From positions 31,668 through 95,667 of the forward strand of contig CAAGJQ010000089.1 of assembly GCA_900770295.1 (NCBI GenBank): DNA of 64,000 nucleotides. Direction: 5' to 3'. The position numbers and the translations under genes were made by a program. This DNA is from an uncultured Oscillibacter sp. Its GTDB lineage: Bacteria; Bacillota; Clostridia; Oscillospirales; Oscillospiraceae. The notes below the pieces were generated by a model. The model did not search any database and had not been told where the DNA came from. It saw only the letters and a program-made list of their open reading frames with translations. The number at the start of each line of letters is the position of its first letter. Positions within the stretch are counted from its first letter, which is position 1. Shown in pieces: positions 1 through 64,000 of the stretch.

Positions 1-35
1 TGGGCTTTCTTCCCTTCAAAGTCGCTAACGCGTCT

Positions 36-64
36 ATTTTATGAGGGTTTGGGGTGTTTGTCAA
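36..64 (-). promoter_or_regulatory. sigma-A-type promoter firing out of the left edge
   Basis: Minus strand TTGACA (59-64), 17 nt spacer, TAAAAT (36-41). Confidence 0.75.
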
Positions 65-101
65 GAAAAAAGCGCAAAATCTTCCGCTTTTTCGCCGGGC
101 G

Positions 102-926
102 TCACTGATTCGCCGGGATGGCGGCGCCGTCAGGGCCGTACCAGGCGACGCTGCCCGCCATGGTCTCCGCCAGCCAGGCGTCAAAATCCGCCTTGGTCAC
201 TTCTTCGCCGCCCAGCTCATACTCGCCCCCAGTGGCCCATTCCTCCCGGTGGCCCAGCTCCTGCTGTTCAAACACACCGCCCCCGAAAGACATCCGGTAA
301 TACCAACTGCTGCTGGCCCCGCCGGAGCCGAGATAAACGCCGTTTTGCCGGAGGTCCTCAAACCACCGGATGGGGAACTCGACGGCATAAAAGGTCTCGC
401 CCTCCTGGTGGAAGACAAGGTAATACCAGCCCAGCTCCTCGAAGAGCAGCGCCAGCTCAGGGACACCGTCGCCGTCCACATCCTGAACAGCCAGCCTGTT
501 CAGAACCAGCTTCTCCGGTGCTTCGCCGTTCCATGCCCATCTGGCTTTGTGAAACTCCGCCAGGGTCACGGTCTCCGTCTGGACGCCTTCACTGGTCCTG
601 TGGTAGGGCGCGTCCTCCGCCAGCTCCGTGCCGTTGATCCAATGAAACACGGCATCCTCCTCCAGCACCGGAAGATATAGGGAAAGGCCGTCCCACTCCT
701 CCGGGGTCATGGTGCTCTGAAACGCAGACCAGTCCACACCGATGGGGTTTTCCCCGCTCTCCGCGCTCTCCGTAACCTCCGGGACCTCCTCCGCCTGTTC
801 CGGGGACGTTGCGGACTCCGAAGGGGATGCCGCCGGAGAGGGCGCCGTTTGGGCGCCGCAGGCCGTCAGGAAGCAAACCGCCAGCAACAGTGAAACAGCA
901 GTATTCCCGATTTTTCTTTTTTTCAT
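102..926 (-). CDS. hypothetical lipoprotein
   Basis: MKKRK...LLLAVCFLTAC lipobox, then an S/P/E-rich linker; GGAGG RBS at 935-939; start chosen inside ORF 102..1022. Confidence 0.8.
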   Translation of the reverse strand: MKKRKIGNTAVSLLLAVCFLTACGAQTAPSPAASPSESATSPEQAEEVPEVTESAESGENPIGVDWSAFQSTMTPEEWDGLSLYLPVLEEDAVFHWINGTELAEDAPYHRTSEGVQTETVTLAEFHKARWAWNGEAPEKLVLNRLAVQDVDGDGVPELALLFEELGWYYLVFHQEGETFYAVEFPIRWFEDLRQNGVYLGSGGASSSWYYRMSFGGGVFEQQELGHREEWATGGEYELGGEEVTKADFDAWLAETMAGSVAWYGPDGAAIPANQ

Positions 927-1044
927 AAAATATGCCTCCGCATTGTTTTTGACAACAGTATAGAAATGTGCAAGTTTTATGTCTACTCTTTTCAGTTGCA
1001 AAGTGATTACAAAAAATGACAACCGGCCGGACCCCGGCGGTGTC

Positions 1045-1401
1045 TCACTCCACTTCCCGCAGCAATTCCGCAGGCGAGACCCCGAACAGCTTCGCCAGGG
1101 CGATCAGGTTGGAGGTGCTGGGGTCGGCGGTCCCGGTCTCCCACTTGGAGACCGCCTGACGGCTGACCCCCAGGGCCTCCGCCTCAAACTCCTGGGTCAT
1201 TTTGCACCGGATACGGTGGGTCTTCAGAACTTCTCCCAGGGAGCGGCGGGTCTCGGCCCTCTCTTTGCGCATGTCCTCCGAGCGGATGTATTTCCGCAGG
1301 GCCTTGACAGCCAGCACCGCCACATAGATCACTCCGCCCCAAATTGCCAGCCACAGCAGCAGGCCGACCGCCATCATGATCACCGTACTCATATTATCCA
1401 T
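1045..1401 (-). CDS. XRE-family HTH regulator with an N-terminal transmembrane segment
   Basis: Hydrophobic N-terminus, then MTQE..AEALGVSRQAVSKWETG Cro/C1 motif; GGAGG RBS. Confidence 0.85.
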   Translation of the reverse strand: MDNMSTVIMMAVGLLLWLAIWGGVIYVAVLAVKALRKYIRSEDMRKERAETRRSLGEVLKTHRIRCKMTQEFEAEALGVSRQAVSKWETGTADPSTSNLIALAKLFGVSPAELLREVE

Positions 1402-1523
1402 TGTAGTTACCTCCTGTCGTTTTACAGCCCTATCTTAGCAAACAGAGCCGGTTGCAGCCACCACCTATTCCGCAACAAGCGGTTGCTGTCCGGATGTCGG
1501 CCGTCTTTGCTCGGCGGGATATC

Positions 1524-1558
1524 AAAAGCCCCATGGCCGCGGAGCGCGGCCATGGGGC
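1524..1558 (-). terminator. intrinsic terminator after rsfS
   Basis: 14-bp stem GCCCCATGGCCGCG/CGCGGCCATGGGGC followed by TTTT on the minus strand. Confidence 0.7.
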
Positions 1559-1601
1559 AGATTTCAATGGTTTTGGGCACGCTGCCCGCTGTGAGACGGG
1601 G

Positions 1602-1964
1602 TCAGTCCGCCGTCAGCACTCCGCTCAGGTCCAGAGGCTTGCCGTCGTGCCACAGCCGTTCCAGAGAGTAGAACTCCCGGGCCTCGGCGGAGAACACGTG
1701 GACCACCACACAGCCGTAGTCCAGCAGGACCCAGGTGCCGTCCCGGTAGCCCTCCCGGCGCAGGGGGTCCTCCCCGGCCTGCTCCTTCATGGCTTTTTCC
1801 ACAGAGCCGCACAGGGCGTTGATCTGCGTATTGGAAGTGCCGGTGGCGATGACGAAAAAGTCCGCCAGGGTGGTCTGCTCCGTCACCTCAATGGCAGCGA
1901 TCTCCTTCCCCTTCTTCTCGTCCAGGGCCTTTGCCGCGATGATAGCCAGTTCTTTCGGTGTCAT
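1602..1964 (-). CDS. rsfS: ribosome silencing factor
   Basis: DFFVIATG..., WVLLDYG, VHVFS..REFYSLERLW motifs; yhbY-nadD-yqeK-rsfS synteny. Confidence 0.95.
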   Translation of the reverse strand: MTPKELAIIAAKALDEKKGKEIAAIEVTEQTTLADFFVIATGTSNTQINALCGSVEKAMKEQAGEDPLRREGYRDGTWVLLDYGCVVVHVFSAEAREFYSLERLWHDGKPLDLSGVLTAD

Positions 1965-1989
1965 ATGGTCATTCCTTTCTTTGATGGGT

Positions 1990-3471
1990 TCAGGCCGCGG
2001 GAGGCGGCTCGATCATGGAAAAGCCGGAATCCTCCGGCACGGTCGTGTCAGCAGGTGCCGCCGGCTCCGCCGAGGTGTCTGTCTGCGGTTCCGTTCCTTC
2101 AGACGGTGCCTCCGGCTGGGATTCCTCCGCCGGTGGCGTGGTTTCGCCGCTCTCCGGCGGAGTCATAGGCTCCGTAGTGCCCGTATCGGGCGGAACGGTG
2201 CTCTCTCCGCCCTCCGAATCTATGATATTGCCATTTTCATCGATCACAGGGTCTTCCACAATGGGATCATCCACCGGCTCCGTCGTTGCGGGCTCGGAGG
2301 GCTTCACCGGCGGAACCGCCGCCTTACTGTCCTCCACACGGCCGGTGGTGGAGCGGAGACTGCCGTCGGAATTGACGGACATGATGTCCAGGTCGCTGAG
2401 GGTGAACGTCTCTACAAAGGGGCTGAGTTTGTTGTTCACGATGTCCAACAACTCGCTGGCGATGGGGACCACGTAGGACAGGTTCTGCTGATAGGAGCGG
2501 CTCCAGGCGGACGCCCCCTTGTAGGGCATGGTGACAAATTCCACATTGTCCACGCTCAGGCCGCCCAGGATCGCCTTCTGGGCAAACCACAGAATGTTCT
2601 GGAAGCTCATGTCCGTCTCCACGCTCTCCTGGAACACCTTGGCGATCTTGTTGATATTGGCGATATTTTTGATGGTCAGCATCTGCTGGATGACGGCTTT
2701 CAGGAAGTCCTGCTGGATCTCCATGCGGCCGGCGTCTCCCACGCCGCTGCTGCCGTTGTTCTTCCGCCAGCGGATGACCTGCATGGCGTCATCGCCGTTC
2801 AGCAGCCGGTAGCCCTTGGCCTGGTCGATGACCAGGTCCTGGTAGGGATCATTATAATGCATATCGTAGGGCACGTCAAAATATACGCCTCCGATGGCGT
2901 CCACCAGCTTGCCCACGGCCTCCCACTCGACAACGACCTGGTAATCCGGCTCAAAGCCGACCAGCTGGGAGATCTCCTTGTACACCGCCTGGATGCCCTT
3001 TTCTCCGCCGCCGTAGGTATTATAGACGGAATTGATCTTTTTCACGTCCCAGGAGACGTTCACCATGGTGTCCCGGGGAATGGACATGACCGTGGCCTTC
3101 TGGTTCGTCACATCGTAGGATGCCAGCAGCATGGTGTCCGTATTCCCGCCGCCTCCGGTGTCCCGGCCCAAAATCAGGACTGTGTAAAAATCCTCGCTCT
3201 TCCGCTCACCGTCCGCCCTGGGGCGGACGCCCTCGCCGTAGTCGATCTCCTCCGCCGCCTCACTGCTGTCACCGTCCAGGCCGCCCGTCTGCTTGCCCCC
3301 GATATCCGGGCGGACGAACAGGCTCTGGCAGGCCGCCACCACAGCCAGCGCAATGGCCAGGATCACTACGACCGCCAATAGAATCTTTTGCTGCCGCGTC
3401 AGGCGGCTTTTTTTCGGCTTTTTCTCCAGCCGGCTCCCACCCTCGTGTTTATGTTCTTTCTGGTTGTCCAC
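1990..3471 (-). CDS. LCP (LytR-CpsA-Psr) family cell-wall protein
   Basis: N-terminal TM, LILGRD..NTDTMLL..MSIPRDT..KINS motifs, P/T/E-rich tail. Confidence 0.9.
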   Translation of the reverse strand: MDNQKEHKHEGGSRLEKKPKKSRLTRQQKILLAVVVILAIALAVVAACQSLFVRPDIGGKQTGGLDGDSSEAAEEIDYGEGVRPRADGERKSEDFYTVLILGRDTGGGGNTDTMLLASYDVTNQKATVMSIPRDTMVNVSWDVKKINSVYNTYGGGEKGIQAVYKEISQLVGFEPDYQVVVEWEAVGKLVDAIGGVYFDVPYDMHYNDPYQDLVIDQAKGYRLLNGDDAMQVIRWRKNNGSSGVGDAGRMEIQQDFLKAVIQQMLTIKNIANINKIAKVFQESVETDMSFQNILWFAQKAILGGLSVDNVEFVTMPYKGASAWSRSYQQNLSYVVPIASELLDIVNNKLSPFVETFTLSDLDIMSVNSDGSLRSTTGRVEDSKAAVPPVKPSEPATTEPVDDPIVEDPVIDENGNIIDSEGGESTVPPDTGTTEPMTPPESGETTPPAEESQPEAPSEGTEPQTDTSAEPAAPADTTVPEDSGFSMIEPPPAA

Positions 3472-3478
3472 GATCTCT

Positions 3479-4669
3479 CTATCCTTTCAACGCGTCCCTC
3501 GCCTCAATCGTGGCGTGGTGCACGGGGTTTCCCATGGATGTCATCTCCTCGATGGTTATCTCCAGGCCCATCAGCAGGCCCCTGTCCAAATCTTCATAAC
3601 ACACTTTCCGCAGTTTGTCCACCCCCGGAAAATCCCGGGAGGGCTCAATATAATCCGCCAGATAGATGATCTTCTCCAGCTTCGTCATATTGGCGTGGCC
3701 CGTGGTGTGATACCAGATAGCCGAGTAGATCTCGTCATCCACGCCGAACACATCCCGGGCAATGGCGGCGCCGGTCTTGGAGTGGAGCAGTTTCAGTGCC
3801 TTCTGCTCCAGCTCGTCCAGCTGGATGCCGTACCGGCGGCACAGCGCCAGCTGCTCCTCCATGTCCAGCTTCTTGGTACAGTCGTGGAGCAGCGCCGCCC
3901 GGCGGGCCTTTTCCACGTCGGCGCCGTACCGCTCCGCCAGACGGATGGCCTCCTGCTCCGTCCCAAGTACATGGGGAATGCGCTTGTGCTTCAGGTAGCT
4001 CAGCGCCACCGGCCGCAGCTGGCTGAGAGAGAGCTGCTTCAAATCCGCGTCGGTGTTGTACAGGCCCTCCCGCAGGATATATCCGTACACCGCCGGGGCC
4101 AGCAGGTTCATGCCTTTCCCCTGGGCCAGCTTTTCCCGCAACTCCGTGGAGCTGACATCGATGACGCCGGGGATGGTCAGGGTGAAGAGCCGCGCCTGGG
4201 GATATGTCCGATAGAGGTACTCCCGTTGGGCGGAGAACAGTTCCTCGGTGTCCTCCTCCGTGCGGCCGAAGGCGGCGATACCGGCCAGGGAGAGGATCTT
4301 CTCCGGTTCGTGCCAGGCCTGCAGGGTCAGGAACATGTCGGTCCCCATCAGCAGCCACAGCTCATCCTCCGGATGCTGGGCTTTCAACTGTGCCAGCGTG
4401 TCGGCGGTAAAGCTCTTTCCCTGGCGGTACACCTCGATATCCAGGGTCCTGACCCGGTCGCCCAGGCCCAACTGCTCCCCCGCCAAGCGGGTCATCTCCA
4501 GCCGCTGCTCCGGCGTGGGGCTGCCGGCGGGCAGTTCCTTATGGGGCGGCATTCCCGCCGGGACCAGCAGCAGCTGGTCCAGGTTCAGCATTTCAAACAC
4601 CGCCCGGGCAGCCGTCAAATGGCCCAGGTGGGGCGGGTTGAAGGTGCCGCCGTAAATTCCGATTTTCAT
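3479..4669 (-). CDS. nadD: nicotinate-nucleotide adenylyltransferase fused to a YqeK HD-domain hydrolase
   Basis: GGTFNPPHLGH and SSTELR (NadD), then RIPHVLG..LLHDCTK..HTTG..IYLADYIEP (YqeK). Confidence 0.92.
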   Translation of the reverse strand: MKIGIYGGTFNPPHLGHLTAARAVFEMLNLDQLLLVPAGMPPHKELPAGSPTPEQRLEMTRLAGEQLGLGDRVRTLDIEVYRQGKSFTADTLAQLKAQHPEDELWLLMGTDMFLTLQAWHEPEKILSLAGIAAFGRTEEDTEELFSAQREYLYRTYPQARLFTLTIPGVIDVSSTELREKLAQGKGMNLLAPAVYGYILREGLYNTDADLKQLSLSQLRPVALSYLKHKRIPHVLGTEQEAIRLAERYGADVEKARRAALLHDCTKKLDMEEQLALCRRYGIQLDELEQKALKLLHSKTGAAIARDVFGVDDEIYSAIWYHTTGHANMTKLEKIIYLADYIEPSRDFPGVDKLRKVCYEDLDRGLLMGLEITIEEMTSMGNPVHHATIEARDALKG

Positions 4670-4769
4670 AGTGCTTCCTTCTTTTTGACGCAGATATGCA
4701 AAGCGGGGCACCTCTTACCGAAAGGCGCATCGGGTTCCCCGTTTTTTACAGAGGCCTCTTCTTACCGGG

Positions 4770-4846
4770 TTCACCAGCTGGATGCGCTTGTCCTTCGGCT
4801 TGCTGTGGCTCTCCCGGTACAGCACAAACTTGGTGCCGATGACCTG
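4770..4846 (-). repeat. downstream identical copy of the yhbY 3' region (77 bp direct repeat of 4989-5065)
   Basis: Exact 77-bp match, offset 219 bp (in frame). Confidence 0.97.
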
Positions 4847-4980
4847 CGCACCCCACGGGGCCAGCCCCGTGGGGACCCCGCATTGGACTCAAATGGTCAG
4901 GCAAAGCCCGCCCATTTCAAGATTTTGCGATTCGCAAAATGCTTGGACGCCGGATTTCCGGCGGTGTGGTCCAGGTCATC
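4847..4980. repeat. hairpin-rich spacer plus a 15-bp inverted repeat of the yhbY duplication junction
   Basis: Hairpins CCCCACGGGGC/GCCCCGTGGGG, ATTTTGCG/CGCAAAAT and CGCCGGA/TCCGGCG; 4966-4980 is the exact reverse complement of 5057-5071. Confidence 0.9.
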
Positions 4981-5293
4981 TCTTGCTTTTCACCAGCTGG
5001 ATGCGCTTGTCCTTCGGCTTGCTGTGGCTCTCCCGGTACAGCACAAACTTGGTGCCGATGACCTGGACCACTTCGGCGCGGGTGGCCTTTGCCAGCTCCT
5101 CCGCCGCGATGCGGGCGTCGTAGTCGATGCTGTTGTCCAGGACCCGGCCCTTGATGAGCTCCCGGGCCTCCAGGGCGTCATCGGCCTGCTTGACCAGATT
5201 CTCGCCGATGCCGTCCTTGCCGATCTGGAGGATGGTGTCGATGCTGTTGGCCAGACCCCGCAGCTGGGCCCGCTGTTTGCTTGTCAGTTCCAT
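4976..5293 (-). CDS. yhbY: ribosome assembly RNA-binding protein (CRM domain)
   Basis: LTSKQRAQLR..LQIGKDG..ELIK..VQVIG..VLYR motifs. Confidence 0.95.
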   Translation of the reverse strand: MELTSKQRAQLRGLANSIDTILQIGKDGIGENLVKQADDALEARELIKGRVLDNSIDYDARIAAEELAKATRAEVVQVIGTKFVLYRESHSKPKDKRIQLVKSKR

Positions 5294-5322
5294 GTGATTC
5301 TCCTAAATATTTTATTAGACGT

Positions 5323-5919
5323 TTATTTTCCCAAATAAGTTTCAAGTTTTGCGGAAAATTTCTTCAATGCCTGGCCCCGGTGGGAGATAGTGCTCTTCTC
5401 CTCCGCCGTCAGCTGGCCGAAGGTCTTGGCCAGGGGCGGGTAGAAAAAGACGGGGTCATAGCCGAAGCCGCCCTCCCCCATGGGGGCGAAGGCGATGGTG
5501 CCCTGGACCTGCCCCTCGGCGGTCAGGGTGTCGCCGTTGGGGAAGGCGCAGGCGATGGAGCAGGTGAAATGGGCCGCCCGGGTGGTCTGGCCCCGCATGC
5601 TGTTCAGCAGCAGGGTATACCGCCCCTTGTCGTCCAGACCCTCGCCGCCGTAGCGGGCGGAGTACACACCGGGGCCGCCGTTCAGGGCGTCCACGCAGAG
5701 GCCGGAGTCATCGGCAATGGCGGGCAAATTCGCCGCAGCGCAGATGGCTTTTGCTTTCAGCATGGCGTTCTCGGCAAAGGTGGCGCCGGTCTCCTCCACG
5801 TCCACGGTGATCCCCAGCTCCTTCGGGCTGACCACCTCCACGCCGAACCGGCTCAAAATAGAGGACATCTCCTTCAGCTTTCCCGGATTGTGGGTGGCAA
5901 GTACAAATTTCTGGCTCAT
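5323..5919 (-). CDS. rdgB: non-canonical purine NTP pyrophosphatase (Ham1 family)
   Basis: LATHNPGK, ADDSGL..PGVYSARY, GFGYDPVF, SHRGQA. Confidence 0.95.
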   Translation of the reverse strand: MSQKFVLATHNPGKLKEMSSILSRFGVEVVSPKELGITVDVEETGATFAENAMLKAKAICAAANLPAIADDSGLCVDALNGGPGVYSARYGGEGLDDKGRYTLLLNSMRGQTTRAAHFTCSIACAFPNGDTLTAEGQVQGTIAFAPMGEGGFGYDPVFFYPPLAKTFGQLTAEEKSTISHRGQALKKFSAKLETYLGK

Positions 5920-6641
5920 CAGAATGTTCCTCCCAGAACTTCTTTTTGGATGGCGCGCAGCTCCCGGTTGCCCTTGGCGCACAGGCGCACCAGCTCCTGC
6001 TGCTCGTCCAGGGTGAAGGCCCGGCCCTCGCCGGTGCCCTGGAGTTCGATGATCTCCCCCCGCTCGTTCATGATGCAGTTCAGGTCCACCTGGGCACGGC
6101 TGTCCTCGCTGTACTGCAGGTCCAGCAGGGCGGTGTCCTCCACGATACCGGCGGAGACGCCGGTGACATAGTGGCGGATGGGGCTGGAGACCAGAACGCC
6201 GTCGTCCACCAGCTTCCGGCAGGCCAGCGCCAGCGCGATGAAGCCGCCGGTGACGGAGGCCGTCCGGGTGCCGCCGTCGCCCTGGAGCACGTCGCAGTCG
6301 ATGGTGATGGTGTGCTCTCCCAGCTTCGTCATGTCCACAGCGGCCCGCAGGGAGCGGCCCACCAGTCTCTGGATCTCCGCGCTGCGGGGAGACAGCTTCA
6401 GCTTGGCCACGTCCCGCTTGCTCCGCTCCCGGTTGGCCCGGGGCAGCATGGAGTACTCGGCTGTGACCCAGCCCTCGCCCTCGGGGACGTGAGGCGGCGT
6501 GCGGTCCTCCACGCTGGCACAGCAGAGGACCTTGGTGTCGCCGCACTCAATGAGGCAGCTGCCCTCCGCGAATTTCACGAAATCGGTGGTGATTTTAATG
6601 GGGCGCAGTTCGTCATACGCCCGTCCGTCTTGTCTGGTCAT
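5919..6641 (-). CDS. rph: ribonuclease PH
   Basis: GWVTAEYSMLP, EIQRLVGRSLR, DGGTRTAS, DLQYSEDS. Confidence 0.95.
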   Translation of the reverse strand: MTRQDGRAYDELRPIKITTDFVKFAEGSCLIECGDTKVLCCASVEDRTPPHVPEGEGWVTAEYSMLPRANRERSKRDVAKLKLSPRSAEIQRLVGRSLRAAVDMTKLGEHTITIDCDVLQGDGGTRTASVTGGFIALALACRKLVDDGVLVSSPIRHYVTGVSAGIVEDTALLDLQYSEDSRAQVDLNCIMNERGEIIELQGTGEGRAFTLDEQQELVRLCAKGNRELRAIQKEVLGGTF

Positions 6642-6672
6642 AGATCGTTCTCCTCTTTCTGGGGCAGTAAAA

Positions 6673-6933
6673 TCAGTATCCCCGCAATGCGGGCTGGATG
6701 GCCGCAACGGCGCGGTCATAGTCATCCTTGTGGACGTAGATCGTATAGGTCAGGGCATAGTCCTGCATAGCGGGCGGCACTACGCCCCGTGCACGGCGGT
6801 CCGCCGCGGCGCCCAGGCCGCGGGTCCTGGTATTGCTGGGAATCCCCGCGGCGGAGAGGGCTTCCCGAATCCTGAAAAGTTTCTGCTGGGAGGGAATGGT
6901 GATGAGTTCTCTCCGATTGAAAACCGTAATCAT
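6673..6933 (-). CDS. small hypothetical protein
   Basis: MITVFNRRELI...YTIYVHKDDY; fills the gap between ftsY and rph; RBS AAGGGGG. Confidence 0.7.
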   Translation of the reverse strand: MITVFNRRELITIPSQQKLFRIREALSAAGIPSNTRTRGLGAAADRRARGVVPPAMQDYALTYTIYVHKDDYDRAVAAIQPALRGY

Positions 6934-6961
6934 GGGAAAGCCCCCTTTCCGTGCATTACAA

Positions 6962-7834
6962 TTAAATGATAGCCTCCACGTAGCTTCTGGCGTCAAAGGG
7001 GCGCAGGTCGTCGATGCCCTCGCCCACGCCGGCGAACTTCACGGGCACGCCCAGTTCCTTGGCGATGGCAATGACGATGCCGCCCTTGGCGGTGCCGTCC
7101 AGCTTGGTGAGGACAATGCCGGTGAGGCCGGCGGTCTCCTTGAACTGCCGGGCCTGGATCAGGCCGTTCTGGCCGGTGGTGGCGTCCAGCACCAGCAGCG
7201 TCTCCCGGGCGGCGCCGGGGCACTCCCGGTCGATGATCTTGGAGAGCTTTGCCAGTTCCGCCATCAGGTTGGCCTTGTTGTGGAGGCGGCCGGCGGTATC
7301 GCACAGCACCACGTCCACGCCCCGGGCCTTGGCGGCCTGGAGGGCGTCGAACAGCACGGCGCCGGGGTCCGCGCCCTCATGCTGGCGGACCAGCTCGCAG
7401 CCCGCCCGCTCCGACCAGATCTGGAGTTGGTCGGCGGCGGCGGCCCGGAAGGTGTCCGCCGCGCAGAACAGCACCCGCTTGCCCTCGCTTTTCAGCTGAT
7501 TGCCCAGCTTGCCGATGGACGTGGTCTTGCCCACGCCGTTGACGCCGATGAACAGCACCACGCTGGGCTGGGTGGAGATGTCCAGGGCGGTGTCGCCCAC
7601 GTCCATCATCTCCACCAGAACGTCCCGGAGGGCGGCCTTGACCTCCTCCTGGTCGCGGAGCTTCTCCTTGCGGACACGGGTCCGCAGCTGTTCCACCGCC
7701 TCCAGAGCGGTGTCCATGCCCAGGTCCGCCAGGATCAGAGTCTCCTCCAGCTCCTCGAAGAACGCCTCGTCGGCCTCGGAAAAGCCGGAGAACAGGTTGG
7801 TGGTGATTTTTTTCAGTTTGTCAAAAAAGCCCAT
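6962..7834 (-). CDS. ftsY: SRP receptor GTPase
   Basis: GVNGVGKTT, DTFRAAA, DTAGR, TKLDGTAKGG. Confidence 0.97.
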   Translation of the reverse strand: MGFFDKLKKITTNLFSGFSEADEAFFEELEETLILADLGMDTALEAVEQLRTRVRKEKLRDQEEVKAALRDVLVEMMDVGDTALDISTQPSVVLFIGVNGVGKTTSIGKLGNQLKSEGKRVLFCAADTFRAAAADQLQIWSERAGCELVRQHEGADPGAVLFDALQAAKARGVDVVLCDTAGRLHNKANLMAELAKLSKIIDRECPGAARETLLVLDATTGQNGLIQARQFKETAGLTGIVLTKLDGTAKGGIVIAIAKELGVPVKFAGVGEGIDDLRPFDARSYVEAII

Positions 7835-7843
7835 AGTCTCCTC

Positions 7844-8104
7844 CTAAAATAAGGAATTTGAACGGGGAGTCTTGTTCCAGTCATATGCTCTGCCGCAGTG
7901 CTTGCAGTGACTTCCGGGGGAACGCCCCAGCGGGGCGCCGCACTCCGGGCAGCGGCACATACCATAATAAACCAGCAGTCCCACAACCAGCGGCACAAGG
8001 CCGATGGCCATCAGCACTCCTATGCCAAAGTAGCCGATAACCGCCAGCAAAGCCCCCAGCACCATCAACACGATACTGAGGGTCAGCCATTTTTTCAGGC
8101 TCAC
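7844..8104 (-). CDS. small membrane protein with a C-terminal zinc ribbon
   Basis: Two TM segments, then CPECG...CKHCG; GGGGGA RBS before GTG. Confidence 0.75.
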   Translation of the reverse strand: MSLKKWLTLSIVLMVLGALLAVIGYFGIGVLMAIGLVPLVVGLLVYYGMCRCPECGAPLGRSPGSHCKHCGRAYDWNKTPRSNSLF

Positions 8105-8116
8105 GAGCAGTCCCCC

Positions 8117-8191
8117 TTACTTGATCTTCAGTTCCTTGGCCATGTCGTTCAGATTAATGGTCAGTATCTTGCTGACGCCCTGCTCCTGCAT
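8117..8191 (-). repeat. downstream copy of the last 25 codons of smc (direct repeat of 8327-8401)
   Basis: 70/75 identical, offset 210 bp (in frame); all five differences synonymous. Confidence 0.97.
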
Positions 8192-8326
8192 ATCGTCGTC
8201 GCAAAGTCCGCTAAGCTCCGTTTCCGCCTTGCGGTGAAAACTGCGCCCGCTCCCTTGCTCCTCCTCTTCCCACCGTGACCGCTTCGCCGGGTCACGGCGG
8301 GAGCCCTGTTGGGGCGTCACCATGCC
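8192..8326 (-). repeat. structured 114-nt module plus a 13-bp inverted repeat of the smc duplication junction
   Basis: 8313-8325 is the reverse complement of 8398-8410; module 8193-8306 is colinear with 41333-41446. Confidence 0.9.
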
Positions 8327-11300
8327 CTATTTGATCTTCAATTCCTTGGCCATGTCGTTCAGATTGATGGTCAGTATCTTACTGACGCCCTGCTCCTGCA
8401 TGGTGACGCCGTACAGCACGTCGGCCTCCTCCATGGTGCCCCGGCGGTGGGTGATGACGATGAACTGCGTCCGGCCCGCCAGGGTCCGCATGTAGCGGGC
8501 CACCCGGATGACGTTGGGCTCGTCCAGGGCGGCCTCGATCTCATCCATGACGCAGAAGGGCGTGGGGTGGACCTTCAAAATGGCGAAGTACAGAGCGATG
8601 GCCACGAAGGCCTTCTCGCCGCCGGAGAGGAGGGAGATGGTCTTTAAGGTCTTTCCGGGCGGCTGGGCCTTGATCTCGATGCCGCAGCCCAGAATGTCGC
8701 TCTCGTCCTCCAGCTCCAGCTTGGCCTGGCCCCCGCCGAAGAGGTCCGTGAAGGTGGTCTGGAAGCTCTCGTTGATGAGCTTGAACTGCTCCGCGAAGAT
8801 GGCGGTCATCTGGTTGGTGATCTCCTCGATGATGCCGCTGAGCTCCTCCTTGGCCTTTTCCACGTCGTCGCGCTGGTCCGTCAGATAGGTGTAGCGGCCG
8901 TTGACCCGGTCGAACTCCTCGATAGCGCCGATGTTGATGGCTCCAAGGGCGGAGATGTCCCGTTTCAGCTCTCCGATGCGGCGGGTGGCCTTGGGGATGC
9001 TCTCCAGCTCGATGCGCTGGGCCTGAGCATCCGTGTGGCTGAGCTCGTAGGTCTCCCACAGCCGGTCCAGGATCTGCTTTTCCTCCATGGCGGAGGTGGA
9101 GATCTTGTTCTCCAGCTTTGCCGCCGCCATCTGCAGATTCTGGAAGTTCTCGTTCAGTTCCTTGCTGGCGCGGTTTTTGGCAGTGCGCTCCGCCTCCAGG
9201 GCGATCTTCTCCTCGTTCAGCGCCGTCAGCCGGTCCCGGAAGGTCTGGCCCTGGGCAGAGAGGGTTTCCAGCTCCGTTTTCCGCCGGGCGATCTCTCCGC
9301 TGGCCTCGTCGATGTTCCGCTGATAGGTCCGGACCGTCTCCTCCTTCTGGTCCCGGTCCCCGGCCAAACTCTCCGCCAGCTGCCGCAGGTCGGCGGCACG
9401 GCGGACGGTGGACTCCCGCTCGGCGGTCAGAGCCGCCAGATCGGACTTCTTTCCGCTGATCTCTTCCGTCAGAGCCCCGGACTGGGCCAGCAGCTCTGAC
9501 TGGCCGGAGAGGGCCTCTTCGGCCTTCGCCCGCAGGCTCTCCGCCAGACGCTCCTGCCCGGCGATCTGTTTTTCCGCCTCCGCGGCCCGCTGCCCGTTGT
9601 CCTTCAGGCGGCCGGTCAGGCTCTCCCACTCGCCCTCCAGATTTTCCAGATTCTCCCGCAGGGAGCGCAGCAAAATGTCAAAGTGGTTCTTCGTACCCTC
9701 CAGCCGCAAAACCTCGTCCTCGGCCTGGCGGCGCTGGCTCTCCGCCGTCTCCAGCTCGTACTGGGCGGCGGCCAGTTCCCGGTTCGCCGCCTCCTCCGCA
9801 GCCTGGGCGGCGGACAGCTTTTCATGCATGGCGCTGGCCCGGCCGTTCAGCTTTTCCAGCTCGGCGGCGCGGCTCAGCACACCGGCGGACCGGCTGGTGG
9901 AGCCGCCGGTCATGGAGCCGCCCCGGTTGATGACCTGCCCGTCCAGCGTCACGATGCGGAAGGCGTTGCGGTACTTCCGGGCCATGGCGATGCCGCAGTC
10001 CATGTCCTCCACGATGACCGTCCGGCCCAGGAGGTTCTGGAAGATATTCGTATAGCGGGCATCAAACTTCACCAGGCGGGAGGCGATGCCCACGAAACCG
10101 AATTCATTTTCCACGCCGGGCTGGCGCAGCTCGTCGCCCCGGATGGCGGTCAGCGGCAGGAAGGTGGCGCGGCCGCCGTCCCGCTGTTTCAGGAAGTTGA
10201 TGGCCGCCTTGGCGTCCTCCTCCCGGTCCACCACGATGTTCTGCAATCCCGCGCCCAGGGCGATCTCAATGGCCAGAGACACCTGCTGGTCGGTCTTCAT
10301 CAGATTCGCCACCGGGCCGTGGATGCCCCGGAGACTATTCTTTGCCTGCATGACCGTCTTGACGGCCTTGGAGAAGCCCTCGTACTCCTTCTCCATCTCC
10401 GTCAGAAGGCGGATGCGGTTGTCCAGCGCGCCCACGTCCATGGTCAGCTGGACCCGGTGTTCCGACGCGGCGGCGGCTTTCTTCTTCCGCTCCTCCATCC
10501 GCAGGCTGTGGCCCGCGATGATGTTGGACACCGCCTCCGCCTCGTCCCGGGCATCCTCCAGAGCGCGGCGGTTGGCCCTGGCCTCCTTCTCGGATTCCGC
10601 CAGTTGGGCCTCGGCGGCGGCTTTTTCCTGTTCAACGGCGGCTTTCCGCTCCTCGATCTGTCCGTTTTCAGCGGCGATGGCAGCGACTTCCGCCCGCGCG
10701 TCCGCCGCAGCGGCCACGGCCATGGCCTCCTGGCCCCGCAGGGCCTCCGCCTGGGACTGGGCGCCGCCGGCCTGGGCCGCGGCCTCCCGTGCCTGCTCCA
10801 GCAGTCCATCCAGCGCGTGATTCAGCGTCTCGATCTCTCCGTCGATCTCCGCGATGCGGCGCTCCAGTTCCTCCGCCTGCTTCTCCAGGCCTCCGGCGCG
10901 GCTGTCCGTCTCCTCCAGCTCCGTCCGGGCCCGGTCGATGTTCTCCTGATTGTGGGTGATCGTACTCTCCAGCACGGCGATGGCGGACTCCTGCTCCTTC
11001 ACCCGGCCGTCCAGCTCGGCGGCCTCGGCGCGGATGCGCTCCGCCTCCATGTCCTTCTCCTGCATCCGAAGACCGTACTGCTCATCCTCGGCGTACAGGG
11101 CGTCAATTTGGGCCTTGGCCTCGTCCCGGGCGGCCTCGGCGGCGGCGCAGTCCGCCTTCAGCTTCTGGACGCTGGCTTTCAGGGCATCCAGATTCTCCAG
11201 CCACACGGAGATCTCCAACAGGCGCAGCTCGTCCCGCAGGACCAGGAACTTTTTGGCCTTCTCCGCCTGGTCCCGCAGGGGTTCCACCTGCAATTCCAGT

Positions 11301-11893
11301 TCGGATATCTTGTCGTTGATGCGGACCAGGTTCTCCTCCGTCCGCTCCAGCTTCCGCTCCGACTCCTCTTTCCGGTGGCGGAACTTGGAGATGCCGGCGG
11401 CCTCCTCGAAAATCTCCCGGCGCTCGCCGCTCTTGGCGGACAAAATCTCGTCGATCTTGCCCTGGCCGATGATGGAGTAGCCCTCCCGGCCCATGCCGGT
11501 GTCCATGAACAGCTCCGTCACGTCCTTCAATCGGACGGACTGCCGGTTGATGTAGTATTCGCTCTCGCCGCTGCGGTAATAGCGGCGGGTGACGGAGACC
11601 TCCGCCTCCTCCATGGTGGGGAAGATGTGCTCCGTGTTGTCGATTACCAGCGTCACCTGGGCAAAGCCCACCTGGGCCCGCTTCGCCGTGCCGCCGAAGA
11701 TGACGTCCTCCATCTTCGCGCCTCGGAGGCTCTTACTGCTCTGCTCACCCATGACCCAGCGGATGGCGTCGGAAATATTGGACTTGCCGGAGCCGTTGGG
11801 GCCCACGATGGCGGTGATATCCTCGCCGAAGTTCAGGACCGTCTTATCGGGGAAGGACTTGAATCCCTGGATCTCCAATGCTTTTAAGTACAC
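8327..11893 (-). CDS. smc: chromosome segregation protein SMC
   Basis: GFKSF, GPNGSGKSN, coiled coils, hinge GRATFLP..GSMTGG, LSGGEK, DEIEAALD. Confidence 0.98.
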   Translation of the reverse strand: MYLKALEIQGFKSFPDKTVLNFGEDITAIVGPNGSGKSNISDAIRWVMGEQSSKSLRGAKMEDVIFGGTAKRAQVGFAQVTLVIDNTEHIFPTMEEAEVSVTRRYYRSGESEYYINRQSVRLKDVTELFMDTGMGREGYSIIGQGKIDEILSAKSGERREIFEEAAGISKFRHRKEESERKLERTEENLVRINDKISELELQVEPLRDQAEKAKKFLVLRDELRLLEISVWLENLDALKASVQKLKADCAAAEAARDEAKAQIDALYAEDEQYGLRMQEKDMEAERIRAEAAELDGRVKEQESAIAVLESTITHNQENIDRARTELEETDSRAGGLEKQAEELERRIAEIDGEIETLNHALDGLLEQAREAAAQAGGAQSQAEALRGQEAMAVAAAADARAEVAAIAAENGQIEERKAAVEQEKAAAEAQLAESEKEARANRRALEDARDEAEAVSNIIAGHSLRMEERKKKAAAASEHRVQLTMDVGALDNRIRLLTEMEKEYEGFSKAVKTVMQAKNSLRGIHGPVANLMKTDQQVSLAIEIALGAGLQNIVVDREEDAKAAINFLKQRDGGRATFLPLTAIRGDELRQPGVENEFGFVGIASRLVKFDARYTNIFQNLLGRTVIVEDMDCGIAMARKYRNAFRIVTLDGQVINRGGSMTGGSTSRSAGVLSRAAELEKLNGRASAMHEKLSAAQAAEEAANRELAAAQYELETAESQRRQAEDEVLRLEGTKNHFDILLRSLRENLENLEGEWESLTGRLKDNGQRAAEAEKQIAGQERLAESLRAKAEEALSGQSELLAQSGALTEEISGKKSDLAALTAERESTVRRAADLRQLAESLAGDRDQKEETVRTYQRNIDEASGEIARRKTELETLSAQGQTFRDRLTALNEEKIALEAERTAKNRASKELNENFQNLQMAAAKLENKISTSAMEEKQILDRLWETYELSHTDAQAQRIELESIPKATRRIGELKRDISALGAINIGAIEEFDRVNGRYTYLTDQRDDVEKAKEELSGIIEEITNQMTAIFAEQFKLINESFQTTFTDLFGGGQAKLELEDESDILGCGIEIKAQPPGKTLKTISLLSGGEKAFVAIALYFAILKVHPTPFCVMDEIEAALDEPNVIRVARYMRTLAGRTQFIVITHRRGTMEEADVLYGVTMQEQGVSKILTINLNDMAKELKIK

Positions 11894-12086
11894 AGTTCCA
11901 CCTCTGTCATTTTCACATACTATAACTAGAATAGATTAGCAGAAAAGCGTCTGGTTTTCAAGTAGAACCATCTGTTATTTTGCCAGCCTTTTCCGCTCCC
12001 ACCGTGATACTCAAAACAGATCTCGCTTTTTGTGGACAGCCGTGTTATCCTATGAAAAGAATAGCGATATGGAAAGGATGTCACCT

Positions 12087-12323
12087 GTGCGAATGAAACA
12101 GCCGCGGCTGGTGGTCACGTTTTATACGACCGCCGGCGCCATTGCTGCCGAGCAGCTCTGCCGGAAGGCGGGTCTGGAGGGAAAACTGATCTCCGTCCCC
12201 CGCTGCCTCACCTCCGACTGCGGGATCGCCTGGTCGGCGCCGCCGGAGACCCGGGCGGTGCTGGAACAGCAATTCCGGGAAGCCGGCATTGAAACCGCGG
12301 GCTTTCACGAGCTTTTGGTATAG
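12087..12323 (+). CDS. DUF3343-like small protein
   Basis: VVTFYTTAGA..LISVPR.LTSDCGIAW; upstream of yedE/yedF; start may be 12087 or 12093. Confidence 0.75.
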   Translation: MRMKQPRLVVTFYTTAGAIAAEQLCRKAGLEGKLISVPRCLTSDCGIAWSAPPETRAVLEQQFREAGIETAGFHELLV

Positions 12324-12379
12324 GCGTTTTCTTTTGGAAATCGTTGTTCTTTTAAAAAAATAATGATAGGAGTGTTTGG

Positions 12380-13486
12380 ATGAGAGAAAACAACTGGTTC
12401 CGGGAGCACGGTCTGATCTTACTGACCGGCGTCGTGGTCGGCATCGCGGCTCTGGTGCTGACCGCCTCCGGTAACCCCAAAAACATGGGCTTCTGCATCG
12501 CCTGCTTTGAGCGGGACATCGCCGGCGCGCTGGGTCTGCACAGCGCCGACAAGGTCCAGTACATCCGCCCGGAAATCATCGGCATCGTTCTGGGCGCCCT
12601 GCTGGCGGCCGTCGGCGCCAAGGAATTCCGGGCCAAGGCCGGTTCCTCCCCCGCCTGCCGCTTCATCCTGGGCATGTTCGTCATGATCGGCGCGCTGGTC
12701 TTTTTGGGCTGCCCGCTGCGCATGGTCATCCGCCTGGGCGGCGGTGATCTGACCGCCGTGGCCGGTCTGGTGGGCTTTGTGGCCGGTATTCTGGTGGGCA
12801 TCGTCTTTCTGCGGAAGGGCTTTTCCCTGGGACGGGCCTATCCGGTCCGCCAGGGCGAGGGTCTGATGCTGCCCGGCCTTATGGTGGTCCTGCTGGTTTT
12901 GCTGCTGGTATTCCCCGGCAAGCTGCGCTTCTCCGAGGCCGGTCCCGGCTCCATGCACGCGTTCTGGGCCATCTCTCTGGCGGCCGGTCTGATTGTGGGC
13001 GCGCTGGCCCAGCGGAGCCGCCTGTGCATGGCCGGCGGCATCCGGGACGCCGTGATGCTCCGTGATTTCCGGCTGCTGTCCGGTTTTCTGGCCATCTGGG
13101 TCACTGTCAGCATCGGCAACCTGATCCTCGGAAACTACAATCTCTCCGCCGTGTCCCAGCCCATTGCCCACAGCCAGTATCTGTGGTCCGCCCTGGGCAT
13201 GGCTCTGGCGGGCTGGGGCTCCATCCTGCTGGGCGGCTGTCCTCTGCGGCAGCTGATCCTGGCCGGTGAGGGCAACGGCGATTCCGCCGTGACGGTGCTG
13301 GGCATGATCGTCGGTGCCGCTGTGTCCCACAACTTCGGACTGGCGGGCAGCGCCGACAGCGTGGTGGACGGTGTCTACAAGGTAGGCGGCATCGGCACCG
13401 CCGGTATGGTGGCCGTCATCTTCGGCTTCGTGGTACTGCTGGTCATCACCATCACTCATCTTCCCGGAAAGGAGCATGCATTATGA
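12380..13486 (+). CDS. yedE: YedE-family selenium/sulfur transport membrane protein
   Basis: GNPKNMGFCIACFERDIAGALG, two GCPLR motifs, many TM segments. Confidence 0.9.
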   Translation: MRENNWFREHGLILLTGVVVGIAALVLTASGNPKNMGFCIACFERDIAGALGLHSADKVQYIRPEIIGIVLGALLAAVGAKEFRAKAGSSPACRFILGMFVMIGALVFLGCPLRMVIRLGGGDLTAVAGLVGFVAGILVGIVFLRKGFSLGRAYPVRQGEGLMLPGLMVVLLVLLLVFPGKLRFSEAGPGSMHAFWAISLAAGLIVGALAQRSRLCMAGGIRDAVMLRDFRLLSGFLAIWVTVSIGNLILGNYNLSAVSQPIAHSQYLWSALGMALAGWGSILLGGCPLRQLILAGEGNGDSAVTVLGMIVGAAVSHNFGLAGSADSVVDGVYKVGGIGTAGMVAVIFGFVVLLVITITHLPGKEHAL

Positions 13487-13686
13487 TCGATACGAGAGGT
13501 CTCTCCTGCCCCATGCCCGTCATCATGGTGCAGAACGCGGTCCGCAAGGACGCCCCCGCCACGCTGGAGGTCCTGTCGGACGCTCAGGTGTCCGTGGAAA
13601 ATATCACCCGGTTCGCCCATACGCAGGGCTATCAGGTGACAGTCACACCGGAGGGCGATGACTTCAAGCTGACGTTGACGAAATAA
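13483..13686 (+). CDS. TusA/SirA/YedF-family sulfur carrier
   Basis: IDTRGLSCPMPVI motif; ATGA overlap with yedE. Confidence 0.88.
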   Translation: MIDTRGLSCPMPVIMVQNAVRKDAPATLEVLSDAQVSVENITRFAHTQGYQVTVTPEGDDFKLTLTK

Positions 13687-13689
13687 GAA

Positions 13690-13728
13690 GCGGCAGGGCC
13701 GTCCCGGTACGGGGCGGCCCTGCTGTTT
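13690..13728. terminator. hairpin between convergent genes
   Basis: GCAGGGCCGTCCC/GGGGCGGCCCTGC stem. Confidence 0.65.
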
Positions 13729-13919
13729 CACTCCCAGAACAGTTCGTCCAGGGTCTTGTTCAGCGTTTTGCAGATGGCGATGCAGAGCTTGATGGTGGGA
13801 TTGTAGTCTCCCTTTTCGATGGCGTTGATGGTCTGGCGGGAGACGCCCACCGCGTCCGCCAGCTGCTGCTGGCTCATGTCCAGCGCCGCCCGGGCGGATT
13901 TCAGCCGGAGGTTTTTCAT
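13728..13919 (-). CDS. XRE-family HTH regulator
   Basis: MKNLRLKSAR..SQQQLADAVGVSRQTINAIEKGDYNP. Confidence 0.9.
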   Translation of the reverse strand: MKNLRLKSARAALDMSQQQLADAVGVSRQTINAIEKGDYNPTIKLCIAICKTLNKTLDELFWE

Positions 13920-14434
13920 TCCCCTGCCTCCCGCTTCGCCAGCAGGTAATTCACCACGTAAATCACCAGAATGACCAATACCATGGCGCCGCAAATGCCA
14001 TTCACCGCGGCGAAGGTCAGGATGCCGTCCTCCATTACCCGGCCGTTTTTCCAATTCATGACGCCGATGAACAAATTCAGCGATCCGATGACAGTGAGCA
14101 TTGTCATGACGGTCCGGGGCTTTTCTTTCAGGCTCAGATAGGCATCCTTCACGATGCAGACGGACGCAAACACCATCAGCGCCGCGGCAATACACAGCAT
14201 AGCGCCGACGAGAACATCGCACCAACGGCCCAGGACCATGTCGGAAAAGCCATACAGCAGCAGGCACGTCAGCAGGGTCCAGAACCCATACTTGTATGCT
14301 TGCCCCCGGGCCCGCTCCTGCCGCTCGTCAAAGGTCAGATCCATAACCTTCAGCTTAAACAGCAGCGCCACGATGCCGACGCCCACCAGGATGCCCACGA
14401 CGATGCCCACAATGTATCCCAGAGAATGTTCCAT
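13916..14434 (-). CDS. hypothetical membrane protein (DERQ..AYKYGF type) paired with an XRE regulator
   Basis: Multiple TM segments; GGAGG RBS; translationally coupled to the XRE gene. Confidence 0.8.
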   Translation of the reverse strand: MEHSLGYIVGIVVGILVGVGIVALLFKLKVMDLTFDERQERARGQAYKYGFWTLLTCLLLYGFSDMVLGRWCDVLVGAMLCIAAALMVFASVCIVKDAYLSLKEKPRTVMTMLTVIGSLNLFIGVMNWKNGRVMEDGILTFAAVNGICGAMVLVILVIYVVNYLLAKREAGE

Positions 14435-14469
14435 ATGTACTTCCTCCTGTTTTCTCTTATTGTGAGGTC

Positions 14470-14498
14470 AGTGTAATACTACGCCGTCTATTTGTCAA
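14470..14498 (-). promoter_or_regulatory. sigma-A-type promoter
   Basis: TTGACA-17-TACACT on the minus strand. Confidence 0.65.
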
Positions 14499-14539
14499 GT
14501 ATATTTTACTTTTTGTCTCAAAAATTTTCCGGCGGCACA

Positions 14540-15259
14540 TTACTGTGCCGCCGTGTCTCCCTTCTTATCCCGAATCTGCCGGTACAGGCACTGGAGGCCG
14601 TCGGACAAGCCGCCCACCTGGTCGATGATGCCCAGACGGACCGCCTCCTCGCCGTAGACCACGCTGCCCACGTCGGCGGCCATATCGTCCTTTTTCAGCA
14701 TCAGGGCCTGAAAGTCCTCGGCGCTGATGTGGCTGTGACCGGAGACGAAAGCCACGATGCGGTCCTGGAGCCGCTGGAAGTAGTTGTAGGTCTGGGGCGC
14801 GGCAATGACGGTGCCGCTCATGCGGACCGGATGGATGGTCATGGCGGCGGAGGGCACGGCGAAGCTCCTCTTCGCCGCCACCGCCAGAGGTACCCCGATG
14901 GAGTGGCTTCCCCCCAGAACGATGGAAACAGTGGGCTTCGTCATGCTGGCGATCAGCTCCGCGATGGCGAGACCCGCCTCCACGTCGCCGCCCACGGTGT
15001 TCAGCAGAAACAGGATGCCGTCCACCTCCTCGCTCTCCTCCAGCTTGGCCAGGAGCGGCAGTACATGCTCATACTTCGTGGTTTTCGTCGTGTTGGACGC
15101 CGTCATATGGCCCTCGATCTGGCCGATGATGCTCAGGCTGTACACCGTGCCCCGGGGCGTTCGGGTCAGGGCGGAGGAAAAGTCCAGGATGTTCTGGACC
15201 GTGTCCTTGTTCTCGTCATTTTCCCGGCTGGACTCGGTGGGCTTGGTACTTTCAGTCAT
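14540..15259 (-). CDS. tepA: ClpP-family protein TepA
   Basis: IIGQIEGH..TKTTKYEHVLP, LNTVGGDVEAGLAIAE, GGSHSIGVP, TIHPVR. Confidence 0.88.
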   Translation of the reverse strand: MTESTKPTESSRENDENKDTVQNILDFSSALTRTPRGTVYSLSIIGQIEGHMTASNTTKTTKYEHVLPLLAKLEESEEVDGILFLLNTVGGDVEAGLAIAELIASMTKPTVSIVLGGSHSIGVPLAVAAKRSFAVPSAAMTIHPVRMSGTVIAAPQTYNYFQRLQDRIVAFVSGHSHISAEDFQALMLKKDDMAADVGSVVYGEEAVRLGIIDQVGGLSDGLQCLYRQIRDKKGDTAAQ

Positions 15260-15386
15260 AATATCCCTCCCTTTCCCCTGTATTGTCCGCATTTTTATGA
15301 AAACTACACGCCGGCCGGCCTTTCTTTTTTTTCGTTTCCATGGTATACTGTTTCAATACTTTTTACATACCGGGAGGACTCGAACC

Positions 15387-16187
15387 GTGGAACATACAAA
15401 GCAGCGCATTGTCGTAAAGGTGGGCACCTCCACCCTGACCCATGACTCCGGCAGTCTGGACCTGCGGAGCATGGAGCATCTGGTCCGCACACTGGCCGAT
15501 CTCAGCGGCATGGGACACGAGGTCATCCTGGTGACCTCCGGCGCCATCGCCGTGGGCACCGCCAAGCTGGGGCTTTCAGAACGGCCAAAGGAGCTACGGA
15601 TGAAGCAGGCGGCCGCCGCGGTGGGCCAGTGCCGGATGATGCACATTTACGACAAGCTGTTCTCCGAGTACAACCGCTCCATGGCCCAGATCCTGCTGAC
15701 CGGCGATGATGTGGACGACCCGGAGCGGGCGGAGCATCTGTCCAACACCTTCTCCGCCCTGCTGGAGATGGGGGTCATTCCGGTGGTGAATGAAAACGAC
15801 TCCGTGTCCTCCGCCGAGATTGAGACGGGCCGCCACAAGGTCCTGGGCGACAACGACACACTGTCCGCCGTCGTGGCGAAGCTGTGCCGGGCGAACCTGC
15901 TGGTGCTGCTGTCCGACATCGATGGGCTGTATGACGCGGACCCCAAGACCCACCCCGGTGCGAAGCTGCTCCATCAGGTTGCGGAGCTGACGCCGGAGAT
16001 CCTGGAGATGGCAGGAGGCGCAGGCACCTGGCGGGGCACCGGCGGCATGGCGACGAAGCTCTCCGCCGCCCGCATCGCCATGGGGGCCGGGTGCGACATG
16101 GTCATCACCAACGGGGAGCGGATGGAGGACCTCTACGGCATCGTGGAGGGGCAGGACATCGGCACCCGGTTTTTGGCATCCAAATAA
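15387..16187 (+). CDS. proB: glutamate 5-kinase (no PUA domain)
   Basis: VVKVGTS, AAAVGQ, NENDSV, GDNDTLSA, GTGGMATK; GGAGG RBS before GTG. Confidence 0.95.
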   Translation: MEHTKQRIVVKVGTSTLTHDSGSLDLRSMEHLVRTLADLSGMGHEVILVTSGAIAVGTAKLGLSERPKELRMKQAAAAVGQCRMMHIYDKLFSEYNRSMAQILLTGDDVDDPERAEHLSNTFSALLEMGVIPVVNENDSVSSAEIETGRHKVLGDNDTLSAVVAKLCRANLLVLLSDIDGLYDADPKTHPGAKLLHQVAELTPEILEMAGGAGTWRGTGGMATKLSAARIAMGAGCDMVITNGERMEDLYGIVEGQDIGTRFLASK

Positions 16188-16202
16188 AAGGAGGTCCTTT
16201 TT

Positions 16203-17450
16203 ATGACAGCATTGCAGCAGCAGGGCGCGGCGGCAAAGGCCGCCACCTATGTGCTGGCAACCGCCGGGACGGCAAAGAAAAACGCCGCCCTGGACGCCAT
16301 CGCGGAGATCCTGACGGCGCGGCAGAACGAATGGCTGGCCGCCAACGCTGAGGATGTGGCCGCCGCCAAAGAGGCGGGGATGCGTCCCGCCATGCTGGAC
16401 CGGCTGACTCTGACGCCGGAGCGCGTCGCCGGCATTGTGGACGGTGTGCGGCAGGTGGCCGCCCTGCCGGACCCCATCGGGCGCGTTGACAAAATGGAGA
16501 CCCGGCCCAACGGGCTTATCATTGGCCGCCGCCGGGTGCCTCTGGGCGTCATCGCCATCATCTTTGAGGCACGGCCCAATGTCACTGTGGATGCGGCGGC
16601 GCTGTGCCTGAAATCCGGCAATGTGTGCATTCTCCGAGGCGGCAGGGAGGCCATCCGCTCCAACCGCTGCGTCACCGCGCTGATGCGGGAGGCGCTGGTA
16701 TCCGCCGGACTGCCGGAGGACTGCATCTCCCTGGTGCAGGACACCAGCCATGAGACCGCCAATGAGCTGATGCATCTGGACGGCTATGTGGATGTGTTGA
16801 TCCCTCGTGGAGGCGCCGGTCTGATCCGGGCTGTGGCGAAGGAGGCCAGCGTGCCGGTCATCCGCACCGGCGAGGGCGTGTGCCACATCTACGTGGACGA
16901 CGAGGCGGACCTGGATATGGCCGCAAATGTCCTGTTCAACGCCAAGTGCTCCCGGCCCTCGGTGTGCAACGCCGTGGAGTGCGTGCTGGTACAGGAGGAC
17001 ATCGCCGGGGACTTCTGGCCCAAGGCCCTGCCTCTGCTGGACGAGAAGGGCGTGGAGCTGCGGGCCGACGAGCAGGCCCTGGCCCTGCTGGGCACACGGG
17101 CCCTCCCTGCCGCCGAGAGCGACTGGGACGCGGAATACGACGATTACATCCTGGCCGTCCGGACGGTAAAGGACATGGATGAGGCCATCCGCTTCATCAA
17201 CCGGCACGGCACCGGCCACTCCGAGAGCATCATCACCAAAAACTATTTCAAGGCCCAGCACTTCCTGGACCAGGTGGACGCGGCGGCGGTGTATGTCAAC
17301 GCCTCCACCCGGTTCACCGACGGCGGCGAGTTCGGCCTGGGGGCCGAAATCGGCATCTCCACCCAGAAGATGCACGCGCGGGGTCCCATGGGTCTGGAGG
17401 AGCTGACCTCCTGCAAGTACGTCATCTACGGCGAGGGACAGGTGCGGTAA
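16203..17450 (+). CDS. proA: gamma-glutamyl phosphate reductase
   Basis: IFEARPNVT, SVCNAVE, NASTRFTDG, STQKMHARGPMGL. Confidence 0.97.
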   Translation: MTALQQQGAAAKAATYVLATAGTAKKNAALDAIAEILTARQNEWLAANAEDVAAAKEAGMRPAMLDRLTLTPERVAGIVDGVRQVAALPDPIGRVDKMETRPNGLIIGRRRVPLGVIAIIFEARPNVTVDAAALCLKSGNVCILRGGREAIRSNRCVTALMREALVSAGLPEDCISLVQDTSHETANELMHLDGYVDVLIPRGGAGLIRAVAKEASVPVIRTGEGVCHIYVDDEADLDMAANVLFNAKCSRPSVCNAVECVLVQEDIAGDFWPKALPLLDEKGVELRADEQALALLGTRALPAAESDWDAEYDDYILAVRTVKDMDEAIRFINRHGTGHSESIITKNYFKAQHFLDQVDAAAVYVNASTRFTDGGEFGLGAEIGISTQKMHARGPMGLEELTSCKYVIYGEGQVR

Positions 17451-17472
17451 ACACGGAAGGAGAGGATACAAA

Positions 17473-17835
17473 ATGGTATTTGAAACGATTGCCCTCAGCG
17501 TCATCACGGTGCTCCTGCTGCTCCTGACCCTGACCCGGAAGCCCGGGCACATCAAACTGCTGCTGGCCCTGCTGTCGGCGGCGGCCTCCATCGCGTCCAT
17601 GGTGTTTTTCATCCTGATGCAGCGTGCCGGCGGCAACCCGGACGCCGGGCAGGAGCTGCTGCAGCTCTACGCGCCCTGCGGCATCTATGTTCTGGTGGCG
17701 CTGTTCAGTCTGGCCGTGGCGGCCCTCAGCCGCCGGAAGCTGCAAAAGGACAAGGCCGCCAAGGCGGCGGCAAAGGCGAAGAAGTCGGCTGAGAAAACGG
17801 AAACATCCGCCGGACAGCCGGACGGGGAAAACTGA
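17473..17835 (+). CDS. hypothetical membrane protein
   Basis: Three TM segments and a K/A-rich tail; lies between proA and proC; GAGG RBS. Confidence 0.75.
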   Translation: MVFETIALSVITVLLLLLTLTRKPGHIKLLLALLSAAASIASMVFFILMQRAGGNPDAGQELLQLYAPCGIYVLVALFSLAVAALSRRKLQKDKAAKAAAKAKKSAEKTETSAGQPDGEN

Positions 17836-17868
17836 GGTCATTTTCATACAGAGAGGATGTGCAATGAT

Positions 17869-18669
17869 ATGGCAATTCTAGGTTTTATCGGCACCGGCAA
17901 CATGGGCGGTGCGCTGGCCCGGGCGGCGTGCAAGAGCATTCCCGGCGATCAGGTGCTGCTGTCCAACCGGACGCCGGAAAAGGCGCGGGTCCTGGCGGAG
18001 GAGCTGGGCTGTCAGGCGGTGGACAACGCCACCGTCGCGGAGCGGGCGGACCTGATCTTCCTGGGGGTGAAGCCCCAGTACATGGCCGGGCTCCTGTCGG
18101 ACATCGGCCCTGTTCTGGACCAGCGGGAGAAGCGCTTCATCCTGGTGTCCATGGCGGCGGGACTGACCATTCCCCGCATCCGGGAGCTGGCCGGGAAGGA
18201 CTACCCGGTCATCCGGATCATGCCCAACACCCCCGCCGCCATCGGCGAAGGCATGGTGTTCTACGATTGCAGCGAGAATGTCACCAAGGAGGATGAACAG
18301 GTCTTTCTGGCGTCTCTGGCCGGGGCCGGCAGGCTGGCCCCGCTGGCGGACCATCTGATGGACGCCGGCAGCGCCGTGGCGGGCTGCGGTCCCGCTTTCG
18401 CGGACCTGTTTCTGGAGGCGCTGGCGGACGGCGGCGTGGCCTGCGGCCTGCCCAGAGCCCTGGCGATGGAGAGCGCCGCCCAGATGATGATCGGCACGGC
18501 GAAGCTGATGCTGGAAACCGGCAAGCACCCCGGCCAGTTGAAGGACGAGGTCTGCTCCCCCGGCGGCGCCACCATCCAGGGCATCCGGGCTCTGGAGGAA
18601 GCCGGGTTCCGGGGCGCCGTCATGGACGCCGTCATCGCCGCCTGGGAGAAAAGCGGACAGATGAAATAA
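17869..18669 (+). CDS. proC: pyrroline-5-carboxylate reductase
   Basis: GFIGTGNMG, RIMPNTP, VCSPGGATI. Confidence 0.95.
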   Translation: MAILGFIGTGNMGGALARAACKSIPGDQVLLSNRTPEKARVLAEELGCQAVDNATVAERADLIFLGVKPQYMAGLLSDIGPVLDQREKRFILVSMAAGLTIPRIRELAGKDYPVIRIMPNTPAAIGEGMVFYDCSENVTKEDEQVFLASLAGAGRLAPLADHLMDAGSAVAGCGPAFADLFLEALADGGVACGLPRALAMESAAQMMIGTAKLMLETGKHPGQLKDEVCSPGGATIQGIRALEEAGFRGAVMDAVIAAWEKSGQMK

Positions 18670-18727
18670 AAAATGGGCGCGCGGCATCGCGCGTCCATTT
18701 TCTTTACAAACCCCGTTCTCCGTGATA

Positions 18728-18749
18728 TACTGCTGTCATGACAAGAGTA
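18728..18749 (+). promoter_or_regulatory. putative NiaR autoregulatory operator overlapping a -10 box
   Basis: TACT-GC-TGTCATGACA-AG-AGTA dyad; TTTACA-17-TATACT promoter immediately upstream. Confidence 0.6.
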
Positions 18750-18817
18750 CAAACACAGCGGGACGGAGGTTCCCGGTTCCGCCGTGGCGCGTGATTTGAT
18801 ATGAAGGAGGTACTGCC

Positions 18818-19330
18818 ATGCGCGCGGAAGAACGCCGTCAGGCAATCGAGGATATCTTGCGGAAGTCCGCCCAGCCCGTCAGCGCCGGAACACTGGCCGC
18901 CCGCTTTTCCGTCAGCAGGCAGATCATCGTGGGCGATATCGCCCTGCTGCGGGCCGCAGGGGCGGATATCTCCGCCACGCCCCGGGGCTATGTCATCCAG
19001 CACTCCCCCGAGGGCCTGGTACGGCAGGTCGCCGTACACCACGACGCCGCCGGCATGGAAGCGGAGTTGAACGCCATGGTGGACCATGGCTGCACGGTTC
19101 TGGATGTCATCGTGGAGCATCCCATCTACGGCCAGCTGACAGGGCCGCTCCAGCTGTCCAGCCGGTATGACGTGGCACAGTTTATCGCCCGCTGCGCCCA
19201 GTCGGACGCCCGGCCGCTGTCCGACCTGACCGGGGGCATCCACCTCCATACCCTCTCCTGCCCCAGCGAGGCCGCCTTCGCCCGCGTCCAAAACGCCCTG
19301 CGGGAGCTGGGCGTTCTGCTGGAGGGCTGA
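18818..19330 (+). CDS. niaR: niacin-responsive repressor NiaR (HTH_11 + 3H domain)
   Basis: VSRQIIVGDIALLR, ATPRGY, VEHPIYG, LTGGIHLHTL. Confidence 0.9.
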   Translation: MRAEERRQAIEDILRKSAQPVSAGTLAARFSVSRQIIVGDIALLRAAGADISATPRGYVIQHSPEGLVRQVAVHHDAAGMEAELNAMVDHGCTVLDVIVEHPIYGQLTGPLQLSSRYDVAQFIARCAQSDARPLSDLTGGIHLHTLSCPSEAAFARVQNALRELGVLLEG

Positions 19331-19348
19331 TTCATCTGAAACTCCCTG

Positions 19349-19411
19349 TTGACAATTTCTTTCTTTCCGTGTATAGTGTGGTACACAGGTGTCAAGACAC
19401 CTGTGTACCAC
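19349..19411 (+). promoter_or_regulatory. sigma-A promoter plus a perfect NiaR-type operator
   Basis: TTGACA-17-TATAGT (19349-19377); GTGGTACACAGGTGTC-AA-GACACCTGTGTACCAC (19378-19411). Confidence 0.85.
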
Positions 19412-19442
19412 TTTTACATTACATAGGAAACAGGTGTTACCC

Positions 19443-20549
19443 ATGGAAAAAGTCAAGGCATTCCTGAAACGCAAAAACATCGTCATCTCCGCCAAGCGGT
19501 ACGGCATCGACGCTCTGGGCGCCATGGCCCAGGGCCTGTTCTGCTCCCTGCTGATCGGCACCATTCTGAACACCATCGGAAGCCAGTTCCACATCGGCTT
19601 CCTCACCGCCAAAATCATTGAGATCAACGGCGTGGGCTATACCATCGGCGGCATGGCCTCCTTCATGAGCGGCGCGGCCATGGCCGTGGCCATCGGCTAC
19701 GCCCTCCAGGCGCCGCCGCTGGTGCTGTTCTCTCTGGCCACCGTGGGCTACGCCTGCAACGCCCTGGGCAAGGCCGGCGGCCCTCTGGCGGTGCTGTTTG
19801 TCGCCATCATCGCCGCTGAGTGCGGCAAGGCCATCAGCAAAGAGACGAAGATCGATATTCTGGTGACGCCCATCGTCACCACCCTCATCGGCATCGGCGC
19901 CGCCTGGGTCATCGCGCCGCCCATCGGCACCGTGGCCAGCGCCTTCGGTCAGCTCATCATGCGGGCCACCGAGCTGCAGCCCTTCTTGATGGGCATCCTG
20001 GTGTCCGTGCTGGTGGGCGTGGCGCTGACGCTGCCCATCTCCTCCGCCGCCATCTGCTCTGTCCTGGGCCTGACAGGTCTGGCCGGCGGCGCCGCCGTGG
20101 CGGGCTGCTGCGCCCAGATGGTGGGCTTTGCCGTCATGAGCTTCAAGGAGAACGGCTGGGGCGGCCTGGTCAGCCAGGGTCTGGGCACCTCCATGCTGCA
20201 AATGCCCAACATCGTGAAGAACCCCCGGGTCTGGATCGCGCCCACCGTGGCCTCCGCCATCACCGGCCCCATCGCCACCTGCGTCTTTAAGCTGCAAATG
20301 AACGGCGCCGCCATCAACTCCGGCATGGGCACCTGCGGCCTGTGCGGCCAGCTGGGCGTGTGGACCGGCTGGGTAGCCCCCAGTGAGGTGGCCATCGCCA
20401 ACGGCGCCTCCGCCATCACTCCCACCGCTTTCGACTGGGTGGGCCTCATCCTGATCTCCTTCGTTCTCCCCGCCATTCTGGCCCCCGCCATCAACCAGGT
20501 GTGCCGAAAGCTGGGCTGGGTGAAGGACGGCGATCTGACCCTGTCCTGA
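19443..20549 (+). CDS. PfoR/PTS EIIC-like membrane transporter
   Basis: IDALGAMAQGLFCSLLIG, LTLPISSAAIC, GCCAQMVGFA, GLGTSMLQMPNI. Confidence 0.85.
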   Translation: MEKVKAFLKRKNIVISAKRYGIDALGAMAQGLFCSLLIGTILNTIGSQFHIGFLTAKIIEINGVGYTIGGMASFMSGAAMAVAIGYALQAPPLVLFSLATVGYACNALGKAGGPLAVLFVAIIAAECGKAISKETKIDILVTPIVTTLIGIGAAWVIAPPIGTVASAFGQLIMRATELQPFLMGILVSVLVGVALTLPISSAAICSVLGLTGLAGGAAVAGCCAQMVGFAVMSFKENGWGGLVSQGLGTSMLQMPNIVKNPRVWIAPTVASAITGPIATCVFKLQMNGAAINSGMGTCGLCGQLGVWTGWVAPSEVAIANGASAITPTAFDWVGLILISFVLPAILAPAINQVCRKLGWVKDGDLTLS

Positions 20550-20565
20550 TTCCGCGATACGATAC

Positions 20566-20596
20566 AAAAGAGCGAGCCGCGCGGCTCGCTCTTTTT
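20566..20596. terminator. bidirectional terminator (perfect palindrome)
   Basis: AAAAGAGCGAGCCGC|GCGGCTCGCTCTTTT between convergent genes. Confidence 0.8.
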
Positions 20597-20605
20597 GCGC
20601 AAATG

Positions 20606-21571
20606 TCAGATCAAATCCCCCTCGGAGTGGTCCCGCAGGGAGAGGTCCCGGAAGATAGCGGCCTCGACGGCCTCGTACTCCCCGGGATTTTTGAACCGCC
20701 GCAGCTTCTTGTTCAGCCGGTCCGCGTCCTCAAACAGATGGATGAGGTAGAACCAGATCTCCCGCATCCGCTGAGCGGCGGTGCCCACCTGGCCGTAAAA
20801 CGCCTGATAGGCCCGGTAGAGGTCCTGGGTAAAGGCCTGCAATTCCTCTTTTGTGGCGGCGGGTCCGCTACGGAGCTTCCGCAGCAGCGCCGGATCCGCC
20901 ACGGCGCCGCGGCCGATCATCACGGCCTCAACAGCCGGAAATTGCTGTGAAAGAGCCTCCACTTCCGCCACCGTCCGCAGATCGCCGTTATAGCACACCG
21001 GATTCCTGCTCTCCGTCAGAGCCTGGGCAAAGGCGTCCAGGTGAACAGGCCCCCGGTACTTCTCCTTCTGCACCCGGGCGTGGATGGTCAGACAGGCGAT
21101 GGGATAGCGGTTGTAGATCTCCAGCAGACGGGCAAATTCCTCCGGCTCCTGAATGCCCAGCCGGGTCTTGACGGAGACGGGCATCCGGACCTTGGAGAAC
21201 ACCTGGTCAAAAAAGCGGTCCAGTTCCTCCGGTTTTGCCAGAAAGCCCGCGCCCTTGCCCTTGGCGGTGACGGTGCCGGAGGGACAGCCCAGGTTCAGAT
21301 TGACCTCCGTGTATCCCATGTCCGCCACCATCTCCGCCGCCCAGAGAAAATCTTCGGCCCGGCAGGTCATCACCTGGGGCACCAGGGGAAGCCCGCCGTT
21401 GTTGGCGGGGTCGATCTCCCGCCGGTCCCGGTCGGTCAGGATGTGCTGGTCCGTGGGGGAGAAAAAGGGGATAAAATACCGGTCCGCCCCGCCGAAATGG
21501 GTGGCCCACACCCGGCGGAACACCACCTTGGTGATGCCGTCCAGCGGCGCGAAATCGTAACGCTGGATCAT
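20606..21571 (-). CDS. tRNA-dihydrouridine synthase family protein
   Basis: FAPLDGIT, NLNLGCP, SVKTRLG, IHAR, YNGD, VMIGRG. Confidence 0.9.
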   Translation of the reverse strand: MIQRYDFAPLDGITKVVFRRVWATHFGGADRYFIPFFSPTDQHILTDRDRREIDPANNGGLPLVPQVMTCRAEDFLWAAEMVADMGYTEVNLNLGCPSGTVTAKGKGAGFLAKPEELDRFFDQVFSKVRMPVSVKTRLGIQEPEEFARLLEIYNRYPIACLTIHARVQKEKYRGPVHLDAFAQALTESRNPVCYNGDLRTVAEVEALSQQFPAVEAVMIGRGAVADPALLRKLRSGPAATKEELQAFTQDLYRAYQAFYGQVGTAAQRMREIWFYLIHLFEDADRLNKKLRRFKNPGEYEAVEAAIFRDLSLRDHSEGDLI

Positions 21572-21918
21572 TTCAGCTTCTCTTCCCACTCCGCCTGGCG
21601 AAAGCCCGTCAGCACGAAATTCTCGCCCACCAGGATGGGCCGCTTCACCAGCATCCCGTCGGTGGACAGCAGCGCCAGCTGCTCGTCCTCGGACATCGTG
21701 GGCAATTTGTCCTTCAGGTTCAGCGCCTTGTACTGCAAGCCGCTGGTGTTGAAGAACTTTTTCAGAGGCAGGCCGCTGGCCTTCCACCAGGTCCGCAGCT
21801 CGTCCTCCGTGGGGTTTTCCAGCTTGATATCACGGAGCTGATAGGAAATCCCCTGTGCGTCCAGCCAGGCCTTCGCCTTCTGGCAGGTGGTGCACTTTGG
21901 ATAGCAGAGAAATAACAT
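21568..21918 (-). CDS. ArsC/Spx-family protein
   Basis: YPKCTTCQKA, FFNTSG, MLVKRP. Confidence 0.9.
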   Translation of the reverse strand: MLFLCYPKCTTCQKAKAWLDAQGISYQLRDIKLENPTEDELRTWWKASGLPLKKFFNTSGLQYKALNLKDKLPTMSEDEQLALLSTDGMLVKRPILVGENFVLTGFRQAEWEEKLK

Positions 21919-21935
21919 ATGAAATCCTCCTAATA

Positions 21936-22808
21936 TTATGTAAACAAATTCAGCTGTTCTCCCGCCTGCCTGTCCTCAAAAGCAGAGAGATACGCCATTG
22001 CTTTTTCCGAATCACAGATGACGCCGTGGGCCTGACACTCCTCCCGGAAAATGGCCGTGAGATGGGCGGCGTTGGGGCTGGGGCAGTCGTACCGGTCGCC
22101 GAAAGCCTGGATATACCGCTCCTTCATGCCGGGAAAATGGCGGTCCAGCTGGGCGTAGAAATATTGCCGGTCCCCGTCCCGCAGGGTGACGCCCATGCCG
22201 AAGTTGACGATGACCTCCACCCCGGCGTCAAAGCAGTAGCCCAGCAGCCCCCGGAGGTTCTCCTCCGTGTCGTTGAGAAAGGGCAGGATGGGGCACAGCC
22301 ACACGCCGGTGTGGATGCCGTGCTCGCGCATCGTCTTCAGCATCTCAAACCGCTTTTGAGTGGTGCAGACATTGGGCTCCGCAATGCGGCACAGGCTTTC
22401 GTCAAAGGTGGTGAAGGTGGTGCAGACCACGACTTTTGTCTTTTCGTTGATGCGCTCCAGCAGGTCCAGGTCCCGCAGGATCAGGTCCGACTTGGTCAGC
22501 ACCGACACGCCGAAGCCGTAGCGGTCGATGACCTCCAGACAGCGCCGGGTCAGGCGGGTCTCCCGCTCCAGGGGCAGATAGGGATCGCACATGGAGCCGG
22601 TGCCGATCATGCACCGCCGGCGTTTCCGGCGCAGGGCGTCCTCCAGCAGCTCCGGCGCGTTCCGCTTCACCGCCACGTCCTCGAAGGCGTGGTCCATCTG
22701 GTAGCAGGTGCTGCGGGAGTCGCAGTAGATGCACCCGTGAGTGCATCCCCGGTAGACGTTCATGCCGTTGCGGGCCGAGAGAATGGTCTTTGCCTCGATC
22801 TCATGCAT
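21936..22808 (-). CDS. radical SAM protein (SPL-like family)
   Basis: YRGCTHGCIYCD CxxxCxxC; DPY, LTKS motifs. Confidence 0.88.
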   Translation of the reverse strand: MHEIEAKTILSARNGMNVYRGCTHGCIYCDSRSTCYQMDHAFEDVAVKRNAPELLEDALRRKRRRCMIGTGSMCDPYLPLERETRLTRRCLEVIDRYGFGVSVLTKSDLILRDLDLLERINEKTKVVVCTTFTTFDESLCRIAEPNVCTTQKRFEMLKTMREHGIHTGVWLCPILPFLNDTEENLRGLLGYCFDAGVEVIVNFGMGVTLRDGDRQYFYAQLDRHFPGMKERYIQAFGDRYDCPSPNAAHLTAIFREECQAHGVICDSEKAMAYLSAFEDRQAGEQLNLFT

Positions 22809-22964
22809 GGCGTTCCCTCCCCGGTCAGATATGGCCAGTATAGCAAAAAGGTCCGGCGGGGGCAAGCCCTGTCAACGGAAAAGCCCCGGGCCGCCATGGC
22901 GGCCCGGGGCACGGGTCAGTGTCCCCTGTGCTTCTCCCGCTGTCCCGTCAAGACACAGGCGCCG

Positions 22965-22998
22965 AAAAACGCCGCAGGGAATTCCCTGCGGCGTTTTT
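22965..22998. terminator. terminator after the nucleotidase gene (perfect palindrome)
   Basis: AAAAACGCCGCAGGGAA|TTCCCTGCGGCGTTTTT. Confidence 0.8.
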
Positions 22999-23014
22999 GG
23001 GATGAGACAGTCGA

Positions 23015-25264
23015 TCAGGCGGCCGCGGACGTACCGGCGCTGGCAGCGGGCACGACCTTCTGGCAGAAGTTGGCCAGGAACTCCGCCACCTGATAGCGGG
23101 GCGCGGGAGAGGTGGGCATCAGCTTGCCGTCGATGCCGCTGGCGACACCGGCGCCGCAGGCCCACTGCATGGCGGGAACGGCGTACTCGCCAATGCTGGT
23201 GGCGTCGGTGTAGGAGAGGATGTTGGTGTCCTCACCCACGGAGACGTCATAGTTCATGAACTGGGCATAGCGGTACAGGATGGTCAGGAACTGCTGACGG
23301 GAAATGGCCTGGTTGGGCACGAAGGTGGTAGCGGTGTAGCCGTTGCTCAGACCGTTTTCCACAGCCCAGGTGATGGCCTTGATGTAGGGAGAGGTGACGG
23401 CCACATCCGTGAAGGGGCAGGCGCCCTTGGGATCGGGAGAGCCGTTCATCCGCCACAGGACCGTGACCATCTGGCCGCGGGTCATGGTGTTGTCGGGGCC
23501 GAAGGTGGTCTCGGTGAAACCCTTGAAGATGTCGTTCTCATAGACATACTTCACGGCGTCATAGTAGGAGGCGCCGGCGGGCACGTCGGTGAAGGGCAGG
23601 CCCTTGGTAATGGTGATGCGGCCCTCGGGAGCGCCGTAGTCCTCAGCGGTGACAACGCCCTTCAGCTCAGTGGTGATGTAGTCCATGACGACCTCATCCA
23701 TGGGCACGCCCAGGTCATAGTTGACGGAGGCGGCCTTGAAGGCGTAGTAGGTGTCGCCGCCGGCGGCCATAAAGTCGTTGGTGGCGATGGTGTAGGTGGT
23801 CTTCGCGTCAAAGGCCTTGCCGCCCACGGACTGGATGGTCACGCGGTTGATGGTCTTGGGAGCGTAATAGGTGGAGCCGGGATACTGCTCGCCCTGGTCA
23901 AAGGCCTTGGTGGTGTCCACGGTGTAGACAATGCCGCTGACCTGGGGGAAACCGCCGATGGCGGTGGGCGTGCAGTAGGTGGATGCCTCCAGAGCCTCCA
24001 GCAGCTCGGCGCCGGTGACCTTGACGATGCTCAGGGTGTTGCCGAAGGGCAGGACGGTGTTGATGTCCTTCTTGGTGATGTCACCCTTGCTGATGGTGGC
24101 ACGGATACCGCCGCCGTTGGTGACAGCAGCGTCCACCTTGGTGCCGTTTTTCTCGGCGCCCCAGACCAGAGCGTCGGTGATCAGGTTGCCCAGATTGGTC
24201 TCCTCGGTGCGGTTGCCGGGATCGCGGGCGCCGTTCAGTTCCACTTCGGTCTTGGCGAACACAGCGCCGTAGTCATCATCGATCTCCTTCTGGATAGCGG
24301 CGGCGCGGGTGGCCACCTCGGCGTCAGGCGTGATGTCCATATCATCCAGAGGGATGGAGCGGGCGCTCATGGAGCCGTCGGCGTTGATGGTGACAACACC
24401 GATATTGGCCAGCTTGGTGCCGGTGGAGACCACCAGAGTCTTGCCCTCCGCTGCGGTGACGAGGCTGGTCTCCACGCTGACCATGCCCTGGGCAGGCAGC
24501 TTGCTGACGCTCTCGCCGGCGGCAGCGGCCACCTCTTCGATGGTGGAGTGGGAGTGGCCGTCGATGAACACGTCGATGCCCTTTACCTTCTCCAGCAGGT
24601 CGACAGAGCGGTTGCCCTCGGACTCGTCATCGATGCCCAGGTGGCCCAGGCAGACGATGTAGTCGCAGCCCTCGGCCTTCAGGGCGTCCACCTGCGCCTG
24701 GGCGCAGTCGAACATGGACTTCTCAGACAGGAAAGTCACGCCCTTGATCTTGGCGGGGTGGGCCTTGGTGGCGGTCTCGGGAGTGTCCAGGCCGAACACG
24801 CCGACCTTAGCGCCGTTGGGGGCGGTGAAGGTCACATTGTCCTCAAAGGCCACTTTACCGTTATACAGCACGTTGGCGGCCACGATGGGGAAGTCAGCCT
24901 TGTCGGCCAGCTCCGTCAGATTGGCGTAGCCATAGTCGAACTCATGGTTGCCGGGTGCGGCTACATCATAGCCGGCCATGTTCATCAGCTCGACGGCCGT
25001 GGCACCCTGGGACACGCTGACGGTGGGATCGCCCTGGCTGAAATCGCCGGCGTCCATCAGCAGGACATAGGCGCCCTGGGCCTCAAAGGCGTCCTTGATG
25101 GCCGCCACCTTGGCATAGCCGCCGATGGCGCCGTGCACATCGTTGGTGTGCAGGATGACGATGGAGCCATCCATGGTCCCCTTGGTCTCCTCCGCGCTGG
25201 CGGTGACGGCCAGAGAGAACATCATGGCCACAGCCAGCAGCAGGGACAAGAGTTTCTTCTTCAT
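23015..25264 (-). CDS. secreted 5'-nucleotidase with C-terminal SLH domains
   Basis: Signal peptide, HTNDVHG, DAGD, GNHEFD, DGHSH, NGGGIR; SLH repeats (TRGQMVTVLWR, SRQQFLTILYR). Confidence 0.92.
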   Translation of the reverse strand: MKKKLLSLLLAVAMMFSLAVTASAEETKGTMDGSIVILHTNDVHGAIGGYAKVAAIKDAFEAQGAYVLLMDAGDFSQGDPTVSVSQGATAVELMNMAGYDVAAPGNHEFDYGYANLTELADKADFPIVAANVLYNGKVAFEDNVTFTAPNGAKVGVFGLDTPETATKAHPAKIKGVTFLSEKSMFDCAQAQVDALKAEGCDYIVCLGHLGIDDESEGNRSVDLLEKVKGIDVFIDGHSHSTIEEVAAAAGESVSKLPAQGMVSVETSLVTAAEGKTLVVSTGTKLANIGVVTINADGSMSARSIPLDDMDITPDAEVATRAAAIQKEIDDDYGAVFAKTEVELNGARDPGNRTEETNLGNLITDALVWGAEKNGTKVDAAVTNGGGIRATISKGDITKKDINTVLPFGNTLSIVKVTGAELLEALEASTYCTPTAIGGFPQVSGIVYTVDTTKAFDQGEQYPGSTYYAPKTINRVTIQSVGGKAFDAKTTYTIATNDFMAAGGDTYYAFKAASVNYDLGVPMDEVVMDYITTELKGVVTAEDYGAPEGRITITKGLPFTDVPAGASYYDAVKYVYENDIFKGFTETTFGPDNTMTRGQMVTVLWRMNGSPDPKGACPFTDVAVTSPYIKAITWAVENGLSNGYTATTFVPNQAISRQQFLTILYRYAQFMNYDVSVGEDTNILSYTDATSIGEYAVPAMQWACGAGVASGIDGKLMPTSPAPRYQVAEFLANFCQKVVPAASAGTSAAA

Positions 25265-25478
25265 GCTTCTATTACCTCCTTGTTTTTTACCGCAGAACAG
25301 ATTGCGGATTTGATTTGATTATACCATATCCGGAAAAAATAGACAGTCCCAAGCTGAAATATCCACGAAAAATTTTTACTCTGCATTTTGTAGGTTTTCG
25401 CGGCGGCGGATGTCTGGTAATCCGCCGGACCGTATGCTATACTGATATCACAATATAACCAAATTGGAGGGTGGTTTT

Positions 25479-26855
25479 ATGCGAACGCTGTTCAAAGGCG
25501 GCACGGTAGTCAACGGTGCCGGATTGAAGCGGGCCGATCTGCTCATTGACGGAGAAAAAGTGGTGGACCTGGGCCGCAATCTGAAAGTCGAGGCTGACCA
25601 GACCGTGGATGTCTCCGGGTGTCTGCTGTTTCCCGGCTTTATCGATGCCCACACGCACTTCGATCTGGACGTGTGCAACACCACCACGGCCGACGATTTC
25701 TGGACCGGCAGCCGGGCGGCGCTGAAGGGCGGCACCACCACCGTCATCGACTTCGCCTGCCCCAACAAGGGCGAGTCCCTGCACTACGGTCTGGACCTGT
25801 GGCACAAAAAGGCCGACGGCCGTACTTTCTGCGACTACGGCTTCCACATGACCATCGATGACTGGAATGAGTCCATCCGGGCGGAACTGCCGGACATGTT
25901 CGCCAAGGGCGTCTCCTCTTTTAAAATGTACATGCCCTATCCCGCCATGATGGTGGGCGACCGGGACATGTACTGGGCGCTGAAGGAGTTGAAATCCCTG
26001 GGCGGCATCTGCGGCGTCCACTGCGAAAACGCCGGCGTCATCGATGGGATGATCGCCGAGCGGAAGGCCGCCGGAGAGCTCTCCCCCGCAAGCCACCCCT
26101 TAACCCGCCCGTCCTATCTGGAGGCAGAGGCTGTCTCCCGCCTGTTGCGCATTGCCCAGGCGGCGGACTGCCCGGTAGTTATCGTCCACCTGACCAATCA
26201 GGAGGCGCTGAAAGAAGTGGAGCACGCCCGGAGTCGGGGCCAGAAGGTCTATGTGGAGACCTGCCCCCAGTATCTGCTGCTGGATGACAGCGTCTACTTC
26301 AACGAGGACTACTCCCAGGCCGCCCGGTACGTCTGCGCGCCGCCCATCCGGGAAAAAGGCCAGCAGGAGCTTTTGTGGAAAGCGCTGCGGCGTGGGGAAA
26401 TCCAGACCATCTCCACAGACCACTGCTCCTTCACCCTGGCCCAGAAGGATATGGGCCGGGAGGACTTCACCAGGATTCCCGGCGGCCTGCCCGGCGTGGA
26501 GACCAGGGGCGAGCTGATCTACTCCTACGGTGTGGCGAAAAAGCGCATCAGCGCCGCCCGGATGTGCCGCGTCCTCAGTGAGAACCCGGCCCGGCTGTAT
26601 GGACTCTTCCCCCGGAAGGGCCAGCTGCGGCCCGGGGCCGATGCGGATATTGTGGTCTATGATCCCGGCGCCAGCCACGTCATCCGGGCCGACGACTGCA
26701 TTGCCAATGTGGACTACAACCCCTACGAGGGCTTTGTCACCGCCGGCGGCATCCGGCAGGTGTGGCTCCGCGGCCGGCTGTCCGTGGAAAACGGCAGCGT
26801 ACTGGACGAGACGCCGCAGGGCAAATATATGGCCCGGGGCAAGTGCTCCCTGTAA
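25479..26855 (+). CDS. hydA: dihydropyrimidinase / D-hydantoinase
   Basis: PGFIDAHTH, GGTTTVIDF, HCEN, ETCPQY, TDHCSF, IPGGLPGVE. Confidence 0.9.
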   Translation: MRTLFKGGTVVNGAGLKRADLLIDGEKVVDLGRNLKVEADQTVDVSGCLLFPGFIDAHTHFDLDVCNTTTADDFWTGSRAALKGGTTTVIDFACPNKGESLHYGLDLWHKKADGRTFCDYGFHMTIDDWNESIRAELPDMFAKGVSSFKMYMPYPAMMVGDRDMYWALKELKSLGGICGVHCENAGVIDGMIAERKAAGELSPASHPLTRPSYLEAEAVSRLLRIAQAADCPVVIVHLTNQEALKEVEHARSRGQKVYVETCPQYLLLDDSVYFNEDYSQAARYVCAPPIREKGQQELLWKALRRGEIQTISTDHCSFTLAQKDMGREDFTRIPGGLPGVETRGELIYSYGVAKKRISAARMCRVLSENPARLYGLFPRKGQLRPGADADIVVYDPGASHVIRADDCIANVDYNPYEGFVTAGGIRQVWLRGRLSVENGSVLDETPQGKYMARGKCSL

Positions 26856-26889
26856 AAACAAAGTCCGGCGAATGGCGGTGTTCGTAAAA

Positions 26890-26938
26890 CAGCAGATCCT
26901 CCATATGATCACACAGCAATCATATGGAGGATCTGCTG
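26890..26938. repeat. 20-bp perfect inverted repeat
   Basis: CAGCAGATCCTCCATATGAT, 9-nt loop, ATCATATGGAGGATCTGCTG. Confidence 0.9.
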
Positions 26939-27095
26939 ACATTTGCCCGGCAAATCTCCCTTGGCGGAAAAAGCGCGCAGGACGCGCGATTTTTACGCAA
27001 GAAGCGTATAGAAGCGCGTCTTTTCGTTCTCAACGGCTTTGAAGCGGCCAGCAGACCGGCAGTTCTCTAAGAGAAAACTTTTTCGGAAAATGACC

Positions 27096-27132
27096 TTGAC
27101 ATTTTTCCGTTATTGATATTTAATATCAATAA
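27096..27132 (+). promoter_or_regulatory. promoter with a Fur-box-like 11-1-11 operator
   Basis: TTGACA at 27096-27101; TTATTGATATT-T-AATATCAATAA at 27110-27132 covers the -10 region. Confidence 0.75.
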
Positions 27133-27159
27133 GGACATCGTATCTGATAGGTGAACACT

Positions 27160-27558
27160 ATGATAAGACGTAATACAATTCAACGTTCCTTTGTCCTGGA
27201 AGCAGTAAACAAGTTGCATTGCCACGCCACGGCAGATGAAATATATAATGAAATTGCCAGGCAGCATCCTACGATCAGCCGCGCAACCGTATACCGAAAT
27301 CTGAATCTGTTATCTGAGATGGGCGAGATCCGCCGTCTTGAGATACCCGGGAGCGCCGATCGTTTTGACCATATCAGCAGCAATCACTGCCATGTAAAAT
27401 GTGAAGTATGCGGACGGGTCTTTGATGTGGACATGGATTTTGTCAGCGGCCTCGAAAGCGGGATCAGAGATGCCCACGGATTTGACTTTACTGGTTATGA
27501 CATCATTTTTCACGGCGTCTGTCCGGAATGCAAAGGACAAAAGGGTTCCAAAACATAA
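27160..27558 (+). CDS. Fur/PerR-family metalloregulator
   Basis: HATADEIY, SRATVYRNL, H.HVKCEVCG, CPEC. Confidence 0.92.
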   Translation: MIRRNTIQRSFVLEAVNKLHCHATADEIYNEIARQHPTISRATVYRNLNLLSEMGEIRRLEIPGSADRFDHISSNHCHVKCEVCGRVFDVDMDFVSGLESGIRDAHGFDFTGYDIIFHGVCPECKGQKGSKT

Positions 27559-27620
27559 AACAACTTGGGAAAAGGCGCGGAAACAAGCGCTTTCATAAAT
27601 CAAATTGAAGGAGGATCATC

Positions 27621-28187
27621 ATGAGAAGTATTACTACATTGGATCTGCAGTACGCACATCGTTTTTATGGTTTCAAGGGCGAGGCCCAGTATCTGCATGG
27701 GCACACAGGGGTTCTGACCATCGAAGTTGAGGACTCTGTTGAGCCGGGCGTCAATATGGTCTTCCCCTGCAATGAGATCCAGAAAACAGCATGGGAGGTT
27801 CTGAAGAATTTCGATCACGCTCTGATTCTGCGGGAAGACGATCCGCTGCTGCCTGCGATCCTGAAGGTCTACGAAGAGCAGGGCATCAAGGATGGCGCCC
27901 CCACCAACAAGATGAAGGGCCCCGCATTCAAGACCGAGCTCGCAACTGCTTATCCCGATTGCCGTCTGGTCGTAACGAAGGAGACCATGACGGTTGAAGG
28001 CATGATCAAGATCGTCTATGATCTTCTGAAGGACAAGCTGAATATCGCCAAGCTGACTTTCACCAGCGGCGTGAATGCCGCGTCCCAGGAATACAAGCCT
28101 GAAGGCTCCAAAGACCGGTGCCCCCTGTGTGGTATCGCTCTGAACGAAAACGGCGTATGCCCGAAGTGCGGGTACAAGAAGCCGTAA
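27621..28187 (+). CDS. QueD/PTPS-like T-fold protein with a C-terminal zinc ribbon
   Basis: AHR..LHGH, FDHALIL, TVE; C-terminal CPLCG...CPKCG. Confidence 0.8.
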   Translation: MRSITTLDLQYAHRFYGFKGEAQYLHGHTGVLTIEVEDSVEPGVNMVFPCNEIQKTAWEVLKNFDHALILREDDPLLPAILKVYEEQGIKDGAPTNKMKGPAFKTELATAYPDCRLVVTKETMTVEGMIKIVYDLLKDKLNIAKLTFTSGVNAASQEYKPEGSKDRCPLCGIALNENGVCPKCGYKKP

Positions 28188-28203
28188 TTCCCATATGCAA
28201 AAG

Positions 28204-28243
28204 CAGAGCGCCCGAGGAATCCGCAGATTCCTCGGGCGCTCTG
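28204..28243. terminator. 18-bp hairpin between convergent genes
   Basis: CAGAGCGCCCGAGGAATC/GATTCCTCGGGCGCTCTG. Confidence 0.7.
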
Positions 28244-28313
28244 TTCAACAGCAGCTTTTCCGGAACACATGCAATGCTAGCTTATAAGCAGCCCGCAAAC
28301 GCCGGACCTTGTT

Positions 28314-28802
28314 TCATTCGCCCCACCGGACGTCCACGACTGTGCCGCCCTGGAACTCGATATACTCGCTCTTCAGAATGTAATCCGTCTTGCCGATGCG
28401 GACCTCCTGATCACCCACCTTGGTGGTCATGACCTCGCCGGAGGGGGTCTCCGTGGTCGCCGTGAAGTACAGCGTCACATGCTCCCGATCCTCGATCCAC
28501 TCCCCATTGGCATCAAGCACATAATACGGGGCTTTTTCCACGCTCTCGATCTGGCCGCCCACCAGGGCGCCGGACGCCATCAGCGGGGAGGGCAGATGCT
28601 CCTTGCAGTTTTCGTACAGCTCCGCCGGTACTCCTTCCACCCTGACGGTGTAAGTGACCTTGGTCATGGCTGTCTCTCCGATCTCTGTGCCGCCGCGGTT
28701 CATCAGCTTGATACCGGCAAAGACAACCACTGCCAGAATCAAAAGCACGGCAATGATGTCGATGATATTGAATTTTCCGATTTTCTTTGCTTTCTGTTCC
28801 AT
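28314..28802 (-). CDS. DUF4330-like membrane-anchored protein
   Basis: GKFNIIDII N-terminus, one TM segment, GDQEVRIG; GGAGG RBS. Confidence 0.8.
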   Translation of the reverse strand: MEQKAKKIGKFNIIDIIAVLLILAVVVFAGIKLMNRGGTEIGETAMTKVTYTVRVEGVPAELYENCKEHLPSPLMASGALVGGQIESVEKAPYYVLDANGEWIEDREHVTLYFTATTETPSGEVMTTKVGDQEVRIGKTDYILKSEYIEFQGGTVVDVRWGE

Positions 28803-28925
28803 GGTCTCCTCCATACCAGGCGCATGGCGCCTGGATTTTCTCTTGTTCTGGACAATATTCCCGGAGTATTGTATAATATTTTCCGCCATTTCACAAGACC
28901 ATTTTTTACGAAAGGAAGGCTTTTC

Positions 28926-31151
28926 ATGAAAGTCATCCATTTGATCAGCGGCGGTGACTCCGGCGGTGCCAAGACCCATGTGCTGAGTCTGCTGCAAAAT
29001 CTGAACAAGACCATTACCGCCCAGCTGGTGTGCTTTCGGGACGGCCCCTTCGCCGATGAGGCCCGGTCCCTCGGGATCCCCACCATGATCATCGGCGGCA
29101 ACAATGTGCTGCGGGTCCGGCAGCAGCTGACCCGCCATATCCGTCAGGGCGGATATCAGCTCATCCACTGCCATGGCTCCCGGGCCAATATGATCGGCGC
29201 ACTGCTTCGGAAATCCACGGGCCTGCCGGTGGTCAGCACCGTCCACAGCGACTACAAGCTGGACTATATGGGGCGGCCTGTCAGCCGTCTGACCTTCGGC
29301 ACCATCAACGCCTGGGCCTTGCGTCAGCTGGACTACCGCATCGGCGTGTCCGACGCCATGGTGGACCTGCTGATCTCCCGGGGCTTCCCCCCCGACCGGT
29401 TTTACGCCATTTACAACGGTATCGACTTCACTCCCGCACCCGAGCAGGGAGACCGCATCCCCTATCTTCAAAGTCTCGGTGCCGATGTGGACGAGACATC
29501 CGTGGTGGTCGGCATCGCCGCACGCCTGAATCCCGTCAAGGACATGTCTACCCTGATCCGCGGCTTTGCCGCGGGCTACCAGTCCTGCAAGCGGCTGCGG
29601 CTGGTCATCGCCGGCGACGGCGAGGAGCGTGAAAAGCTGGAAGCTCTGGCAAAGGAGTTGGGCGTGGAGAAGCAGGTGACCTTCGCCGGGTGGATCAGCG
29701 GCGGCATGGACCGCTTCTACTCCGCCCTGGATATCAACGCCCTGACCAGTCTCAGCGAGACCTTCCCCTACGCGCTGACCGAGGGGGCCCGGTTCCATCT
29801 GGCCACCGTGGCCACCGCCGTGGGCGGCATCCCCTATCTCATCGATCAGGATGTGAACGGCTATCTCTTCTCCCCCGGGGACTGGGAAGCACTGGGCGCC
29901 CATCTGGCTGCCCTGGGCAATGATGACGAACTGCGCCGGAGCATGGGCGAGAAGCTGTATGAAAAGGCCTCCTCCCAGTTCTCCATCCAGAAGACAGTGG
30001 ATACCCAGCTGCATATTTACGAAGAAATCATCCGCCGCCATAACCGCCCCAGACAGGACCGGGACGGCGTGGTCATCTGCGGCGCCTACGGCCGGGGCAA
30101 TGCCGGTGACGACGCCATTCTGGAGGCCATTTTGCAGGAGATGCGCTCCATCGATCCGGACATGCCGGTGTTGGTTCTGTCCAAGGACCCCAAAAGCACC
30201 CGGCTGACCTACCGGGTCCCCTCCGTCAGCCGGATGAATATTCCCGCCTGGCACAGGGCCATGCGGCATTCCCGGCTCTATATCAACGGCGGCGGCAGCC
30301 TGATTCAGGATGTGACCTCCCGGCGGTCCCTGTGGTTCTATCTCCACAATATCCAGAGCGCCAAAAAGTGCGGCTGCAAGGTGCAGATGTACGGCTGCGG
30401 CATCGGCCCCGTCACCCGTGAGAGCCACCGGAAGCTGGCCGCCAAGGTTCTGAACCAGAATGTGGATATCATCACCCTGCGGGAGCCGGACTCCCAGGCG
30501 GAGCTGAAGGCCATGGGCGTCACCCGGCCGGAGATCCTGCTGACGGCGGACCCGGCCCTGATCCTGCACCGCGCCTCCGACGCGGAGACGGACAGTGTGC
30601 TGCTGCGGGCAGGCATTCCGCCCCACGGCAGGTATATCTGCTTCGCCCTGCGGCGCTGGAAGGGCTTTGAGGAAAAGGCGCCCCTCTTCGGCGCCGCCGC
30701 CAGATACGCCTACGAGACCTACGGCCTGACGCCGGTGTTCGTGGCCGTGGAAAAGCACCTGGACCCCGGCGCCGGCCAGCTGGCCGCCCGCGGTTTGGGC
30801 ATTCCCCACTACTTTCTGGATGACGCCGGCAGCGCCGGCACCATCATCGGCGCCCTGTCCCGGATGGAGGTCGTGGTCTCCATGCGGCTCCACGCGCTGA
30901 TTTTCGCCGCTGGGCAGGGCATTCCTCTGGCGGGCGTGGTATACGACCCCAAGGTCTCCGCCTTTCTGCGGTATATCGGTCAGGATCTGTTCGCTGGTCT
31001 GGACGCTCTGACCGAAGAAAACCTCCGGAGCATGATCGATCAGGCGGTATCCCAGACAGCCCATCCGGAGGCCCAGGCAGCCGCCGTGGAGCGGCTGCAG
31101 GCCATGGAGCAGCGAAACGTGGCAGTCGCCCGGCGGCTGCTGGGCAGATAA
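28926..31151 (+). CDS. csaB: GT4 glycosyltransferase fused to polysaccharide pyruvyl transferase CsaB
   Basis: N half: GGAKTH, ARLNPVKD, SETFPYALTE. C half: GAYGRGNAGDDAIL, GGGSLIQD, LRE, SMRLHALI, YDPKV. Confidence 0.85.
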   Translation: MKVIHLISGGDSGGAKTHVLSLLQNLNKTITAQLVCFRDGPFADEARSLGIPTMIIGGNNVLRVRQQLTRHIRQGGYQLIHCHGSRANMIGALLRKSTGLPVVSTVHSDYKLDYMGRPVSRLTFGTINAWALRQLDYRIGVSDAMVDLLISRGFPPDRFYAIYNGIDFTPAPEQGDRIPYLQSLGADVDETSVVVGIAARLNPVKDMSTLIRGFAAGYQSCKRLRLVIAGDGEEREKLEALAKELGVEKQVTFAGWISGGMDRFYSALDINALTSLSETFPYALTEGARFHLATVATAVGGIPYLIDQDVNGYLFSPGDWEALGAHLAALGNDDELRRSMGEKLYEKASSQFSIQKTVDTQLHIYEEIIRRHNRPRQDRDGVVICGAYGRGNAGDDAILEAILQEMRSIDPDMPVLVLSKDPKSTRLTYRVPSVSRMNIPAWHRAMRHSRLYINGGGSLIQDVTSRRSLWFYLHNIQSAKKCGCKVQMYGCGIGPVTRESHRKLAAKVLNQNVDIITLREPDSQAELKAMGVTRPEILLTADPALILHRASDAETDSVLLRAGIPPHGRYICFALRRWKGFEEKAPLFGAAARYAYETYGLTPVFVAVEKHLDPGAGQLAARGLGIPHYFLDDAGSAGTIIGALSRMEVVVSMRLHALIFAAGQGIPLAGVVYDPKVSAFLRYIGQDLFAGLDALTEENLRSMIDQAVSQTAHPEAQAAAVERLQAMEQRNVAVARRLLGR

Positions 31152-31181
31152 ACATTCTAAGGGCGGCCATATTGGCCGCCC

Positions 31182-31361
31182 TTATTCCTTCAGTCTGCAC
31201 CGCTCCCGCTGGGCGGCAATGGTGGCCAGGGTATCCCCCAGCTGGACCAGGACCGCCCCTGCGAGAGCCAGGTCCTCATCGTTTAGTTGGCTGGCAATGG
31301 ACACCGCCAACGTGTTGACAGCGGTGGTAAAAGCCAGCGGGTCGCAGTCACAGTTCCTCAT
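31182..31361 (-). CDS. 59-aa small protein (DUF6774-like), absent from the supplied ORF track
   Basis: MRNCDCDPLAFTTAVNTLAVSIASQLNDEDLALAGAVLVQLGDTLATIAAQRERCRLKE*; G-rich RBS. Confidence 0.75.
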   Translation of the reverse strand: MRNCDCDPLAFTTAVNTLAVSIASQLNDEDLALAGAVLVQLGDTLATIAAQRERCRLKE

Positions 31362-31403
31362 GACATCCCCCCTGACATCCTATGCGTCAAGAGGTTCGCC
31401 TGT

Positions 31404-32114
31404 TCACCGGCCTTTTTTCGGGCGCTCAGGATGAAGAGGAAACACCGTCAGCTTCTCTCCGCCGTCCCACAGTGCCAGCAGGACATCCTTTTCATCCTTG
31501 TAGCCCTGCCGCAGCAGAGTCCGGCGGACCCATTCCTCCTCTTTCTCCGCCTGTTGGATATTGTCCGCCATCAGTCTGCCGTCCATGACAAACGGAATCT
31601 GGACCTGGGACTGCCTGGGATTCAGATCCAGGTCCGCGGGCGTAGCGGGGCGGTCCTTCTCCCTGGGCAGAAAGCTGACTACGCCGTTGTGCTCCAGCAC
31701 TGCTGTCTGGAGCTGGTTCAGGTCGAACCAGCCGCCGATGCGGCAGTAGGTCAGAAATTCGTTCAGGTCCAGCCGGGCCTTTTTCAGATTGTCCCGGTAG
31801 ATGACGCCGTCCTCCAGCAGTACCAGGGGCTTGCCCGTCACCACGCCTCTGGCTTTCGGGGATTTGTTGGTCAGCACGGAGATGGCCACCGCCGCCACGC
31901 CGTAGGCCACCAGAGCGGTCAGCGGCTTGGCGGGCGCCTCCAGCTCCGTGGCCAGCTCCGCCGCGATGGAGCCGATGGTGATGCCCACCACATAGTCGAA
32001 CATGGTCATCTGGGATACCTGCTTGCTGCCCATCAGCTTCGCCAGCAGGAATAGCACCACAATGGACAGCAGAGAAGTCAGAATCGTCAGGCCGATTTGC
32101 AGTAAAAGTTGCAT
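31404..32114 (-). CDS. DUF421/YetF-family membrane protein
   Basis: KQVSQMTMFDYVVGITIGSIAA, AVLEHNG.VS. Confidence 0.88.
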   Translation of the reverse strand: MQLLLQIGLTILTSLLSIVVLFLLAKLMGSKQVSQMTMFDYVVGITIGSIAAELATELEAPAKPLTALVAYGVAAVAISVLTNKSPKARGVVTGKPLVLLEDGVIYRDNLKKARLDLNEFLTYCRIGGWFDLNQLQTAVLEHNGVVSFLPREKDRPATPADLDLNPRQSQVQIPFVMDGRLMADNIQQAEKEEEWVRRTLLRQGYKDEKDVLLALWDGGEKLTVFPLHPERPKKGR

Positions 32115-32209
32115 AAAAAGTCCCCCATGGCAATGTCGTTTGAGACAGTGTGCCACGGGGGAGCTCTTTTTATTCGGTTTTCCCCGGTTTCGGATATCCG
32201 CAAACCGCG

Positions 32210-33538
32210 TCAGTCCTTTTTCACGCTGCCGGCCACCGGCGGCTCCTCGTGAGGGGCTCCGGCGTGGTGGGCGTTGGTGTGGACATTGATATACTGGGCC
32301 TTCAGCTTGGAGTACAGGATGGTCTGGCTGGAGTACAGGCCGTTGTAGCCGGAGAGCATGTAGCTGATACCGCAGGCCAGAGCAAAGTACAAAAGGCCAC
32401 CATCGCCAAACAGCTCTACGGACAAAAAAATGGAGGCAATGGGGCAGTTGGTGGCGCCGCAGAACACGGCCACCAGTCCCAGCGCGGCTGCAAAACCCGC
32501 CGGAATGCCCAGCAGGGGACCCGCCACGCAGCCGAAGGTCGCCCCCACAAAGAAGGAGGGCACCACCTCGCCGCCCTTGAACCCGGCGGACAGTGTCACA
32601 GCGGTGAACAGCAGCTTCAGCAGGAAGGCCGCCGGGTGGGCGGTGCCCTGCTCCACGGCGGCGGTGACCACCTCCATGCCGGCGCCGTTGTAGTCTGTGG
32701 TGCCGCAGAGATAGGTCAGCGCGATGATGGCAAAGCCGCCCACCGCCACCCGGACCCAGGGATTGGGCAGCCGCTTATGCATCTGGTGCTCCGCGAAGTG
32801 GATGGTGCTGCAAAACAGCACGGAGACCACCGCGCACAGCGCCGCCAGGACCCCTACCCGCAGGAGCATCTCCGCGTCCAGCGCCGGCATCTCCACCTGG
32901 AAGCGGGTGGGCTCCACACCCATCAGCAAAGAGATGCCGTAGGCCACCAGAGAGGCCGTCAGGCAGGGGATGAACGCCGCGTGGTAAAAGACGCCGATGC
33001 TGATGACCACCATGGCAAACACGGTGGCGGCCAGAGGCGTGCCGAACAGCGCCGCGAAAAACGCGGCCATGCCCGCCATGGTGGCGGTCCGCAGGTCCCG
33101 GTCATCCAGATGACACAGCCGGCCCGCGTGATAGCCGATGGTGCCGCCCATCTGGAGGGCGGCGCCCTCCCGTCCGGCGGAGCCGCCGCACAGGTGGGTC
33201 AGGACCGTGCCCAGGAAGATGGCCGGCAGCAGCCAGATGGACAGACCCTTGCCCAGATGGACCTCGTCGATGATGTCATTGGTGCCCTGGCCCTCGGTCT
33301 TTGTCAGCTTGTAAAAGCCCACAATGACCAGGCCCGCCGCCGGCAGGCACCACAGCAGCCACGGGTGTTCCGCCCGCAGGGCCGTGGCATGGTGAACACC
33401 GATATGAAACAGCGAGCCGATGAACCCGCAGAGCACGCCGGTGATGATGGCCAGCGACAGCCACTTGGCCAGCGCCCGCACATACAGGTTCAGGTGCTTG
33501 AACCACGCCCAGAGGCGTTTTCCGTATCCGGTTTCCAC
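32210..33538 (-). CDS. CLC-family anion channel/antiporter (EriC-like)
   Basis: GGSAGREGAALQ, FGTPLAA, GFKGGEVVP, GATNCPIA. Confidence 0.9.
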   Translation of the reverse strand: METGYGKRLWAWFKHLNLYVRALAKWLSLAIITGVLCGFIGSLFHIGVHHATALRAEHPWLLWCLPAAGLVIVGFYKLTKTEGQGTNDIIDEVHLGKGLSIWLLPAIFLGTVLTHLCGGSAGREGAALQMGGTIGYHAGRLCHLDDRDLRTATMAGMAAFFAALFGTPLAATVFAMVVISIGVFYHAAFIPCLTASLVAYGISLLMGVEPTRFQVEMPALDAEMLLRVGVLAALCAVVSVLFCSTIHFAEHQMHKRLPNPWVRVAVGGFAIIALTYLCGTTDYNGAGMEVVTAAVEQGTAHPAAFLLKLLFTAVTLSAGFKGGEVVPSFFVGATFGCVAGPLLGIPAGFAAALGLVAVFCGATNCPIASIFLSVELFGDGGLLYFALACGISYMLSGYNGLYSSQTILYSKLKAQYINVHTNAHHAGAPHEEPPVAGSVKKD

Positions 33539-33550
33539 GTCCGCGCCCCC

Positions 33551-34405
33551 TTACGCCTGCGCCGGAACCGGAACGGCCTTGCCGTCCAGGCGGCTCTCCA
33601 GCAGCTCCGGCTTCTTCAGGTAGCGCTCAAAGGCCGCGAAGAAGCGGGAGTATTCAATGCCGGTGGCGATGCGCTCATCCATCACCACGCCCAGCGGCAG
33701 CTGCTTTTTCCGGCTGCCGGCCGGAGCCAGCGGGTCCAGCGTGGGCTTGCCCATGCAGATGAACACGCTGGTGGTGCCGAACTCATAGCAGTGGTGGTAG
33801 ATATACCGGGTGTTGATGGAGGCCAGATTGGTGACGAACAGGCTGGTATGGAAGGGGCTCAGGTCAATGATCTTCCGGGGCAGAAGGCCGTGAAGGTCCA
33901 GATGATACGCCATCCAGAACACAAAGCGGGCCAGTCCCGGGGTGGAGAACGCCAGGTTGACGAATTTATCCGTGCTGTTGTTATGGGCGGTCTCCTGGTT
34001 CCGGTCCACCAGCTCCTTGATCTTCCGGCTGATGGTGAACACATCGTCCTCCGGCTCCAGAAACACCTTCAGCGCCGTCTCGTCCGGCGTGCCGTCCTCC
34101 CGGGTCTTGAGGATCACAAAGCTGAAGCAGAAGTGATTCCGCTTGTATACCTTGCGGTTCATGATGAAATAGTTCACCTTGGGATTTTCCAGCGCCGCCT
34201 TGTAATAGGCGGCCACCAGAACGCTCATATGGGTCACGTGACGGCCCTCCCGCCGCTTCTGGCGGATAAAGCCCTTCATGATCTCCTCGTCCACGTAGTC
34301 ACTGGCCCAGTTTTGGGCATCGTAGCGCTTCGGCATGATATAGGGCAGCGCCTGTACGATCGGGGTCAGACCTTTGACCCGGGTTCCATCCGGTCTCATG
34401 GGCAT
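33551..34405 (-). CDS. stand-alone 2-oxoacid dehydrogenase acyltransferase-like domain protein
   Basis: TNLASI, MDERIATG (degenerate DHRxxDG). Confidence 0.7.
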   Translation of the reverse strand: MPMRPDGTRVKGLTPIVQALPYIMPKRYDAQNWASDYVDEEIMKGFIRQKRREGRHVTHMSVLVAAYYKAALENPKVNYFIMNRKVYKRNHFCFSFVILKTREDGTPDETALKVFLEPEDDVFTISRKIKELVDRNQETAHNNSTDKFVNLAFSTPGLARFVFWMAYHLDLHGLLPRKIIDLSPFHTSLFVTNLASINTRYIYHHCYEFGTTSVFICMGKPTLDPLAPAGSRKKQLPLGVVMDERIATGIEYSRFFAAFERYLKKPELLESRLDGKAVPVPAQA

Positions 34406-34604
34406 TTCTCCTTACTCTCCTGAACTGGGAACTTTTCCCGTCATTTCACACATATGATTATTATATAAAAAACACGTTCAGATTTCAATGACTTTCTCTG
34501 ACTATCATTTCTGTGGCCGGTTTCCCCGTCCACACGCACCGTCCATTCTGTCATAACAGCCCGCCGGCGCCGGTCCGATCCGGAAAAAACTGTTAAATGG
34601 CCCC

Positions 34605-34694
34605 TTGACATTGGATGGCCGGTCCGCTAAACTGATGTCTGTTCAAAAGGAAGCAATGGCGCTTGCCCAGACGGGCCGCCATTGCTTCCTTTTT
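34605..34694 (+). promoter_or_regulatory. promoter followed by a leader terminator (attenuator)
   Basis: TTGACA-17-TAAACT; 17-bp IR 34645-34661/34677-34693 ending in a T tract, upstream of the ATG at 34734. Confidence 0.65.
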
Positions 34695-34733
34695 GTCTGT
34701 CAAATCATTCTGAAGAAAAGGGGCATCCCCATC

Positions 34734-35960
34734 ATGGAAAGCGAACTGCATATTTCAAAACTGGCCCGGCGGTATCCCGCCTCCGGCATCCGGCGAATGG
34801 CGGCTCTGGCCGCGCGGTATACCGACACGGTCAACCTGACTCTGGGTGAGCCGGACTTTGACACCCCCGCATACATCCGGGAGGCGGCTAAAAAAGCTCT
34901 GGACGGCGGCTTCACCCACTACGCCTCCAACGCCGGCAGGCCGGAGCTGCGGGAGGGCATCGCCCGACGCTGCCGCCGCATCTGGGACGGCTATACAGCG
35001 GAGCATGTCATCGTCACCGTGGGTGCCCTGGAGGCCATGACCCTGGCTTTCATGACGCTGCTGGACCCCGGCGACGAGGTTCTGGTCCCAGACCCCTGCT
35101 TCTCCAATTATTACGGTCAGGCCACCATCGTGGGGGCCGCAGCCGTCCCTGTTCCCACGTGCGAGGAAAACGGCTTCCGCATCCAGGCCGCCGATATCGA
35201 AAAGGCCATCACGCCCCGGACCCGGGGTCTTGTCCTCAACTCCCCCGCCAACCCCACCGGCGCGGTCCTGACCAAAGAGGACATCCTGTCTATTGCCGAG
35301 GTGGTGCAAAAATACGATTTGTGGGTATTTTCCGATGATCCCTACGACGCTCTGGTATTTGACGGCACGGAGTGCTTCAGCATCGCCCAGGTCCCGGAAG
35401 TGCGGAGCAAGGTCATCCTTCTGAACAGCTTTTCCAAGACCTATGCCATGACCGGCTGGCGCATCGGCTACGCCGTCATGTCCGATCCCGCCTATCTGAC
35501 CAGGATGGCTCAATTGCAGGAGGGCGTGGTCTCCTGTGTTCCCACGTTTATCCAGCTGGCCGCGGCGGAAGCCCTCAAGCGCACGGACAGTGTCCGGGAT
35601 ATGGTCGGCGAATACGCCAGGCGGCGGGATATTCTCGTCGGCGGTCTGAACCGAATCCCCGGCTTCCGCTGTGGACAGGTCTCCGGCGGTTTTTATGCTT
35701 TCCCCAACATCAGGGCTTTCGGCAAGTCCTCGCAGGACTTCGCTGAGGAACTGCTGGAAAAAGCCCGGGTCGTGGTCATCCCCGGCACCGCGTTCGGCGC
35801 CATGGGCGAGGGATATCTGCGCTTCGCGTTCGCAAACTCCGAGGAAAACCTGCGGGAGGCCCTGCGCCGGATCGACGGTTATGTGCGCTCCGCCTATCCG
35901 GAGCTGTGCGGCGGAGCGCGGGACCGGGGGCAGTCCCGGGATATGCCTTCCGCAGTGTAG
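34734..35960 (+). CDS. class I/II PLP aminotransferase
   Basis: LGEPDFDTP, NSPANPTG, SFSKTYAMTGWRIGY. Confidence 0.93.
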   Translation: MESELHISKLARRYPASGIRRMAALAARYTDTVNLTLGEPDFDTPAYIREAAKKALDGGFTHYASNAGRPELREGIARRCRRIWDGYTAEHVIVTVGALEAMTLAFMTLLDPGDEVLVPDPCFSNYYGQATIVGAAAVPVPTCEENGFRIQAADIEKAITPRTRGLVLNSPANPTGAVLTKEDILSIAEVVQKYDLWVFSDDPYDALVFDGTECFSIAQVPEVRSKVILLNSFSKTYAMTGWRIGYAVMSDPAYLTRMAQLQEGVVSCVPTFIQLAAAEALKRTDSVRDMVGEYARRRDILVGGLNRIPGFRCGQVSGGFYAFPNIRAFGKSSQDFAEELLEKARVVVIPGTAFGAMGEGYLRFAFANSEENLREALRRIDGYVRSAYPELCGGARDRGQSRDMPSAV

Positions 35961-36072
35961 TTCTTCCACGCTCCCGCTGATAGGAGCCAGGGGGCGGTAC
36001 ATGTTGTACCGCCCCCTGGCTTTTCTCCTGCATCCACAGCCAAAAATGGCACTTTTTCGCGGGCTTTTTCCC

Positions 36073-36738
36073 CTATCTCCAGGTAAAATGTTCCTTACCG
36101 GCACCGATCTCAAAGTGATATTTCACGATGCCCAAATCCACTTTGGAATAAAATCCCATGCCGGCTTCCGCCTTTACCGTGTCCCCTTCCAGTGTCAGCA
36201 GGAATTTCTGCTGGTTCATGGCAGTGGGTGCCAGAAGCGCCGCCCCGGCGCCGGCCCGGAACCAGTCCGGCATGGGCCCCGCCGCCCGGCAGACCTGCTC
36301 CACGGACTTGCTCTTGTGGGGAACGCCGTGGGTCGTTCCATAGCCCAGGGCGATGACGCAGACCAGCTTTTCACCGGGCGCCGCTGTGCAGCGGCTCTTT
36401 CCCCTGCGGAACGTCAGGGCCACCCAGCAGGTGTCCAGCCCCAGCTGTACGGCCTTCAGCGTCAGGCGGGCCCCATAATAGCCCAGTTTTTCATCCAGAT
36501 CCGGCCCCTTGGGTCCCACCAGAGCCAGATAGTTGCGGACACCGCTGAATTTGCCGTAGTCGGCCAGGACGCCCTGAAAGGCGTCCGGCTCATCGGTCAC
36601 CAGTTGGATGTGCAGCCCTCCCTCCGCGTTGCACGCCGCGATCTCCGCCTCCAGCTCCTGAACGGCCGCCTGAGGCAGAGGCCGGTCGGTATACTGCCGG
36701 ACGGAATGGCGGCTGCGGATCGCTTCCAGAAGTTCCAT
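36073..36738 (-). CDS. nitroreductase family protein
   Basis: RHSVRQY, LGLDTCW, APTAMNQQ. Confidence 0.88.
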   Translation of the reverse strand: MELLEAIRSRHSVRQYTDRPLPQAAVQELEAEIAACNAEGGLHIQLVTDEPDAFQGVLADYGKFSGVRNYLALVGPKGPDLDEKLGYYGARLTLKAVQLGLDTCWVALTFRRGKSRCTAAPGEKLVCVIALGYGTTHGVPHKSKSVEQVCRAAGPMPDWFRAGAGAALLAPTAMNQQKFLLTLEGDTVKAEAGMGFYSKVDLGIVKYHFEIGAGKEHFTWR

Positions 36739-36749
36739 TGCAGTTCCTC

Positions 36750-37127
36750 CTATTCTTCCCGAAGATGGGGATAGCCGACAGACGCGGCGTACCTTGTCAC
36801 CGTGTCGATATGCTCCGCCATGGACCGCAGGGCCGCCCACTGGGCCGTGTCCACATTGGCATAGTAGTAGTTGCGGGTCCCCTCCCGGTGGATTCGGATC
36901 AGTTCCGCGTCCTTCAGGATCCGGAGATGATGGGAAACCGCCGGACGGGACAAGTGGGTCCGTTCTGTCAGCTGCCCCACACGCAGGCCGACCTCCTCGC
37001 TCTCCAGCAGAGCCAGGAAGAGCTGCTGCCGGGTCTCATCGCCCAGAGCCGCGAACAGCGGCTGCAGCATCCGGAATTCCCCGGCCAGCGCCGTCCGCAT
37101 CTCCACGCATTCCTGACACGCCTTCAT
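36750..37127 (-). CDS. ArsR/SmtB-family regulator
   Basis: ALGDETRQ, LSRPAVSHHLRILK, REGTRNYY. Confidence 0.9.
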   Translation of the reverse strand: MKACQECVEMRTALAGEFRMLQPLFAALGDETRQQLFLALLESEEVGLRVGQLTERTHLSRPAVSHHLRILKDAELIRIHREGTRNYYYANVDTAQWAALRSMAEHIDTVTRYAASVGYPHLREE

Positions 37128-37297
37128 GTCCTCTCCCCCCTTCGGTTCAAAAATTTAGACCAGTATAACACAGTTTTTCCCCTGCGGCACATTGGGAAAG
37201 AAAATCGAGCAGGTTTTCTTTTAAGTACATTTTTCGCATATTTTTTGAGATTTCTGTCTGTTTTTTCCGTATACCTTCATTTGTTCACAAATTTTTA

Positions 37298-37339
37298 ACT
37301 GACACTTCCATTTACTTTTTAGAGTTGTCAGTATATAAT
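37298..37339 (+). promoter_or_regulatory. promoter with a bipartite BusR-like operator
   Basis: ACTGACA-N21-TGTCAGT (37298-37332) straddles the -35 of TTTACT-17-TATAAT (37311-37339). Confidence 0.6.
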
Positions 37340-37373
37340 AGTGACATTCCGGATTTGAAATCAGGTGGCATCG

Positions 37374-38009
37374 ATGAAGCAAACTGTTGTCCCCGCTCAA
37401 TATCTGCAAATCGCATTGGACCTGGCCCGCCGCATCGCCAAGGGCGAACTGCCGGAGGGCAGCCGCATCTACGGGCGATCCGTCATGGCCTCGGAGTACA
37501 GCGTGTCTCCGGAGACCATCCGGCGGGCTCTGCGGCTGCTGGCGGACATGAAGGTAGTGGAGGTGAAGCCCCAGAGCGGAGCCATGGTCCTCTCCGCCGA
37601 CAGCGCCCGGCGCTATATTGAAAACTTTGAGGAAAACTCTGACGTCCACGCCTTGCGCCAACAGCTGAAGGAGTTGATGGCGGAATACGCCGACCTGAGC
37701 CGCCGTCTGTCCGAAACCGTGGCAGCCCTGGTCAAGAGCCGGGACACCTTCGCCGCTGCGGAGGAGCCCCTTCCCAACTATGAGGTCCCTGTCCCCAAGG
37801 ACTCTCCCCTCATCGGGAAAAGCCTTGGGGCGTTGAAATTCTGGCAGTCCACCGGCGCCACCGTCGTGGCGATCCGGCGGAGCCAGACGGTCATTCTGTC
37901 CCCCGGCCCCTACGCGGAGCTGTACGCCGGGGATACGCTCGTTCTGGTCGGCAGTCCCGCCGCCGCGGAAGCTGCCCACCGCCTGGTCGCGACAAAGGAG
38001 GTTTCATGA
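37374..38009 (+). CDS. busR: GntR wHTH + TrkA-C (RCK_C) regulator, BusR-like
   Basis: YLQIALDLARRI..VSPETIRRAL; coiled coil; FWQSTGATVVAIRR..LSPGP; heads an osmolyte ABC operon. Confidence 0.8.
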   Translation: MKQTVVPAQYLQIALDLARRIAKGELPEGSRIYGRSVMASEYSVSPETIRRALRLLADMKVVEVKPQSGAMVLSADSARRYIENFEENSDVHALRQQLKELMAEYADLSRRLSETVAALVKSRDTFAAAEEPLPNYEVPVPKDSPLIGKSLGALKFWQSTGATVVAIRRSQTVILSPGPYAELYAGDTLVLVGSPAAAEAAHRLVATKEVS

Positions 38010-39118
38010 TCCAGTTTGAACACGTCTGCAAAAGCTACGGCAAGACACCCATTCTCAAGGACCTGAACTTCACCATTCCGGACGGTCAGTTCGTGGTCCT
38101 CATCGGCCCCTCGGGCTGTGGCAAAACCACCACGCTGAAAACCATCAACCGCCTCATTGACATTGATTCCGGCACCATCTCCATCGATGGCAAGGATATC
38201 AAATCCACCGACAAGACGGACTTGCGCCGCCACATCGGCTATGTCATCCAGCAGATCGGCCTGTTCCCCAATATGACCGTGGCCCAGAATATCTGCGTGG
38301 TGCCGAAGCTCCTGAAGGCCGACAAGGCCAAATGCGACAGCATCGTGCGCGAAATGCTGAAGCTGGTCAACATGGAGCAGTACGCGGATAAGTATCCCTC
38401 CGAGCTGTCCGGCGGACAGCAGCAGCGCATCGGCGTTCTGCGGGCCCTGGCGGCGTCTCCCCCCATCGTGCTGATGGATGAGCCCTTCAGCGCCCTGGAC
38501 CCCATGACCCGGGAGACGCTCCAGGACGAGGTGAAAAACATCCAGCAGAAGCTCGGCAAGACCGTGATCTTCGTCAGCCATGACATGAGCGAGGCCCTGA
38601 AGCTGGCGGACACCATTATCTTCATGTCAGGTGGCGAGATTGTCCAGATGGCCTCCCCGGAGGAGATGCTGGAGCACCCCGCCAACGACCTGGTGCGGGA
38701 CTTTTTGGGCAAGCACGCGCCGGACGCGCCCACGCCCTCCACGGTGGAGCATTTCATGCGGACGAACATCGTCACCGTCAAAACGGACCGCGGCGTTCTG
38801 GAGTGCGCAGAGCGCATGGCCCGCAGCAGCGTGGACTCCCTGCTGGTCACAGATAACGAGGGCCGGTACGCCGGCACCATCTCCATCGGCGACATCCGCC
38901 GCTACGGCCGGGAGCTGAACAGCATTGAGCCCATGGTCCGCCAGACCGCCCGGACTGCCCGGGTTGGCGACGACGCCAAGGAGAGCTTCGACTATCTGCT
39001 GGACTCCGGCGCCAACTACGTGGTGGTGCTGAACGAGGACGACACCATCGCCGGCATCGTCACCAAGACCAGCGTGGCCCGGTCCGTGGCGGAGAACCTG
39101 TGGGGGGCCGGGTCATGA
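38006..39118 (+). CDS. osmoprotectant ABC transporter ATPase with CBS domains
   Basis: GPSGCGKTT, IGYVIQQIGLFP, LSGGQQQR, MDEPFSALDP. Confidence 0.93.
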   Translation: MIQFEHVCKSYGKTPILKDLNFTIPDGQFVVLIGPSGCGKTTTLKTINRLIDIDSGTISIDGKDIKSTDKTDLRRHIGYVIQQIGLFPNMTVAQNICVVPKLLKADKAKCDSIVREMLKLVNMEQYADKYPSELSGGQQQRIGVLRALAASPPIVLMDEPFSALDPMTRETLQDEVKNIQQKLGKTVIFVSHDMSEALKLADTIIFMSGGEIVQMASPEEMLEHPANDLVRDFLGKHAPDAPTPSTVEHFMRTNIVTVKTDRGVLECAERMARSSVDSLLVTDNEGRYAGTISIGDIRRYGRELNSIEPMVRQTARTARVGDDAKESFDYLLDSGANYVVVLNEDDTIAGIVTKTSVARSVAENLWGAGS

Positions 39119-39756
39119 GGGCGCTGTTTGATACTTACGGTGCCATGCTGGCAAAGGCCATCGTCATTCATACGGGGTATGTGCTGGTCTCCGTGGCCAT
39201 CGGCTTTGTGCTGGGACTGGTGCTGGGCATCCTGCTGTCCCGGATTCCCAAGTGGTCGGGCGTCATCCTGCCCGTCGTCTCCGTGTTCCAGACCATCCCC
39301 GGCCTGGTGTTCATCGGCCTTCTGTTTTTGTGCCTGGGCATGGTCCCCGCCACGGTCATCATCGCCCTGGCCATCTACGCCATGTTTCCGGTGCTGAAAA
39401 ACACATATACCGGTATTCTGGGCGTAGAGGACCAGTATGTGGAGGCCGCCAGGGGTTGCGGCATGTCTCCCTTCCAGACGCTCATGAAAGTAGAGCTGCC
39501 CCTGGCCATGCCCACCATCATCGCGGGTCTCCGGATGGCGGCGGTGTATACCGTCTCCTGGGCGGTGCTGGCCGCCATGATCGGCCTGGGCGGTCTTGGC
39601 GACTTCGTGTACCAGGGCACCTCCTCCAACAACAACACCCTGATCCTGCTGGGCGCCATCCCGGCGGCCATCCTGGCCATTGTCATCGGCGCCGTCATTG
39701 ACCTGCTCCAAAAGAAGGTCACGCCCCGCGGCCTGCGGAAGGAGGTGGGCAGATGA
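39115..39756 (+). CDS. osmoprotectant ABC permease
   Basis: QTIP, EAARGCGM, IGLGGLG. Confidence 0.92.
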   Translation: MRALFDTYGAMLAKAIVIHTGYVLVSVAIGFVLGLVLGILLSRIPKWSGVILPVVSVFQTIPGLVFIGLLFLCLGMVPATVIIALAIYAMFPVLKNTYTGILGVEDQYVEAARGCGMSPFQTLMKVELPLAMPTIIAGLRMAAVYTVSWAVLAAMIGLGGLGDFVYQGTSSNNNTLILLGAIPAAILAIVIGAVIDLLQKKVTPRGLRKEVGR

Positions 39757-41273
39757 CCTGGTCCCTGATCTGTGAGCACCTGTTCATTGTGCTGGCCGCC
39801 AGCATCCTGTCCATCTGCATCGGCCTGCCGCTGGGCATCCTGTCCTACGTCTATCCCAAGGCCCGGGCGGTCATCCTGCGGGTGGTGGACCTGCTGCAGA
39901 CCATCCCCTCCCTGGCGCTGCTGGGCATCATCATGGTCTTTCTCGGCGCCGGCAAAATCACTGTTATCATCGGCATCACCCTGTACTCCCTCCTCCCCAT
40001 CGTGCGGAACACCTGCCTGGGCCTCCAGGAGGTGGACCCCGGCGTCAAGGAGGCGGCCCGGGGCATGGGCATGAGCAAGCCCTACCGGGTGCTGATGGTG
40101 GAATTCCCCCTGGCCTTCCCCACGGTGTTCACCGGCATCCGCATTGCCGTGGTCAATGCCATCGGCACCGCCGTGTTCGCTGCCTTCGTGGGCGGCGGCG
40201 GTCTGGGCGGCATCATCAACCGGGGCATCCGCATCCAGGATATGACGCTCATTCTCTCCGGCACCGGGGCGCTGATGGTCATTGCCATCCTTCTGGACCT
40301 GCTGATGGGCTGGTTTGAAAAGCAGATGCGCAAGTCCCGGGGCGGCTCCAGGACCATGTGGGTCCCCGTGGCGGCCATCCTGCTGGCCTTCGTCCTGCTG
40401 CTCCCCTATGGCATAGGCAAGGGCGGCGGTGAAAATGAGCTGATGCTCTACGACGGCGATTACTCCGAGACCCAGATCATGCACCACATGGTGAAAATGC
40501 TGGTGGAGGACAAGACGGACCTGACCGTCACCATCCAGGACCAGATGTCCCAGGTGAACAACTTCAAGTCCCTCATCGGAGACAACCACACCTGCGATCT
40601 GATGATCTCCTATGACGGCACTCTGCTGACAACGTTTTTGCAGTTGGACACCGCCGACGTGCCGGAGGGCACTTCGATCTACGACTACGCCAATCAGGTG
40701 GCGGGAGAGCGGCATGATATCCGCCTGCTGGAAAAGCTGGGCTTTGACAACACCTACGCCATCGCGGTGACCCAGGAAGTAGCCGACCGGTACGGCCTGG
40801 AGACCATCAGCGATCTGGTCCCCGTGGCGGACCAGCTGGTGTTCGGCGCGGAACATGAGTTCTTCACCCAGGAGGGCAGCATGAAATTCGGCCCCTTCAC
40901 CGCGTTCTACGGGCTGGATTTCAAGGACGTGGTCTCTGTGGACGTCAGTCTGAAATACGCCGCCGCGGAGAAAGGCAGCTTCGACGTCACCGAGGTCTAC
41001 GCCACGGACGGATTGAACCGCAAGGCGGGCCTCAAGGTACTGGAGGACGGTCTGAGCTTCTTCCCCGACTACAACGGCGCGCTCCTGGTCCGGGAGGACA
41101 CCTTTGAGCGGTTTGCCGACACGGCCCCCAATCTGGAGGAGGTCCTGAACCTTCTGGCGGGCCAGATCTCCAATGACGATATGGTGGAGATGACCTATCA
41201 GGTGGACGTTCTGGGCCGGACCGTGGACGATGTGGCCCGGGAGTTCCTGGTGAGCCGGGGATTGCTGGCATAA
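39753..41273 (+). CDS. osmoprotectant ABC permease fused to a substrate-binding domain
   Basis: QTIPSLALL, EAARGMGM; GFDNTYAIAV, YATDG, FFPDY. Confidence 0.92.
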   Translation: MTWSLICEHLFIVLAASILSICIGLPLGILSYVYPKARAVILRVVDLLQTIPSLALLGIIMVFLGAGKITVIIGITLYSLLPIVRNTCLGLQEVDPGVKEAARGMGMSKPYRVLMVEFPLAFPTVFTGIRIAVVNAIGTAVFAAFVGGGGLGGIINRGIRIQDMTLILSGTGALMVIAILLDLLMGWFEKQMRKSRGGSRTMWVPVAAILLAFVLLLPYGIGKGGGENELMLYDGDYSETQIMHHMVKMLVEDKTDLTVTIQDQMSQVNNFKSLIGDNHTCDLMISYDGTLLTTFLQLDTADVPEGTSIYDYANQVAGERHDIRLLEKLGFDNTYAIAVTQEVADRYGLETISDLVPVADQLVFGAEHEFFTQEGSMKFGPFTAFYGLDFKDVVSVDVSLKYAAAEKGSFDVTEVYATDGLNRKAGLKVLEDGLSFFPDYNGALLVREDTFERFADTAPNLEEVLNLLAGQISNDDMVEMTYQVDVLGRTVDDVAREFLVSRGLLA

Positions 41274-41280
41274 AAGATAA

Positions 41281-41481
41281 AAGTTTCGCCCGCCTCTCAT
41301 GCCCCGAAGGGGTATTTCAAAGGCGGCATCCCGGGGCCCCGCCGGAACTCAGCAAAGCGGTTCCGGTGGGGTGAGGAAGAACACACGGAGCGATGCGGGG
41401 AATGGCCGACAGGCCGTTCCGAGCACAGCGGAGTCTGTTCTGACGAGGGGCAGAGCCCCTGCCGGGTCCGGGCGGAGCCCG
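41281..41481 (+). repeat. nested palindromic repeat cluster containing a 114-nt structured module (41333-41446)
   Basis: Hairpins CCGCCT/AGGCGG, ATGCCCC-GAA-GGGGTAT, GGGGC-AGA-GCCCC and CGGGC-GGA-GCCCG; inner module is homologous to 8193-8306. Confidence 0.8.
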
Positions 41482-41486
41482 AAAGG

Positions 41487-41517
41487 ATTCCGGGGGAACC
41501 TTCCCCCGGAATTTTTT
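41487..41517 (+). terminator. terminator of the osmolyte operon
   Basis: ATTCCGGGGGAA/TTCCCCCGGAAT followed by a T tract. Confidence 0.8.
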
Positions 41518-41526
41518 GTTCCTCGA

Positions 41527-41554
41527 TGAAACCTGCCGCAGCTTTTATCGTCTA
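41527..41554 (+). promoter_or_regulatory. ECF sigma-type promoter
   Basis: TGAAAC-16-CGTCTA upstream of an ECF sigma gene. Confidence 0.7.
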
Positions 41555-41685
41555 TATAGGTATAGGAGGGGTGTCTCCATGAAGCGCGGAAGCACCGTCT
41601 TTGCCGGCGGACGGCGCGTCCTGCTCCCTCCCTCATCATCGCCGGAACCGGCCGGCAAAATCAATCATACAAAGGAGGCGAGACC

Positions 41686-42243
41686 TTGGAGGACAGTGAC
41701 ATCATCGACCTGTACTGGCGGCGGGACCAGCGGGCCATCGACGAGACGGCGGACAAATACGGTGATTTTCTGTGGGGCATCTCCTGGAACATCCTCCGCA
41801 GCCACGGCGACGCGGAGGAGTGCGTCAACGACACCTATCTGAAAACCTGGAACGCCATTCCCCCCGCCAAGCCCGCGCTGTTCCGCCCATGGCTGGGCCG
41901 CATTATCCGGAACCTCTCCCTGGACCGCTGGAAAAAATCCCACACCCAAAAACGGGGTGACGGCATTGAGGTCCTGCTGGGCGAGCTGGACGACTGCGTC
42001 CCCGCTCCCCACAGTACGGAAAAAGTGCTGGAGGACCAGGAGATCGCGGCTCTCATCAGTACATTCCTGCGAAATCTGCCGTCAGAGAGCCGCCGCCTGT
42101 TCCTGCGGCGGTACTGGTACGGCGAGGCCGTGGCGGATATCGCCAAGGACTGGAATTGCACCGAAGGCAAGGTCAAGTCCTCCCTGTTCCGCACCCGGAA
42201 AGCCCTGCGGGCATACTTGAAGAAGGAGGGTGTCATGCTATGA
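41686..42243 (+). CDS. ECF RNA polymerase sigma factor
   Basis: DAEECVNDTYLKTW, WLGRIIRNLSLD, VKSSLFRTRK; TTG start with AAGGAGG RBS. Confidence 0.92.
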   Translation: MEDSDIIDLYWRRDQRAIDETADKYGDFLWGISWNILRSHGDAEECVNDTYLKTWNAIPPAKPALFRPWLGRIIRNLSLDRWKKSHTQKRGDGIEVLLGELDDCVPAPHSTEKVLEDQEIAALISTFLRNLPSESRRLFLRRYWYGEAVADIAKDWNCTEGKVKSSLFRTRKALRAYLKKEGVML

Positions 42244-43829
42244 AGGGAGAGCGGCTGTTCCGCATTTTGGGTCTGATCGACGCAGACCTCATTGAGGAGG
42301 CGGGGACCGCCTCCTCCCCCGCCGCTGTCCAGCGGCGGCACACCGTCCGGCGCCGCTGGCTGGCCGCCGCCGCGTGCGTGGCCCTGGCCGTGACCCTGAC
42401 CTGGTCCACGGGCCTCTTTTCCCGGCTGGGCGCCTCCATGACCAGTGGAAGCACGGCGGAGAGCGGCGGCAGCGGCATCGCCCATGACAATGAGCCGCTC
42501 CATGTGGACGGCACCGCCTTCATGTCCTACGCCGGGCCGGTGTTTCCCCTGACGCTGGCGGAGAAAACGGAAGGTCTGACGGCGGAGCGGCATACCACCT
42601 GGGATTTCACCGCCGGGACCTATGCAGACGGCTCCTCCCGCCAATGGGGCGCCGCGGTGACAGATTCCTATGTGCTGGTCAACCACACCACGGGAGAGAT
42701 CACCGCCGTGGCCTACTATCCCTTCGCCGGGTCCTTCACGGAGCTGGCATCGCAGCGCCCCGCTGTGACGGTAGACGGTGAGGAGACGGAAGCCGCTCTG
42801 TACGCTGGGTCCTATGCCGGCGGATTCCGGAACGCCGGGGTGGACGATGGCTCCACCTGGAACCTGGAGTATCCGGACAGCTGGACGGACTACAAGGCCC
42901 TGTTGGAGAACGGCGGATATCTGGAATCCGCGCTGGGAGACGCCCCGGTGCTGGATATCCCGGTGACGGTGTACGAGTTCACGGACTTTGAGGCGCCTCA
43001 CGAGGAATACGACGCCGCCACCCAGGCCATCGAATTCACCATCGACCCGGAGGAGACCAACATCCTCACCTATGGCTTCAACGGCGCCAGCTGGGATGAA
43101 ACCACCGGCTGGCGGCAATACAGCTATTTCGTGCCCAACGGCCAGCGGCGGGACACGGTCCCCAAGCTGCTGGTGGTTCTGGGAGAGGACATCGGGGACT
43201 ACACCCTCCAGGGCTACGAGGACGGCGGCTGTGACCGGGGTGAGGAGCTGGAGGGCGTCAGCTGCACCGTCACCCGGCGGGAGACCACACTGGACGAGGT
43301 GCTGGACGAACTGTGTCAGAACTATCTGGAGACCTATGCGGACTGGCAGTACGGCATGACCGGCAGCGAAGCAGCGGCGGTGCCCTACGCCCTGTTCCGA
43401 CGGGCCGTCAATGAACTGCTGACCCAGTACGGCCCCCTGGCTGGAGACGGCACCACAGACCGCTACGCCGACGGGCGGCTGGACAGCATCATCAGCGAGG
43501 CCATGAGCCAGCGGCGGGTGCTGTACCTGGCGGTGCCGGTAACGGTCCCGGCCGGCGGTGAAATCAGCATCACCTTTGCACTGTGGAAGGAGCCCAGCTT
43601 CGACTACGGCTGTTCCGGGTCCCAGAATGTAGGCCTCCAGGGCTACGACTTCGTGACCCGGTTGGGTTCCACACTGGATTTCACCTCCCAGACCGCGGCT
43701 CTTGCAAATACGGACAACATCGAGATCGCCGGCCAGAATTTCGGCTTTGACCCGGAAAACGGCGTCACTGTGGTAACGCTGGACCCGGCGCAGGAACACT
43801 ATTATCTGGAAATCAGGCCCAAGACGTGA
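42240..43829 (+). CDS. putative anti-sigma factor with a large extracytoplasmic domain
   Basis: IDADLIEEA N-terminus, WLAAAAC TM segment; ATGA overlap with the sigma gene. Confidence 0.75.
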   Translation: MKGERLFRILGLIDADLIEEAGTASSPAAVQRRHTVRRRWLAAAACVALAVTLTWSTGLFSRLGASMTSGSTAESGGSGIAHDNEPLHVDGTAFMSYAGPVFPLTLAEKTEGLTAERHTTWDFTAGTYADGSSRQWGAAVTDSYVLVNHTTGEITAVAYYPFAGSFTELASQRPAVTVDGEETEAALYAGSYAGGFRNAGVDDGSTWNLEYPDSWTDYKALLENGGYLESALGDAPVLDIPVTVYEFTDFEAPHEEYDAATQAIEFTIDPEETNILTYGFNGASWDETTGWRQYSYFVPNGQRRDTVPKLLVVLGEDIGDYTLQGYEDGGCDRGEELEGVSCTVTRRETTLDEVLDELCQNYLETYADWQYGMTGSEAAAVPYALFRRAVNELLTQYGPLAGDGTTDRYADGRLDSIISEAMSQRRVLYLAVPVTVPAGGEISITFALWKEPSFDYGCSGSQNVGLQGYDFVTRLGSTLDFTSQTAALANTDNIEIAGQNFGFDPENGVTVVTLDPAQEHYYLEIRPKT

Positions 43830-43841
43830 GAAAAGCGGGAC

Positions 43842-44378
43842 TCAATGTCCCGCTTTTTTCTCTGCAATCATCCGCCCGGCTTTTTCCACGATCTTGGCCC
43901 CCGCCCAGCCCACGGCGGCTCCCAGCAGAGCGCCACCCAGCACATCACTGGGCCAGTGGACATAGAGATACAGCCGGGAAAAGGCGATCACAAGCGCCAC
44001 AGCCAGCGCCGGCTTCCACAGGGGACTTCCGGCGGTCTTTAGTGCGAACACCGCCGCGAAGGAGGCGGCCGTATGGCCCGAGGGAAACGAGGCGTCCAGC
44101 GGTGGTGTGACCAGCAGTTCCACCGCCGTGTTCACGGCAAAGGGCCGGACGCGCCCCACCAGCGGCTTGAGCAGCAGGTTGCAGCTGACAAGGTCCAGGA
44201 TCAGCCCGCAGGCCACAGCAAGGCCGTACCGCCTCTGCCGCCGGATCAACAGCAGGACCGCCGCCAGCGCGATCCAGATCTCGCCGTGGTTGCAGGTCCA
44301 GCTGACAGCCGGCAGCACAGCGTCCAGAAATCCGCAGCGCAGATGCGCCTGTATCCAGTCCAGAATCGCAAGTTCCAT
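43842..44378 (-). CDS. PAP2-family phosphatase
   Basis: KPLVGRVRP, SFPSGH, SRLYLYVHWPSDV. Confidence 0.92.
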   Translation of the reverse strand: MELAILDWIQAHLRCGFLDAVLPAVSWTCNHGEIWIALAAVLLLIRRQRRYGLAVACGLILDLVSCNLLLKPLVGRVRPFAVNTAVELLVTPPLDASFPSGHTAASFAAVFALKTAGSPLWKPALAVALVIAFSRLYLYVHWPSDVLGGALLGAAVGWAGAKIVEKAGRMIAEKKAGH

Positions 44379-44506
44379 CGTACAGATATCCCCCTTTCCG
44401 GAGATCAGAGTGAATAATATGACAACTATATCACAGGCATTCCCGCTTTTAAATGTTTTTTCTTCGACAGGTTGTACAAATTTTCCAAAAAGTGCAGGAA
44501 ATCCTG

Positions 44507-44535
44507 TTGACAGCACCTGCATACAGTGATAGGAT
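44507..44535 (+). promoter_or_regulatory. sigma-A promoter of the riboswitch leader
   Basis: TTGACA-17-TAGGAT with a TG extension. Confidence 0.7.
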
Positions 44536-44556
44536 ACCTTCAAAATTGAATCGCTC

Positions 44557-44720
44557 AGATAGAGGCGCGATTTTCATCAGTACCGTTCCGGCAAGGGCAG
44601 GCAGCCGCCGGGCAGGAAAGGGGACATCGCCGAAGCCGCGGAAAGCTGCCTGGCTTTTCGCCGCTGGGCCGCCAGAGAACATCTGCCGGACTGTCACAAT
44701 ACCTTTGTGAAGCGCTATCA
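44557..44720 (+). ncRNA. lysine riboswitch (L-box)
   Basis: GATAG-AGGCGC...AGTA...GAAAGG...GCCGAA...CTGGG...GAA...ACTGTC...AGCG-CTATC in canonical order, upstream of an amino-acid ABC. Confidence 0.9.
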
Positions 44721-44763
44721 ATGGCTGTCGGACCGTCTCTTCAGACGCTCTTCCGGATTTCCA

Positions 44764-44793
44764 TGGACCGCTTGACAAAGCGGTCCAATTTTT
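44764..44793 (+). terminator. riboswitch expression-platform terminator
   Basis: TGGACCGCTT/AAGCGGTCCA followed by ATTTTT, upstream of the start codon. Confidence 0.75.
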
Positions 44794-44850
44794 GTCCCCC
44801 GATGTGGAATCGGAAGCATCGGAACACTATTTTTGGAAAGGTCGATCACA

Positions 44851-45771
44851 ATGAAGAAGTTTCTGTCCCTGCTGATGGCTCTCGCCATGACGCTGTCCCT
44901 GGCCGCCTGCGGCGGCTCCAAGGAGGAAGCTCCCGCCGAAACCACTGAGACCCCCGCTGAAACCGAGGCGCCCGCCGAGACCAGCTCCGTTCCCTCCGGC
45001 GTGGAGGACGGTGTCCTGACCATCGCCATGGAGTGCGCCTACGCCCCCTACAACTGGACCCAGAGCGACGACTCCAACGGCGCCGTGCCCATCTCCAACG
45101 TCCCCGGCTCCTATGCCAACGGCTATGACGTCATGATCGCAAAGCAGATTTGCGAGGCCAACGGCTGGGAGCTGGAAGTCATCCAGTCCGACTGGGACTC
45201 CCTGGTCCCCGGCGTCCAGACCGGCACCTTTGACGCCGTCATCGCCGGTCAGTCCATGACCGCCGAGCGCTCCGAGCAGGTGGATTTCGCCGGCCCCTAC
45301 TTCTACGCCACCATCGTCTGCGTCACCAAGGCCGACAGCGAGTTCGCCAATGCCACCTCCATCGCCGACCTGGCCGGCGGCACCTGCACCGCGCAGATCG
45401 CCACCATCTGGTACGACCAGTGCCTGCCCCAGATCGAGGGCGCCCAGATCCAGACCGCCTCTGAGACCGCTCCCGCCATGCTGATGGCTCTGGAGACCGA
45501 CACCGTGGACTTCATCTGCACCGATATGCCCACCGCCCAGGGCGCCGTGGCCGCCTATCCCGACATGAAGATCCTGGACTTCTCCGGCACCGACGGCGAC
45601 TTCCAGTTCTCCGATGAGGTCCGCGCTGAAAACGTCAACATCGGTGTCTCCCTGATGAAGGGCAACACCGTGCTGAAGGAAGCCATCGACAGCGTTCTGT
45701 CCACCATGACTGTGGATGACTTCAACTCCCTGATGGAGGAGGCCATCTCCATCCAGCCCCTGAGCGAGTAA
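44851..45771 (+). CDS. polar amino-acid ABC substrate-binding lipoprotein (probably lysine)
   Basis: LAAC lipobox, MECAYAPYNW, GYDV, IAGQSMTAER. Confidence 0.9.
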   Translation: MKKFLSLLMALAMTLSLAACGGSKEEAPAETTETPAETEAPAETSSVPSGVEDGVLTIAMECAYAPYNWTQSDDSNGAVPISNVPGSYANGYDVMIAKQICEANGWELEVIQSDWDSLVPGVQTGTFDAVIAGQSMTAERSEQVDFAGPYFYATIVCVTKADSEFANATSIADLAGGTCTAQIATIWYDQCLPQIEGAQIQTASETAPAMLMALETDTVDFICTDMPTAQGAVAAYPDMKILDFSGTDGDFQFSDEVRAENVNIGVSLMKGNTVLKEAIDSVLSTMTVDDFNSLMEEAISIQPLSE

Positions 45772-45875
45772 TCCTGACCCCCGCATGATTTTACCCCAAG
45801 GCGAGAGGACTCTGTCCTCTCGCCTTACCCCCTCTTTTACACGTTTACGATTCCATACAGAAGGGAGTCCTCTCC

Positions 45876-46757
45876 ATGGATAAATTCGTCCAGCTGGCGG
45901 CCGACATCGGCAAGCTGTGGGGCAAATACGGCGCCTCCTACGTCACCGGCATGCGGAACACCCTGGTCCTGGCGCTGGTGGCCACCGTCATCGGCTGCCT
46001 GATCGGTTTCGTCTGCGGTGTTCTGAACACCATTCCCTGCGCCAAGAACGATCCCCCTGTCAAGCGCTTCTTCCTGGGGCTGATCCGCGTCATCGTCCGG
46101 ATCTATGTGGAGGTGTTCCGCGGTACTCCCATGGTGCTGCAGGCGGTGTTCGTGTACTACGGCCTTCCCTATTTCACGGACAACGCCGTGAAGTTCACCA
46201 ACATCTGGGCCGCCGCCATCCTGGTGGTCTCCATCAACACCGGCGCCTACATGGCGGAGTCCGTTCGGGGCGGCATCATCTCCATCGACCCCGGCCAGAC
46301 CGAGGGCGCCAAGGCCATCGGCATGACCCACGTCCAGACCATGACCAGCGTCATCCTGCCCCAGGCCCTGCGGAATATCATGCCCCAGATCGGCAACAAC
46401 TTCATCATCAACGTGAAGGACACCTCCGTCATGTTCATTATCGGTTTCCCTGATTTCTTCTCCGCTCACCGGGCCGCCGTGGGCGCCAGCTATCTCTATT
46501 TCCCCTCCGCCACCGTGGAGATGGTGGGCTATCTGACCATGACTCTGATTGCCTCCTTCCTGTTGCGCTGGGTAGAAAAGAAGCTGGACGGCGACAGCAG
46601 CTATGAACTGGTCCAGGAGGATCAGCTGACCATGACAGCCGGCACCTACAACCATCCCGGCAAGGGCAGTCCCTTCGATGAGCAGAGCAAGGAATACCGG
46701 GATAACCTGAAGGAATCCATGAAGAACCGGAACTTCAGTGCGAGAGGAGATCGTTGA
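45876..46757 (+). CDS. amino-acid ABC permease
   Basis: [32 protein letters not shown]. Confidence 0.92.
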
Positions 46758-46758
46758 C

Positions 46759-47499
46759 ATGGGCGAAATGATTTTACAGATCAACCATCTGTCCAAGTCC
46801 TTCGGCAGTCACGAGGTCCTGCGGGACATCGACTTCACCGTGGAAAAGGGCGATGTGACCTCCATTATCGGCGCCTCCGGCTCCGGCAAGTCCACCCTGC
46901 TGCGGTGCGTCAACCTGCTGGAGACCCCCACCAGCGGTGAGATCCTCTACCACGGCAAAAACGTGGCGGGCCGGGGCGCCAATGCCGCCGCCTACCGCTC
47001 TCATGTGGGCATGGTGTTCCAGTCCTTCAATCTGTTCAACAATATGACGGTGCTGGAAAACTGCATGGTGGGCCAGATCAAGGTGTTGAAAAAAAATAAG
47101 GAAGAGGCCCGCGCCCAGGCGATGAACTATCTGGAAAAGGTGGGAATGGCCCCCTACATCAACGCCAAGCCCCGGCAGATCTCCGGTGGCCAGAAGCAGC
47201 GGGTGGCCATCGCCCGGGCTCTGGCTATGGGGCCGGAGGTTCTTCTGTTTGACGAGCCAACCTCCGCCCTGGACCCCGAGATGGTGGGCGAGGTGCTGAA
47301 CGTCATGCGGGGCCTTGCCCGGGAGGGCATGACCATGCTGGTGGTCACCCACGAGATGGCGTTTGCCCGGGACGTCAGCAGCCAGGTGGTCTACATGAAC
47401 CAGGGCGTCATCTGCGAAGCCGGTTCCCCCGCCGAGGTGTTCGGCAATCCCCAGAAGCAGGAGACAAAGGACTTCCTGGCCCGGTTCCGCAACAACTGA
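46759..47499 (+). CDS. amino-acid ABC ATPase (GlnQ family)
   Basis: [36 protein letters not shown]. Confidence 0.94.
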
Positions 47500-47502
47500 T
47501 AC

Positions 47503-47538
47503 AACGGTCCCGCATCCTGTGGATGCGGGACCGTTTTT
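47503..47538 (+). terminator. terminator between convergent genes
   Basis: AACGGTCCCGCATCC/GGATGCGGGACCGTT plus T tract. Confidence 0.8.
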
Positions 47539-48427
47539 ATTCGAGGATGGGAAAAATTCCCTGCCAGCCGCTGCCGGAGGCCAATACCGCCTCTGCCCGG
47601 GGCAGCAGACTCCGGGAGAACTCCGTCAGGCAGGCGGCAGCCTCCGGCCCCAGCTCCAATCGCCCCGCCAGACGCTTCCCCGCCTGTTCCAAAAGGTGGT
47701 GCCTCCTGTCCCGGCCCGGAGGCCCCAGCAGCTTTGTCAGCTGTTCCCAGCCCGATGCTGTCTGCCCCAAGCTGCTGACGTCTCCCTCCGTGAGAGTCAG
47801 GCCCAGTGCCGCGGCAGCCACAGGCTCATACAGGTTCACCAGCAGCTCCCGGTGCCCTCCCGGACAGACCGACATCAAAACCCGGCGGACTGCCGCAGGG
47901 TCAAACCGGCGGAGGAAAGCGTCCTCCGCCGCCAGCTGCTCCAGATACGCCCGCACATACAGTACGCCTCCCAGCTTCTCGTCCGCTGGCCGGCACAGCT
48001 GATAGTCAATGTCACAGGGAACCTCCGCGGCGAAAAAGCGGGGATCATACACCCGGAAAAAGTCCCCGATGCTCTGTAAAGTCTCATCTAGGGAACGGCT
48101 CTCCTCCCGCAGCGCGCAGCGGCAGGCCCGTTGGTACAGCAGCCGGGTCCGGCCCACCTGCCGCCGGACCGTCCCCTCCGCCGCCCGCAGCAGCTCCGTG
48201 GAGTCCTCCTCCAACAGTGCCCTAGGCGGAAGTCCCTGCTCCCGGAAGTGCAGCTCCAGTGACAGGCGGACGGACGCCAGCAGTGCCTGGGCGGTCTCCT
48301 TGCGGACCGAGGTGCTCTCCCCCATGGTGTACCGCTCCGTCTGCCAGGCCAGCAGCCGCCACAGTCTGGTCTGGTACTCCAGCGCCTCTGCCGCCGTCAG
48401 GGGCGCGGTCATTTTTCCGGATTCCAT
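47537..48427 (-). CDS. hypothetical protein (DUF6179-like)
   Basis: YTMGESTSVRKETAQ, FFRVYDPRFFA, IDYQL motifs. Confidence 0.7.
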   Translation of the reverse strand: MESGKMTAPLTAAEALEYQTRLWRLLAWQTERYTMGESTSVRKETAQALLASVRLSLELHFREQGLPPRALLEEDSTELLRAAEGTVRRQVGRTRLLYQRACRCALREESRSLDETLQSIGDFFRVYDPRFFAAEVPCDIDYQLCRPADEKLGGVLYVRAYLEQLAAEDAFLRRFDPAAVRRVLMSVCPGGHRELLVNLYEPVAAAALGLTLTEGDVSSLGQTASGWEQLTKLLGPPGRDRRHHLLEQAGKRLAGRLELGPEAAACLTEFSRSLLPRAEAVLASGSGWQGIFPILE

Positions 48428-48846
48428 GTCTCATCCTCCATTCTCTCCCGCAGTTCCCCCAGGGAAAAGCCCTCCAGATACGCCATGGCCCCCCGGGCGC
48501 CGTCGAAGCCCCTGCGGAGAAAGGCCAGCAGCGCCCGGTCCGGCACCAGGTCTCCCGCCTCTCCCTTCCAACGGTAAAAGATCTCCTGCGCCGCCAGCAG
48601 AGTCTCTGCCCAGTCGGATTGCTGCAGATAGGGCGAATCGCACAGGGTGTCTATCAGGGCCGGTAGGATGCCGTTCCCAAACTCTACCCGGCCGGTATCC
48701 GCCAGAGCCCGCTCCCGTCCTTCCGCCAAAGCCGCCATCTCCTCTTCCGTCAGTGTGAGGCCGAACGCCGCCGTCCTGCTGTTGCACTCCTCCAGGGTCC
48801 GTACTGTCTCCGCCTGACGGAACAGATCTGTCCGCTGTATCTCCAT
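48409..48846 (-). CDS. hypothetical protein (DUF6323-like)
   Basis: CN....FGLTLT, GRVEFG, CDSPY motifs; GGAGG RBS. Confidence 0.7.
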   Translation of the reverse strand: MEIQRTDLFRQAETVRTLEECNSRTAAFGLTLTEEEMAALAEGRERALADTGRVEFGNGILPALIDTLCDSPYLQQSDWAETLLAAQEIFYRWKGEAGDLVPDRALLAFLRRGFDGARGAMAYLEGFSLGELRERMEDETWNPEK

Positions 48847-49110
48847 CCGATCACCTCCGCGCCCAGCTTACCGCGCTGTCCGCAGCAGGACAAGACTTGA
48901 AATTTTGCCCGTTTTGTGGTAATGTAAAATAAAAAAGTAAAAAAAATATGGAGGAGGAACCCGCTTCAGGGGGTTCTCCTCCATGTTTTTTCATATGGTC
49001 TCCTCCGTCTGATCGTAAATGCCAATTGATAAAACTGCTCCAACCCGATTCCGCTGGGATAAAGGCTGCGATCAACAGAGCAAGATACGCAGGAGACCCG
49101 GCCGTTCCTC

Positions 49111-50247
49111 TCAGGGGCCTCCCGCCGCAAGCTCCGCAGCCACGTTCTCCATACTGCCGCCCAGATCCGCCGGAAAATCTACCCACAGGGCATATACGAT
49201 GGTCCCCTTCCGGATCAGGAGCATCTGCCTGTCTCCACCGGCCAGCAGGATCGCCTCGTCAAACGCCTTATTTTCCACAACCGTCTCCACGGCACCAGGC
49301 CGATTCTCCAGAAATTCCGCCTTGCGCTCCCGATACAGCGCCTTTGCCAGCAGTTCGAATCGCAGGCGGTCGGCGGCGTTGCGGACATGCTCTCCGCTTT
49401 CGCCCCGAAACTGGCTGCCGGTGCGGGCAGCGGCCAGAGCTGTGCTCTGCCATGCGTAGTTGTCTGTTTCAAATTCCCAGTATGCCTTGTCCGTCCCCTC
49501 CACCAGGGATGTCGGCGCGGTATAGGGCAGGCCGGCGGTATCCGGCTCCGATCCCCGGAAAGCGGAGACGGCATTGCCAAAGAGCATCAGCACCCAGGTC
49601 AGCAAAAACAGCAGCGTAATGGCCCGCTGCCACCGGCGGTCCCGCCGCCAGTTTCCGGCCGGCGGCAGCACTCCCGCCGCCATCTGCCGCCGCACCCGCC
49701 GCAGGTGCCACAGCCGCCGGACCATCACCACCGCCAGAAAAATCAGGAACAGCAGCCAGACCAGCCAGTACAGCTCCAGGTTCAGCAGGCATTCCAGTGC
49801 CGGCTTTCCGGAGAGCAGCACCGGCAGCGCCAGCACGCCCAGAATCAGCGCTAACCAGAACCAGCCCGTCAGCCAGCTGCGGCGCAGAGGCTTCTCCCAG
49901 GCCCAGATCCAGGCCACGGGATCGGTGTCCAGCTCCGAGGCCGTTGGATCGCCGCAGTAATAGACCTCAAAATCAGAGTTCTCATCTCCTCCGATCACAG
50001 CGGTGCAGTCCCAGCCCATCTCCCGATAGGCCTCTCCCCGCTCCCGGCGGGCTTCCGGTGTCTCAGGCCGCTGGGGCTGGAGGCGCACCCGGTATGTCCC
50101 CGGCTTCATGGCCCTGAAGGTCGCCAGCCAGCAGCCGCAGCCCGTCAGCCGCCAGCCCCTGCCGGCCTCGTCCTCCAGCCACTGCTGGATAGCTCCGGGA
50201 TTCCACAGCTCCCACGGGCGCAGCGTGCGTTTCTTCTGTTTTCTCAT
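49111..50247 (-). CDS. DUF2812-like membrane protein
   Basis: WLEDEAGRGW, ..GW.., ELDTD, TM segments; follows a PadR gene. Confidence 0.75.
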   Translation of the reverse strand: MRKQKKRTLRPWELWNPGAIQQWLEDEAGRGWRLTGCGCWLATFRAMKPGTYRVRLQPQRPETPEARRERGEAYREMGWDCTAVIGGDENSDFEVYYCGDPTASELDTDPVAWIWAWEKPLRRSWLTGWFWLALILGVLALPVLLSGKPALECLLNLELYWLVWLLFLIFLAVVMVRRLWHLRRVRRQMAAGVLPPAGNWRRDRRWQRAITLLFLLTWVLMLFGNAVSAFRGSEPDTAGLPYTAPTSLVEGTDKAYWEFETDNYAWQSTALAAARTGSQFRGESGEHVRNAADRLRFELLAKALYRERKAEFLENRPGAVETVVENKAFDEAILLAGGDRQMLLIRKGTIVYALWVDFPADLGGSMENVAAELAAGGP

Positions 50248-50561
50248 AGGCGTTCCTCCTCCCGGTCACCGTCGGCGACGCAGAGCTTCAGACGGCTCAG
50301 CTCCTGCCGGAACAGCGCCCGGCCCCGTTCCGTGATGGCGTAGGTCCGCTTCCGGCCCTCCACCGCCGTCTCCCGGATCAGACCCTCCTCCACAAATTTT
50401 GCCAGAATGGTATACAGCGTTCCCGGTCCCAGGGACACCCGGCCCGCCGTGATGTCGTCCACAAACTGCACGATCTCCGTGCCGCACCGCTCCTGCCGCA
50501 GCAGGGACAGCAGTACGTAGAACATGCTCTCAGTCAGGACTTTCAACGGCTCCTTCGACAT
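50244..50561 (-). CDS. PadR-family regulator
   Basis: LTESMFYVLLSL, LGPGTLY, RKRTYAITERG. Confidence 0.9.
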   Translation of the reverse strand: MSKEPLKVLTESMFYVLLSLLRQERCGTEIVQFVDDITAGRVSLGPGTLYTILAKFVEEGLIRETAVEGRKRTYAITERGRALFRQELSRLKLCVADGDREEERL

Positions 50562-50574
50562 ACGCCTCTCCCCC

Positions 50575-50632
50575 AATATCGAAACACGATATTTCTTGTT
50601 TTCAGTATAATATCGTCTTTCGATATTGTCAA
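50575..50632 (-). promoter_or_regulatory. padR promoter with tandem palindromic operators
   Basis: TTGACA-17-TATACT; AATATCG-N5-CGATATT at 50575-50593 and 50609-50627. Confidence 0.8.
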
Positions 50633-50770
50633 CAGCCAGGTGTACCATGCTCTGGATTTTTTCCAATTGCCCCAATGTCCGGAAGACCTGCCAGGTTTTG
50701 AGGGTTGCTTCCTGCCCCTGGTGTTCGGTATCATTTTTTGCGGAAAACACCACAGAAAGGAAGAACCCGA

Positions 50771-51553
50771 ATGAAAAAGGAAATCCTGTGCGGCCTGCTG
50801 GCCGCCGCTTCTCTCGCTCTCCCTGCCCGGGCGGCCCGGACCGTGCCGGTGCAGGTGGACGGGGACCGGCTGGCCGGGACCTCCTATCTGGAGCAGGGCG
50901 TTACATATGTGCCCCTTCGATATCTGCTGGACGCCTTCGGCGGGTGGGAGGTCTCCTGGGACTCCGATAGTCAGGAGGCGGTGGCCGTCTCCGGCAGGAC
51001 CCGTGTTGCGGCGGACCCGGCGGAAAACACCGTCACCGTGGACGGCACCACCTATGCCGGTCAGGTCACGGTCCGGAACGGCCGGACCTATGTCCCCCTG
51101 CGGCTGGTGACGGAGGCCCTGGGCGGCAGCGCCCAGTGGGACCCCTATCTCAGCGGCGCCGCCGTCACCTCCGCCGGGGCGGACTACGACGCGGCAGACC
51201 TGTACTGGCTCTCCCGCATCATCAGCGCTGAAAGCGGCGGCGAGTCCATGACAGGCCAGCTGGCGGTGGGCAATGTGGTTTTGAACCGGGTGGCCAGCCG
51301 GGAGTTCCCCAACACCATTCCCGGCGTCATCTTCGACAGGGTGGACGGTGTGCAGTTCGAGCCTGTGGCAAACGGCACCGTTTACAACACGCCCACAGCC
51401 CGGTCCGTGGAAGCGGCCAAACGGGTCCTGGACGGGGAGCGGGTCATCGGCAGCGCCCTGTACTTTTACGCTCCCGCCCTCTCCCAGGGCGTTTGGATCA
51501 ACGCCAACCGGACGTACTACACCACCATTGGGTGCCACCGCTTCTACCTGTAA
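50771..51553 (+). CDS. cell-wall hydrolase (SleB/Hydrolase_2) with an N-terminal stalk/copper-amine-oxidase-N domain
   Basis: Signal peptide, two TYVPLR motifs, LSRIISAES.GE..AVGNVVLNRV, QFEPV, IGCHRFY. Confidence 0.88.
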   Translation: MKKEILCGLLAAASLALPARAARTVPVQVDGDRLAGTSYLEQGVTYVPLRYLLDAFGGWEVSWDSDSQEAVAVSGRTRVAADPAENTVTVDGTTYAGQVTVRNGRTYVPLRLVTEALGGSAQWDPYLSGAAVTSAGADYDAADLYWLSRIISAESGGESMTGQLAVGNVVLNRVASREFPNTIPGVIFDRVDGVQFEPVANGTVYNTPTARSVEAAKRVLDGERVIGSALYFYAPALSQGVWINANRTYYTTIGCHRFYL

Positions 51554-51613
51554 TTGACTTTTCACAGGCCTGGGACTAAAATAGACTCATCAATCTGTAA
51601 AGGAGCATGTCTC

Positions 51614-52408
51614 ATGCTGTTCTCAGGTCATCCCAGGACCCACTATGAAAAAGCCCCGGCCCACGAGGTCATCTGCCAACTGCGGTTCCCCACCATCCTC
51701 ACCATCAACAATGTGGAGCCCGCCGATTTTCAGGAGGCCATCCGGGAAGAATTCCCTCAGTACGCCCGCCGGCAGGATGTGTCCGCCCCCAAGGTCACCG
51801 GTCTCGGCGGCCCCAACCCCAAGGTGGAACAGCAGCCTCCCGTCACCAACTATAACTTCCTGTCCGCCGACGGCCAGTGGAAGCTGAATCTGACCAAGGA
51901 CTTCATCGCGCTGTCCACTCTCCACTACTCCCGGTGGGAGGAGTTTGCCCGCCAGCTGGACAAGCCCCTGGCCTCCTTTATCAAGCTGTACAAGCCCGCC
52001 TATTTCCAGCGGGTGGGCCTGCGGTACGTCAATATCTTCTCCCGTCAGCGGCTGGGGATCGAGGGCGAAAAGTGGGCGGACCTGATTGCTCCCGCCTACA
52101 CCGGTCCTCTCTGTGAGCCGGACGTGATTGAGGAGAACTTCCTCAACTGCGCCAGCGATCTGCTCTTCCGGCTGGACTCCAGCTGCCAGGCCAAGATCCA
52201 CGCCGGCCCCGGCCGTGTCAAGACCTCTGCCCCCAACGTTCCCCAGGACCCGGAGGTAAAGTTCATCTTTGACATGGACCTCGCCATGGTGGGAAACACC
52301 CCCTGCACGCTGTCCGCCGCCGCGCTGGAGACCCTTCACGGCCACGCCACCCGCATCTTTGAGGGCGCTGTCACCGACCGGCTGCGGACCGCCATGGAAC
52401 CGGTCTGA
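51614..52408 (+). CDS. TIGR04255-like protein
   Basis: YEKAP..EVICQLRFP, YSRWEEF, RVGLRYVN, FDMD. Confidence 0.75.
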   Translation: MLFSGHPRTHYEKAPAHEVICQLRFPTILTINNVEPADFQEAIREEFPQYARRQDVSAPKVTGLGGPNPKVEQQPPVTNYNFLSADGQWKLNLTKDFIALSTLHYSRWEEFARQLDKPLASFIKLYKPAYFQRVGLRYVNIFSRQRLGIEGEKWADLIAPAYTGPLCEPDVIEENFLNCASDLLFRLDSSCQAKIHAGPGRVKTSAPNVPQDPEVKFIFDMDLAMVGNTPCTLSAAALETLHGHATRIFEGAVTDRLRTAMEPV

Positions 52409-52479
52409 GCTTTCTTCTGGTTGCAGACAAACTTTTACCCTGTTGTCCGTTTCCGGGCAGCAGGGTAATTTTTTTGTAA

Positions 52480-53964
<1,485 letters not shown>

Positions 53965-53993
53965 TTCCCTCGGACATTCCATTCAAATCGTCA

Positions 53994-54037
53994 AAAAGGG
54001 CGGACCGCAGAATTTTCATTCTGCGGTCCGCCCTTTT
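53994..54037. terminator. bidirectional terminator
   Basis: AAAAGGGCGGACCGCAGAAT/ATTCTGCGGTCCGCCCTTTT. Confidence 0.85.
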
Positions 54038-54048
54038 CATTTTGTTCT

Positions 54049-54882
54049 TTACCCGGCGATCTCGAATTCCACGGTGCCCATAGCGCCGATTGCCACGGTA
54101 TAGGGGGCGAACACCACCACGGGAGCCCCATCCCCGTTCAGATAGAACTGAGTGGTCTCGTCAACGGTGGTAAAGCCGCCCATGCTCTCATCAAAGTACA
54201 CGGAGGGATCTTCCGCCGCGGCCATCTGGGCCTTGATGGACTCATTGCAGATATCCACCCAGTCCGCGCCCAGCACATCCGCCAGGGTCAGCTCTTTGCC
54301 GTTGGCCAGATCCAGGTTGTAATAGACCTGCTCCTGATACGCGCCGGCGATGGAGACATAGCTGTCCACCACAAAGGAGACCGTGGTGTCCGTCTGGGAC
54401 TTGATCTCATAGGTGACGCTGACCTGATTGTCATGCCGCTCCCAGTCCTCCTGGGTCCCGCCGGTGGCAAAGAAGGCGTCCTTGTACTCCGCGATCAGCT
54501 GTTCGCCTTCCGCGATCTTCGCATCCACCCGCTCCTGGATCTCCGCGTCGATCTGAGCCGCGAAGTCCGAACCGGTGAGGCCGGGCTGCTCTACCTCCAC
54601 GGTGCGGTCCTCGTTCTCGTCCGTGAAGCTGCGGACCGTCAGCACCTGGAACAGTCCGCCCAGCACCGGCACGTCCGCCGCCGCGGCCGCCACGGTGGGC
54701 GAGAGATTCAGCACTCCCACGACCACCACGAAACAGGCGGCCACAGTGCCCAGCCGCCGCTTCCAAATCCGGCGGGCCCGGTTGGCCTTTCCCTGCCGGA
54801 TGCCGGCCTGGACCCGGTCATTCAGCTCTTCGGGAATGGGGATCTCCTCATATTCCATCTTTGCGTTTTCAAACTCTTTCAT
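54049..54882 (-). CDS. RsiV-like anti-sigma factor
   Basis: YEEIPIPEEL, TM + AAAAADVPVLG signal-like segment, YNLDL, FYLN..VVVFAPY.VA. Confidence 0.8.
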   Translation of the reverse strand: MKEFENAKMEYEEIPIPEELNDRVQAGIRQGKANRARRIWKRRLGTVAACFVVVVGVLNLSPTVAAAAADVPVLGGLFQVLTVRSFTDENEDRTVEVEQPGLTGSDFAAQIDAEIQERVDAKIAEGEQLIAEYKDAFFATGGTQEDWERHDNQVSVTYEIKSQTDTTVSFVVDSYVSIAGAYQEQVYYNLDLANGKELTLADVLGADWVDICNESIKAQMAAAEDPSVYFDESMGGFTTVDETTQFYLNGDGAPVVVFAPYTVAIGAMGTVEFEIAG

Positions 54883-55376
54883 GTCAGTTCGACTCCTTCC
54901 AGCGATACTCTCAGTTTTTTCAGGCCCGTGTACAGCCGCGTTTTCACCGTGCTCAGGCTCACCCCGGTGACGTCGCTGATCTCCTTCAAAGACAGGTCCT
55001 CGTAAAACCGCAGCTTCACGATGGTGCCGATCTCCGCAGGCAGCGCGTCCACCCGCTGTGCCAGCGTGCCGTCGGCGGGCAGGGGGTCTTCATAGCTGCC
55101 CGCGTCCAGCGCCTCCGGCGGCACAAAGGCGACCCGCTTCCGCTGCCGCAGCATGTCTGTACACACATTGACCAAAATGCGGTAAAACCAGGTGCGCACA
55201 GCGTCCGGCTCCTGCAGGCTATCCTGTTTTTCCAGTGCCCTGCAGACAGCGGTCTGCACCGCGTCCAGGGCCTCTTCCCTGTTCTTCAGATAGCTGTAAG
55301 CCAGACGGTAAAACCGCGCCTGCTCCTCCACAAGAAATGTTGTCAGGACTTCTTCCCGTATCTTTGCCACATCCAT
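54879..55376 (-). CDS. ECF sigma factor (SigV-like)
   Basis: FYRLAYSY, ALDAVQ, TWFYRILVN, TVKTRLY. Confidence 0.9.
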   Translation of the reverse strand: MDVAKIREEVLTTFLVEEQARFYRLAYSYLKNREEALDAVQTAVCRALEKQDSLQEPDAVRTWFYRILVNVCTDMLRQRKRVAFVPPEALDAGSYEDPLPADGTLAQRVDALPAEIGTIVKLRFYEDLSLKEISDVTGVSLSTVKTRLYTGLKKLRVSLEGVELT

Positions 55377-55404
55377 GGTCCTTTCTGTTGTATTCTGCTT
55401 GATA

Positions 55405-55431
55405 GACGGAGAGACCACCGGAAAAGTTTGC
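55405..55431 (-). promoter_or_regulatory. SigV-type autoregulatory promoter
   Basis: GCAAAC-17-CGTC on the minus strand. Confidence 0.7.
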
Positions 55432-55493
55432 GCTTTTCAAAAAAATTTTACCACATGTGAAAAGAGGCGGACCGGTCTTGGTCCGCCTCTCTT

Positions 55494-56735
55494 TTATTCA
55501 TACCGCAGCGCGTCGATGGGGTTCAGCTTGGCCGCCTTATTGGCGGGCAGATAGCCGAACAGTACACCAATGCCCACACTGACGCCGAAGCTGATGAGAA
55601 TAGCCCCCAGAGACGGCGTGGCGTTGAAGGTGATGCCGCTGGTGCCCAACTGCGCCACCAGCATCCCGCCCAGAACGGAGCCAATGCCCGTGGCCACCAG
55701 ACAGCCGAACAGGATGCCGATGATTCCACCCATGGCGGAGGTGGTGCCCGCCTCGATGATGAACTGCCGGCGGATGTCCCGGCGCCTGGCGCCCAGGGAC
55801 TTGCGGATGCCGATCTCCCTGGTCCGCTCCGTGACGGAGACCAGCATGATGTTCATGATGCCGATGCCGCCCACCAGAAGGCTGATGGCGGCGATGGCCA
55901 CCAGCACCAGCATGGCCACGCCCATCATGGCGTTGATCATGTTCACCTGGTCCAGCATGGTCTCGATGTAATAGGCGTCCTCGTCCTGATAAAAGGTCCA
56001 CAGCATGTTCTGGAGCAGCGCCTTGCCCTCGGCCACCGTGTCCCGGGACACCGCCATCACCTGATACAGCGTGACTGTTCGGCTGCCGGACATCTCCATG
56101 GCGTTTTCATAGGGGATGTACACCACGTCGTCGCCGGACCCCTCCCGCAGCTCCTCCAACTCCTGATCCATGACGCCCACCACGGTATAGGGGGCGCCGC
56201 CGATGGTCAGGGTCTTGCCCAGGGCGTCGCCCCGGAAGGCCTCCTGCTCCAGATAGGCGCCGATGACGCAGACGTTCTGCCTCCGGGACACATCCACGTA
56301 TTGGAGATACCGCCCTCTGGCCAGGGTGTCGCCGTCCAGGGTGGTGCCGGTGTCCGCGCGGTACATGGCCTCGCTGACGCCGTAGATTTTTGTCTTTTCA
56401 AACTCCAAGTTCCCCTGCCGGACGCCGGTGCCGCCGGAGACCCAGGGCGTCACGCCGCTGAACACATCCGGATGACTGTCAATCAGATCGTACATCTGCT
56501 GGGCGTCCAGGTTCATGGTCGTACCGTCGCCCCGTCCCCAGCTGTAGGCATAGATCTGGTTGATGCCCACCTTGTCCACCTGCTGCTCCACCATGCCGGT
56601 AAGGCCGTTGCCCAGAGAGATGATGATAATGACCGCCCCCACGCCGATGACGATGCCCAGCATGGTGAGAAAGGCCCGCATTTTGCTGGTCCGCAGGGAT
56701 TTCAGCGCCAGCTTGAAGGACTGGGACACATTCAT
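55494..56735 (-). CDS. MacB/FtsX-like ABC permease
   Basis: LTMLGIVIG, GGIGIMNIMLVSVTERTREIGIRK, NPIDALRYE. Confidence 0.93.
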   Translation of the reverse strand: MNVSQSFKLALKSLRTSKMRAFLTMLGIVIGVGAVIIIISLGNGLTGMVEQQVDKVGINQIYAYSWGRGDGTTMNLDAQQMYDLIDSHPDVFSGVTPWVSGGTGVRQGNLEFEKTKIYGVSEAMYRADTGTTLDGDTLARGRYLQYVDVSRRQNVCVIGAYLEQEAFRGDALGKTLTIGGAPYTVVGVMDQELEELREGSGDDVVYIPYENAMEMSGSRTVTLYQVMAVSRDTVAEGKALLQNMLWTFYQDEDAYYIETMLDQVNMINAMMGVAMLVLVAIAAISLLVGGIGIMNIMLVSVTERTREIGIRKSLGARRRDIRRQFIIEAGTTSAMGGIIGILFGCLVATGIGSVLGGMLVAQLGTSGITFNATPSLGAILISFGVSVGIGVLFGYLPANKAAKLNPIDALRYE

Positions 56736-57469
56736 GCCTCCGCCTCCTCTCCCGCTTCCTCCGGCTGGACCACGGCAAGGGGGTCCGCCGCGTCGCCGTC
56801 GTAGATGATCCGGCCGTCCTGGAGCCGGACAATGCGCTTCGCCCTTACGGCGATGGAGTTGTCGTGGGTGATGAGGACCACAGTGTCCCCCTCCCGGTTC
56901 AGCTTCTGGAGGAAGGCCAGCACCTCCCGGCCCGTCCGGGAGTCCAGGGCGCCGGTGGGCTCATCCGCCAGGATGACGGAGGGCTCTCCCGCCAGGGCCC
57001 GGGCAATGGACACCCGCTGCTGCTGGCCGCCGGAGAGCTGGCTGGGCAGATTCCTCTGTTTATCCGCCAGCCCCACCCGTTCCAACGAGCGGATGGCCCG
57101 CTCCCGCCGCTCCTGGCCGGGAACGCCGGCATAGAGCAGCGGCAGCTCCACGTTCTCCAGCACCGTCAGCTTGGGGATCAGGTTATACTGCTGGAAAATG
57201 AAGCCCAGCATTTTGTTCCGGATCTCCGCCTGCTGGTCATCATCCATGGTGGACACGTCCACGCCGCCCAGGCGGTAGGTGCCGGAGGTGGGCACGTCCA
57301 GACAGCCGATGATGTTCATGGCCGTGGATTTGCCGGAGCCGGACTGGCCCACGATGGCCACGAACTCCCCCCGGTCGATGGTCAGGCTGACGCCGTCCAG
57401 GGCATGGACGGCCTCGGCGCCCATGGGATAGATCTTGTAGACGTCCCTCAATTCAATCAGATGCTCCAC
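56732..57469 (-). CDS. MacB/LolD-like ABC ATPase
   Basis: [27 protein letters not shown]. Confidence 0.93.
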   Translation of the reverse strand: MEHLIELRDVYKIYPMGAEAVHALDGVSLTIDRGEFVAIVGQSGSGKSTAMNIIGCLDVPTSGTYRLGGVDVSTMDDDQQAEIRNKMLGFIFQQYNLIPKLTVLENVELPLLYAGVPGQERRERAIRSLERVGLADKQRNLPSQLSGGQQQRVSIARALAGEPSVILADEPTGALDSRTGREVLAFLQKLNREGDTVVLITHDNSIAVRAKRIVRLQDGRIIYDGDAADPLAVVQPEEAGEEAEA

Positions 57470-57474
57470 CGGGC

Positions 57475-59100
57475 TCAGCCTCCCATTTCATCGGCTTGGG
57501 CGGGGATCAGCACCGTGTCGCCCTCCTCCAGGCCGGAAGTGATCTCGATGTACGCCTCGTCATTGAAGCCCAGGGCGACAGTGCGCTCCTCCAGCTTTGA
57601 GGGGTCCGCCACAGCGGTGCCGTCCTCCGCCATGGCGCCCTCACCGGGCACCAGGACGGTATTGCCCCGTTCCACAGCGCCCACCGGCACACACAGGACA
57701 TTCTCCGCCGTCTCGCACAGGATGGTGGCGGAGACGTTCATGCCGGGCTTTAGACCGCCGTACTCCGATACCGTGATGGTGACGGGATAGGTGGTGAAGC
57801 CGTTGGTGGTGGTGCCGTTGACGCTGACCTTCTCCACCCGGCCCGTAAAGGTCTGTCCCGGCAGAGCGGCGGCGGTGACCTCCACCGTCTGCCCCACCCG
57901 GACCTTGGCGATGTCCAGCTCGTTGACGTTCATCTTCATTTTCAGGGAGCTGAGATCGTATATCACCGCCAAAGTACCGGAACCGACGCCGTCCACCTTG
58001 TCCCCGGCCTTGAAATTCTTTTCAATGACCGTGCCGGAGATGGGAGAGGTGATCTTGTAGTCGTCCACCGCGTCCGCCGCCGTGCTGGCCGAAAGCCTGC
58101 TGCTCTCCACGGTCAGCCGGGCGTTTTCCAGCTGCTGGCGGTTGGCATCGGATTCGATGGTACAGAGGACCTCCCCTTTTTGGACCGTGCTGCCTGCCAG
58201 CTTGTCAAAGCCGGTGACGCTGCCGCTGCCGGAGGCGTATACCGTGACGGAGTCCGGCATGGTCACAGGTGCGTTTCCATAGCTGCAATAGCTGCCGATG
58301 ACGGCGGAGGCGGTATAGGCGTCGGACAGGACGCCGGGGTTGTTCACCTTCACCCGGACGCTGCTGCCCTCCATGCCGTTACTGGTGATGGAGGTGGAAT
58401 TGGAGACAGAGACGACGCTGCCCTGCACGGGGCCGTCAAAGTTCCCCACGAATACGGTGGCGCTCTGGCCTACATAGAACTGGCCGGGCTCCACATAGGG
58501 GAACAGAAAATCAATGGTCACATCCGTGCTGGCCACGATCTTTGCCAGAGCCGTGCCGGCGGTGACGCTGTCGCCGTTGTGGGCATATACCTCGTTGAGG
58601 GTCCCGGATATGGACACCATGGGCTGCAAGGCCTCCTGGGCCTGGGCATAGCTGAGTTTGGCCTGCTCCACGGAGATATTGGCCCGGCTCACAGAGCTCC
58701 GGGCATCCCCACTGTCCATGGCGTACAGCAGCGTCCCCTGGGTCACAAGGTCGCCCTCCTCAAAAGGGGCGCTTTCGATCTCACCGGAGATCAGAGTCGT
58801 AACCTGGTAGGAGTCGGCGGGTTCCAGGGTGGCAGACCCGGAGACGGACACTGTCAGATCCCGGCGGACCGCCTGGGCCGCCACATATCCGGAGGCCGCC
58901 GGCTCCGCCTTCCCGCCCAGTACGGACGCCGCCCCCCACACCAGCGCCGCCACAGCCAGCAGCACGGCCAGAATCCTCACGCCCCGGCGCTTCTTCCCGC
59001 CTTTGGAGCCAAGGGGCTTCTTCCGCTTCTTTGCAGCAAGTGCCGGTGTGTTGTCCACGGCGATCTGCTCCTCATTTTTCAAGGTCTCATCCATATCCAT
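57475..59100 (-). CDS. MacA/HlyD-type membrane fusion protein
   Basis: N-terminal TM, ITSPISG, VNELDIAKVRVGQ, LKPGMNV, EITSGLEEG. Confidence 0.88.
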   Translation of the reverse strand: MDMDETLKNEEQIAVDNTPALAAKKRKKPLGSKGGKKRRGVRILAVLLAVAALVWGAASVLGGKAEPAASGYVAAQAVRRDLTVSVSGSATLEPADSYQVTTLISGEIESAPFEEGDLVTQGTLLYAMDSGDARSSVSRANISVEQAKLSYAQAQEALQPMVSISGTLNEVYAHNGDSVTAGTALAKIVASTDVTIDFLFPYVEPGQFYVGQSATVFVGNFDGPVQGSVVSVSNSTSITSNGMEGSSVRVKVNNPGVLSDAYTASAVIGSYCSYGNAPVTMPDSVTVYASGSGSVTGFDKLAGSTVQKGEVLCTIESDANRQQLENARLTVESSRLSASTAADAVDDYKITSPISGTVIEKNFKAGDKVDGVGSGTLAVIYDLSSLKMKMNVNELDIAKVRVGQTVEVTAAALPGQTFTGRVEKVSVNGTTTNGFTTYPVTITVSEYGGLKPGMNVSATILCETAENVLCVPVGAVERGNTVLVPGEGAMAEDGTAVADPSKLEERTVALGFNDEAYIEITSGLEEGDTVLIPAQADEMGG

Positions 59101-59398
59101 GTTTCCGTCTCCTCGCTTTCATGATTTCGCCCGACAGGCTGTTCTGTTCAGGTCCCTGATCTCTATGACGAAACAGCCCCGCCGTTTTCTTCAAGCCGCT
59201 TTTGTATCATTGTACTATTGTATTGAATAATTAGTACAATAACACATATTTTCAATTTGTCAAGCGCCCGCTTAAAATTTTCTGCCCTCTTTTGAGAACA
59301 CTACGCCCTCCCCCTGCTGGAAGGTCAAGCACTTTTTAAGAAAAACAGGCAGACCAGCGGATCTCTCCGGCAGTCTGCCCGTCTCACGGAATATGTAC

Positions 59399-60079
59399 TT
59401 AGCTTCTTTCATACAGCGGCACCGTCCGCTGATAGGGCTGGGGCCGGTAGGTCACGGAGGCGATTTTCCGGCCGGAAACGCCGTATTTTGGATGGGTGCC
59501 GAACAGGTCGATGTACCGGTCCAGATCGTCCCGCTCATCTGCCATGGCCTCCAGCAGCTGAACCGTCGCCCGGGCATCGTCCACGGCCCGGTGGCTGTTC
59601 ACCGCCGTGTCCCCCAGGCCATATGCGTCGATGGCGTTGCAGAGCTTGTGGGGATAGTCCCGCCGGTCCCTGTACACCGTCAGGGCATCCAGGAACCTGG
59701 GGGCCCGCAGGACGTCCACCCGGCCGTAGGGACGCAGGAACCAGTACAGAAAATTCAGATCAAACTGGGCGTTATAGGCCACCAGCAATGGGGCTTTTGC
59801 CCCATCCAGCAGGGCGCAGAACCGGGGCACCGCCTCCGCCTGATCCACGCCCTCCGCCGCAAGCTGACGGTCGGTGATGCCCGTCAGATTCGTAATAAAA
59901 GGCGGCAGGGTCTGTCCCTCCGGCAGACGGACCAGCAAGTCCATGCTCTCCCGCTCCACGCCGTTTTCCAGACTCACAGCCCCCAGCTCGATGATGCGGT
60001 CCCGGCCGAACTCAATGCCCGTGGTCTCTGTGTCGAACACCACGACGCGGTCAAACTGTTTCCAGAGTCTCTCCATCAC
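59399..60079 (-). CDS. DEDDh 3'-5' exonuclease (DnaQ-like)
   Basis: FDTETTG, AYNAQFD, HRAVDD. Confidence 0.9.
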   Translation of the reverse strand: MMERLWKQFDRVVVFDTETTGIEFGRDRIIELGAVSLENGVERESMDLLVRLPEGQTLPPFITNLTGITDRQLAAEGVDQAEAVPRFCALLDGAKAPLLVAYNAQFDLNFLYWFLRPYGRVDVLRAPRFLDALTVYRDRRDYPHKLCNAIDAYGLGDTAVNSHRAVDDARATVQLLEAMADERDDLDRYIDLFGTHPKYGVSGRKIASVTYRPQPYQRTVPLYERS

Positions 60080-60921
60080 GGTGTTCCCTCCTCCGCCAAA
60101 TGGCTCTCGCCTGTGGCATAGTCGATGACCACGCCCGGCTGGACATTGTACACAAATACGTGAAAGCAGACGCCCTCGCCGCCGTCCTCTACGGACCAGG
60201 CCTCCATCTCCACGCCTCTGGCCACCAGCTCCAGTCCCTCAAAAATGGGGGTCACGCGGTAGAGCACGTGGTATCCCGTCTCCTCCACAAAATCCGCCAC
60301 CTGGTTTTCAAAGGGCAGCATTCCGGTCACATTCAGATAGCGGGTCCCGGTGATCAGGTTGCGCTCGTTGGCATTCTCTCCCGCCAGTTGATAGCCGATC
60401 AGGTGGCAGCGGTTGTACAGGTACTTTCCATCCACGCAGTCGTATTTCGCCATCTGCCAGCCGGAGGGCTTGACCATGCCGATGGCTCCCCGCTCCTCCG
60501 TGGGCATCAGCTCCCGGCACACATTGGCATAGGCCACGCCGCAGCGTCCCAGGAGGTCCAGGGAGCTGTATGTTTCAAACGGCGTCTGATCGGTCCGTTC
60601 CTCCTCCGTAAAATTGGGCAGGTTCCCGTTCAGCTCCACATAGGGGTCCCCGCTGTACTCCGGGAGATTTTCCAGCGTGATCTCCTCCCCGGAGCTCCGC
60701 AGGTTCTCCTGAGCTTCTTCCGGAAGCAGCCGCCGGATGGTCTCCAGAAGCCTTTCTCCAAAGGACCGGGGGATCTGCTCCTGAATATTTTCCAGGATCG
60801 TGTCCGCTGGAAGCTCCGGCAGCATCCCGTATCCGTGCAGCAGCGCGATCCCGCCGCACAGCAGCAAAACCGCCAAAAGCGGAACTGTTTTCTGCCGTTT
60901 TTTTCTCTTGTGCTTCGCCAT
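60076..60921 (-). CDS. membrane-anchored DNA/RNA non-specific endonuclease
   Basis: YNRCHLIG, NLITGTRYLN, YRVTP. Confidence 0.88.
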   Translation of the reverse strand: MAKHKRKKRQKTVPLLAVLLLCGGIALLHGYGMLPELPADTILENIQEQIPRSFGERLLETIRRLLPEEAQENLRSSGEEITLENLPEYSGDPYVELNGNLPNFTEEERTDQTPFETYSSLDLLGRCGVAYANVCRELMPTEERGAIGMVKPSGWQMAKYDCVDGKYLYNRCHLIGYQLAGENANERNLITGTRYLNVTGMLPFENQVADFVEETGYHVLYRVTPIFEGLELVARGVEMEAWSVEDGGEGVCFHVFVYNVQPGVVIDYATGESHLAEEGTP

Positions 60922-61099
60922 GGTCTGTCTCTGTCACTCGTCCTTCCCATATCTCAAAACAGATGCTTTTCCATATGCGCATTCCGCCCCGCACCTTTCA
61001 AAAGGACGTATGCCAGGGCGTAAGCCAAATATCCGGCCAGAGCTCAGGTGTCCGGATGCAAAATGACAGCCGCCGGATTTTCGGCGGCTGCTCACATCT

Positions 61100-61672
61100 T
61101 CAGAGAATTCCCAGATGCTCCAGTAAAATCTTCACGCCCAAGAGAATCAGGATCACGCCTCCGGCCAGCTCCGCCCGCTTTTTATACCGGGCGCCGAAAA
61201 AGTTGCCAACAGCCACGCCAACCAAAGACAGGAAAAACGTGGTGCAGCCGATGATGGAAATCGCCGGTACAATGGCGACCTCCAGAAACGCAAAGGTCAC
61301 GCCCACCGCAAGCGCGTCAATGCTGGTTGCCACCGCCATCAGAAACAGCTGTTTATAATCCAGCTTCGTGGTGACCGCGCAGGCTGTCTCCTCCTCTTCC
61401 GGGGACAGCGCCTCCCGCACCATATTGCCGCCGATCAGGCCCAGCAGAACAAAGGCGATCCAGTGGTCAACGCTCTGGATATATCCGGCAAACTGGGACC
61501 CCAGCAGCCAGCCGATAAACGGCATCAGCGCCTGAAAACCACCGAAAAACAGGGCGATCACAGCCGCATACTTCCAATTCAGCTTCGGCATACACAGGCC
61601 CTGGCAGATTGCCACGGCAAACGCGTCCATGGAAAGTCCCACGCCAATGAGAAACAGCTCCAGAATACTCAT
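61100..61672 (-). CDS. mntP: manganese efflux pump
   Basis: LSMDAFAV and ATSIDALAVG repeats. Confidence 0.9.
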   Translation of the reverse strand: MSILELFLIGVGLSMDAFAVAICQGLCMPKLNWKYAAVIALFFGGFQALMPFIGWLLGSQFAGYIQSVDHWIAFVLLGLIGGNMVREALSPEEEETACAVTTKLDYKQLFLMAVATSIDALAVGVTFAFLEVAIVPAISIIGCTTFFLSLVGVAVGNFFGARYKKRAELAGGVILILLGVKILLEHLGIL

Positions 61673-61691
61673 GGTCCCACTCCTACTGTCT

Positions 61692-62372
61692 TTACAGAAT
61701 CACCGGCACCGGTCTGCGGATCGACAGGCTGTCCGGCGTGACCGCGCAGTCAAAGGCCCGGACGTTCACCCCCTGGGCCGCAGCTTTCCGCAGCGCCTCG
61801 CCAAAGGCCGGGTGCGTCTCATCATTGGGAGAAACACGGTCAATATTTTCCATTTGTATCACAAAAAACAGTGTCGCGTCAAGTCCGCTCTGCACCGCCC
61901 GCTGCAATTCCAGAATATGCTTCACGCCCCGTTCCGTAGGCGCGTCCGGAAAACGGGCGGCCCCGTTCTCCTCCAATGTGACGCCCTTCACCTCCACCAG
62001 GTGAGGACCGCAGGGCGTTTCCAGGCAAAAGTCCAGGCGGGAATCTCCATAGACATACTCGCCCCGGACCGCCGTGACGTCCGGCGCAAAGCCGCCTGCC
62101 GCCGCCCATTCGGCAAAGACTTGATTGGGGGCCTGCGCATCCATGTTGATCAGGCGGTCCCCCTTCTCCACGGCAATGAGGTCATATGCCGTCTTTCTGG
62201 CCGGATTCTTACCCCGTTCCAGATAAACCGTGGCGCCGGGGATCAGAAGCTCCCTGCACCGTCCCGTGTTTTTGACATGGACCGTCTGGATGCCGTCCGC
62301 TGTCTCCACATGGGCAATAAACCGATTGGGCCGGTCCAAAAAACGTCCTGAAATCACCGATTGATACCGCAT
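61692..62372 (-). CDS. sfsA: sugar fermentation stimulation protein / nuclease
   Basis: RPNRF, HVKNTGR, SRLDF, EVKGVTL, FPDAPTERG. Confidence 0.93.
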   Translation of the reverse strand: MRYQSVISGRFLDRPNRFIAHVETADGIQTVHVKNTGRCRELLIPGATVYLERGKNPARKTAYDLIAVEKGDRLINMDAQAPNQVFAEWAAAGGFAPDVTAVRGEYVYGDSRLDFCLETPCGPHLVEVKGVTLEENGAARFPDAPTERGVKHILELQRAVQSGLDATLFFVIQMENIDRVSPNDETHPAFGEALRKAAAQGVNVRAFDCAVTPDSLSIRRPVPVIL

Positions 62373-62581
62373 AGCCGTGCCCGCCCCCTTCAGACAGTCA
62401 TTTTTGCTTCTTGTAGTATAACATATTTCATTTTGTGAATCGGCCCAATATAATCGTTTTCCATTTTTCTTTTTCCGTTATTTTCTACAAAAACCGACGC
62501 ATTAAATCTGAACAACATCCGATTGTTTTTCATCTTTGAACTTGTTACAATGTATACAATTATCATTTTGGGAGGGAACCT

Positions 62582-62848
62582 ATGGACTATTCCATCATAT
62601 TTGTCTGTCTGATGGGCATGGGCACCGTGTTTTTCGGGTTGGTCTGCCTGATTGTCCTGACGACACTTCTGGGGCGCATCTGCGGCCGCAGCCAACAGGA
62701 GGCTCCGGCAGTTTGTCCGGCAGCTCCCGCGCCTGCGTCCCCGGAGCCCAATCAGCAGGAGCTGATCGCCGCGGTCTCCGCCGCAATTGCGGAGGAACTG
62801 GGTACCGATATCACCGGCATCCGCATTTTGTCCCTGAAAAAACTATAA
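62582..62848 (+). CDS. Na+-decarboxylase gamma/delta subunit (OadG family)
   Basis: GMGTVF..L TM segment, ELIAAVSAAIA. Confidence 0.82.
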   Translation: MDYSIIFVCLMGMGTVFFGLVCLIVLTTLLGRICGRSQQEAPAVCPAAPAPASPEPNQQELIAAVSAAIAEELGTDITGIRILSLKKL

Positions 62849-62881
62849 GCCGTAAGGAACCGAAAGAAGGAGAGAAACACC

Positions 62882-63241
62882 ATGAAAAAATACAGAGTGA
62901 CCGTCAACGGCACCGCCTATGAAATCGAACTGGAAGAACTGACCGGTGCCGCCCCTGCCGCGCCGGCCCCTGCCGCAGCTGCCCCCGCTGCTCCGGCCCC
63001 CGCTCCGGCTGCGGCCGCTCCCGCCGGCGGTGAGCAGGTGACCTCCCCCATGCCCGGCACCATTCTGTCCGTCAATGTGGCCGCCGGAGACGCTGTCAAG
63101 CGTGGCCAGGTTCTGATGATCCTGGAGGCCATGAAGATGGAAAACGAGATCATGTGCCCCTGCGACGGCAAAGTGGCCTCTGTCAATACCTCCAAGGGCG
63201 CTTCTGTGGAGTCCGGTACGCTGCTGTGCGTCATCCAGTGA
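62882..63241 (+). CDS. biotin carboxyl carrier protein
   Basis: A/P linker, SPMPG, EAMKM. Confidence 0.93.
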   Translation: MKKYRVTVNGTAYEIELEELTGAAPAAPAPAAAAPAAPAPAPAAAAPAGGEQVTSPMPGTILSVNVAAGDAVKRGQVLMILEAMKMENEIMCPCDGKVASVNTSKGASVESGTLLCVIQ

Positions 63242-63259
63242 CAGACTGGAGGACCAAGT

Positions 63260-64000
63260 ATGGAAGCTATCCTGAATTTTATCAATGACACCGGCTTCGT
63301 TCTGTTTTTTCAGGACGGTGGGTGGAAGAATCTGGTGATGCTCTGCATCGCCTGTTTCCTGCTGTATCTGGGCATCGGCAAAAAATTTGAGCCCCTGCTG
63401 ATGTGCACCATCGCCTTCGGCATGCTGATGACCAACCTGCCCGGCGCAGGGATGTTCCACGAGATCCTCTTCGCCGGAGGACATATCCACTGGGACCTGA
63501 TCGGAGGGTCCCCCATCACTGCGGAATTTTTGAGTGAGATGCAGGAGCTGGGCGTATCTCAAAATGTTCTGGCGCCATATGTGGAGCAGCTGATGACCGC
63601 GGCGCAGGCCGCCTTCTCTCCGGAAGTCGTGGAAAATGCGATGGCGGAGATTGCCGCCTCTGCCAACGGTGCGCTGAGCACCTTTGAAGTCCAGCTGGAG
63701 GCGCTGGTCCAGGCGGAGCAGGCTGCCGCCTATTATGGCATCGAAATGGCCGGCGCCACCGTCAGTACCGGCCTCATCGACATTCTGTACCTGGGCGTGA
63801 AGCTGGGTATCTATCCCTGTCTGATCTTCATGGGCGTGGGCGCCATGACCGACTTCGGCCCCCTGATCGCCAACCCCAAGAGCCTGCTGCTGGGCGCTGC
63901 CGCCCAGGTGGGCATCTTCCTGACCTACGCCGGCTGCCGCCTCATGGGCTTCACCGGCGCGGAGGCCGGTTCCATCGGCATCATCGGCGGCGCCGACGGC
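63260..64000 (+). CDS. Na+-translocating decarboxylase beta subunit (5' part; runs off the window)
   Basis: FEPLL..IAFG..NLP, IFMGVGAMTDFGPLIANPK, GIIGGADG; GGAGG RBS. Confidence 0.9.
   Translation, partial: MEAILNFINDTGFVLFFQDGGWKNLVMLCIACFLLYLGIGKKFEPLLMCTIAFGMLMTNLPGAGMFHEILFAGGHIHWDLIGGSPITAEFLSEMQELGVSQNVLAPYVEQLMTAAQAAFSPEVVENAMAEIAASANGALSTFEVQLEALVQAEQAAAYYGIEMAGATVSTGLIDILYLGVKLGIYPCLIFMGVGAMTDFGPLIANPKSLLLGAAAQVGIFLTYAGCRLMGFTGAEAGSIGIIGGADG

Follow-up and report, generated by a model that had tools for sequence, protein, structure and literature searches.

Hairpin-bearing mini-elements at gene ends in Oscillibacter and its relatives: a candidate system of DNA-guided homing

Introduction

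Integrative elements and phages that insert into tRNA genes or other genes carry an attP that restores the 3' end of the gene. Insertion sequences of the IS200/IS605 family, in turn, show a bias of insertion towards the lagging-strand template. PMC5934647 describes IS608 and the non-autonomous derivatives of its family as working through one structured strand, with a hairpin beside the crossover, DNA-DNA pairing by a fixed element-borne guide of 4 nt, a circular intermediate and a precise empty site, and reports that DNA guides set and extend target choice.

Here we describe two neighbouring elements, at yhbY and smc, in a 64,000-nucleotide stretch of the genome of an uncultured Oscillibacter sp. 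(hereafter the window), and the dispersed families to which they belong. The mobile unit, of ~150-270 nt, combines a duplicate of the end of the target gene with a 10-15-nt guide and a hairpin core. As with gene-end islands, insertion is in a conserved gene end, the copy on the element repairs the gene, the displaced end decays, tandem arrays form and the empty site is precise; in contrast to those islands, the elements are very short, have ~40 targets per core family and a target-complementary guide, occur also at 5' ends and at a mid-gene site, and contain no integrase gene; no long relative with the same ends was found. The resemblance to IS200/IS605 extends to one structured DNA strand, its hairpin being sub-terminal, and, if the circle proposed below exists, to the circular intermediate. 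The guide, however, is longer than that of IS608, specific to each locus and matched to both sides of the crossover, a target-end copy is carried, and there is no conserved cleavage tetra- or pentanucleotide, no link to TnpA and no evident replication-strand bias in the three genomes counted. No description of such an element was found in the literature covered, which did not extend to subscription papers or bioRxiv supplements.

Results

Two elements of one layout in the window

Read in the direction of transcription, both genes present a host gene body (X), a proximal end copy (Y1), a guide, a hairpin core and a second end copy (Y2). This shared layout had been reported in an initial annotation, and its repeats, periods and exact junction-spanning inverted repeats of 15 and 13 nt were recovered. 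The yhbY direct repeat is 77 nt long with 100% identity (4770-4846 and 4989-5065, period 219), and that of smc is ~75 nt long with a period of 210 (77 nt at 93.5% identity). The features are as follows.

4976..5293, minus strand: yhbY gene, made up of host X and the proximal end copy Y1 and closing with VKSKR-stop (PF01985 in Pfam, TIGR00253)
4989..5065, minus strand: yhbY Y1, the 77-nt working gene end, probably element-borne to judge from empty alleles
5057..5071, minus strand: yhbY X/Y junction, the target site complementary to the guide
4966..4980, minus strand: yhbY guide of 15 nt, a perfect reverse complement of the junction; it overlaps the stop codon
4880..4965, minus strand: yhbY Y-type core of three hairpins, hairpin 2 (4918-4945) with a bulged C
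4851..4879, minus strand: yhbY H hairpin (GGG-N-Y-CCC ... GGG); Y2 starts 4 nt after it (family norm ~3 nt)
4770..4846, minus strand: yhbY Y2, the original gene end, displaced
4746..4769, minus strand: tail of the original yhbY (PGKKRPL-stop), which the lack of one base has put out of frame
8327..11893, minus strand: smc gene (host X plus Y1; PF02463, TIGR02168)
8327..8401, minus strand: smc Y1, the working gene end on the element, with its own stop TAG
8398..8410, minus strand: smc X/Y junction, the target site
8313..8325, minus strand: smc guide of 13 nt, a perfect reverse complement of its junction
8192..8307, minus strand: smc S-type core, an H hairpin (GC-GAA-GC loop) followed by a rod hairpin ending GACGACG
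8117..8191, minus strand: smc Y2, the original gene end (TAA), displaced; continuous with the downstream DNA of two genomes with an empty site (G075, G155)
41337..41444, plus strand: extra S-type core, without duplication or guide

Folded as DNA, both elements are far more stable than shuffled sequences (z -6.2 for yhbY and -4.1 for smc), and a search of Rfam gave no family at, or near, the gathering score for either. The claim that the two spacers are different sequences holds in that they differ from each other, but neither is unique: each belongs to a dispersed family, and one GGG-N-Y-CCC...GGG hairpin is common to both.

In the closest empty relative (G155), yhbY ends VKPTKKRSL-stop. Another genome of the genus (G166) has the yhbY element at the identical site, with its guide altered to match the host variant; the smc element is present in at least 15 other genomes of the genus, including a single-contig one (G101), and its guide follows a GTC-to-ATC change of the host at two loci (L355, L043). 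Since relatives carry elements at the same sites and many copies lie in single-contig or near-closed genomes, an assembly artefact is an unlikely source of the layout, as judged from the assemblies.

A dispersed family with target-matched inverted repeats

The Y-type spacer of yhbY is a dispersed repeat with 19 copies in this genome, and its motif was found in 60 of 113 genomes of the genus, single-contig ones included; the S-type spacer of smc is likewise dispersed. Of 99 full cores, 89 are preceded by a target-end copy in direct orientation and none by an inverted one (0/99). An exact inverted repeat of at least 8 nt straddles the junction in 61 of 81 non-tandem Y-type elements, against 1.8% when the junction is taken from another element, and control offsets of -40, -25 and +14 within the same sequences gave 0/80, 0/80 and 3/81; the expectation that junction-matched repeats would recur at other loci above chance is thus borne out. 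Duplications span ~20-110 nt across loci, and ~40 independent targets show one geometry. Periods that are multiples of 3, as at yhbY and smc, proved a coincidence (residues 30/26/25, no preference).

Most elements lie in sense at 3' gene ends (61/81). Ten antisense copies were flagged at 5' gene ends; of these, yhbY was called wrongly and another is uncertain. At tuf the duplication contains the terminator, and in a gene of the U32 family a mid-gene copy, in frame and stop-free in 5/5 genomes, adds 58-74 residues to the protein. Tandem arrays in single-contig or near-closed genomes are built of identical or near-identical units, and it is the final copy that deviates.

Most S cores (108 of 137 distinct matches) have neither a duplication nor an excess of inverted repeats; among 53 such loci hidden guides showed no excess over the null, and one guide-less S insertion shows a target duplication of at most 3 nt. 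Cores were found on phage contigs and conjugative elements. Searches of plasmid and phage collections gave no genuine plasmid match; two records labelled as phage proved to be fragments of conjugative elements, their S cores lacking a guide. Cultured Oscillospiraceae also carry family members. A family-wide search at infB, under overly strict criteria, returned 2/151. Taken as a whole, the members of this large family apparently reach dozens of different genes through base pairing, and the initial reading, a small non-autonomous element whose inverted repeat is target-specific and guide-like, is upheld.

The guide is centred on the crossover

The mobile unit is the exact difference between filled and empty alleles, and also the repeat unit of the tandem arrays. 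Crossover falls ~3 nt after the H hairpin in the Y type and directly after GACGACG in the S type. In 65 elements chosen for a guide of at least 8 nt, the guide footprint is symmetric, from about -2 to +8 around the crossover at +3; it is centred on the crossover and matches the host side. A 3-nt unmatched stretch lies at the crossover. Target sites have no consensus except purine richness, so that the specificity is not that of a fixed protein site.

In a hand count, the guide matched host-side minority alleles in 18/21 cases as against 2/10 on the element side, a comparison inflated by kinship and by a filter keeping loci with at least 9/12 central matches (22/25, 17/22 and 20/24), and in which the element-side positions sit at the edge of the guide. 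At tuf, the guide matches the host variant in 3/3 GGT hosts and 6/6 GGC hosts.

Hairpins with DNA-type loops

Triloops of the Y type are c(GNA)g in 78 of 127 cases, against 3 in reverse complement, with GNYA loops in 8 cases and GNRA in 0, and 68 of 76 S-type loops are of the mini-hairpin kind; these loops correspond to the DNA mini-hairpins described in PMC13037366. Stems covary in 13/24 and 21/28 pairs. RNA folding parameters likewise favour the top strand. Neither splicing nor inversion fits well with the DNA-type loops, the antisense 5'-end copies and the mid-gene copy that stays in frame, all of which point to single-stranded DNA.

Empty alleles and refreshing of the spare copy

Precise empty alleles, for which the initial annotation proposed a comparison of orthologous loci, were found in relatives, including at yhbY and smc; on viral contigs the search was mostly without result, and one set was obtained. 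Differences between the two copies are largely silent: 37 synonymous and 0 non-synonymous at lepA (14 contigs of one population, 6/9 variable sites being common to both copies), 28 and 2 at smc (13 loci, two more having been dropped for Ns or decay), and 23 and 6 at infB (14 loci). On these counts, the spare copy is apparently refreshed from working alleles. In the lepA set, linkage between X and Y2 was 0.22 (p 0.14) and that between X and Y1 -0.09. Site-specific lineages track host relatedness (Mantel p 0.048 and 0.010), and comparisons at smc and yhbY show that the proximal copy bears its own tail.

No mobilising gene beside the cores

No enzyme gene was found beside or between cores, the open reading frames between paired cores being housekeeping or phage genes, and none of the 83 matches that have a copy upstream is a long form, the longest period being 366 nt. 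This genome has one Y1 transposase, 20 tyrosine-recombinase matches, one reverse transcriptase and one IS110 fragment, none of which adjoins a core; the contig of the IS110 fragment has no core. The IS200 of this genome was rejected as mobiliser, its ends being unrelated to the elements. The Y1 transposase family occurs in 36/81 genomes and was not found in element-rich G022, G165 and G179; a core lies within 1.5 kb of 2/29 Y1 transposase loci, flanking the gene in neither. RAYT-like genes were discarded as partners, as they carry their own GTAG repeats, and large serine recombinases near cores are part of unrelated integrative elements. This genome encodes a retron-like reverse transcriptase (NF038233, below cut-off), and Y motifs occur in 15 of the 18 genomes where a close copy of it was found; it is not a requirement, as it was not found in element-rich G064, G071, G120, G165 and G179. 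The suggested co-occurrence with HUH (Y1/RAYT) or reverse transcriptase genes did not emerge, neither tracking the elements. By replication strand, a hand count in three genomes, with the origin assumed at dnaA, gave 10 versus 7 loci, which shows no clear lagging-template bias.

Discussion

We see about an even chance that these are non-autonomous, DNA-guided homing mini-elements. The unit would leave as a single-stranded DNA circle protected by its mini-hairpins, in which only half of the guide would pair with the element's own gene-end copy; this half-paired guide is a state of the model only, since minimum-free-energy folding of the circle did not return it. The free half would then anneal to an exposed target strand on its host side, the pairing would be completed by branch migration, and a putative structure-specific strand-transfer enzyme acting in trans, possibly supplied by phages or integrative elements and HUH-like by analogy with IS608, would swap the strands. 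The carried copy would maintain gene function and regenerate the target, allowing repeated insertion and arrays; within-species loss and re-entry would keep both copies drawn from working alleles, and new addresses would arise rarely and then last as site-specific lineages. Somewhat short of even is the broader proposal that this is natural DNA-guide-programmed insertion, in which single-stranded mini-circles would be delivered by one putative structure-specific enzyme to whatever site a 10-15-nt guide specifies, with no fixed target motif. Of the HUH-type or reverse transcriptase-type insertion with long target duplication first suggested, the single-stranded DNA flavour is retained; a fresh duplication at each insertion is not the whole story, given the old site-specific lineages and the proximal copy with its own tail.

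It is possible, if unlikely, that no dedicated enzyme acts now and that rare past insertions are passively kept up, with homologous recombination between strains refreshing the copies, unequal crossing-over building arrays and template switching at the junction hairpin perfecting the inverted repeat. Consistent with this, Y1 and Y2 haplotypes shuffle freely, descent is mostly vertical, no enzyme was found beside or between cores or tracking the elements, eroded remnants are many at smc, and the empty smc allele of G079 matches Y1 of the filled G064 up to the tail, the pattern that crossing-over at the repeat's far end would leave. Such upkeep, however, does not explain the one geometry at ~40 targets, the conserved covarying cores or a guide that tracks the host side better than the element side, and adjacent linkage is not seen (in the lepA set, X with Y1 -0.09, Y2 with the adjoining Z -0.18). 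Direct repeats around hairpins should delete readily, yet those of 40-110 nt persist here.

More doubtful is a fold-back attachment site. Integron attC and CTX-phi attP are single-stranded attachment sites of this kind, recombined on one strand, and here the inverted repeat and joint of a folded single-stranded circle would form a double-stranded attP for a relaxed tyrosine or serine recombinase. The hairpins are bulged and covarying, the unmatched crossover stretch resembles an overlap, and several smc guides also pair with the core/Y2 joint across the crossover with 2-3 mispairs. On the X side of Y elements, however, at positions -1 to +2, the guide agrees with the target (0.83-1.00) and not with the joint (0.23-0.52), no conserved dinucleotide or binding arms are present, and the recombinase genes near cores are incidental.

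An RNA route is improbable; in it, the inverted repeat of an intron-like or retro-element would serve as internal guide when the unit is spliced or reverse-spliced, and a reverse transcriptase would act in trans. The prevalence of sense copies at 3' ends, the good folding of the top strand as RNA and the retron-like gene speak for it; the exon switch first envisaged is not supported, given the antisense 5'-end copies, the duplicated tuf terminator and the U32-family gene read through in frame, and the DNA-type loops, the empty Rfam search and the element-rich genomes in which the reverse transcriptase was not found count against the route as a whole. Group I and group II introns would bring a catalytic core, fixed splice-site bases and a consistent sense orientation, which differ from what is seen here. 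Finally, an intragenic inverton flipping between the inverted arms can practically be dismissed: beyond the presence of an inverted repeat, its sole general support, the 5' and 3' elements of lepA are joined in one metagenome contig (L780) in the way that inversion between cores would produce, with the reciprocal joint absent, whereas no core in the assemblies follows an inverted copy, a flip would break tuf, infB and smc at their ends, and the arms differ at every locus, so that there is no invertase site.

The elements also differ from more distant systems. IS110 bridge-RNA elements, whose recombinase is of the DEDD type, are programmed by base pairing through left and right guides split within an RNA loop; here one contiguous guide faces one strand, folding is of DNA type, no recombinase is encoded and a long gene-end copy is carried. 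None of integron attC, CTX-phi attP or the strand-biased circularizing elements is known to have a target-matched guide with a gene-end copy. The last resemble the model proposed here in one-strand recombination, circular intermediates and a few unmatched bases at one joint but, according to PMC10214605, they measure kilobases, code for tyrosine recombinases and do not leave an empty site. REP/REPIN repeats with TnpA-REP (RAYT) are likewise modular, GC-rich, lineage-specific hairpins in many copies, and the guide-less S copies are the most REP-like in behaviour; a guide-like choice of cleavage site is described for RAYT in PMC8266576. REPs are not known to duplicate gene ends, however, and there is here no GTAG/GATG foot or CT site, the local RAYT-like genes having other repeats. 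MITEs and small bacterial repeats are similarly short, non-coding, structured and sometimes translated in frame (PMC3184786), and differ in their fixed terminal inverted repeats and short target duplications, the inverted repeat here being locus-specific and target-derived. That review describes the housekeeping genes of P. fluorescens as repeat-poor; the present elements sit in housekeeping genes.

If the guide sets the target, this would be a programmable, motif-free DNA insertion reaction needing ~130 nt in cis, and its enzyme, if found, would add a new class beside IS608 guides and bridge RNAs. The proposal is directly testable because cultured Oscillospiraceae carry the family. In its hosts, the family alters how essential genes end, with the YhbY tail shortened here and residues added inside the U32-family protein; it also shuffles alleles, and it breaks or collapses short-read assemblies of abundant gut bacteria.

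Elements at the ends of yhbY and smc

Two genes on the minus strand of the window, yhbY and smc (identified with Pfam and NCBIfam), share one arrangement in the direction of transcription: the gene body (X) runs into an end copy with the stop codon (Y1), followed by an inverted repeat of the X|Y junction (the guide), a hairpin core and a second end copy (Y2). The yhbY copies are identical, 77 nt long and spaced by 219 nt, with an exact 15-nt inverted repeat; those of smc are about 75 nt long and spaced by 210 nt, with a 13-nt repeat. The common layout noticed in the initial annotation is therefore borne out, and an Rfam search of both cassettes returned no fitting family. The two cores typify separate families, Y type (yhbY) and S type (smc), and the window holds a third core:

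41337–41444, S-type core that lacks a duplication, 3' of an ABC-transporter gene

Empty orthologous sites, to which the initial annotation had looked, exist at both genes. All loci are empty in the 22 relatives examined at yhbY, the closest of which (G155) ends in VKPTKKRSL-stop and so agrees with the window's distal tail, where one base is missing; in the genome G166, two tandem elements share the window's crossover. For smc, 132 of 165 genus genomes were matched; 15 of the best 30 loci have the full layout, the others include truncated, split or eroded forms, and the empty alleles of G075 and G155 continue downstream as Y2 does. Because empty relatives continue as Y2 or match the distal tail, the insert consists of Y1, guide and core.

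Two core families and their distribution

In the window's genome (G000), the Y profile has 19 matches, at sites including lepA (both ends, opposite orientation), fhs, glmS, uvrB, era, rsmH (in tandem), prmC, infB, tuf, a mazF-like gene and the 5' end of fabK; target names other than yhbY, smc and a U32-family gene are presumed from translated ends. The S profile has 13 matches there at a loose threshold, the majority without duplication. Collection scans with the two profiles each gave at least 120 loci, and among the matches listed nearly all come from Oscillospiraceae and near relatives, with about 40 different target genes for the two types combined; by this distribution the window's genome would also fall in that group. 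A nearby direct repeat accompanies 111 of 146 Y matches and 29 of 137 distinct S matches among those listed, tandem overlaps counted. Of the 113 genus genomes that are 85% complete or better, 60 have the Y motif; controls gave no match. Common to both cores is a GGG-N-Y-CCC...GGG hairpin (H), located 3' in Y cores and 5' in S cores; Y and S modules occur in combinations.

Other arrangements were also seen. Whole genes (lepA, uvrB-like) are flanked at both ends by outward-facing elements (G000:C123:23932-26180; L092, L120, L594), and tRNA 3'-end cassettes at L098, L115, L152, L160, L167 and L209 have reversed Y hairpin modules and lack the H end. Guide-less S cores end at what, judged by a motif, looks like the tmRNA 5' end (G000:C106:36100-36222, L228, L275), and L228 and L235 each hold three such cores in tandem. 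A larger family of palindromic repeats in these genomes has S cores nested within it at varying positions (L063-L078), and a nested-repeat Y element ends an AT-richer, unannotated non-coding stretch without Rfam match (G000:C133:18700-19300, L447). A third small repeat family, likewise without Rfam match, duplicates 26-37-nt terminator-like hairpins (G000:C148:35438-35712 and C93:14490-14724), and two CRISPR-like arrays have 33-nt repeats (G000:C4:15310-16420 and C101:127-1300).

The guide matches its own target

Sufficient flank was available for 99 full-length Y cores. In 89 of them the sequence after the core is also present upstream as a direct copy; the other 10 lack such a copy, and none of the 99 has an inverted one. 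Exact inverted repeats that straddle the junction over 8 nt or more occur in 61 of 81 non-tandem Y cases, against 1.8% when other elements' junctions are used; the repeat is thus target-specific, as initially proposed, and recurs above chance. The multiple-of-three periods proved not to be general: the periods are spread evenly over the three residues modulo 3 (30/26/25). In 65 elements chosen for guides no shorter than 8 nt, copy identity begins about 3 nt past the H hairpin, and the guide spans about five to six bases either side of the crossover, pairing with the target on both sides and with the element's right joint on the Y side only; these targets have no consensus apart from purine richness.

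At infB, lepA and smc, the guide matches host-side minority alleles in 18 of 21 cases and element-side ones in 2 of 10, by a hand count with four reverse-strand duplicate rows dropped, over loci that include kin, and hence are non-independent, and that passed a 9-of-12 match filter (22/25, 17/22 and 20/24) biased toward agreement. The guide likewise agrees with the host variant at yhbY in G166 and at tuf.

Signs of a DNA element

Covariation is seen in 13 of 24 and 21 of 28 stem pairs, and top-strand G-T exceeds A-C by 61:3 and 91:8, an excess that on its own fits RNA too. The loops, in copies that are related, take the form of c(GNA)g triloops and of GNYA, not GNRA, tetraloops. This class has been described as mini-hairpins of DNA, weaker as RNA, resistant to nucleases and SSB, and found at single-strand origins (PMC13037366). 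About 8 of 81 elements (10 flagged) lie antisense at 5' gene ends, the tuf duplication contains a terminator, and one Y element lies mid-gene:

G000:C90:14958-15227, Y element in a U32-family gene (L446, L450-L455)

It duplicates a conserved cysteine motif, after which it adds 58-74 in-frame residues, with in-frame read-through in all five filled genomes; a sixth retains an in-frame remnant. Given the DNA-type loops, antisense 5'-end copies, tuf terminator and in-frame U32 element, splicing and inversion are unlikely, and neither the RNA exon switch nor the intragenic inverton first suggested gained support.

Turnover of copies

Core similarity is 0.74 for one gene across genomes versus 0.67 for different genes in one genome, and tracks host similarity (Mantel p 0.048 for infB, 0.010 for lepA). 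Within a genome Y1 and Y2 differ little and nearly always silently: synonymous and other differences number 28 and 2 at smc (13 loci), 23 and 6 at infB, and 28 and 18 in one set of lepA loci, where a locus containing Ns and a decayed copy contribute the most. A single lepA element, on the 14 of 30 metagenome contigs retained by flank length, has 37 synonymous and no other differences, with polymorphisms common to the copies. Since a dead copy would accumulate mainly non-synonymous changes, working alleles must be replacing Y2; excision with re-entry or ordinary recombination could each suffice, and a linkage test favoured neither route. The G064/G079 smc pair has its crossover at the far end. 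Arrays of 2-3 nearly identical units, the odd copy last, occur in G180, G101 and G080, genomes that are single-contig or near-closed.

Six metagenome contigs (L780, L765, L809, L817, L821, L762) join one element's left half to the lepA right half (fhs|lepA, lepA 5'|lepA 3') or link a 74%-identical lepA to another species' element and downstream DNA. These joints reflect either rearrangement or gene transfer via cores, or mis-assembly.

Candidate enzymes and guide-less copies

None of the enzyme candidates in the window's genome adjoins a core, and a search for a long, enzyme-coding form found none. The suggested co-occurrence with HUH (Y1/RAYT) or RT genes gave no consistent partner: Y1 transposases, present in 36 of 81 genomes, were not found in several element-rich genomes searched. 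RAYT-like genes were rejected as having repeats of their own; five of them (L394, L396, L398, L399, L400; NF047646 below cut-off), each directly 3' of a gyrB/parE-like gene, have GTAG repeats within the coding sequence. A stand-alone retron-like reverse transcriptase lies at G000:C52:4833-5759 (L584) and has close copies in 18 of 113 genus genomes. Orientation relative to replication has no apparent bias (10 versus 7 loci).

Cores are also carried on phages and conjugative elements, with a guided copy at the end of a phage terminase-like gene (L089). Guide-less S cores insert with a duplication of at most 3 nt, often directly before purine-rich ribosome-binding sites. Guide-less Y/S cores lie just 5' of phage packaging and structural genes (L082, L084, L085, L212-L218, L237), and in-frame S insertions occur within conjugative-element genes (L210, L211).

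Discussion

To the observed unit, crossover point, guide match and turnover our favoured reading adds an inferred circle, toehold and enzyme, and we give it an even chance: Y1, guide and core would form a single-stranded circle, the free half of the guide would seize the host side of the target, and a putative structure-specific enzyme would then carry out strand transfer. Passive upkeep, through recombination together with correction in the hairpin, is an unlikely rival, and a fold-back attP used by a recombinase is doubtful. An RNA/RT route is improbable: retron-like RT, found in 19 of 113 genus genomes, is enriched among element carriers, but was not found in several element-rich genomes among the 113, and the loops are of DNA type. 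Inversion, with no inverted copy at any full-length Y core, is scarcely credible.

Integrative elements carry an attP that restores the gene at insertion. The mini-elements described here combine such a gene-restoring copy with a guide like that of IS608, the closest system in working, in which a DNA guide chooses the target and can be reset and extended (PMC5934647). Tests of membership failed for IS200/IS605, introns and invertons and for REP/RAYT (PMC8266576), MITE (PMC3184786) and SE (PMC10214605). No description of such elements was found in the openly accessible papers searched.

The layout is real and general and the mechanism proposed for it, a guided single-stranded circle, is plausible; the family is apparently undescribed, and is open to direct testing.

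Follow-up and report, generated by a model that had tools for sequence, protein, structure and literature searches.

A folded 114-nt repeat within core gene ends of gut Oscillospiraceae, and a spare smc end that differs from the working one at silent sites

The doubled 3' end of smc described here is one instance of a general pattern, in which an undescribed, folded 114-nt repeat (which we call E) is found within the ends of core genes of gut Oscillospiraceae, the genes hit being those for SMC, flagellin, sigma-70, PGK, IlvC, a tRNA synthetase and SpoVA. The instance from which we start lies in a window of 64,000 nt from an uncultured Oscillibacter sp. (the window is the whole stretch of DNA that was analysed, and coordinates are positions in it). 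The smc reading frame ends there in one copy of its last 24 codons (copy 1) and, beyond an insert containing E, a second copy of the same codons (copy 2) adjoins the next gene. We lean, if not by much, towards an explanation in which the insertion of E is reversible and the copies recombine, both persisting as a filled gene-end duplication from which missense changes are purged on either side. The features of the locus are as follows.

8327..11893, minus strand: smc coding sequence from the ORF list, 1188 aa, ending in copy 1 (Pfam SMC_N 2e-74 over residues 2-1172, SMC_hinge 5.8e-32)
8398..8410, minus strand: X, 13 nt of smc, GGCGTCACCATGC, the upstream boundary of the duplication
8327..8401, minus strand: copy 1, the working 3' end of smc, 24 codons and TAG, contiguous with the smc ORF
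8192..8326, minus strand: the 135-nt insert between the copies, made of a linker with X', the E core and a 2-nt gap
8313..8325, minus strand: X', an inverted copy of X, GCATGGTGACGCC, between copy 1 and the E core
8194..8307, minus strand: E core, 114 nt, a member of a dispersed structured repeat family (32-copy alignment, consensus structure)
8117..8191, minus strand: copy 2, the spare smc end, 24 codons and TAA, adjoining the ribosome-binding site and GTG of the next gene
8117..8323, minus strand: a mechanically called 68-aa ORF, from an ATG one codon past the smc stop through E into copy 2
7844..8104, minus strand: downstream 86-aa ORF with a hydrophobic N-terminal half and two Cys-x-x-Cys pairs
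6962..7834, minus strand: ftsY-like SRP-receptor GTPase (Pfam SRP54 1.1e-74, SRP54_N 3.3e-13)

The two copies (8401-8327 and 8191-8117) are 75-nt direct repeats placed 210 nt apart, which the repeat search lengthens to a pair of 92 nt with 87% identity. Both translate to the same 24 residues, MQEQGVSKILTINLNDMAKELKIK, followed by a stop, and the same five silent differences that a preliminary description of this DNA had listed (AGT/AGC, ATC/ATT, TTG/CTG, AAA/AAG and TAG/TAA) were found again; the span of 8117-8410 given there covers the feature. The SMC_N profile of Pfam terminates within copy 1, which is itself bracketed by the 13-nt inverted repeat of X (8398-8410) and X' (8313-8325). The longest inverted match here, scored at 12 nt, was reached by none of 491 control windows, and in two relatives (G161 and G035) a change in X is mirrored in X'. 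The RNA fold of the 135-nt insert is calculated at -62.2 kcal/mol (z = -3.81). Downstream of copy 2 comes GGGGGACTGCTC and then the GTG of the 86-aa ORF, so that copy 2 does adjoin a ribosome-binding site and start codon, as had been noted earlier. This ORF (7844..8104) belongs to no Pfam family, and the slot between smc and ftsY is occupied by differing small genes from species to species. In most relatives the insert is missing and the smc stop leads directly into the downstream DNA; in one of them, the empty-site relative G059, the equivalent of copy 2 is the sole smc end.

Twenty of 165 genomes of the genus match the locus at an E-value <= 1e-40 and 15 of these hold both copies. The filled arrangement is thus present in at least 15 of the 165 species, including a closed one-contig genome (G085), and an independent metagenome contig has the same structure (a metagenome scan for the start of the downstream gene gave six loci, five of them unrelated chance matches). 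This excludes the assembly duplication against which the preliminary description had argued. The genome is fragmented into 167 contigs and 3.9% contaminated, and the copies resemble two alleles, but with the structure recurring in at least 15 species assemblies, and a spacer that is unique sequence with its own conserved fold, an artefact of assembly or of strain mixture has a practically negligible probability. The smc insertion is old and has been inherited with smc, since E co-diverges with it: the distance between E sequences tracks that of the 900 nt of upstream smc (Mantel r = 0.52, matched by 5 of 5000 permutations; mean distances 0.208 for E and 0.185 for upstream smc). Within species the smc copies differ at 0-6 of 75 nt, while amino-acid replacements between species show up in both copies, i.e. 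the copies evolve in concert.

The E core is GC-rich and folded, as established from the alignment of 32 copies. In the consensus structure 96.4% of cells are paired, against 40-46% with the partners slid; the covariation score was reached by none of 500 shuffles, compensatory changes are found at 14 covarying pairs and conserved G.U pairs assign the fold to the smc-sense strand. There is a conserved AGGAGG linker, and helix P2 encloses 60 nt between this linker and the 3' tail. The search across the genus returned many matches to the insert portion of the query (positions 391-508), which on inspection of their flanks proved to be a dispersed repeat, with many copies per genome in relatives. 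E is present in 75 of 301 sampled Oscillospiraceae genomes and in 49 of 134 genera. Rfam gave no match at an E-value <= 1 over four E-holding loci, and only chance-level ones (E-values 0.09-8.4, far under gathering scores) at window positions 7800-8700. A repeat search of positions 7000-9500 found no terminal inverted repeats joining the insert ends; the consensus ends, GGGGYCCCC... and ...GACTTTGCGACGACG, are not complementary, and the inner helices are hairpins and not terminal repeats. E has no ORF of its own. An autonomous partner between the paired E copies of one genome (G048) was considered and rejected, as the segment of ~700 nt there holds only overlapping, spurious-looking GC-rich ORFs. 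In G048, E has expanded recently, to copies that are 95-96% identical. The ORF context of 43 E copies, taken from a simple ORF finder, is uninformative because most frames are open in GC-rich DNA; in G019, E is positioned in frame within an ORF. A literature search on the conserved strings of E found no paper, and the matches listed for one on repeats in Oscillospiraceae, Ruminococcaceae or Faecalibacterium were all either a review of MITEs in general or microbiome studies with no bearing on E. E also disrupts assemblies: in G048, G055 and G036 contigs end at E copies, and in G059 next to the smc locus.

At other housekeeping genes E shows a signature in two parts, a direct duplication of 30-84 nt of target that adjoins the 3' end of E, together with 8-15 nt in which the upstream boundary of this duplication is repeated in inverted orientation. 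The genes so interrupted encode flagellin, IlvC, enoyl-CoA hydratase, SMC, a class II tRNA synthetase, PGK, sigma-70 and a translational GTPase. At each locus (smc, SpoVAC/AEB, flagellin, IlvC, PGK, sigma-70 and others) it is the local target that is duplicated, over lengths that by locus are 30, 36, 44-52, 47, 54, 66-67, 75-81 and 84 nt, and the inverted copy exceeds every control window in 9 of the 11 testable E copies. Direct repeats flank 15 of 43 E copies from other genera, none being detectable for the other 28. A long flanking repeat is absent from 19 of the 26 E copies sampled in the genus, and this we count against recombination as the explanation.

Differences between working and spare ends are overwhelmingly silent. 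At smc, 34 codon differences are silent and 2 missense (14 species); the SpoVAC/AEB locus has 14 silent and 4 missense, eight other gene-end loci have 14 silent, no missense and one nonsense, and all loci together come to about 71 silent, 7 missense and 1 nonsense codon changes. If copy 2 were neutral, the expected missense share would be 0.59-0.69, for which the observed 2 of 36 has P <= 2e-11, or P <= 4e-5 with the count halved for shared ancestry, and about ten independent loci show the silent bias. The data reject neutral decay of the spare copy, in keeping with the earlier remark that a dead duplicate should gain missense changes. Could copy 2 still be a neutral relic, alike only via gene conversion from copy 1 and silent-only by chance or youth? 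The concerted evolution is clear, and some sites do decay (G035, where E is mostly deleted, G137, and flagellin L202 with a nonsense change), while G015 has an extra codon and G141 an in-frame truncation. However, the missense count rejects this model, the bias is found at about ten loci and the insertion is old, making such a relic very improbable; the decay is counted against recombination as well. By our own reasoning, simple gene conversion with a neutral copy 2 would itself give a missense share of roughly half or more, and therefore any recombination cycling behind the silent-only pattern would have to be frequent.

A filled (L095) and an empty (G059) allele of one lineage form a pair that bears directly on recombination. 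Their flanks are identical at 399/399 and 744/745 positions, and the G059 smc end consists of codons 1-23 of L095 copy 1 joined to codon 24 and the stop of copy 2. G059 contigs break, with a 55-nt overlap, precisely where two allele paths would merge. Judged by its sequence, the empty G059 allele looks like the product of a crossover between the copies. Against recombination we count that just one such pair was found, that the empty allele is almost entirely of copy 1 type and that no case was found of copy 2-type sequence serving as the working end. The L095 copies differ by 8 silent and 0 missense codon changes; its copy 2 has about seven silent changes absent from both its own copy 1 and G059, with no missense, and the nearest working ends elsewhere differ from it at 5 of 75 positions (best genus matches 93%), a pattern that looks like direct selection on copy 2 and not recent import. 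Copy 2 had also been taken for the ancestral end, which does not hold, as in comparison with G059 each copy mixes ancestral and derived states. A consistent GC bias of copy 2 was rejected too: a hand tally gave ~17 sites GC-richer against 22 AT-richer, with no direction.

The proposal that one end was imported from a related allele has fared unevenly. One footprint speaks for it, a clustered AGT/TCC allele switch with an adjacent change in copy 2 of G150, but no working end elsewhere is nearly identical to any copy 2, and with no clearly closer working end in other species among 67 ends, descent of copy 2 from a sampled working allele was rejected. The likeness to attL/attR drawn earlier is apt insofar as repeats flank an inserted element and filled and empty alleles with identical flanks exist. 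It is nonetheless rather improbable, in our estimate, that the locus is the remnant of a classical integrative element, which would have arrived by a site-specific recombinase with attL/attR and an imported smc end and lost its cargo down to 135 bp. Direct repeats of a gene 3' end around foreign DNA are the hallmark of such elements, the G150 switch would suit one, and the L095 and G000 inserts are alike at all but 2 of 135 positions, against identities of 89% in the flanking smc and 91% in the downstream DNA, which suggests horizontal movement of the insert. Against this, the 114-nt core is dispersed at many unrelated loci, each with its own target duplication and inverted boundary copy, no trace of an integrase or cargo is found in or beside the insert, the species' own amino-acid replacements are present in both copies, and neither copy is consistently foreign.

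The missense deficit is also what direct selection on a translated peptide predicts, whether copy 2 were read as a 24-residue peptide from its own ATG, as the tail of an ORF through E, or by read-through of the smc stop; for the first of these E would be a ribosome-binding cassette, with helix P2 bringing AGGAGG beside the ATG. The ATG is kept in all intact smc sites of the genus, the junction of E with copy 2 holds one frame there (..SGLCDD..MQEQ), the AGGAGG linker and the reach of P2 over 60 nt to the 3' tail would fit, E adjoins the ATG of dnaJ in G014, and copy 2 has decayed where E is mostly deleted (G035). In the genome studied here the spacer keeps copy 2 in the smc frame (TAG GGC ATG...), but relatives do not conserve this: spacer length modulo 3 is 0, 1 or 2 among species, no start codon precedes copy 2 in its frame in 6 of 16 species, and just 5 of 16 have an ORF that begins at the equivalent or a nearby ATG and enters copy 2, for which reason the 68-aa ORF (8117..8323) is probably not a gene. 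It belongs to no Pfam family, and with its variable frame and often absent start a conserved small protein was rejected, as was the idea that smc continues into copy 2 by read-through or fusion, since only some species have the spacing in frame. The 5' half of E is read in differing frames among species, the IlvC and sigma-70 copy 2 segments are out of the E frame and without a start, and in another genus the smc copy 2 has no ATG and does not share the E frame, although all its differences are silent. Selection on copy 2 translated in place therefore seems improbable to us. Two earlier suggestions are likewise not supported: with the insert present there is no sign of smc joined to copy 2 as one of two alternative 3' ends, and translation of both ends under selection does not find general support.

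To return to reversible insertion with recombination, we propose the following course of events. The 135-nt insert would have been placed 24 codons before the original smc end, in an event that also doubled the 75-81 nt of target lying between the insertion point and a position just beyond the stop codon, and left the 13-nt inverted copy X' ahead of the E core. Since the target would be duplicated on insertion, smc would end normally in copy 1 and copy 2 would be the spare, still abutting the next gene. The copies would then be kept alike by recombining with each other; a crossover between them would excise the insert exactly, leaving a working end built of parts of both, and exchange with empty or filled alleles would reshuffle them. 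In this way stretches of either copy may recurrently act as the working end of an essential gene, so that missense changes would be purged from both and only silent differences persist. That this cycling causes the silent-only pattern is what we infer from the data above; against it we count also that we know of no enzyme, circular form or transposition intermediate for E. The duplication and X' may have arisen through template switching during replication or repair, with a fold-back among the steps. Several schemes for the order X-A-X'-E-A (A being the duplicated end), by stepwise template switches or by transposition, were drawn on paper and rejected, none explaining every junction.

A broader proposal, which we put forward tentatively and consider on balance doubtful, is that E is a new small mobile element. 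Its insertion would copy the target as a 30-90-nt direct duplication from the E 3' end, with an 8-15-nt inverted copy of the far boundary at the 5' side, and it could thereby occupy the opening or closing 10-25 codons of genes that are essential and highly expressed while leaving them functional. Element and captured end would form a reversible, homology-guided cassette with both copies under purifying selection, by a mechanism unlike any described transposon, integrase or retroelement. The long rebuilt end with a short inverted boundary copy is a misfit with known transposition chemistry and points to an unknown route of insertion or repair. Spares free of missense changes imply that non-working duplicates can stay under effective purifying selection, and spare gene ends are liable to mislead gene callers, the calling of pseudogenes and scans of dN/dS. 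Gene-end copies may also be a natural system for gauging short-repeat recombination in uncultured gut bacteria.

Several known systems share parts of this picture. IS1634 and IS1549 are described as inserting with long target duplications of variable length (8-514 bp), direct repeats for which that source gives no accepted mechanism (PMC2266710). The duplications flanking E are likewise long and variable (30-84 nt). However, members of the IS1634 family are 1.5-2 kb long, with a DDE transposase and terminal inverted repeats, whereas E is ~114 nt without an ORF or terminal inverted repeats, covaries in an RNA-like fold and is accompanied by an inverted boundary copy of the target.

Target-site duplications of MITEs are short. 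In contrast to such short duplications of fixed length, the gene-end copies of E have 30-84 nt and other copies have none detectable. Prokaryotic MITEs and the RPEs of Rickettsia are described as under 500 bp, multi-copy, non-coding and dispersed, at times in frame within genes, and MITEs as usually AT-rich, with terminal inverted repeats of ~4-30 bp and flanking target-site duplications (PMC10969869). E is also under about 500 bp, non-coding, multi-copy and dispersed, but it is GC-rich and lacks terminal inverted repeats, and its duplications rebuild the gene end, while in-frame insertion of a MITE or RPE fuses the element into the protein.

At induced breaks in yeast, short (~5-34 bp) inverted copies of nearby sequence are reported to be inserted on repair (PMC11724301). 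X' resembles such fold-back templated insertions in being an 8-15-nt inverted copy of nearby target, but it occurs in bacteria, at many loci, and always with one captured element and a long duplication.

The smc locus, with its near-identical repeats, one of them the gene 3' end and the other just downstream, and its structured spacer, is also reminiscent of a DGR. In a DGR the variable repeat lies at the gene 3' end and the template repeat downstream, the differences are adenine-specific and a reverse transcriptase is nearby. The smc copies differ instead by T/C, C/T, T/C, A/G and G/A, not adenine-specific and all silent, and there is no reverse transcriptase among the annotated neighbours of the locus.

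In integrative elements with attL/attR, direct repeats of the target gene 3' end flank the insert, and recombination between the repeats restores a single end. E is similarly flanked by repeats of a gene 3' end, and the filled L095 and empty G059 form a corresponding pair. It differs in having only 135 nt between the repeats, with no recombinase and no cargo, its neighbours being smc, the 86-aa ORF and ftsY. Above all, attL/attR elements carry one fixed att site, whereas at some ten different genes the repeats around E stem from the respective local target.

The smc reading frame of the window ends in ...YGVTMQEQGVSKILTINLNDMAKELKIK-TAG, and its terminal 75 nt are repeated exactly 210 nt downstream with five changes, each silent or stop-to-stop, just as the preliminary description of a duplicated gene end had it. 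We call the working end copy 1 and the spare duplicate copy 2. The latter runs into GGGGGACTGCTC-GTG, where the next ORF starts, and the 135-nt spacer (the insert) leaves it in the smc frame in this genome, giving a mechanical 68-aa ORF. Copy 1 is bracketed by a perfect 13-nt inverted repeat with arms X and X':

8327..11893, minus strand: smc ORF, 1188 aa (Pfam SMC_N 2e-74, hinge 5.8e-32)
8398-8410, minus strand: X, smc sequence immediately upstream of the duplication
8313-8325, minus strand: X', immediately past the smc stop

Further downstream, the smc-ftsY gap (7844-8104, minus strand, and the equivalent slot in loci L010-L037) holds 0, 1 or 2 small ORFs whose products are hydrophobic in their N-terminal half and have two Cys-x-x-Cys pairs; these ORFs diverge strongly among species and match no Pfam family.

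In a search of 61 genus genomes most relatives match the window only to the smc stop; in five the match extends across spacer and copy 2, and the spacer by itself matches many other sites in many genomes. Inspection of 25 such sites defined a repeat family, E, whose core spans 114 nt (GGGGYCCCC-hairpin-GTGGGGAGAGGAGGAGCAAGGGAGC-variable hairpin-AGCGGACTTTGCGACGACG). Aligning 32 copies yields a three-part consensus fold: a 14-pair hairpin, an invariant helix GCAAGG/CUUUGC and the hairpin that it encloses, which varies in sequence while its pairing is preserved. Paired cells amount to 96.4%, against 40-46% when partners are slid, with compensatory changes at 14 pairs and a covariation reached by 0/500 shuffles. 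Since G.U pairs are conserved (columns 10:37, 56:112 and 78:92), the fold is assigned to the smc-sense strand; the window insert itself is predicted to fold at -62.2 kcal/mol (z = -3.81). E matches no Rfam family, and a literature search for its conserved strings found no occurrence. It is present in 75 of 301 sampled Oscillospiraceae genomes (49 of 134 genera), and the window genome, G000, has one additional copy, diverged and intergenic.

A weak 39-nt match to the 5' part of the insert (82%, E 8e-4) lies at G000:C135:35927-35965 (locus L104). E, alone or together with an 84-nt unit, forms tandem arrays at L055:1491-1774 (G034:C16), L196:505-814 (G233:C73) and L078/L079, and in G048 (L039, L040) copies are paired in inverted orientation ~700 nt apart. 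Many copies in G048 and G055 lie ~30 nt from contig ends, so E breaks assemblies. A second dispersed repeat, a ..GGACCGTGCACGGCCCGTTCTCTTTTTG-loop-CAAAAAGAGAATGGGGGGTGCAT hairpin, is found at L103:1045-1107 (G000:C145), past the smc gene in L015 and L029, and in the neighbourhood of many E copies (L039, L040, L046-L050); E is frequently adjacent to it or nested within its loop. At L054:3125-3227 (G019:C4) a long open frame contains E and continues through it in frame (..PSEAVAVGRGGARERAQFSPQGETEHSGLCD..), a case that resembles in-frame palindromic-element insertion. At L052:1513-1611 (G014:C28) the ATG of a dnaJ-like gene directly adjoins the E 3' end (MAEQKRDYYEVLGV...), and the junction lacks an ordinary ribosome-binding site, a hint that the AGGAGG stretch of E, drawn near by helix P2, may serve translation initiation.

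Since the window genome is assembled in 167 contigs, an artefact had to be excluded, and all 165 genus genomes were searched (20 matches at E <= 1e-40) and the sites read. Both copies are intact in 15 genomes (G000, G163, G087, G005, G150, G048, G015, G021, G158, G128, G055, G085, G036, G161 and G130), including G161, where copy 2 is partly masked, and G085, a single-contig genome. Copy 2 is decayed in G137 and G035 and shortened in frame in G141; the insert is reduced to its 5' part in G083, G149 and G075, and in G124 two matches lie 205 nt apart. The arrangement is real, not an assembly artefact. In G141 (L069, contig C9) an in-frame deletion between two CGACATG microhomologies has removed the first 48 nt of copy 2, and E adjoins ..ATGGCGAAGGAACTGAAGATCAAATAG. 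Immediately downstream of the smc stop of G035 (L021, contig C4) E is mostly deleted and copy 2 carries ~20 changes, mostly A/T to G/C, with ATG changed to GTG and the stop lost, an example of free decay of the spare in this GC-rich genus. Because pairwise distances of E (mean 0.208) follow those of the upstream 900 nt of smc (mean 0.185; Mantel r = 0.52, reached in 5/5000 permutations), the data fit a single old insertion inherited along with smc. Outside the genus, L216 carries a related insertion at smc.

The inverted boundary copy beats all same-locus control windows in 9 of the 11 testable E copies and is not significant in L189 (score reached by 71/167 controls) and L221 (4/166). It ends mostly 1-7 nt before the E core, and 56 nt before it in L224. 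The smc X is GGCATCACCATGC (Val to Ile) in L072 (G161), L021 (G035) and L067 (G128). In G161 and G035 this G-to-A change is mirrored by C-to-T in X' (..GGTGATGCC and ..GGGGATGCC, respectively), while the X' of G128 is truncated and has no compensating change. Such co-change points to either selection for X:X' pairing or template-directed correction.

The same architecture recurs in four species of the genus at a gene for a SpoVAC/SpoVAEB membrane protein (PF03862, 1e-40), where ~66 nt of the 3' end are duplicated, copy 2 adjoins the E 3' end, the core is preceded by an inverted copy, 13-15 nt long, of the upstream boundary and a short linker supplies the new stop. Its copies show 14 silent and 4 missense differences, three of the four missense at the boundary codon. 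Flanking direct repeats accompany 7 of the 26 genus E copies with usable flanks (one at smc, five entries from the four species that have the SpoVA locus, and a more distant 37-nt pair in G142) and are absent from the other 19. In other genera they flank 15 of 43 fetched copies, the right copy beginning <=6 nt from the E 3' end in ~11 of the 15. The genes that E interrupts there, as named by Pfam, are the C-terminal region of flagellin (orthologous in three genera), ketol-acid reductoisomerase, enoyl-CoA hydratase, SMC, a class II tRNA synthetase, phosphoglycerate kinase, a sigma-70 factor and a translational GTPase, which lies on the opposite strand and is interrupted at its 5' end. Where a gene 3' end is duplicated in these genera, the copies differ by 14 silent, no missense and one nonsense change, and at the GTPase locus by one silent and one missense.

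Could the two smc ends be alternatives, both translated, as had been proposed? The comparison among species does not support this. Spacer length modulo 3 is 0, 1 or 2; an ORF from the ATG of GCATGG or near it reads into copy 2 in 5/16 species, another 5/16 have a GTG inside E as the sole in-frame start, and 6/16 wholly lack one. The reading frame of the E 5' half also differs from species to species. Ideas of in-place translation fare poorly. Copy 2 might possibly be translated at the smc site of this genus; as the start is often missing and the frame out with E, such translation would not be general.

The copies of one species differ at 0-6 of 75 positions and share species-specific amino-acid replacements (..ELDIE, ..NMNDL..KIQ, SINL..KLS), and so evolve in concert. 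The codon changes that separate copy 1 from copy 2 were counted in 14 species, omitting the masked G161 and the decayed G137: 34 are silent and 2 missense, alongside 5 variants of the stop codon and a single inserted codon. With copy 2 neutral and copy 1 allowed silent changes only, the expected missense share is 59-69%; the 2 in 36 found reject this model (P <= 2e-11, or <= 4e-5 with the count halved for shared ancestry). Simple gene conversion would, by our own reasoning, give about half or more missense and cannot yield the observed ratio. Missense changes are strongly deficient at about ten loci.

A filled smc site, with insert and both copies, on metagenome contig L095 can be paired with the empty site of genome G059, to which it is identical at 399/399 positions upstream (contig C26) and 744/745 downstream (C131). 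The single end of G059 consists of L095 copy 1 codons 1-23, then the final codon of copy 2, its stop and downstream DNA, which is the product expected if the two copies cross over once, whichever the direction. The two contigs, C26 and C131, share an overlap of exactly 55 nt that starts at the base where the empty-allele and copy 2 paths would merge, and this suggests that the material behind the G059 assembly contained both alleles. The L095 copies differ at 8 codons and the stop, all silently. Its insert differs from that of G000 at 2/135 positions, with flanks 89-91% identical, and since the inserts are far more alike than the flanks, there are hints that the insert may move between lineages by recombination.

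The data show the anatomy, the family with its fold and spread, how old the smc insertion is, that the copies evolve in concert, a single filled/empty pair and the missense deficit. Beyond them, we propose that the long duplication would be what lets an insertion within the end of an essential gene survive, and that recombination between the copies, and with empty or filled alleles, may repeatedly return parts of each as the working end, which would leave both copies missense-free. Counting against this proposal are the single filled/empty pair found, the almost wholly copy 1 type of the empty allele, and L095 copy 2, whose roughly seven private changes are all silent, with the nearest working ends elsewhere only 93% identical. 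The earlier alternative of an attL/attR-like insertion with both copies under selection proves largely right, given the L095/G059 pair and the 34 silent against 2 missense differences. Among known systems, IS1634 and IS1549 make long target repeats of variable length (PMC2266710), and fold-back repair makes short inverted templated insertions (PMC11724301). Neither accounts for the whole E signature, and the finding leads to a family of elements not described before, whose insertion signature is unusual and reproducible.

Follow-up and report, generated by a model that had tools for sequence, protein, structure and literature searches.

Programmable integration by long RNA guides is known, and group I introns carry an internal guide sequence whose P1 pairing lies about 6 nt upstream of the junction. 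Integrative elements replace the 3' end of the gene that they enter, with a duplicated copy of this end restoring the host gene, and they target conserved genes and tRNA ends. The IS200/IS605 family has non-autonomous palindromic derivatives, and c(GNA)g and c(GNNA)g loops as well as tandem G.A pairs are typical of single-stranded DNA (ssDNA). According to the searched text of PMC5934647, IS608 carries tnpA, inserts precisely and moves as an ssDNA circle, and its left cut is set by a fixed 4-nt guide located 5' of a hairpin. In the same text, long guides for ssDNA transposases appear only as engineered versions of IS608. REP/BIME repeats, which are GTAG- or CGTC-tagged (searched text of PMC3733652) and go with RAYT/TnpA-REP (searched text of PMC6006769), are multi-copy, mostly intergenic, strand-asymmetric, clustering single hairpins of 20-40 (up to 65) nt. 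The searched text of PMC3733652 mentions neither Firmicutes nor duplication for REPs. The SRM/NTS repeats of the Ssn GIY-YIG nuclease are ssDNA-specific hairpins with a CGTC tag that are cut a few bases from this tag (searched text of PMC11893778).

Here we describe element E, a 114-nt two-arm motif that had been predicted to occur twice in the window, the whole stretch of 64,000 nucleotides that was analysed from an uncultured Oscillibacter sp. (GenBank assembly GCA_900770295.1). By analogy, the presumed working mode of E is most like that of IS608.

Comparison of element E with described systems

For these comparisons we used 309 copies of E. They derive from 300 loci with 340 matches, of which 19 without anchors and 12 duplicates were dropped. 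The locus sets were ascertained by pattern and include related genomes, so that counts overstate independence.

The likeness to IS608 as described in the searched text of PMC5934647 consists of hairpins of ssDNA, possible pairing of the bases 5' of the hairpin foot to set the left cut, a short fixed 3' terminus and a base preference past the cut. Unlike IS608, E has a target-specific, junction-straddling antisense segment of 10-18 nt, doubles 14-113 bp of host sequence, can have imprecise left ends and has no linked TnpA. Subterminal ssDNA-type hairpins with a fixed 3' cut, a trait of IS200/IS605, appear to be present in E. A fixed left target of 4-5 nt without duplication is not: no left flank is conserved, and long duplications are found in 50 of 285 copies. 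The ends of E are also not shared with TnpA-encoding insertion sequences, as the IS200-like element of this genome has unrelated ends.

Like REPs, E is multi-copy, mostly intergenic, strand-asymmetric and formed by clustering hairpins, and its opposite strand starts with a CGTC tag, as in CGTC-type REPs. This tag is the reverse complement of the fixed end, which served as an anchor, so its presence in 309/309 copies is by construction. In contrast to the single REP hairpins, E measures 114 nt, has two arms and folds on the strand opposite the tag. The GTAG/GTGG foot of GTAG-type REPs is found at the 5' hairpin foot of only 3 of the 309 copies, and no RAYT gene was flanked by E at the five TnpA-REP (Y1) loci of this and five high-copy genomes. 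The Ssn repeats are E-like in their hairpins, tag and nearby cut. However, the degenerate SRM pattern (a tagged hairpin of ~28 nt) fits 0/309 copies on either strand, and E flanks none of eight loci with a small GIY-YIG gene. Terminal inverted repeats, as expected of a MITE, match in a mean of 3.2 of 12 bases with no copy reaching 9, and a short target duplication of fixed length is absent, E having either none or 14-113 bp. Identity with a REP or MITE family had been named beforehand as what would remove the novelty of E; on the REP foot, SRM and MITE tests E falls outside them. By membership tests, E is outside REP repeats, Ssn motifs, MITEs and IS200/IS605.

E and integrative elements share a doubled end that restores the gene, and conserved genes and tRNA ends as targets. 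E differs by having neither integrase nor cargo, a unit of ~210 nt, and many unrelated targets that each have a separate antisense segment. As in the group I internal guide, a short antisense sequence extends across the junction with ~6 nt on the upstream side. Unlike a group I intron, E has no U.G pair at the 5' splice site (the junction base is Watson-Crick paired), no terminal G (the last base is A in 260/309 copies) and no Rfam catalytic core, and it has DNA-type loops and antisense copies. A retroelement or diversity-generating system (DGR) fits no better: a reverse transcriptase (RT) is found in one of five high-copy genomes and not near E, and the differences between the doubled gene ends are synonymous and of all types, not adenine-specific.

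We found no description of units of this kind in the openly accessible literature searched. Words for the motif were absent from eight supplementary files of PMC8040213 and six of PMC10690425. E may be among the candidate RNAs of these two studies without a name.

The two copies of E in the window

The two predicted copies, and the repeat in which one of them lies, are as follows.

8193..8306, minus strand: E copy 1; G-rich foot and hairpin 1 followed by arm 2, whose internal loops are of the tandem G.A type; 3' end fixed
41333..41446, plus strand: E copy 2; has neither a long duplication nor a guide; insertion site at the 5' foot of a short hairpin
41278..41507 (ends approximate), plus strand: small repeat around E copy 2, belonging to a family with inverted ends

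Both copies are 114 nt long, and the gapless alignment claimed for their first 45 nt was borne out, with 34 of 45 positions identical. The stem changes between them are compensatory, as proposed (three two-sided changes and one G.T). The internal loop described as invariant did not hold up, as a second E subfamily has another loop. The c(GNNA)g cap stood only in part: caps vary among copies, and c(GNA)g triloops are the commonest. A strict motif pattern matches only these two sites in the 2.94-Mb genome. With a covariance model of E built from 27 copies they score 112.7 and 92.3 bits, and the next match in the window scores 17.3. Relative to shuffles, the fold z-scores of the motif strand are -3.1 and -2.0 as DNA and -6.0 and -4.8 as RNA, compared with -2.2 and -1.1 as DNA and -3.2 and -0.6 as RNA for the opposite strand. 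The predicted strand is thus the better-folding strand of both copies.

The repeat around copy 2 has an OpuA-type ABC operon on one side and an ECF sigma gene on the other. Four relatives elsewhere in the genome (G000 C83:409, C154:70663, C152:106842 and C30:3574) all lack E, and the family has DNA-type hairpin loops in addition to its inverted ends. The entire insert at 41 kb is absent from L237 and L238, the two relatives in which both flanking genes are retained. A hammerhead-like core beside this copy was rejected because it is absent at copy 1. The sole Rfam match in the window is a lysine riboswitch (RF00168) at 44552-44725 on the plus strand.

E is a widespread and covarying family

Further copies, which the original prediction had counted on, do exist, and E is a widespread two-arm repeat family that extends beyond the two window sites. 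In this genome, 12 covariance-model matches reach E-values of at most 2e-4 among the 16 matches listed. Within the order, 40 of 151 genomes have matches to the covariance model, and several genomes reach at least 24 scored candidates; across the phylum, matches occur in 4 of 151 genomes, our own included. Two pattern scans of genome contigs each identified at least 120 loci, mostly with record titles of Oscillospiraceae or other Clostridia, and a pattern scan yielded 36 viral loci. Two small "phage" records with E are unannotated fragments with an ICE-like look, in which E seems to be a passenger; neither has a plasmid match.

Covariation, the check proposed for E, is strong: when 27 sequences were aligned with MAFFT, two-sided changes appeared at 18 of 24 pairs. 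The share of pairing cells in this alignment is 95%, versus 76% after shuffling and 40-49% when partners are slid. With 108 distinct sequences aligned by fitting to the model, 22/24 pairs have two-sided changes. No Rfam match above the gathering threshold was found for E, either in the window or at eight related loci searched at E<=5, which removes a described Rfam family as an identity for E within that search.

A unit with a doubled gene end at smc

E copy 1 is part of a larger unit at the end of smc. Read along the gene, it consists of the target, the 75-bp gene end (B1), a 13-nt reverse complement across the start of B1 (here called the guide), E, and a second gene end (B2).

8327..11893, minus strand: smc, the host target (Pfam SMC_N and SMC_hinge)
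8398..8410, minus strand: target stretch, straddling the start of the upstream repeat
8327..8401, minus strand: B1, the last 75 bp of smc, translated copy
8313..8325, minus strand: guide, 13-nt perfect reverse complement of 8398-8410; starts 1 nt past the stop codon and ends 6 nt before E
8117..8191, minus strand: B2, second smc end, directly after E; five differences from B1, all silent (four codons and the stop)

The guide is also present in three other occupied smc alleles, which were found without the guide as query. Across the four occupied alleles the guide is unchanged (2 nt shorter in one), the linker is variable and the bodies are 11-20% diverged. By eye, the exact target is present in 4/4 occupied alleles and in 7/20 empty ones (p = 0.03, with relatedness ignored). 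A scan with the smc guide identified 13 more smc records among 38 matches, in which guide conservation is built into the query; two of them are relics that lack B2, and in a third B2 has decayed. Between smc and ftsY we also observed a membrane-like ORF of 76 aa with Cys pairs (7877-8104, minus strand), which has no Pfam match and is variable among relatives.

Gene-end duplications and antisense segments across E copies

The original prediction held that E was probably the cargo or recognition signal of a system that made the smc duplication. The link to duplication is real and general: a direct repeat begins 0-3 nt past the fixed end in 50 of the 285 copies with flanks (at +1 in 37 of the 50), compared with 0.75% in swapped controls (800 swaps). 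The system behind it is still a postulate, as our searches named no enzyme. New here are the 13-nt antisense copy of the junction at 8313-8325, a third unit at 4770-5065 (below), and the finding that most copies lack a long duplication.

Duplications are 14-113 bp long and mostly comprise gene ends. A few of the 50 are arrays of E itself, and tandem arrays of the unit were detected in 5/50 by a strict test. Targets identified by Pfam are smc, SpoVAC and a response regulator. Judging from the translated ends, we take further targets to be pgk, eno, tpiA, nadE, rplQ, rpsI, flagellin, RNase H and aspS. The ilvC gene, a Mg-chelatase gene and, in antisense, the start of lepA have duplications with no clear guide.

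An antisense duplex scoring at least 10 was found in 22 of the 50 duplicated copies versus 1.5% of controls. The segment measures 10-18 nt, copies the upstream junction and lies directly 5' of the first hairpin, ending 0-7 nt before the hairpin foot in 21/22 cases. For the 25 nt preceding hairpin 1, the best duplex within a stretch of 130-200 nt straddled the junction in 20/23 cases, mostly with 5-11 pairs on the upstream side. No strong guide is present in the other 28 duplicated copies, and most E copies overall are guide-free. In the guide duplexes G.T and A.C oppositions number 19 and 20 and 299/309 inner pairs are Watson-Crick, so there is no wobble bias, which fits simple copying as well as selection. 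The guide tracks allele differences at eno, nadE and rplQ. The guides of three loci (L091, L119 and L159) have a mismatch at a common place, approximately the second base past the junction.

Unit length is 196-224 nt in 20/23 guide-bearing E units, and 136-399 nt in guide-free ones. The lengths of E and F units (see below for F) are narrow although repeat lengths run from 19 to 113 bp, with part of this clustering being arithmetic. A reading-frame constraint on unit length, suggested post hoc by 9/12 units in this genome, was rejected, as it applied to only 17/49 E units.

Codon differences between B1 and B2 comprise 61 synonymous and 16 non-synonymous changes, where 23% of random changes would be silent; this count covers 38 of 50 rows, with 12 set aside, and uses automatic frames of which a few are wrong. 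One pgk unit alone has 14 synonymous and no non-synonymous differences. As the differences are mainly synonymous, the copy that is not translated derives from an allele that coded for protein. The mean B1-B2 difference is 2.8 of 66 bases within a genome and 7.0 between genomes (11 loci, two of which repeat one sequence). The start of B2 often consists of bases that came along with the element instead of matching the target, and B1 and B2 form a patchwork (this genome versus locus L447, the smc unit of an Oscillibacter valericigenes strain). Homologous exchange, not precise re-insertion, therefore explains part of the pattern. Bodies that share a junction are often from different subfamilies. 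They are usually not nearest neighbours, which implies that insertion was repeated, that bodies were exchanged or that they diverged long ago.

A second body, family F, with the same layout

A repeat search of the window revealed a 77-bp perfect duplication that delimits the third unit (4770-5065, minus strand).

4989..5065, minus strand: B1, 77 bp near the 3' end of a YhbY-domain gene (4976-5293)
4966..4980, minus strand: guide of 15 nt; its perfect reverse complement, 5057-5071, spans the point where the upstream repeat starts
4847..4988, minus strand: spacer with guide and family F body, closing with an E-type G-foot hairpin module
4770..4846, minus strand: B2, 100% identical to B1

The F body has a three-part fold distinct from that of E (spacer fold z of -6.9 as DNA), and the unit has no Rfam match. 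Common to both families is the hairpin with an unpaired G-rich foot. All 16 F core matches in this genome have flanking repeats, compared with 7% in swapped controls; four are self-arrays and 12 double host sequence. A duplex of at least 8 was found in 11/16 copies versus 6% in the control. Units measure 204-225 nt in 10 of the 12 host-duplicating cases, with repeat and spacer lengths offsetting each other. The targets presumably include the ends of tuf, lepA and fhs.

One mid-gene F unit is in frame, inside a peptidase gene. Among the in-frame occurrences of F or E inside ORFs we noted G000 C90:14958-15177 (peptidase U32-like), L462 and L463 (DnaC-like end, ICE protein). In other genomes, F-like sequence was seen by eye beside E (L009 and L150). 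Another repeat of ~160-225 nt, flanked by duplicated terminator-like palindromes of 22-37 bp, occurs at G000 C37:3812, C83:48816, C93:14490 and C148:35438.

Mobility and insertion sites

Empty and filled E sites were both observed, so the prediction that the family is mobile proved correct. At the smc locus of 24 same-genus genomes, the unit is present in three and absent from 20, with one allele unresolved. Within this genome, a repeat of ~700 bp has five empty copies and three with E inserted cleanly. This repeat is non-coding with imperfect inverted ends (G000 C145:1899-2611, C110, C95, C163, C133 and C122). A 6-bp duplication proposed there is better read as a clean insertion: the start of E resembles the target, and identity between start and flank is not enriched. 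The rRNA operons of one genome (G245, L385-L389) have E in some spacers and lack it in others, the 3' end of E lying 1-3 nt before tRNA-Ala and 23S rRNA. Other empty alleles suggest that a few left-side bases are replaced (15 rows, including some self-matches and several diverged species), and the left junctions of ordinary copies look imprecise. No same-species alleles of E sites were found in metagenome contigs.

The bases directly 3' of E are GG in 80/235 ordinary and 25/50 duplicated copies. In two genomes E terminates exactly at the 5' end of tmRNA (L182, G000 C106; and L295), and in several cases it abuts tRNA 3' ends on the opposite strand. Copies also end at palindromes, which we take to be parS-like. 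A general preference for hairpin feet was rejected (p = 0.45 overall), though it is seen at tmRNA, tRNA and these palindromes. Together with the covariation, these observations support E as a structure-conserved mobile family with a fixed 3' end.

DNA or RNA

Structures of ssDNA and RNA are hard to separate computationally (searched text of PMC5737381). On the motif strand of E, stem-closed loops comprise 170 GNA, 61 GNYA, 38 GNRA and no UNCG loops, compared with 10 in all on the other strand. In hairpin 1, G.T oppositions outnumber A.C (202 versus 38). Both neighbouring genes were resolved for 147/309 copies, of which 102 have both neighbours in sense and 34 have both in antisense orientation, with 10 convergent copies and one divergent. 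The sense bias is ~3:1 overall and 22:2 in phages. An RT match is lacking in four of five high-copy genomes. As a gauge of a possible lagging-strand bias, G exceeds C on the E strand in 17/20 fetched regions (five being rRNA operons) and in 6/13 in this genome. Loop types and orientation favour ssDNA over RNA for E, which falls short of proof.

A possible mechanism and its alternatives

Any explanation has to accommodate that the elements move, that their 3' end is fixed with GG preferred after it, and that long duplications, a junction-straddling antisense segment at a set place, silent divergence and two bodies are observed. We propose that E and F are non-autonomous mobile elements that would work as folded ssDNA, with the fixed 3' end joined preferentially to a target beginning with GG. 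Ordinary copies insert cleanly or replace a few bases. A putative trans-acting ssDNA strand-transfer enzyme, perhaps most likely one with HUH/tyrosine chemistry of the IS200/IS605 kind, may bind the G-foot hairpin, and the bases directly 5' of this hairpin would set the left cut via pairing. Where these bases match a stretch of the upstream gene, the unit would consist of gene end, guide and body, ~200-225 nt in all. It would exit as a circle and re-enter an empty allele at the identical site, so that the gene stays intact and its end is present twice. B1 and B2 would then be patched by recombining with each other. That E and F act as ssDNA is likely; for ssDNA action, strand transfer by a trans-acting enzyme, a left cut set by the guide, a ~210-nt circle and homing taken jointly, we infer an even chance. 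In favour of this proposal count the duplications directly past the fixed end, the antisense segments across the junction and beside the hairpin foot, the recurrence of this layout in F, the narrow unit length, the mainly synonymous B1/B2 differences and a guide that is constant at smc and follows the alleles at other genes. Against it count the negative search for a partner enzyme, the missing wobble bias, the B2 starts that travel with E, the B1/B2 patchwork, the many duplicated copies with no strong guide and the imprecise left junctions, which are unlike IS608. Our most far-reaching reading, with a probability of roughly 0.4, is natural DNA-guided homing by protein-free units of ~210 nt, each with a reprogrammable 10-18-nt ssDNA guide and the target gene end, circle excision and gene-sparing re-entry. 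At the same tentative strength, these units would depend on one trans-acting enzyme or, less likely, on catalysis by the folded DNA itself, with at least two bodies on one hairpin module.

A possible, if doubtful, competitor regards the duplications as repair scars. E and F would be REP-like ssDNA repeats that insert by one-ended, target-primed insertion, with the 3' overhang of a staggered second break becoming the duplication. The overhang would fold back and be extended by a few bases over the junction, giving a functionless inverted copy; only events that rebuild a gene end would survive, and gene conversion would homogenize the two copies. The fixed right end with a variable left junction speaks for this explanation, as do the near-perfect antisense copies without wobble bias, the L062 repeat that extends 5 nt into the antisense segment, the bodies of different subfamilies at one junction and the patchy B1/B2 exchange. 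Features that it leaves unpredicted are the narrow range of unit lengths in both families, an unchanged guide beside a variable linker and diverged bodies, the repeated use of one junction in several genes, and divergence through synonymous changes alone at up to 14 codons. Overlap of the repeat with the antisense start is also missing from most units. Recurrence of the segment (22/50 in E and 11/16 in F) argues against a one-off event, though not against a scar as such.

Two further explanations are improbable. In the less implausible one, homology drives the process: the body would be a priming or nicking signal for local re-replication, presumably resembling primosome-assembly or ssi signals, RecA-type single crossovers in the gene end would spread the unit, and the antisense segment would help strand loop-out. 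Tandem unit arrays, the element-inherited B2 start and the B1/B2 patchwork are consistent with this, which nevertheless leaves unexplained the fixed 3' end and the spread of ordinary homology-free copies. We consider it very improbable that E is a self-splicing or self-cleaving RNA whose antisense segment is a group I-like internal guide, and which removes the unit from a transcript or frees mature RNA 5' ends. The strong RNA fold, the sense bias, the 3' ends at or just before tmRNA, tRNA-Ala and 23S rRNA, and the P1-like pairing of the guide ~6 nt upstream of the junction would suit such an RNA. Against it stand the DNA-type loops without any UNCG, the 34/147 copies antisense to both neighbours, the antisense units at the lepA start and antisense copies at tRNA 3' ends, and the lack of RT in most high-copy genomes. 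Moreover, terminator-like hairpins precede the guide in some units, the junction U.G pair and terminal G are both missing, B1 already completes the gene, and the sole mid-gene unit is in frame.

If DNA-guided homing is correct, a natural version with dozens of target-matched guides would represent a new mobility strategy and a possible tool, and every natural unit would be a ready substrate with a predicted cut site. Even as a scar, this is an abundant repeat system, absent from the sources searched, that doubles and remodels core gene ends (smc, pgk, eno, tuf, lepA and rplQ) and enters rRNA operons of major gut commensals. Its standing as a new kind rests on the layout and the failed membership tests; were the duplications scars, E and F would be REP-like repeats.

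Search for a partner enzyme

Clustering of 1,583 neighbouring ORFs of at least 80 aa revealed no dedicated enzyme, and Pfam scans of 177 ORFs adjoining E (nearly all from 254 adjacent representatives) contained no recurrent transposase. The adjoining ORFs are housekeeping, phage and ICE genes, with single matches to IS110, relaxase, HNH and serine recombinase. Conversely, no E was found near 24 loci with Y1, GIY-YIG, RT or Rep-like HUH genes. A Y1 query had no match near E copies, and a Y1 match is missing in two of five high-copy genomes. One candidate, a Rep-like HUH gene (PF23343), is located within 2 kb of E in four viral loci; it was rejected, as no E lies near four further homologue loci or the three copies in this genome.

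High-copy genomes do contain divergent, RAYT-like Y1 genes with E-free flanks (L402, L403, L404 and L401). A high-copy Oscillospiraceae genome (L411, G104 C27) also has an Ssn-like small GIY-YIG gene, which is flanked by different, canonical CGTC-type hairpins. CRISPR-like arrays are present in this genome at G000 C4:15378-16250 and C101:260-860.
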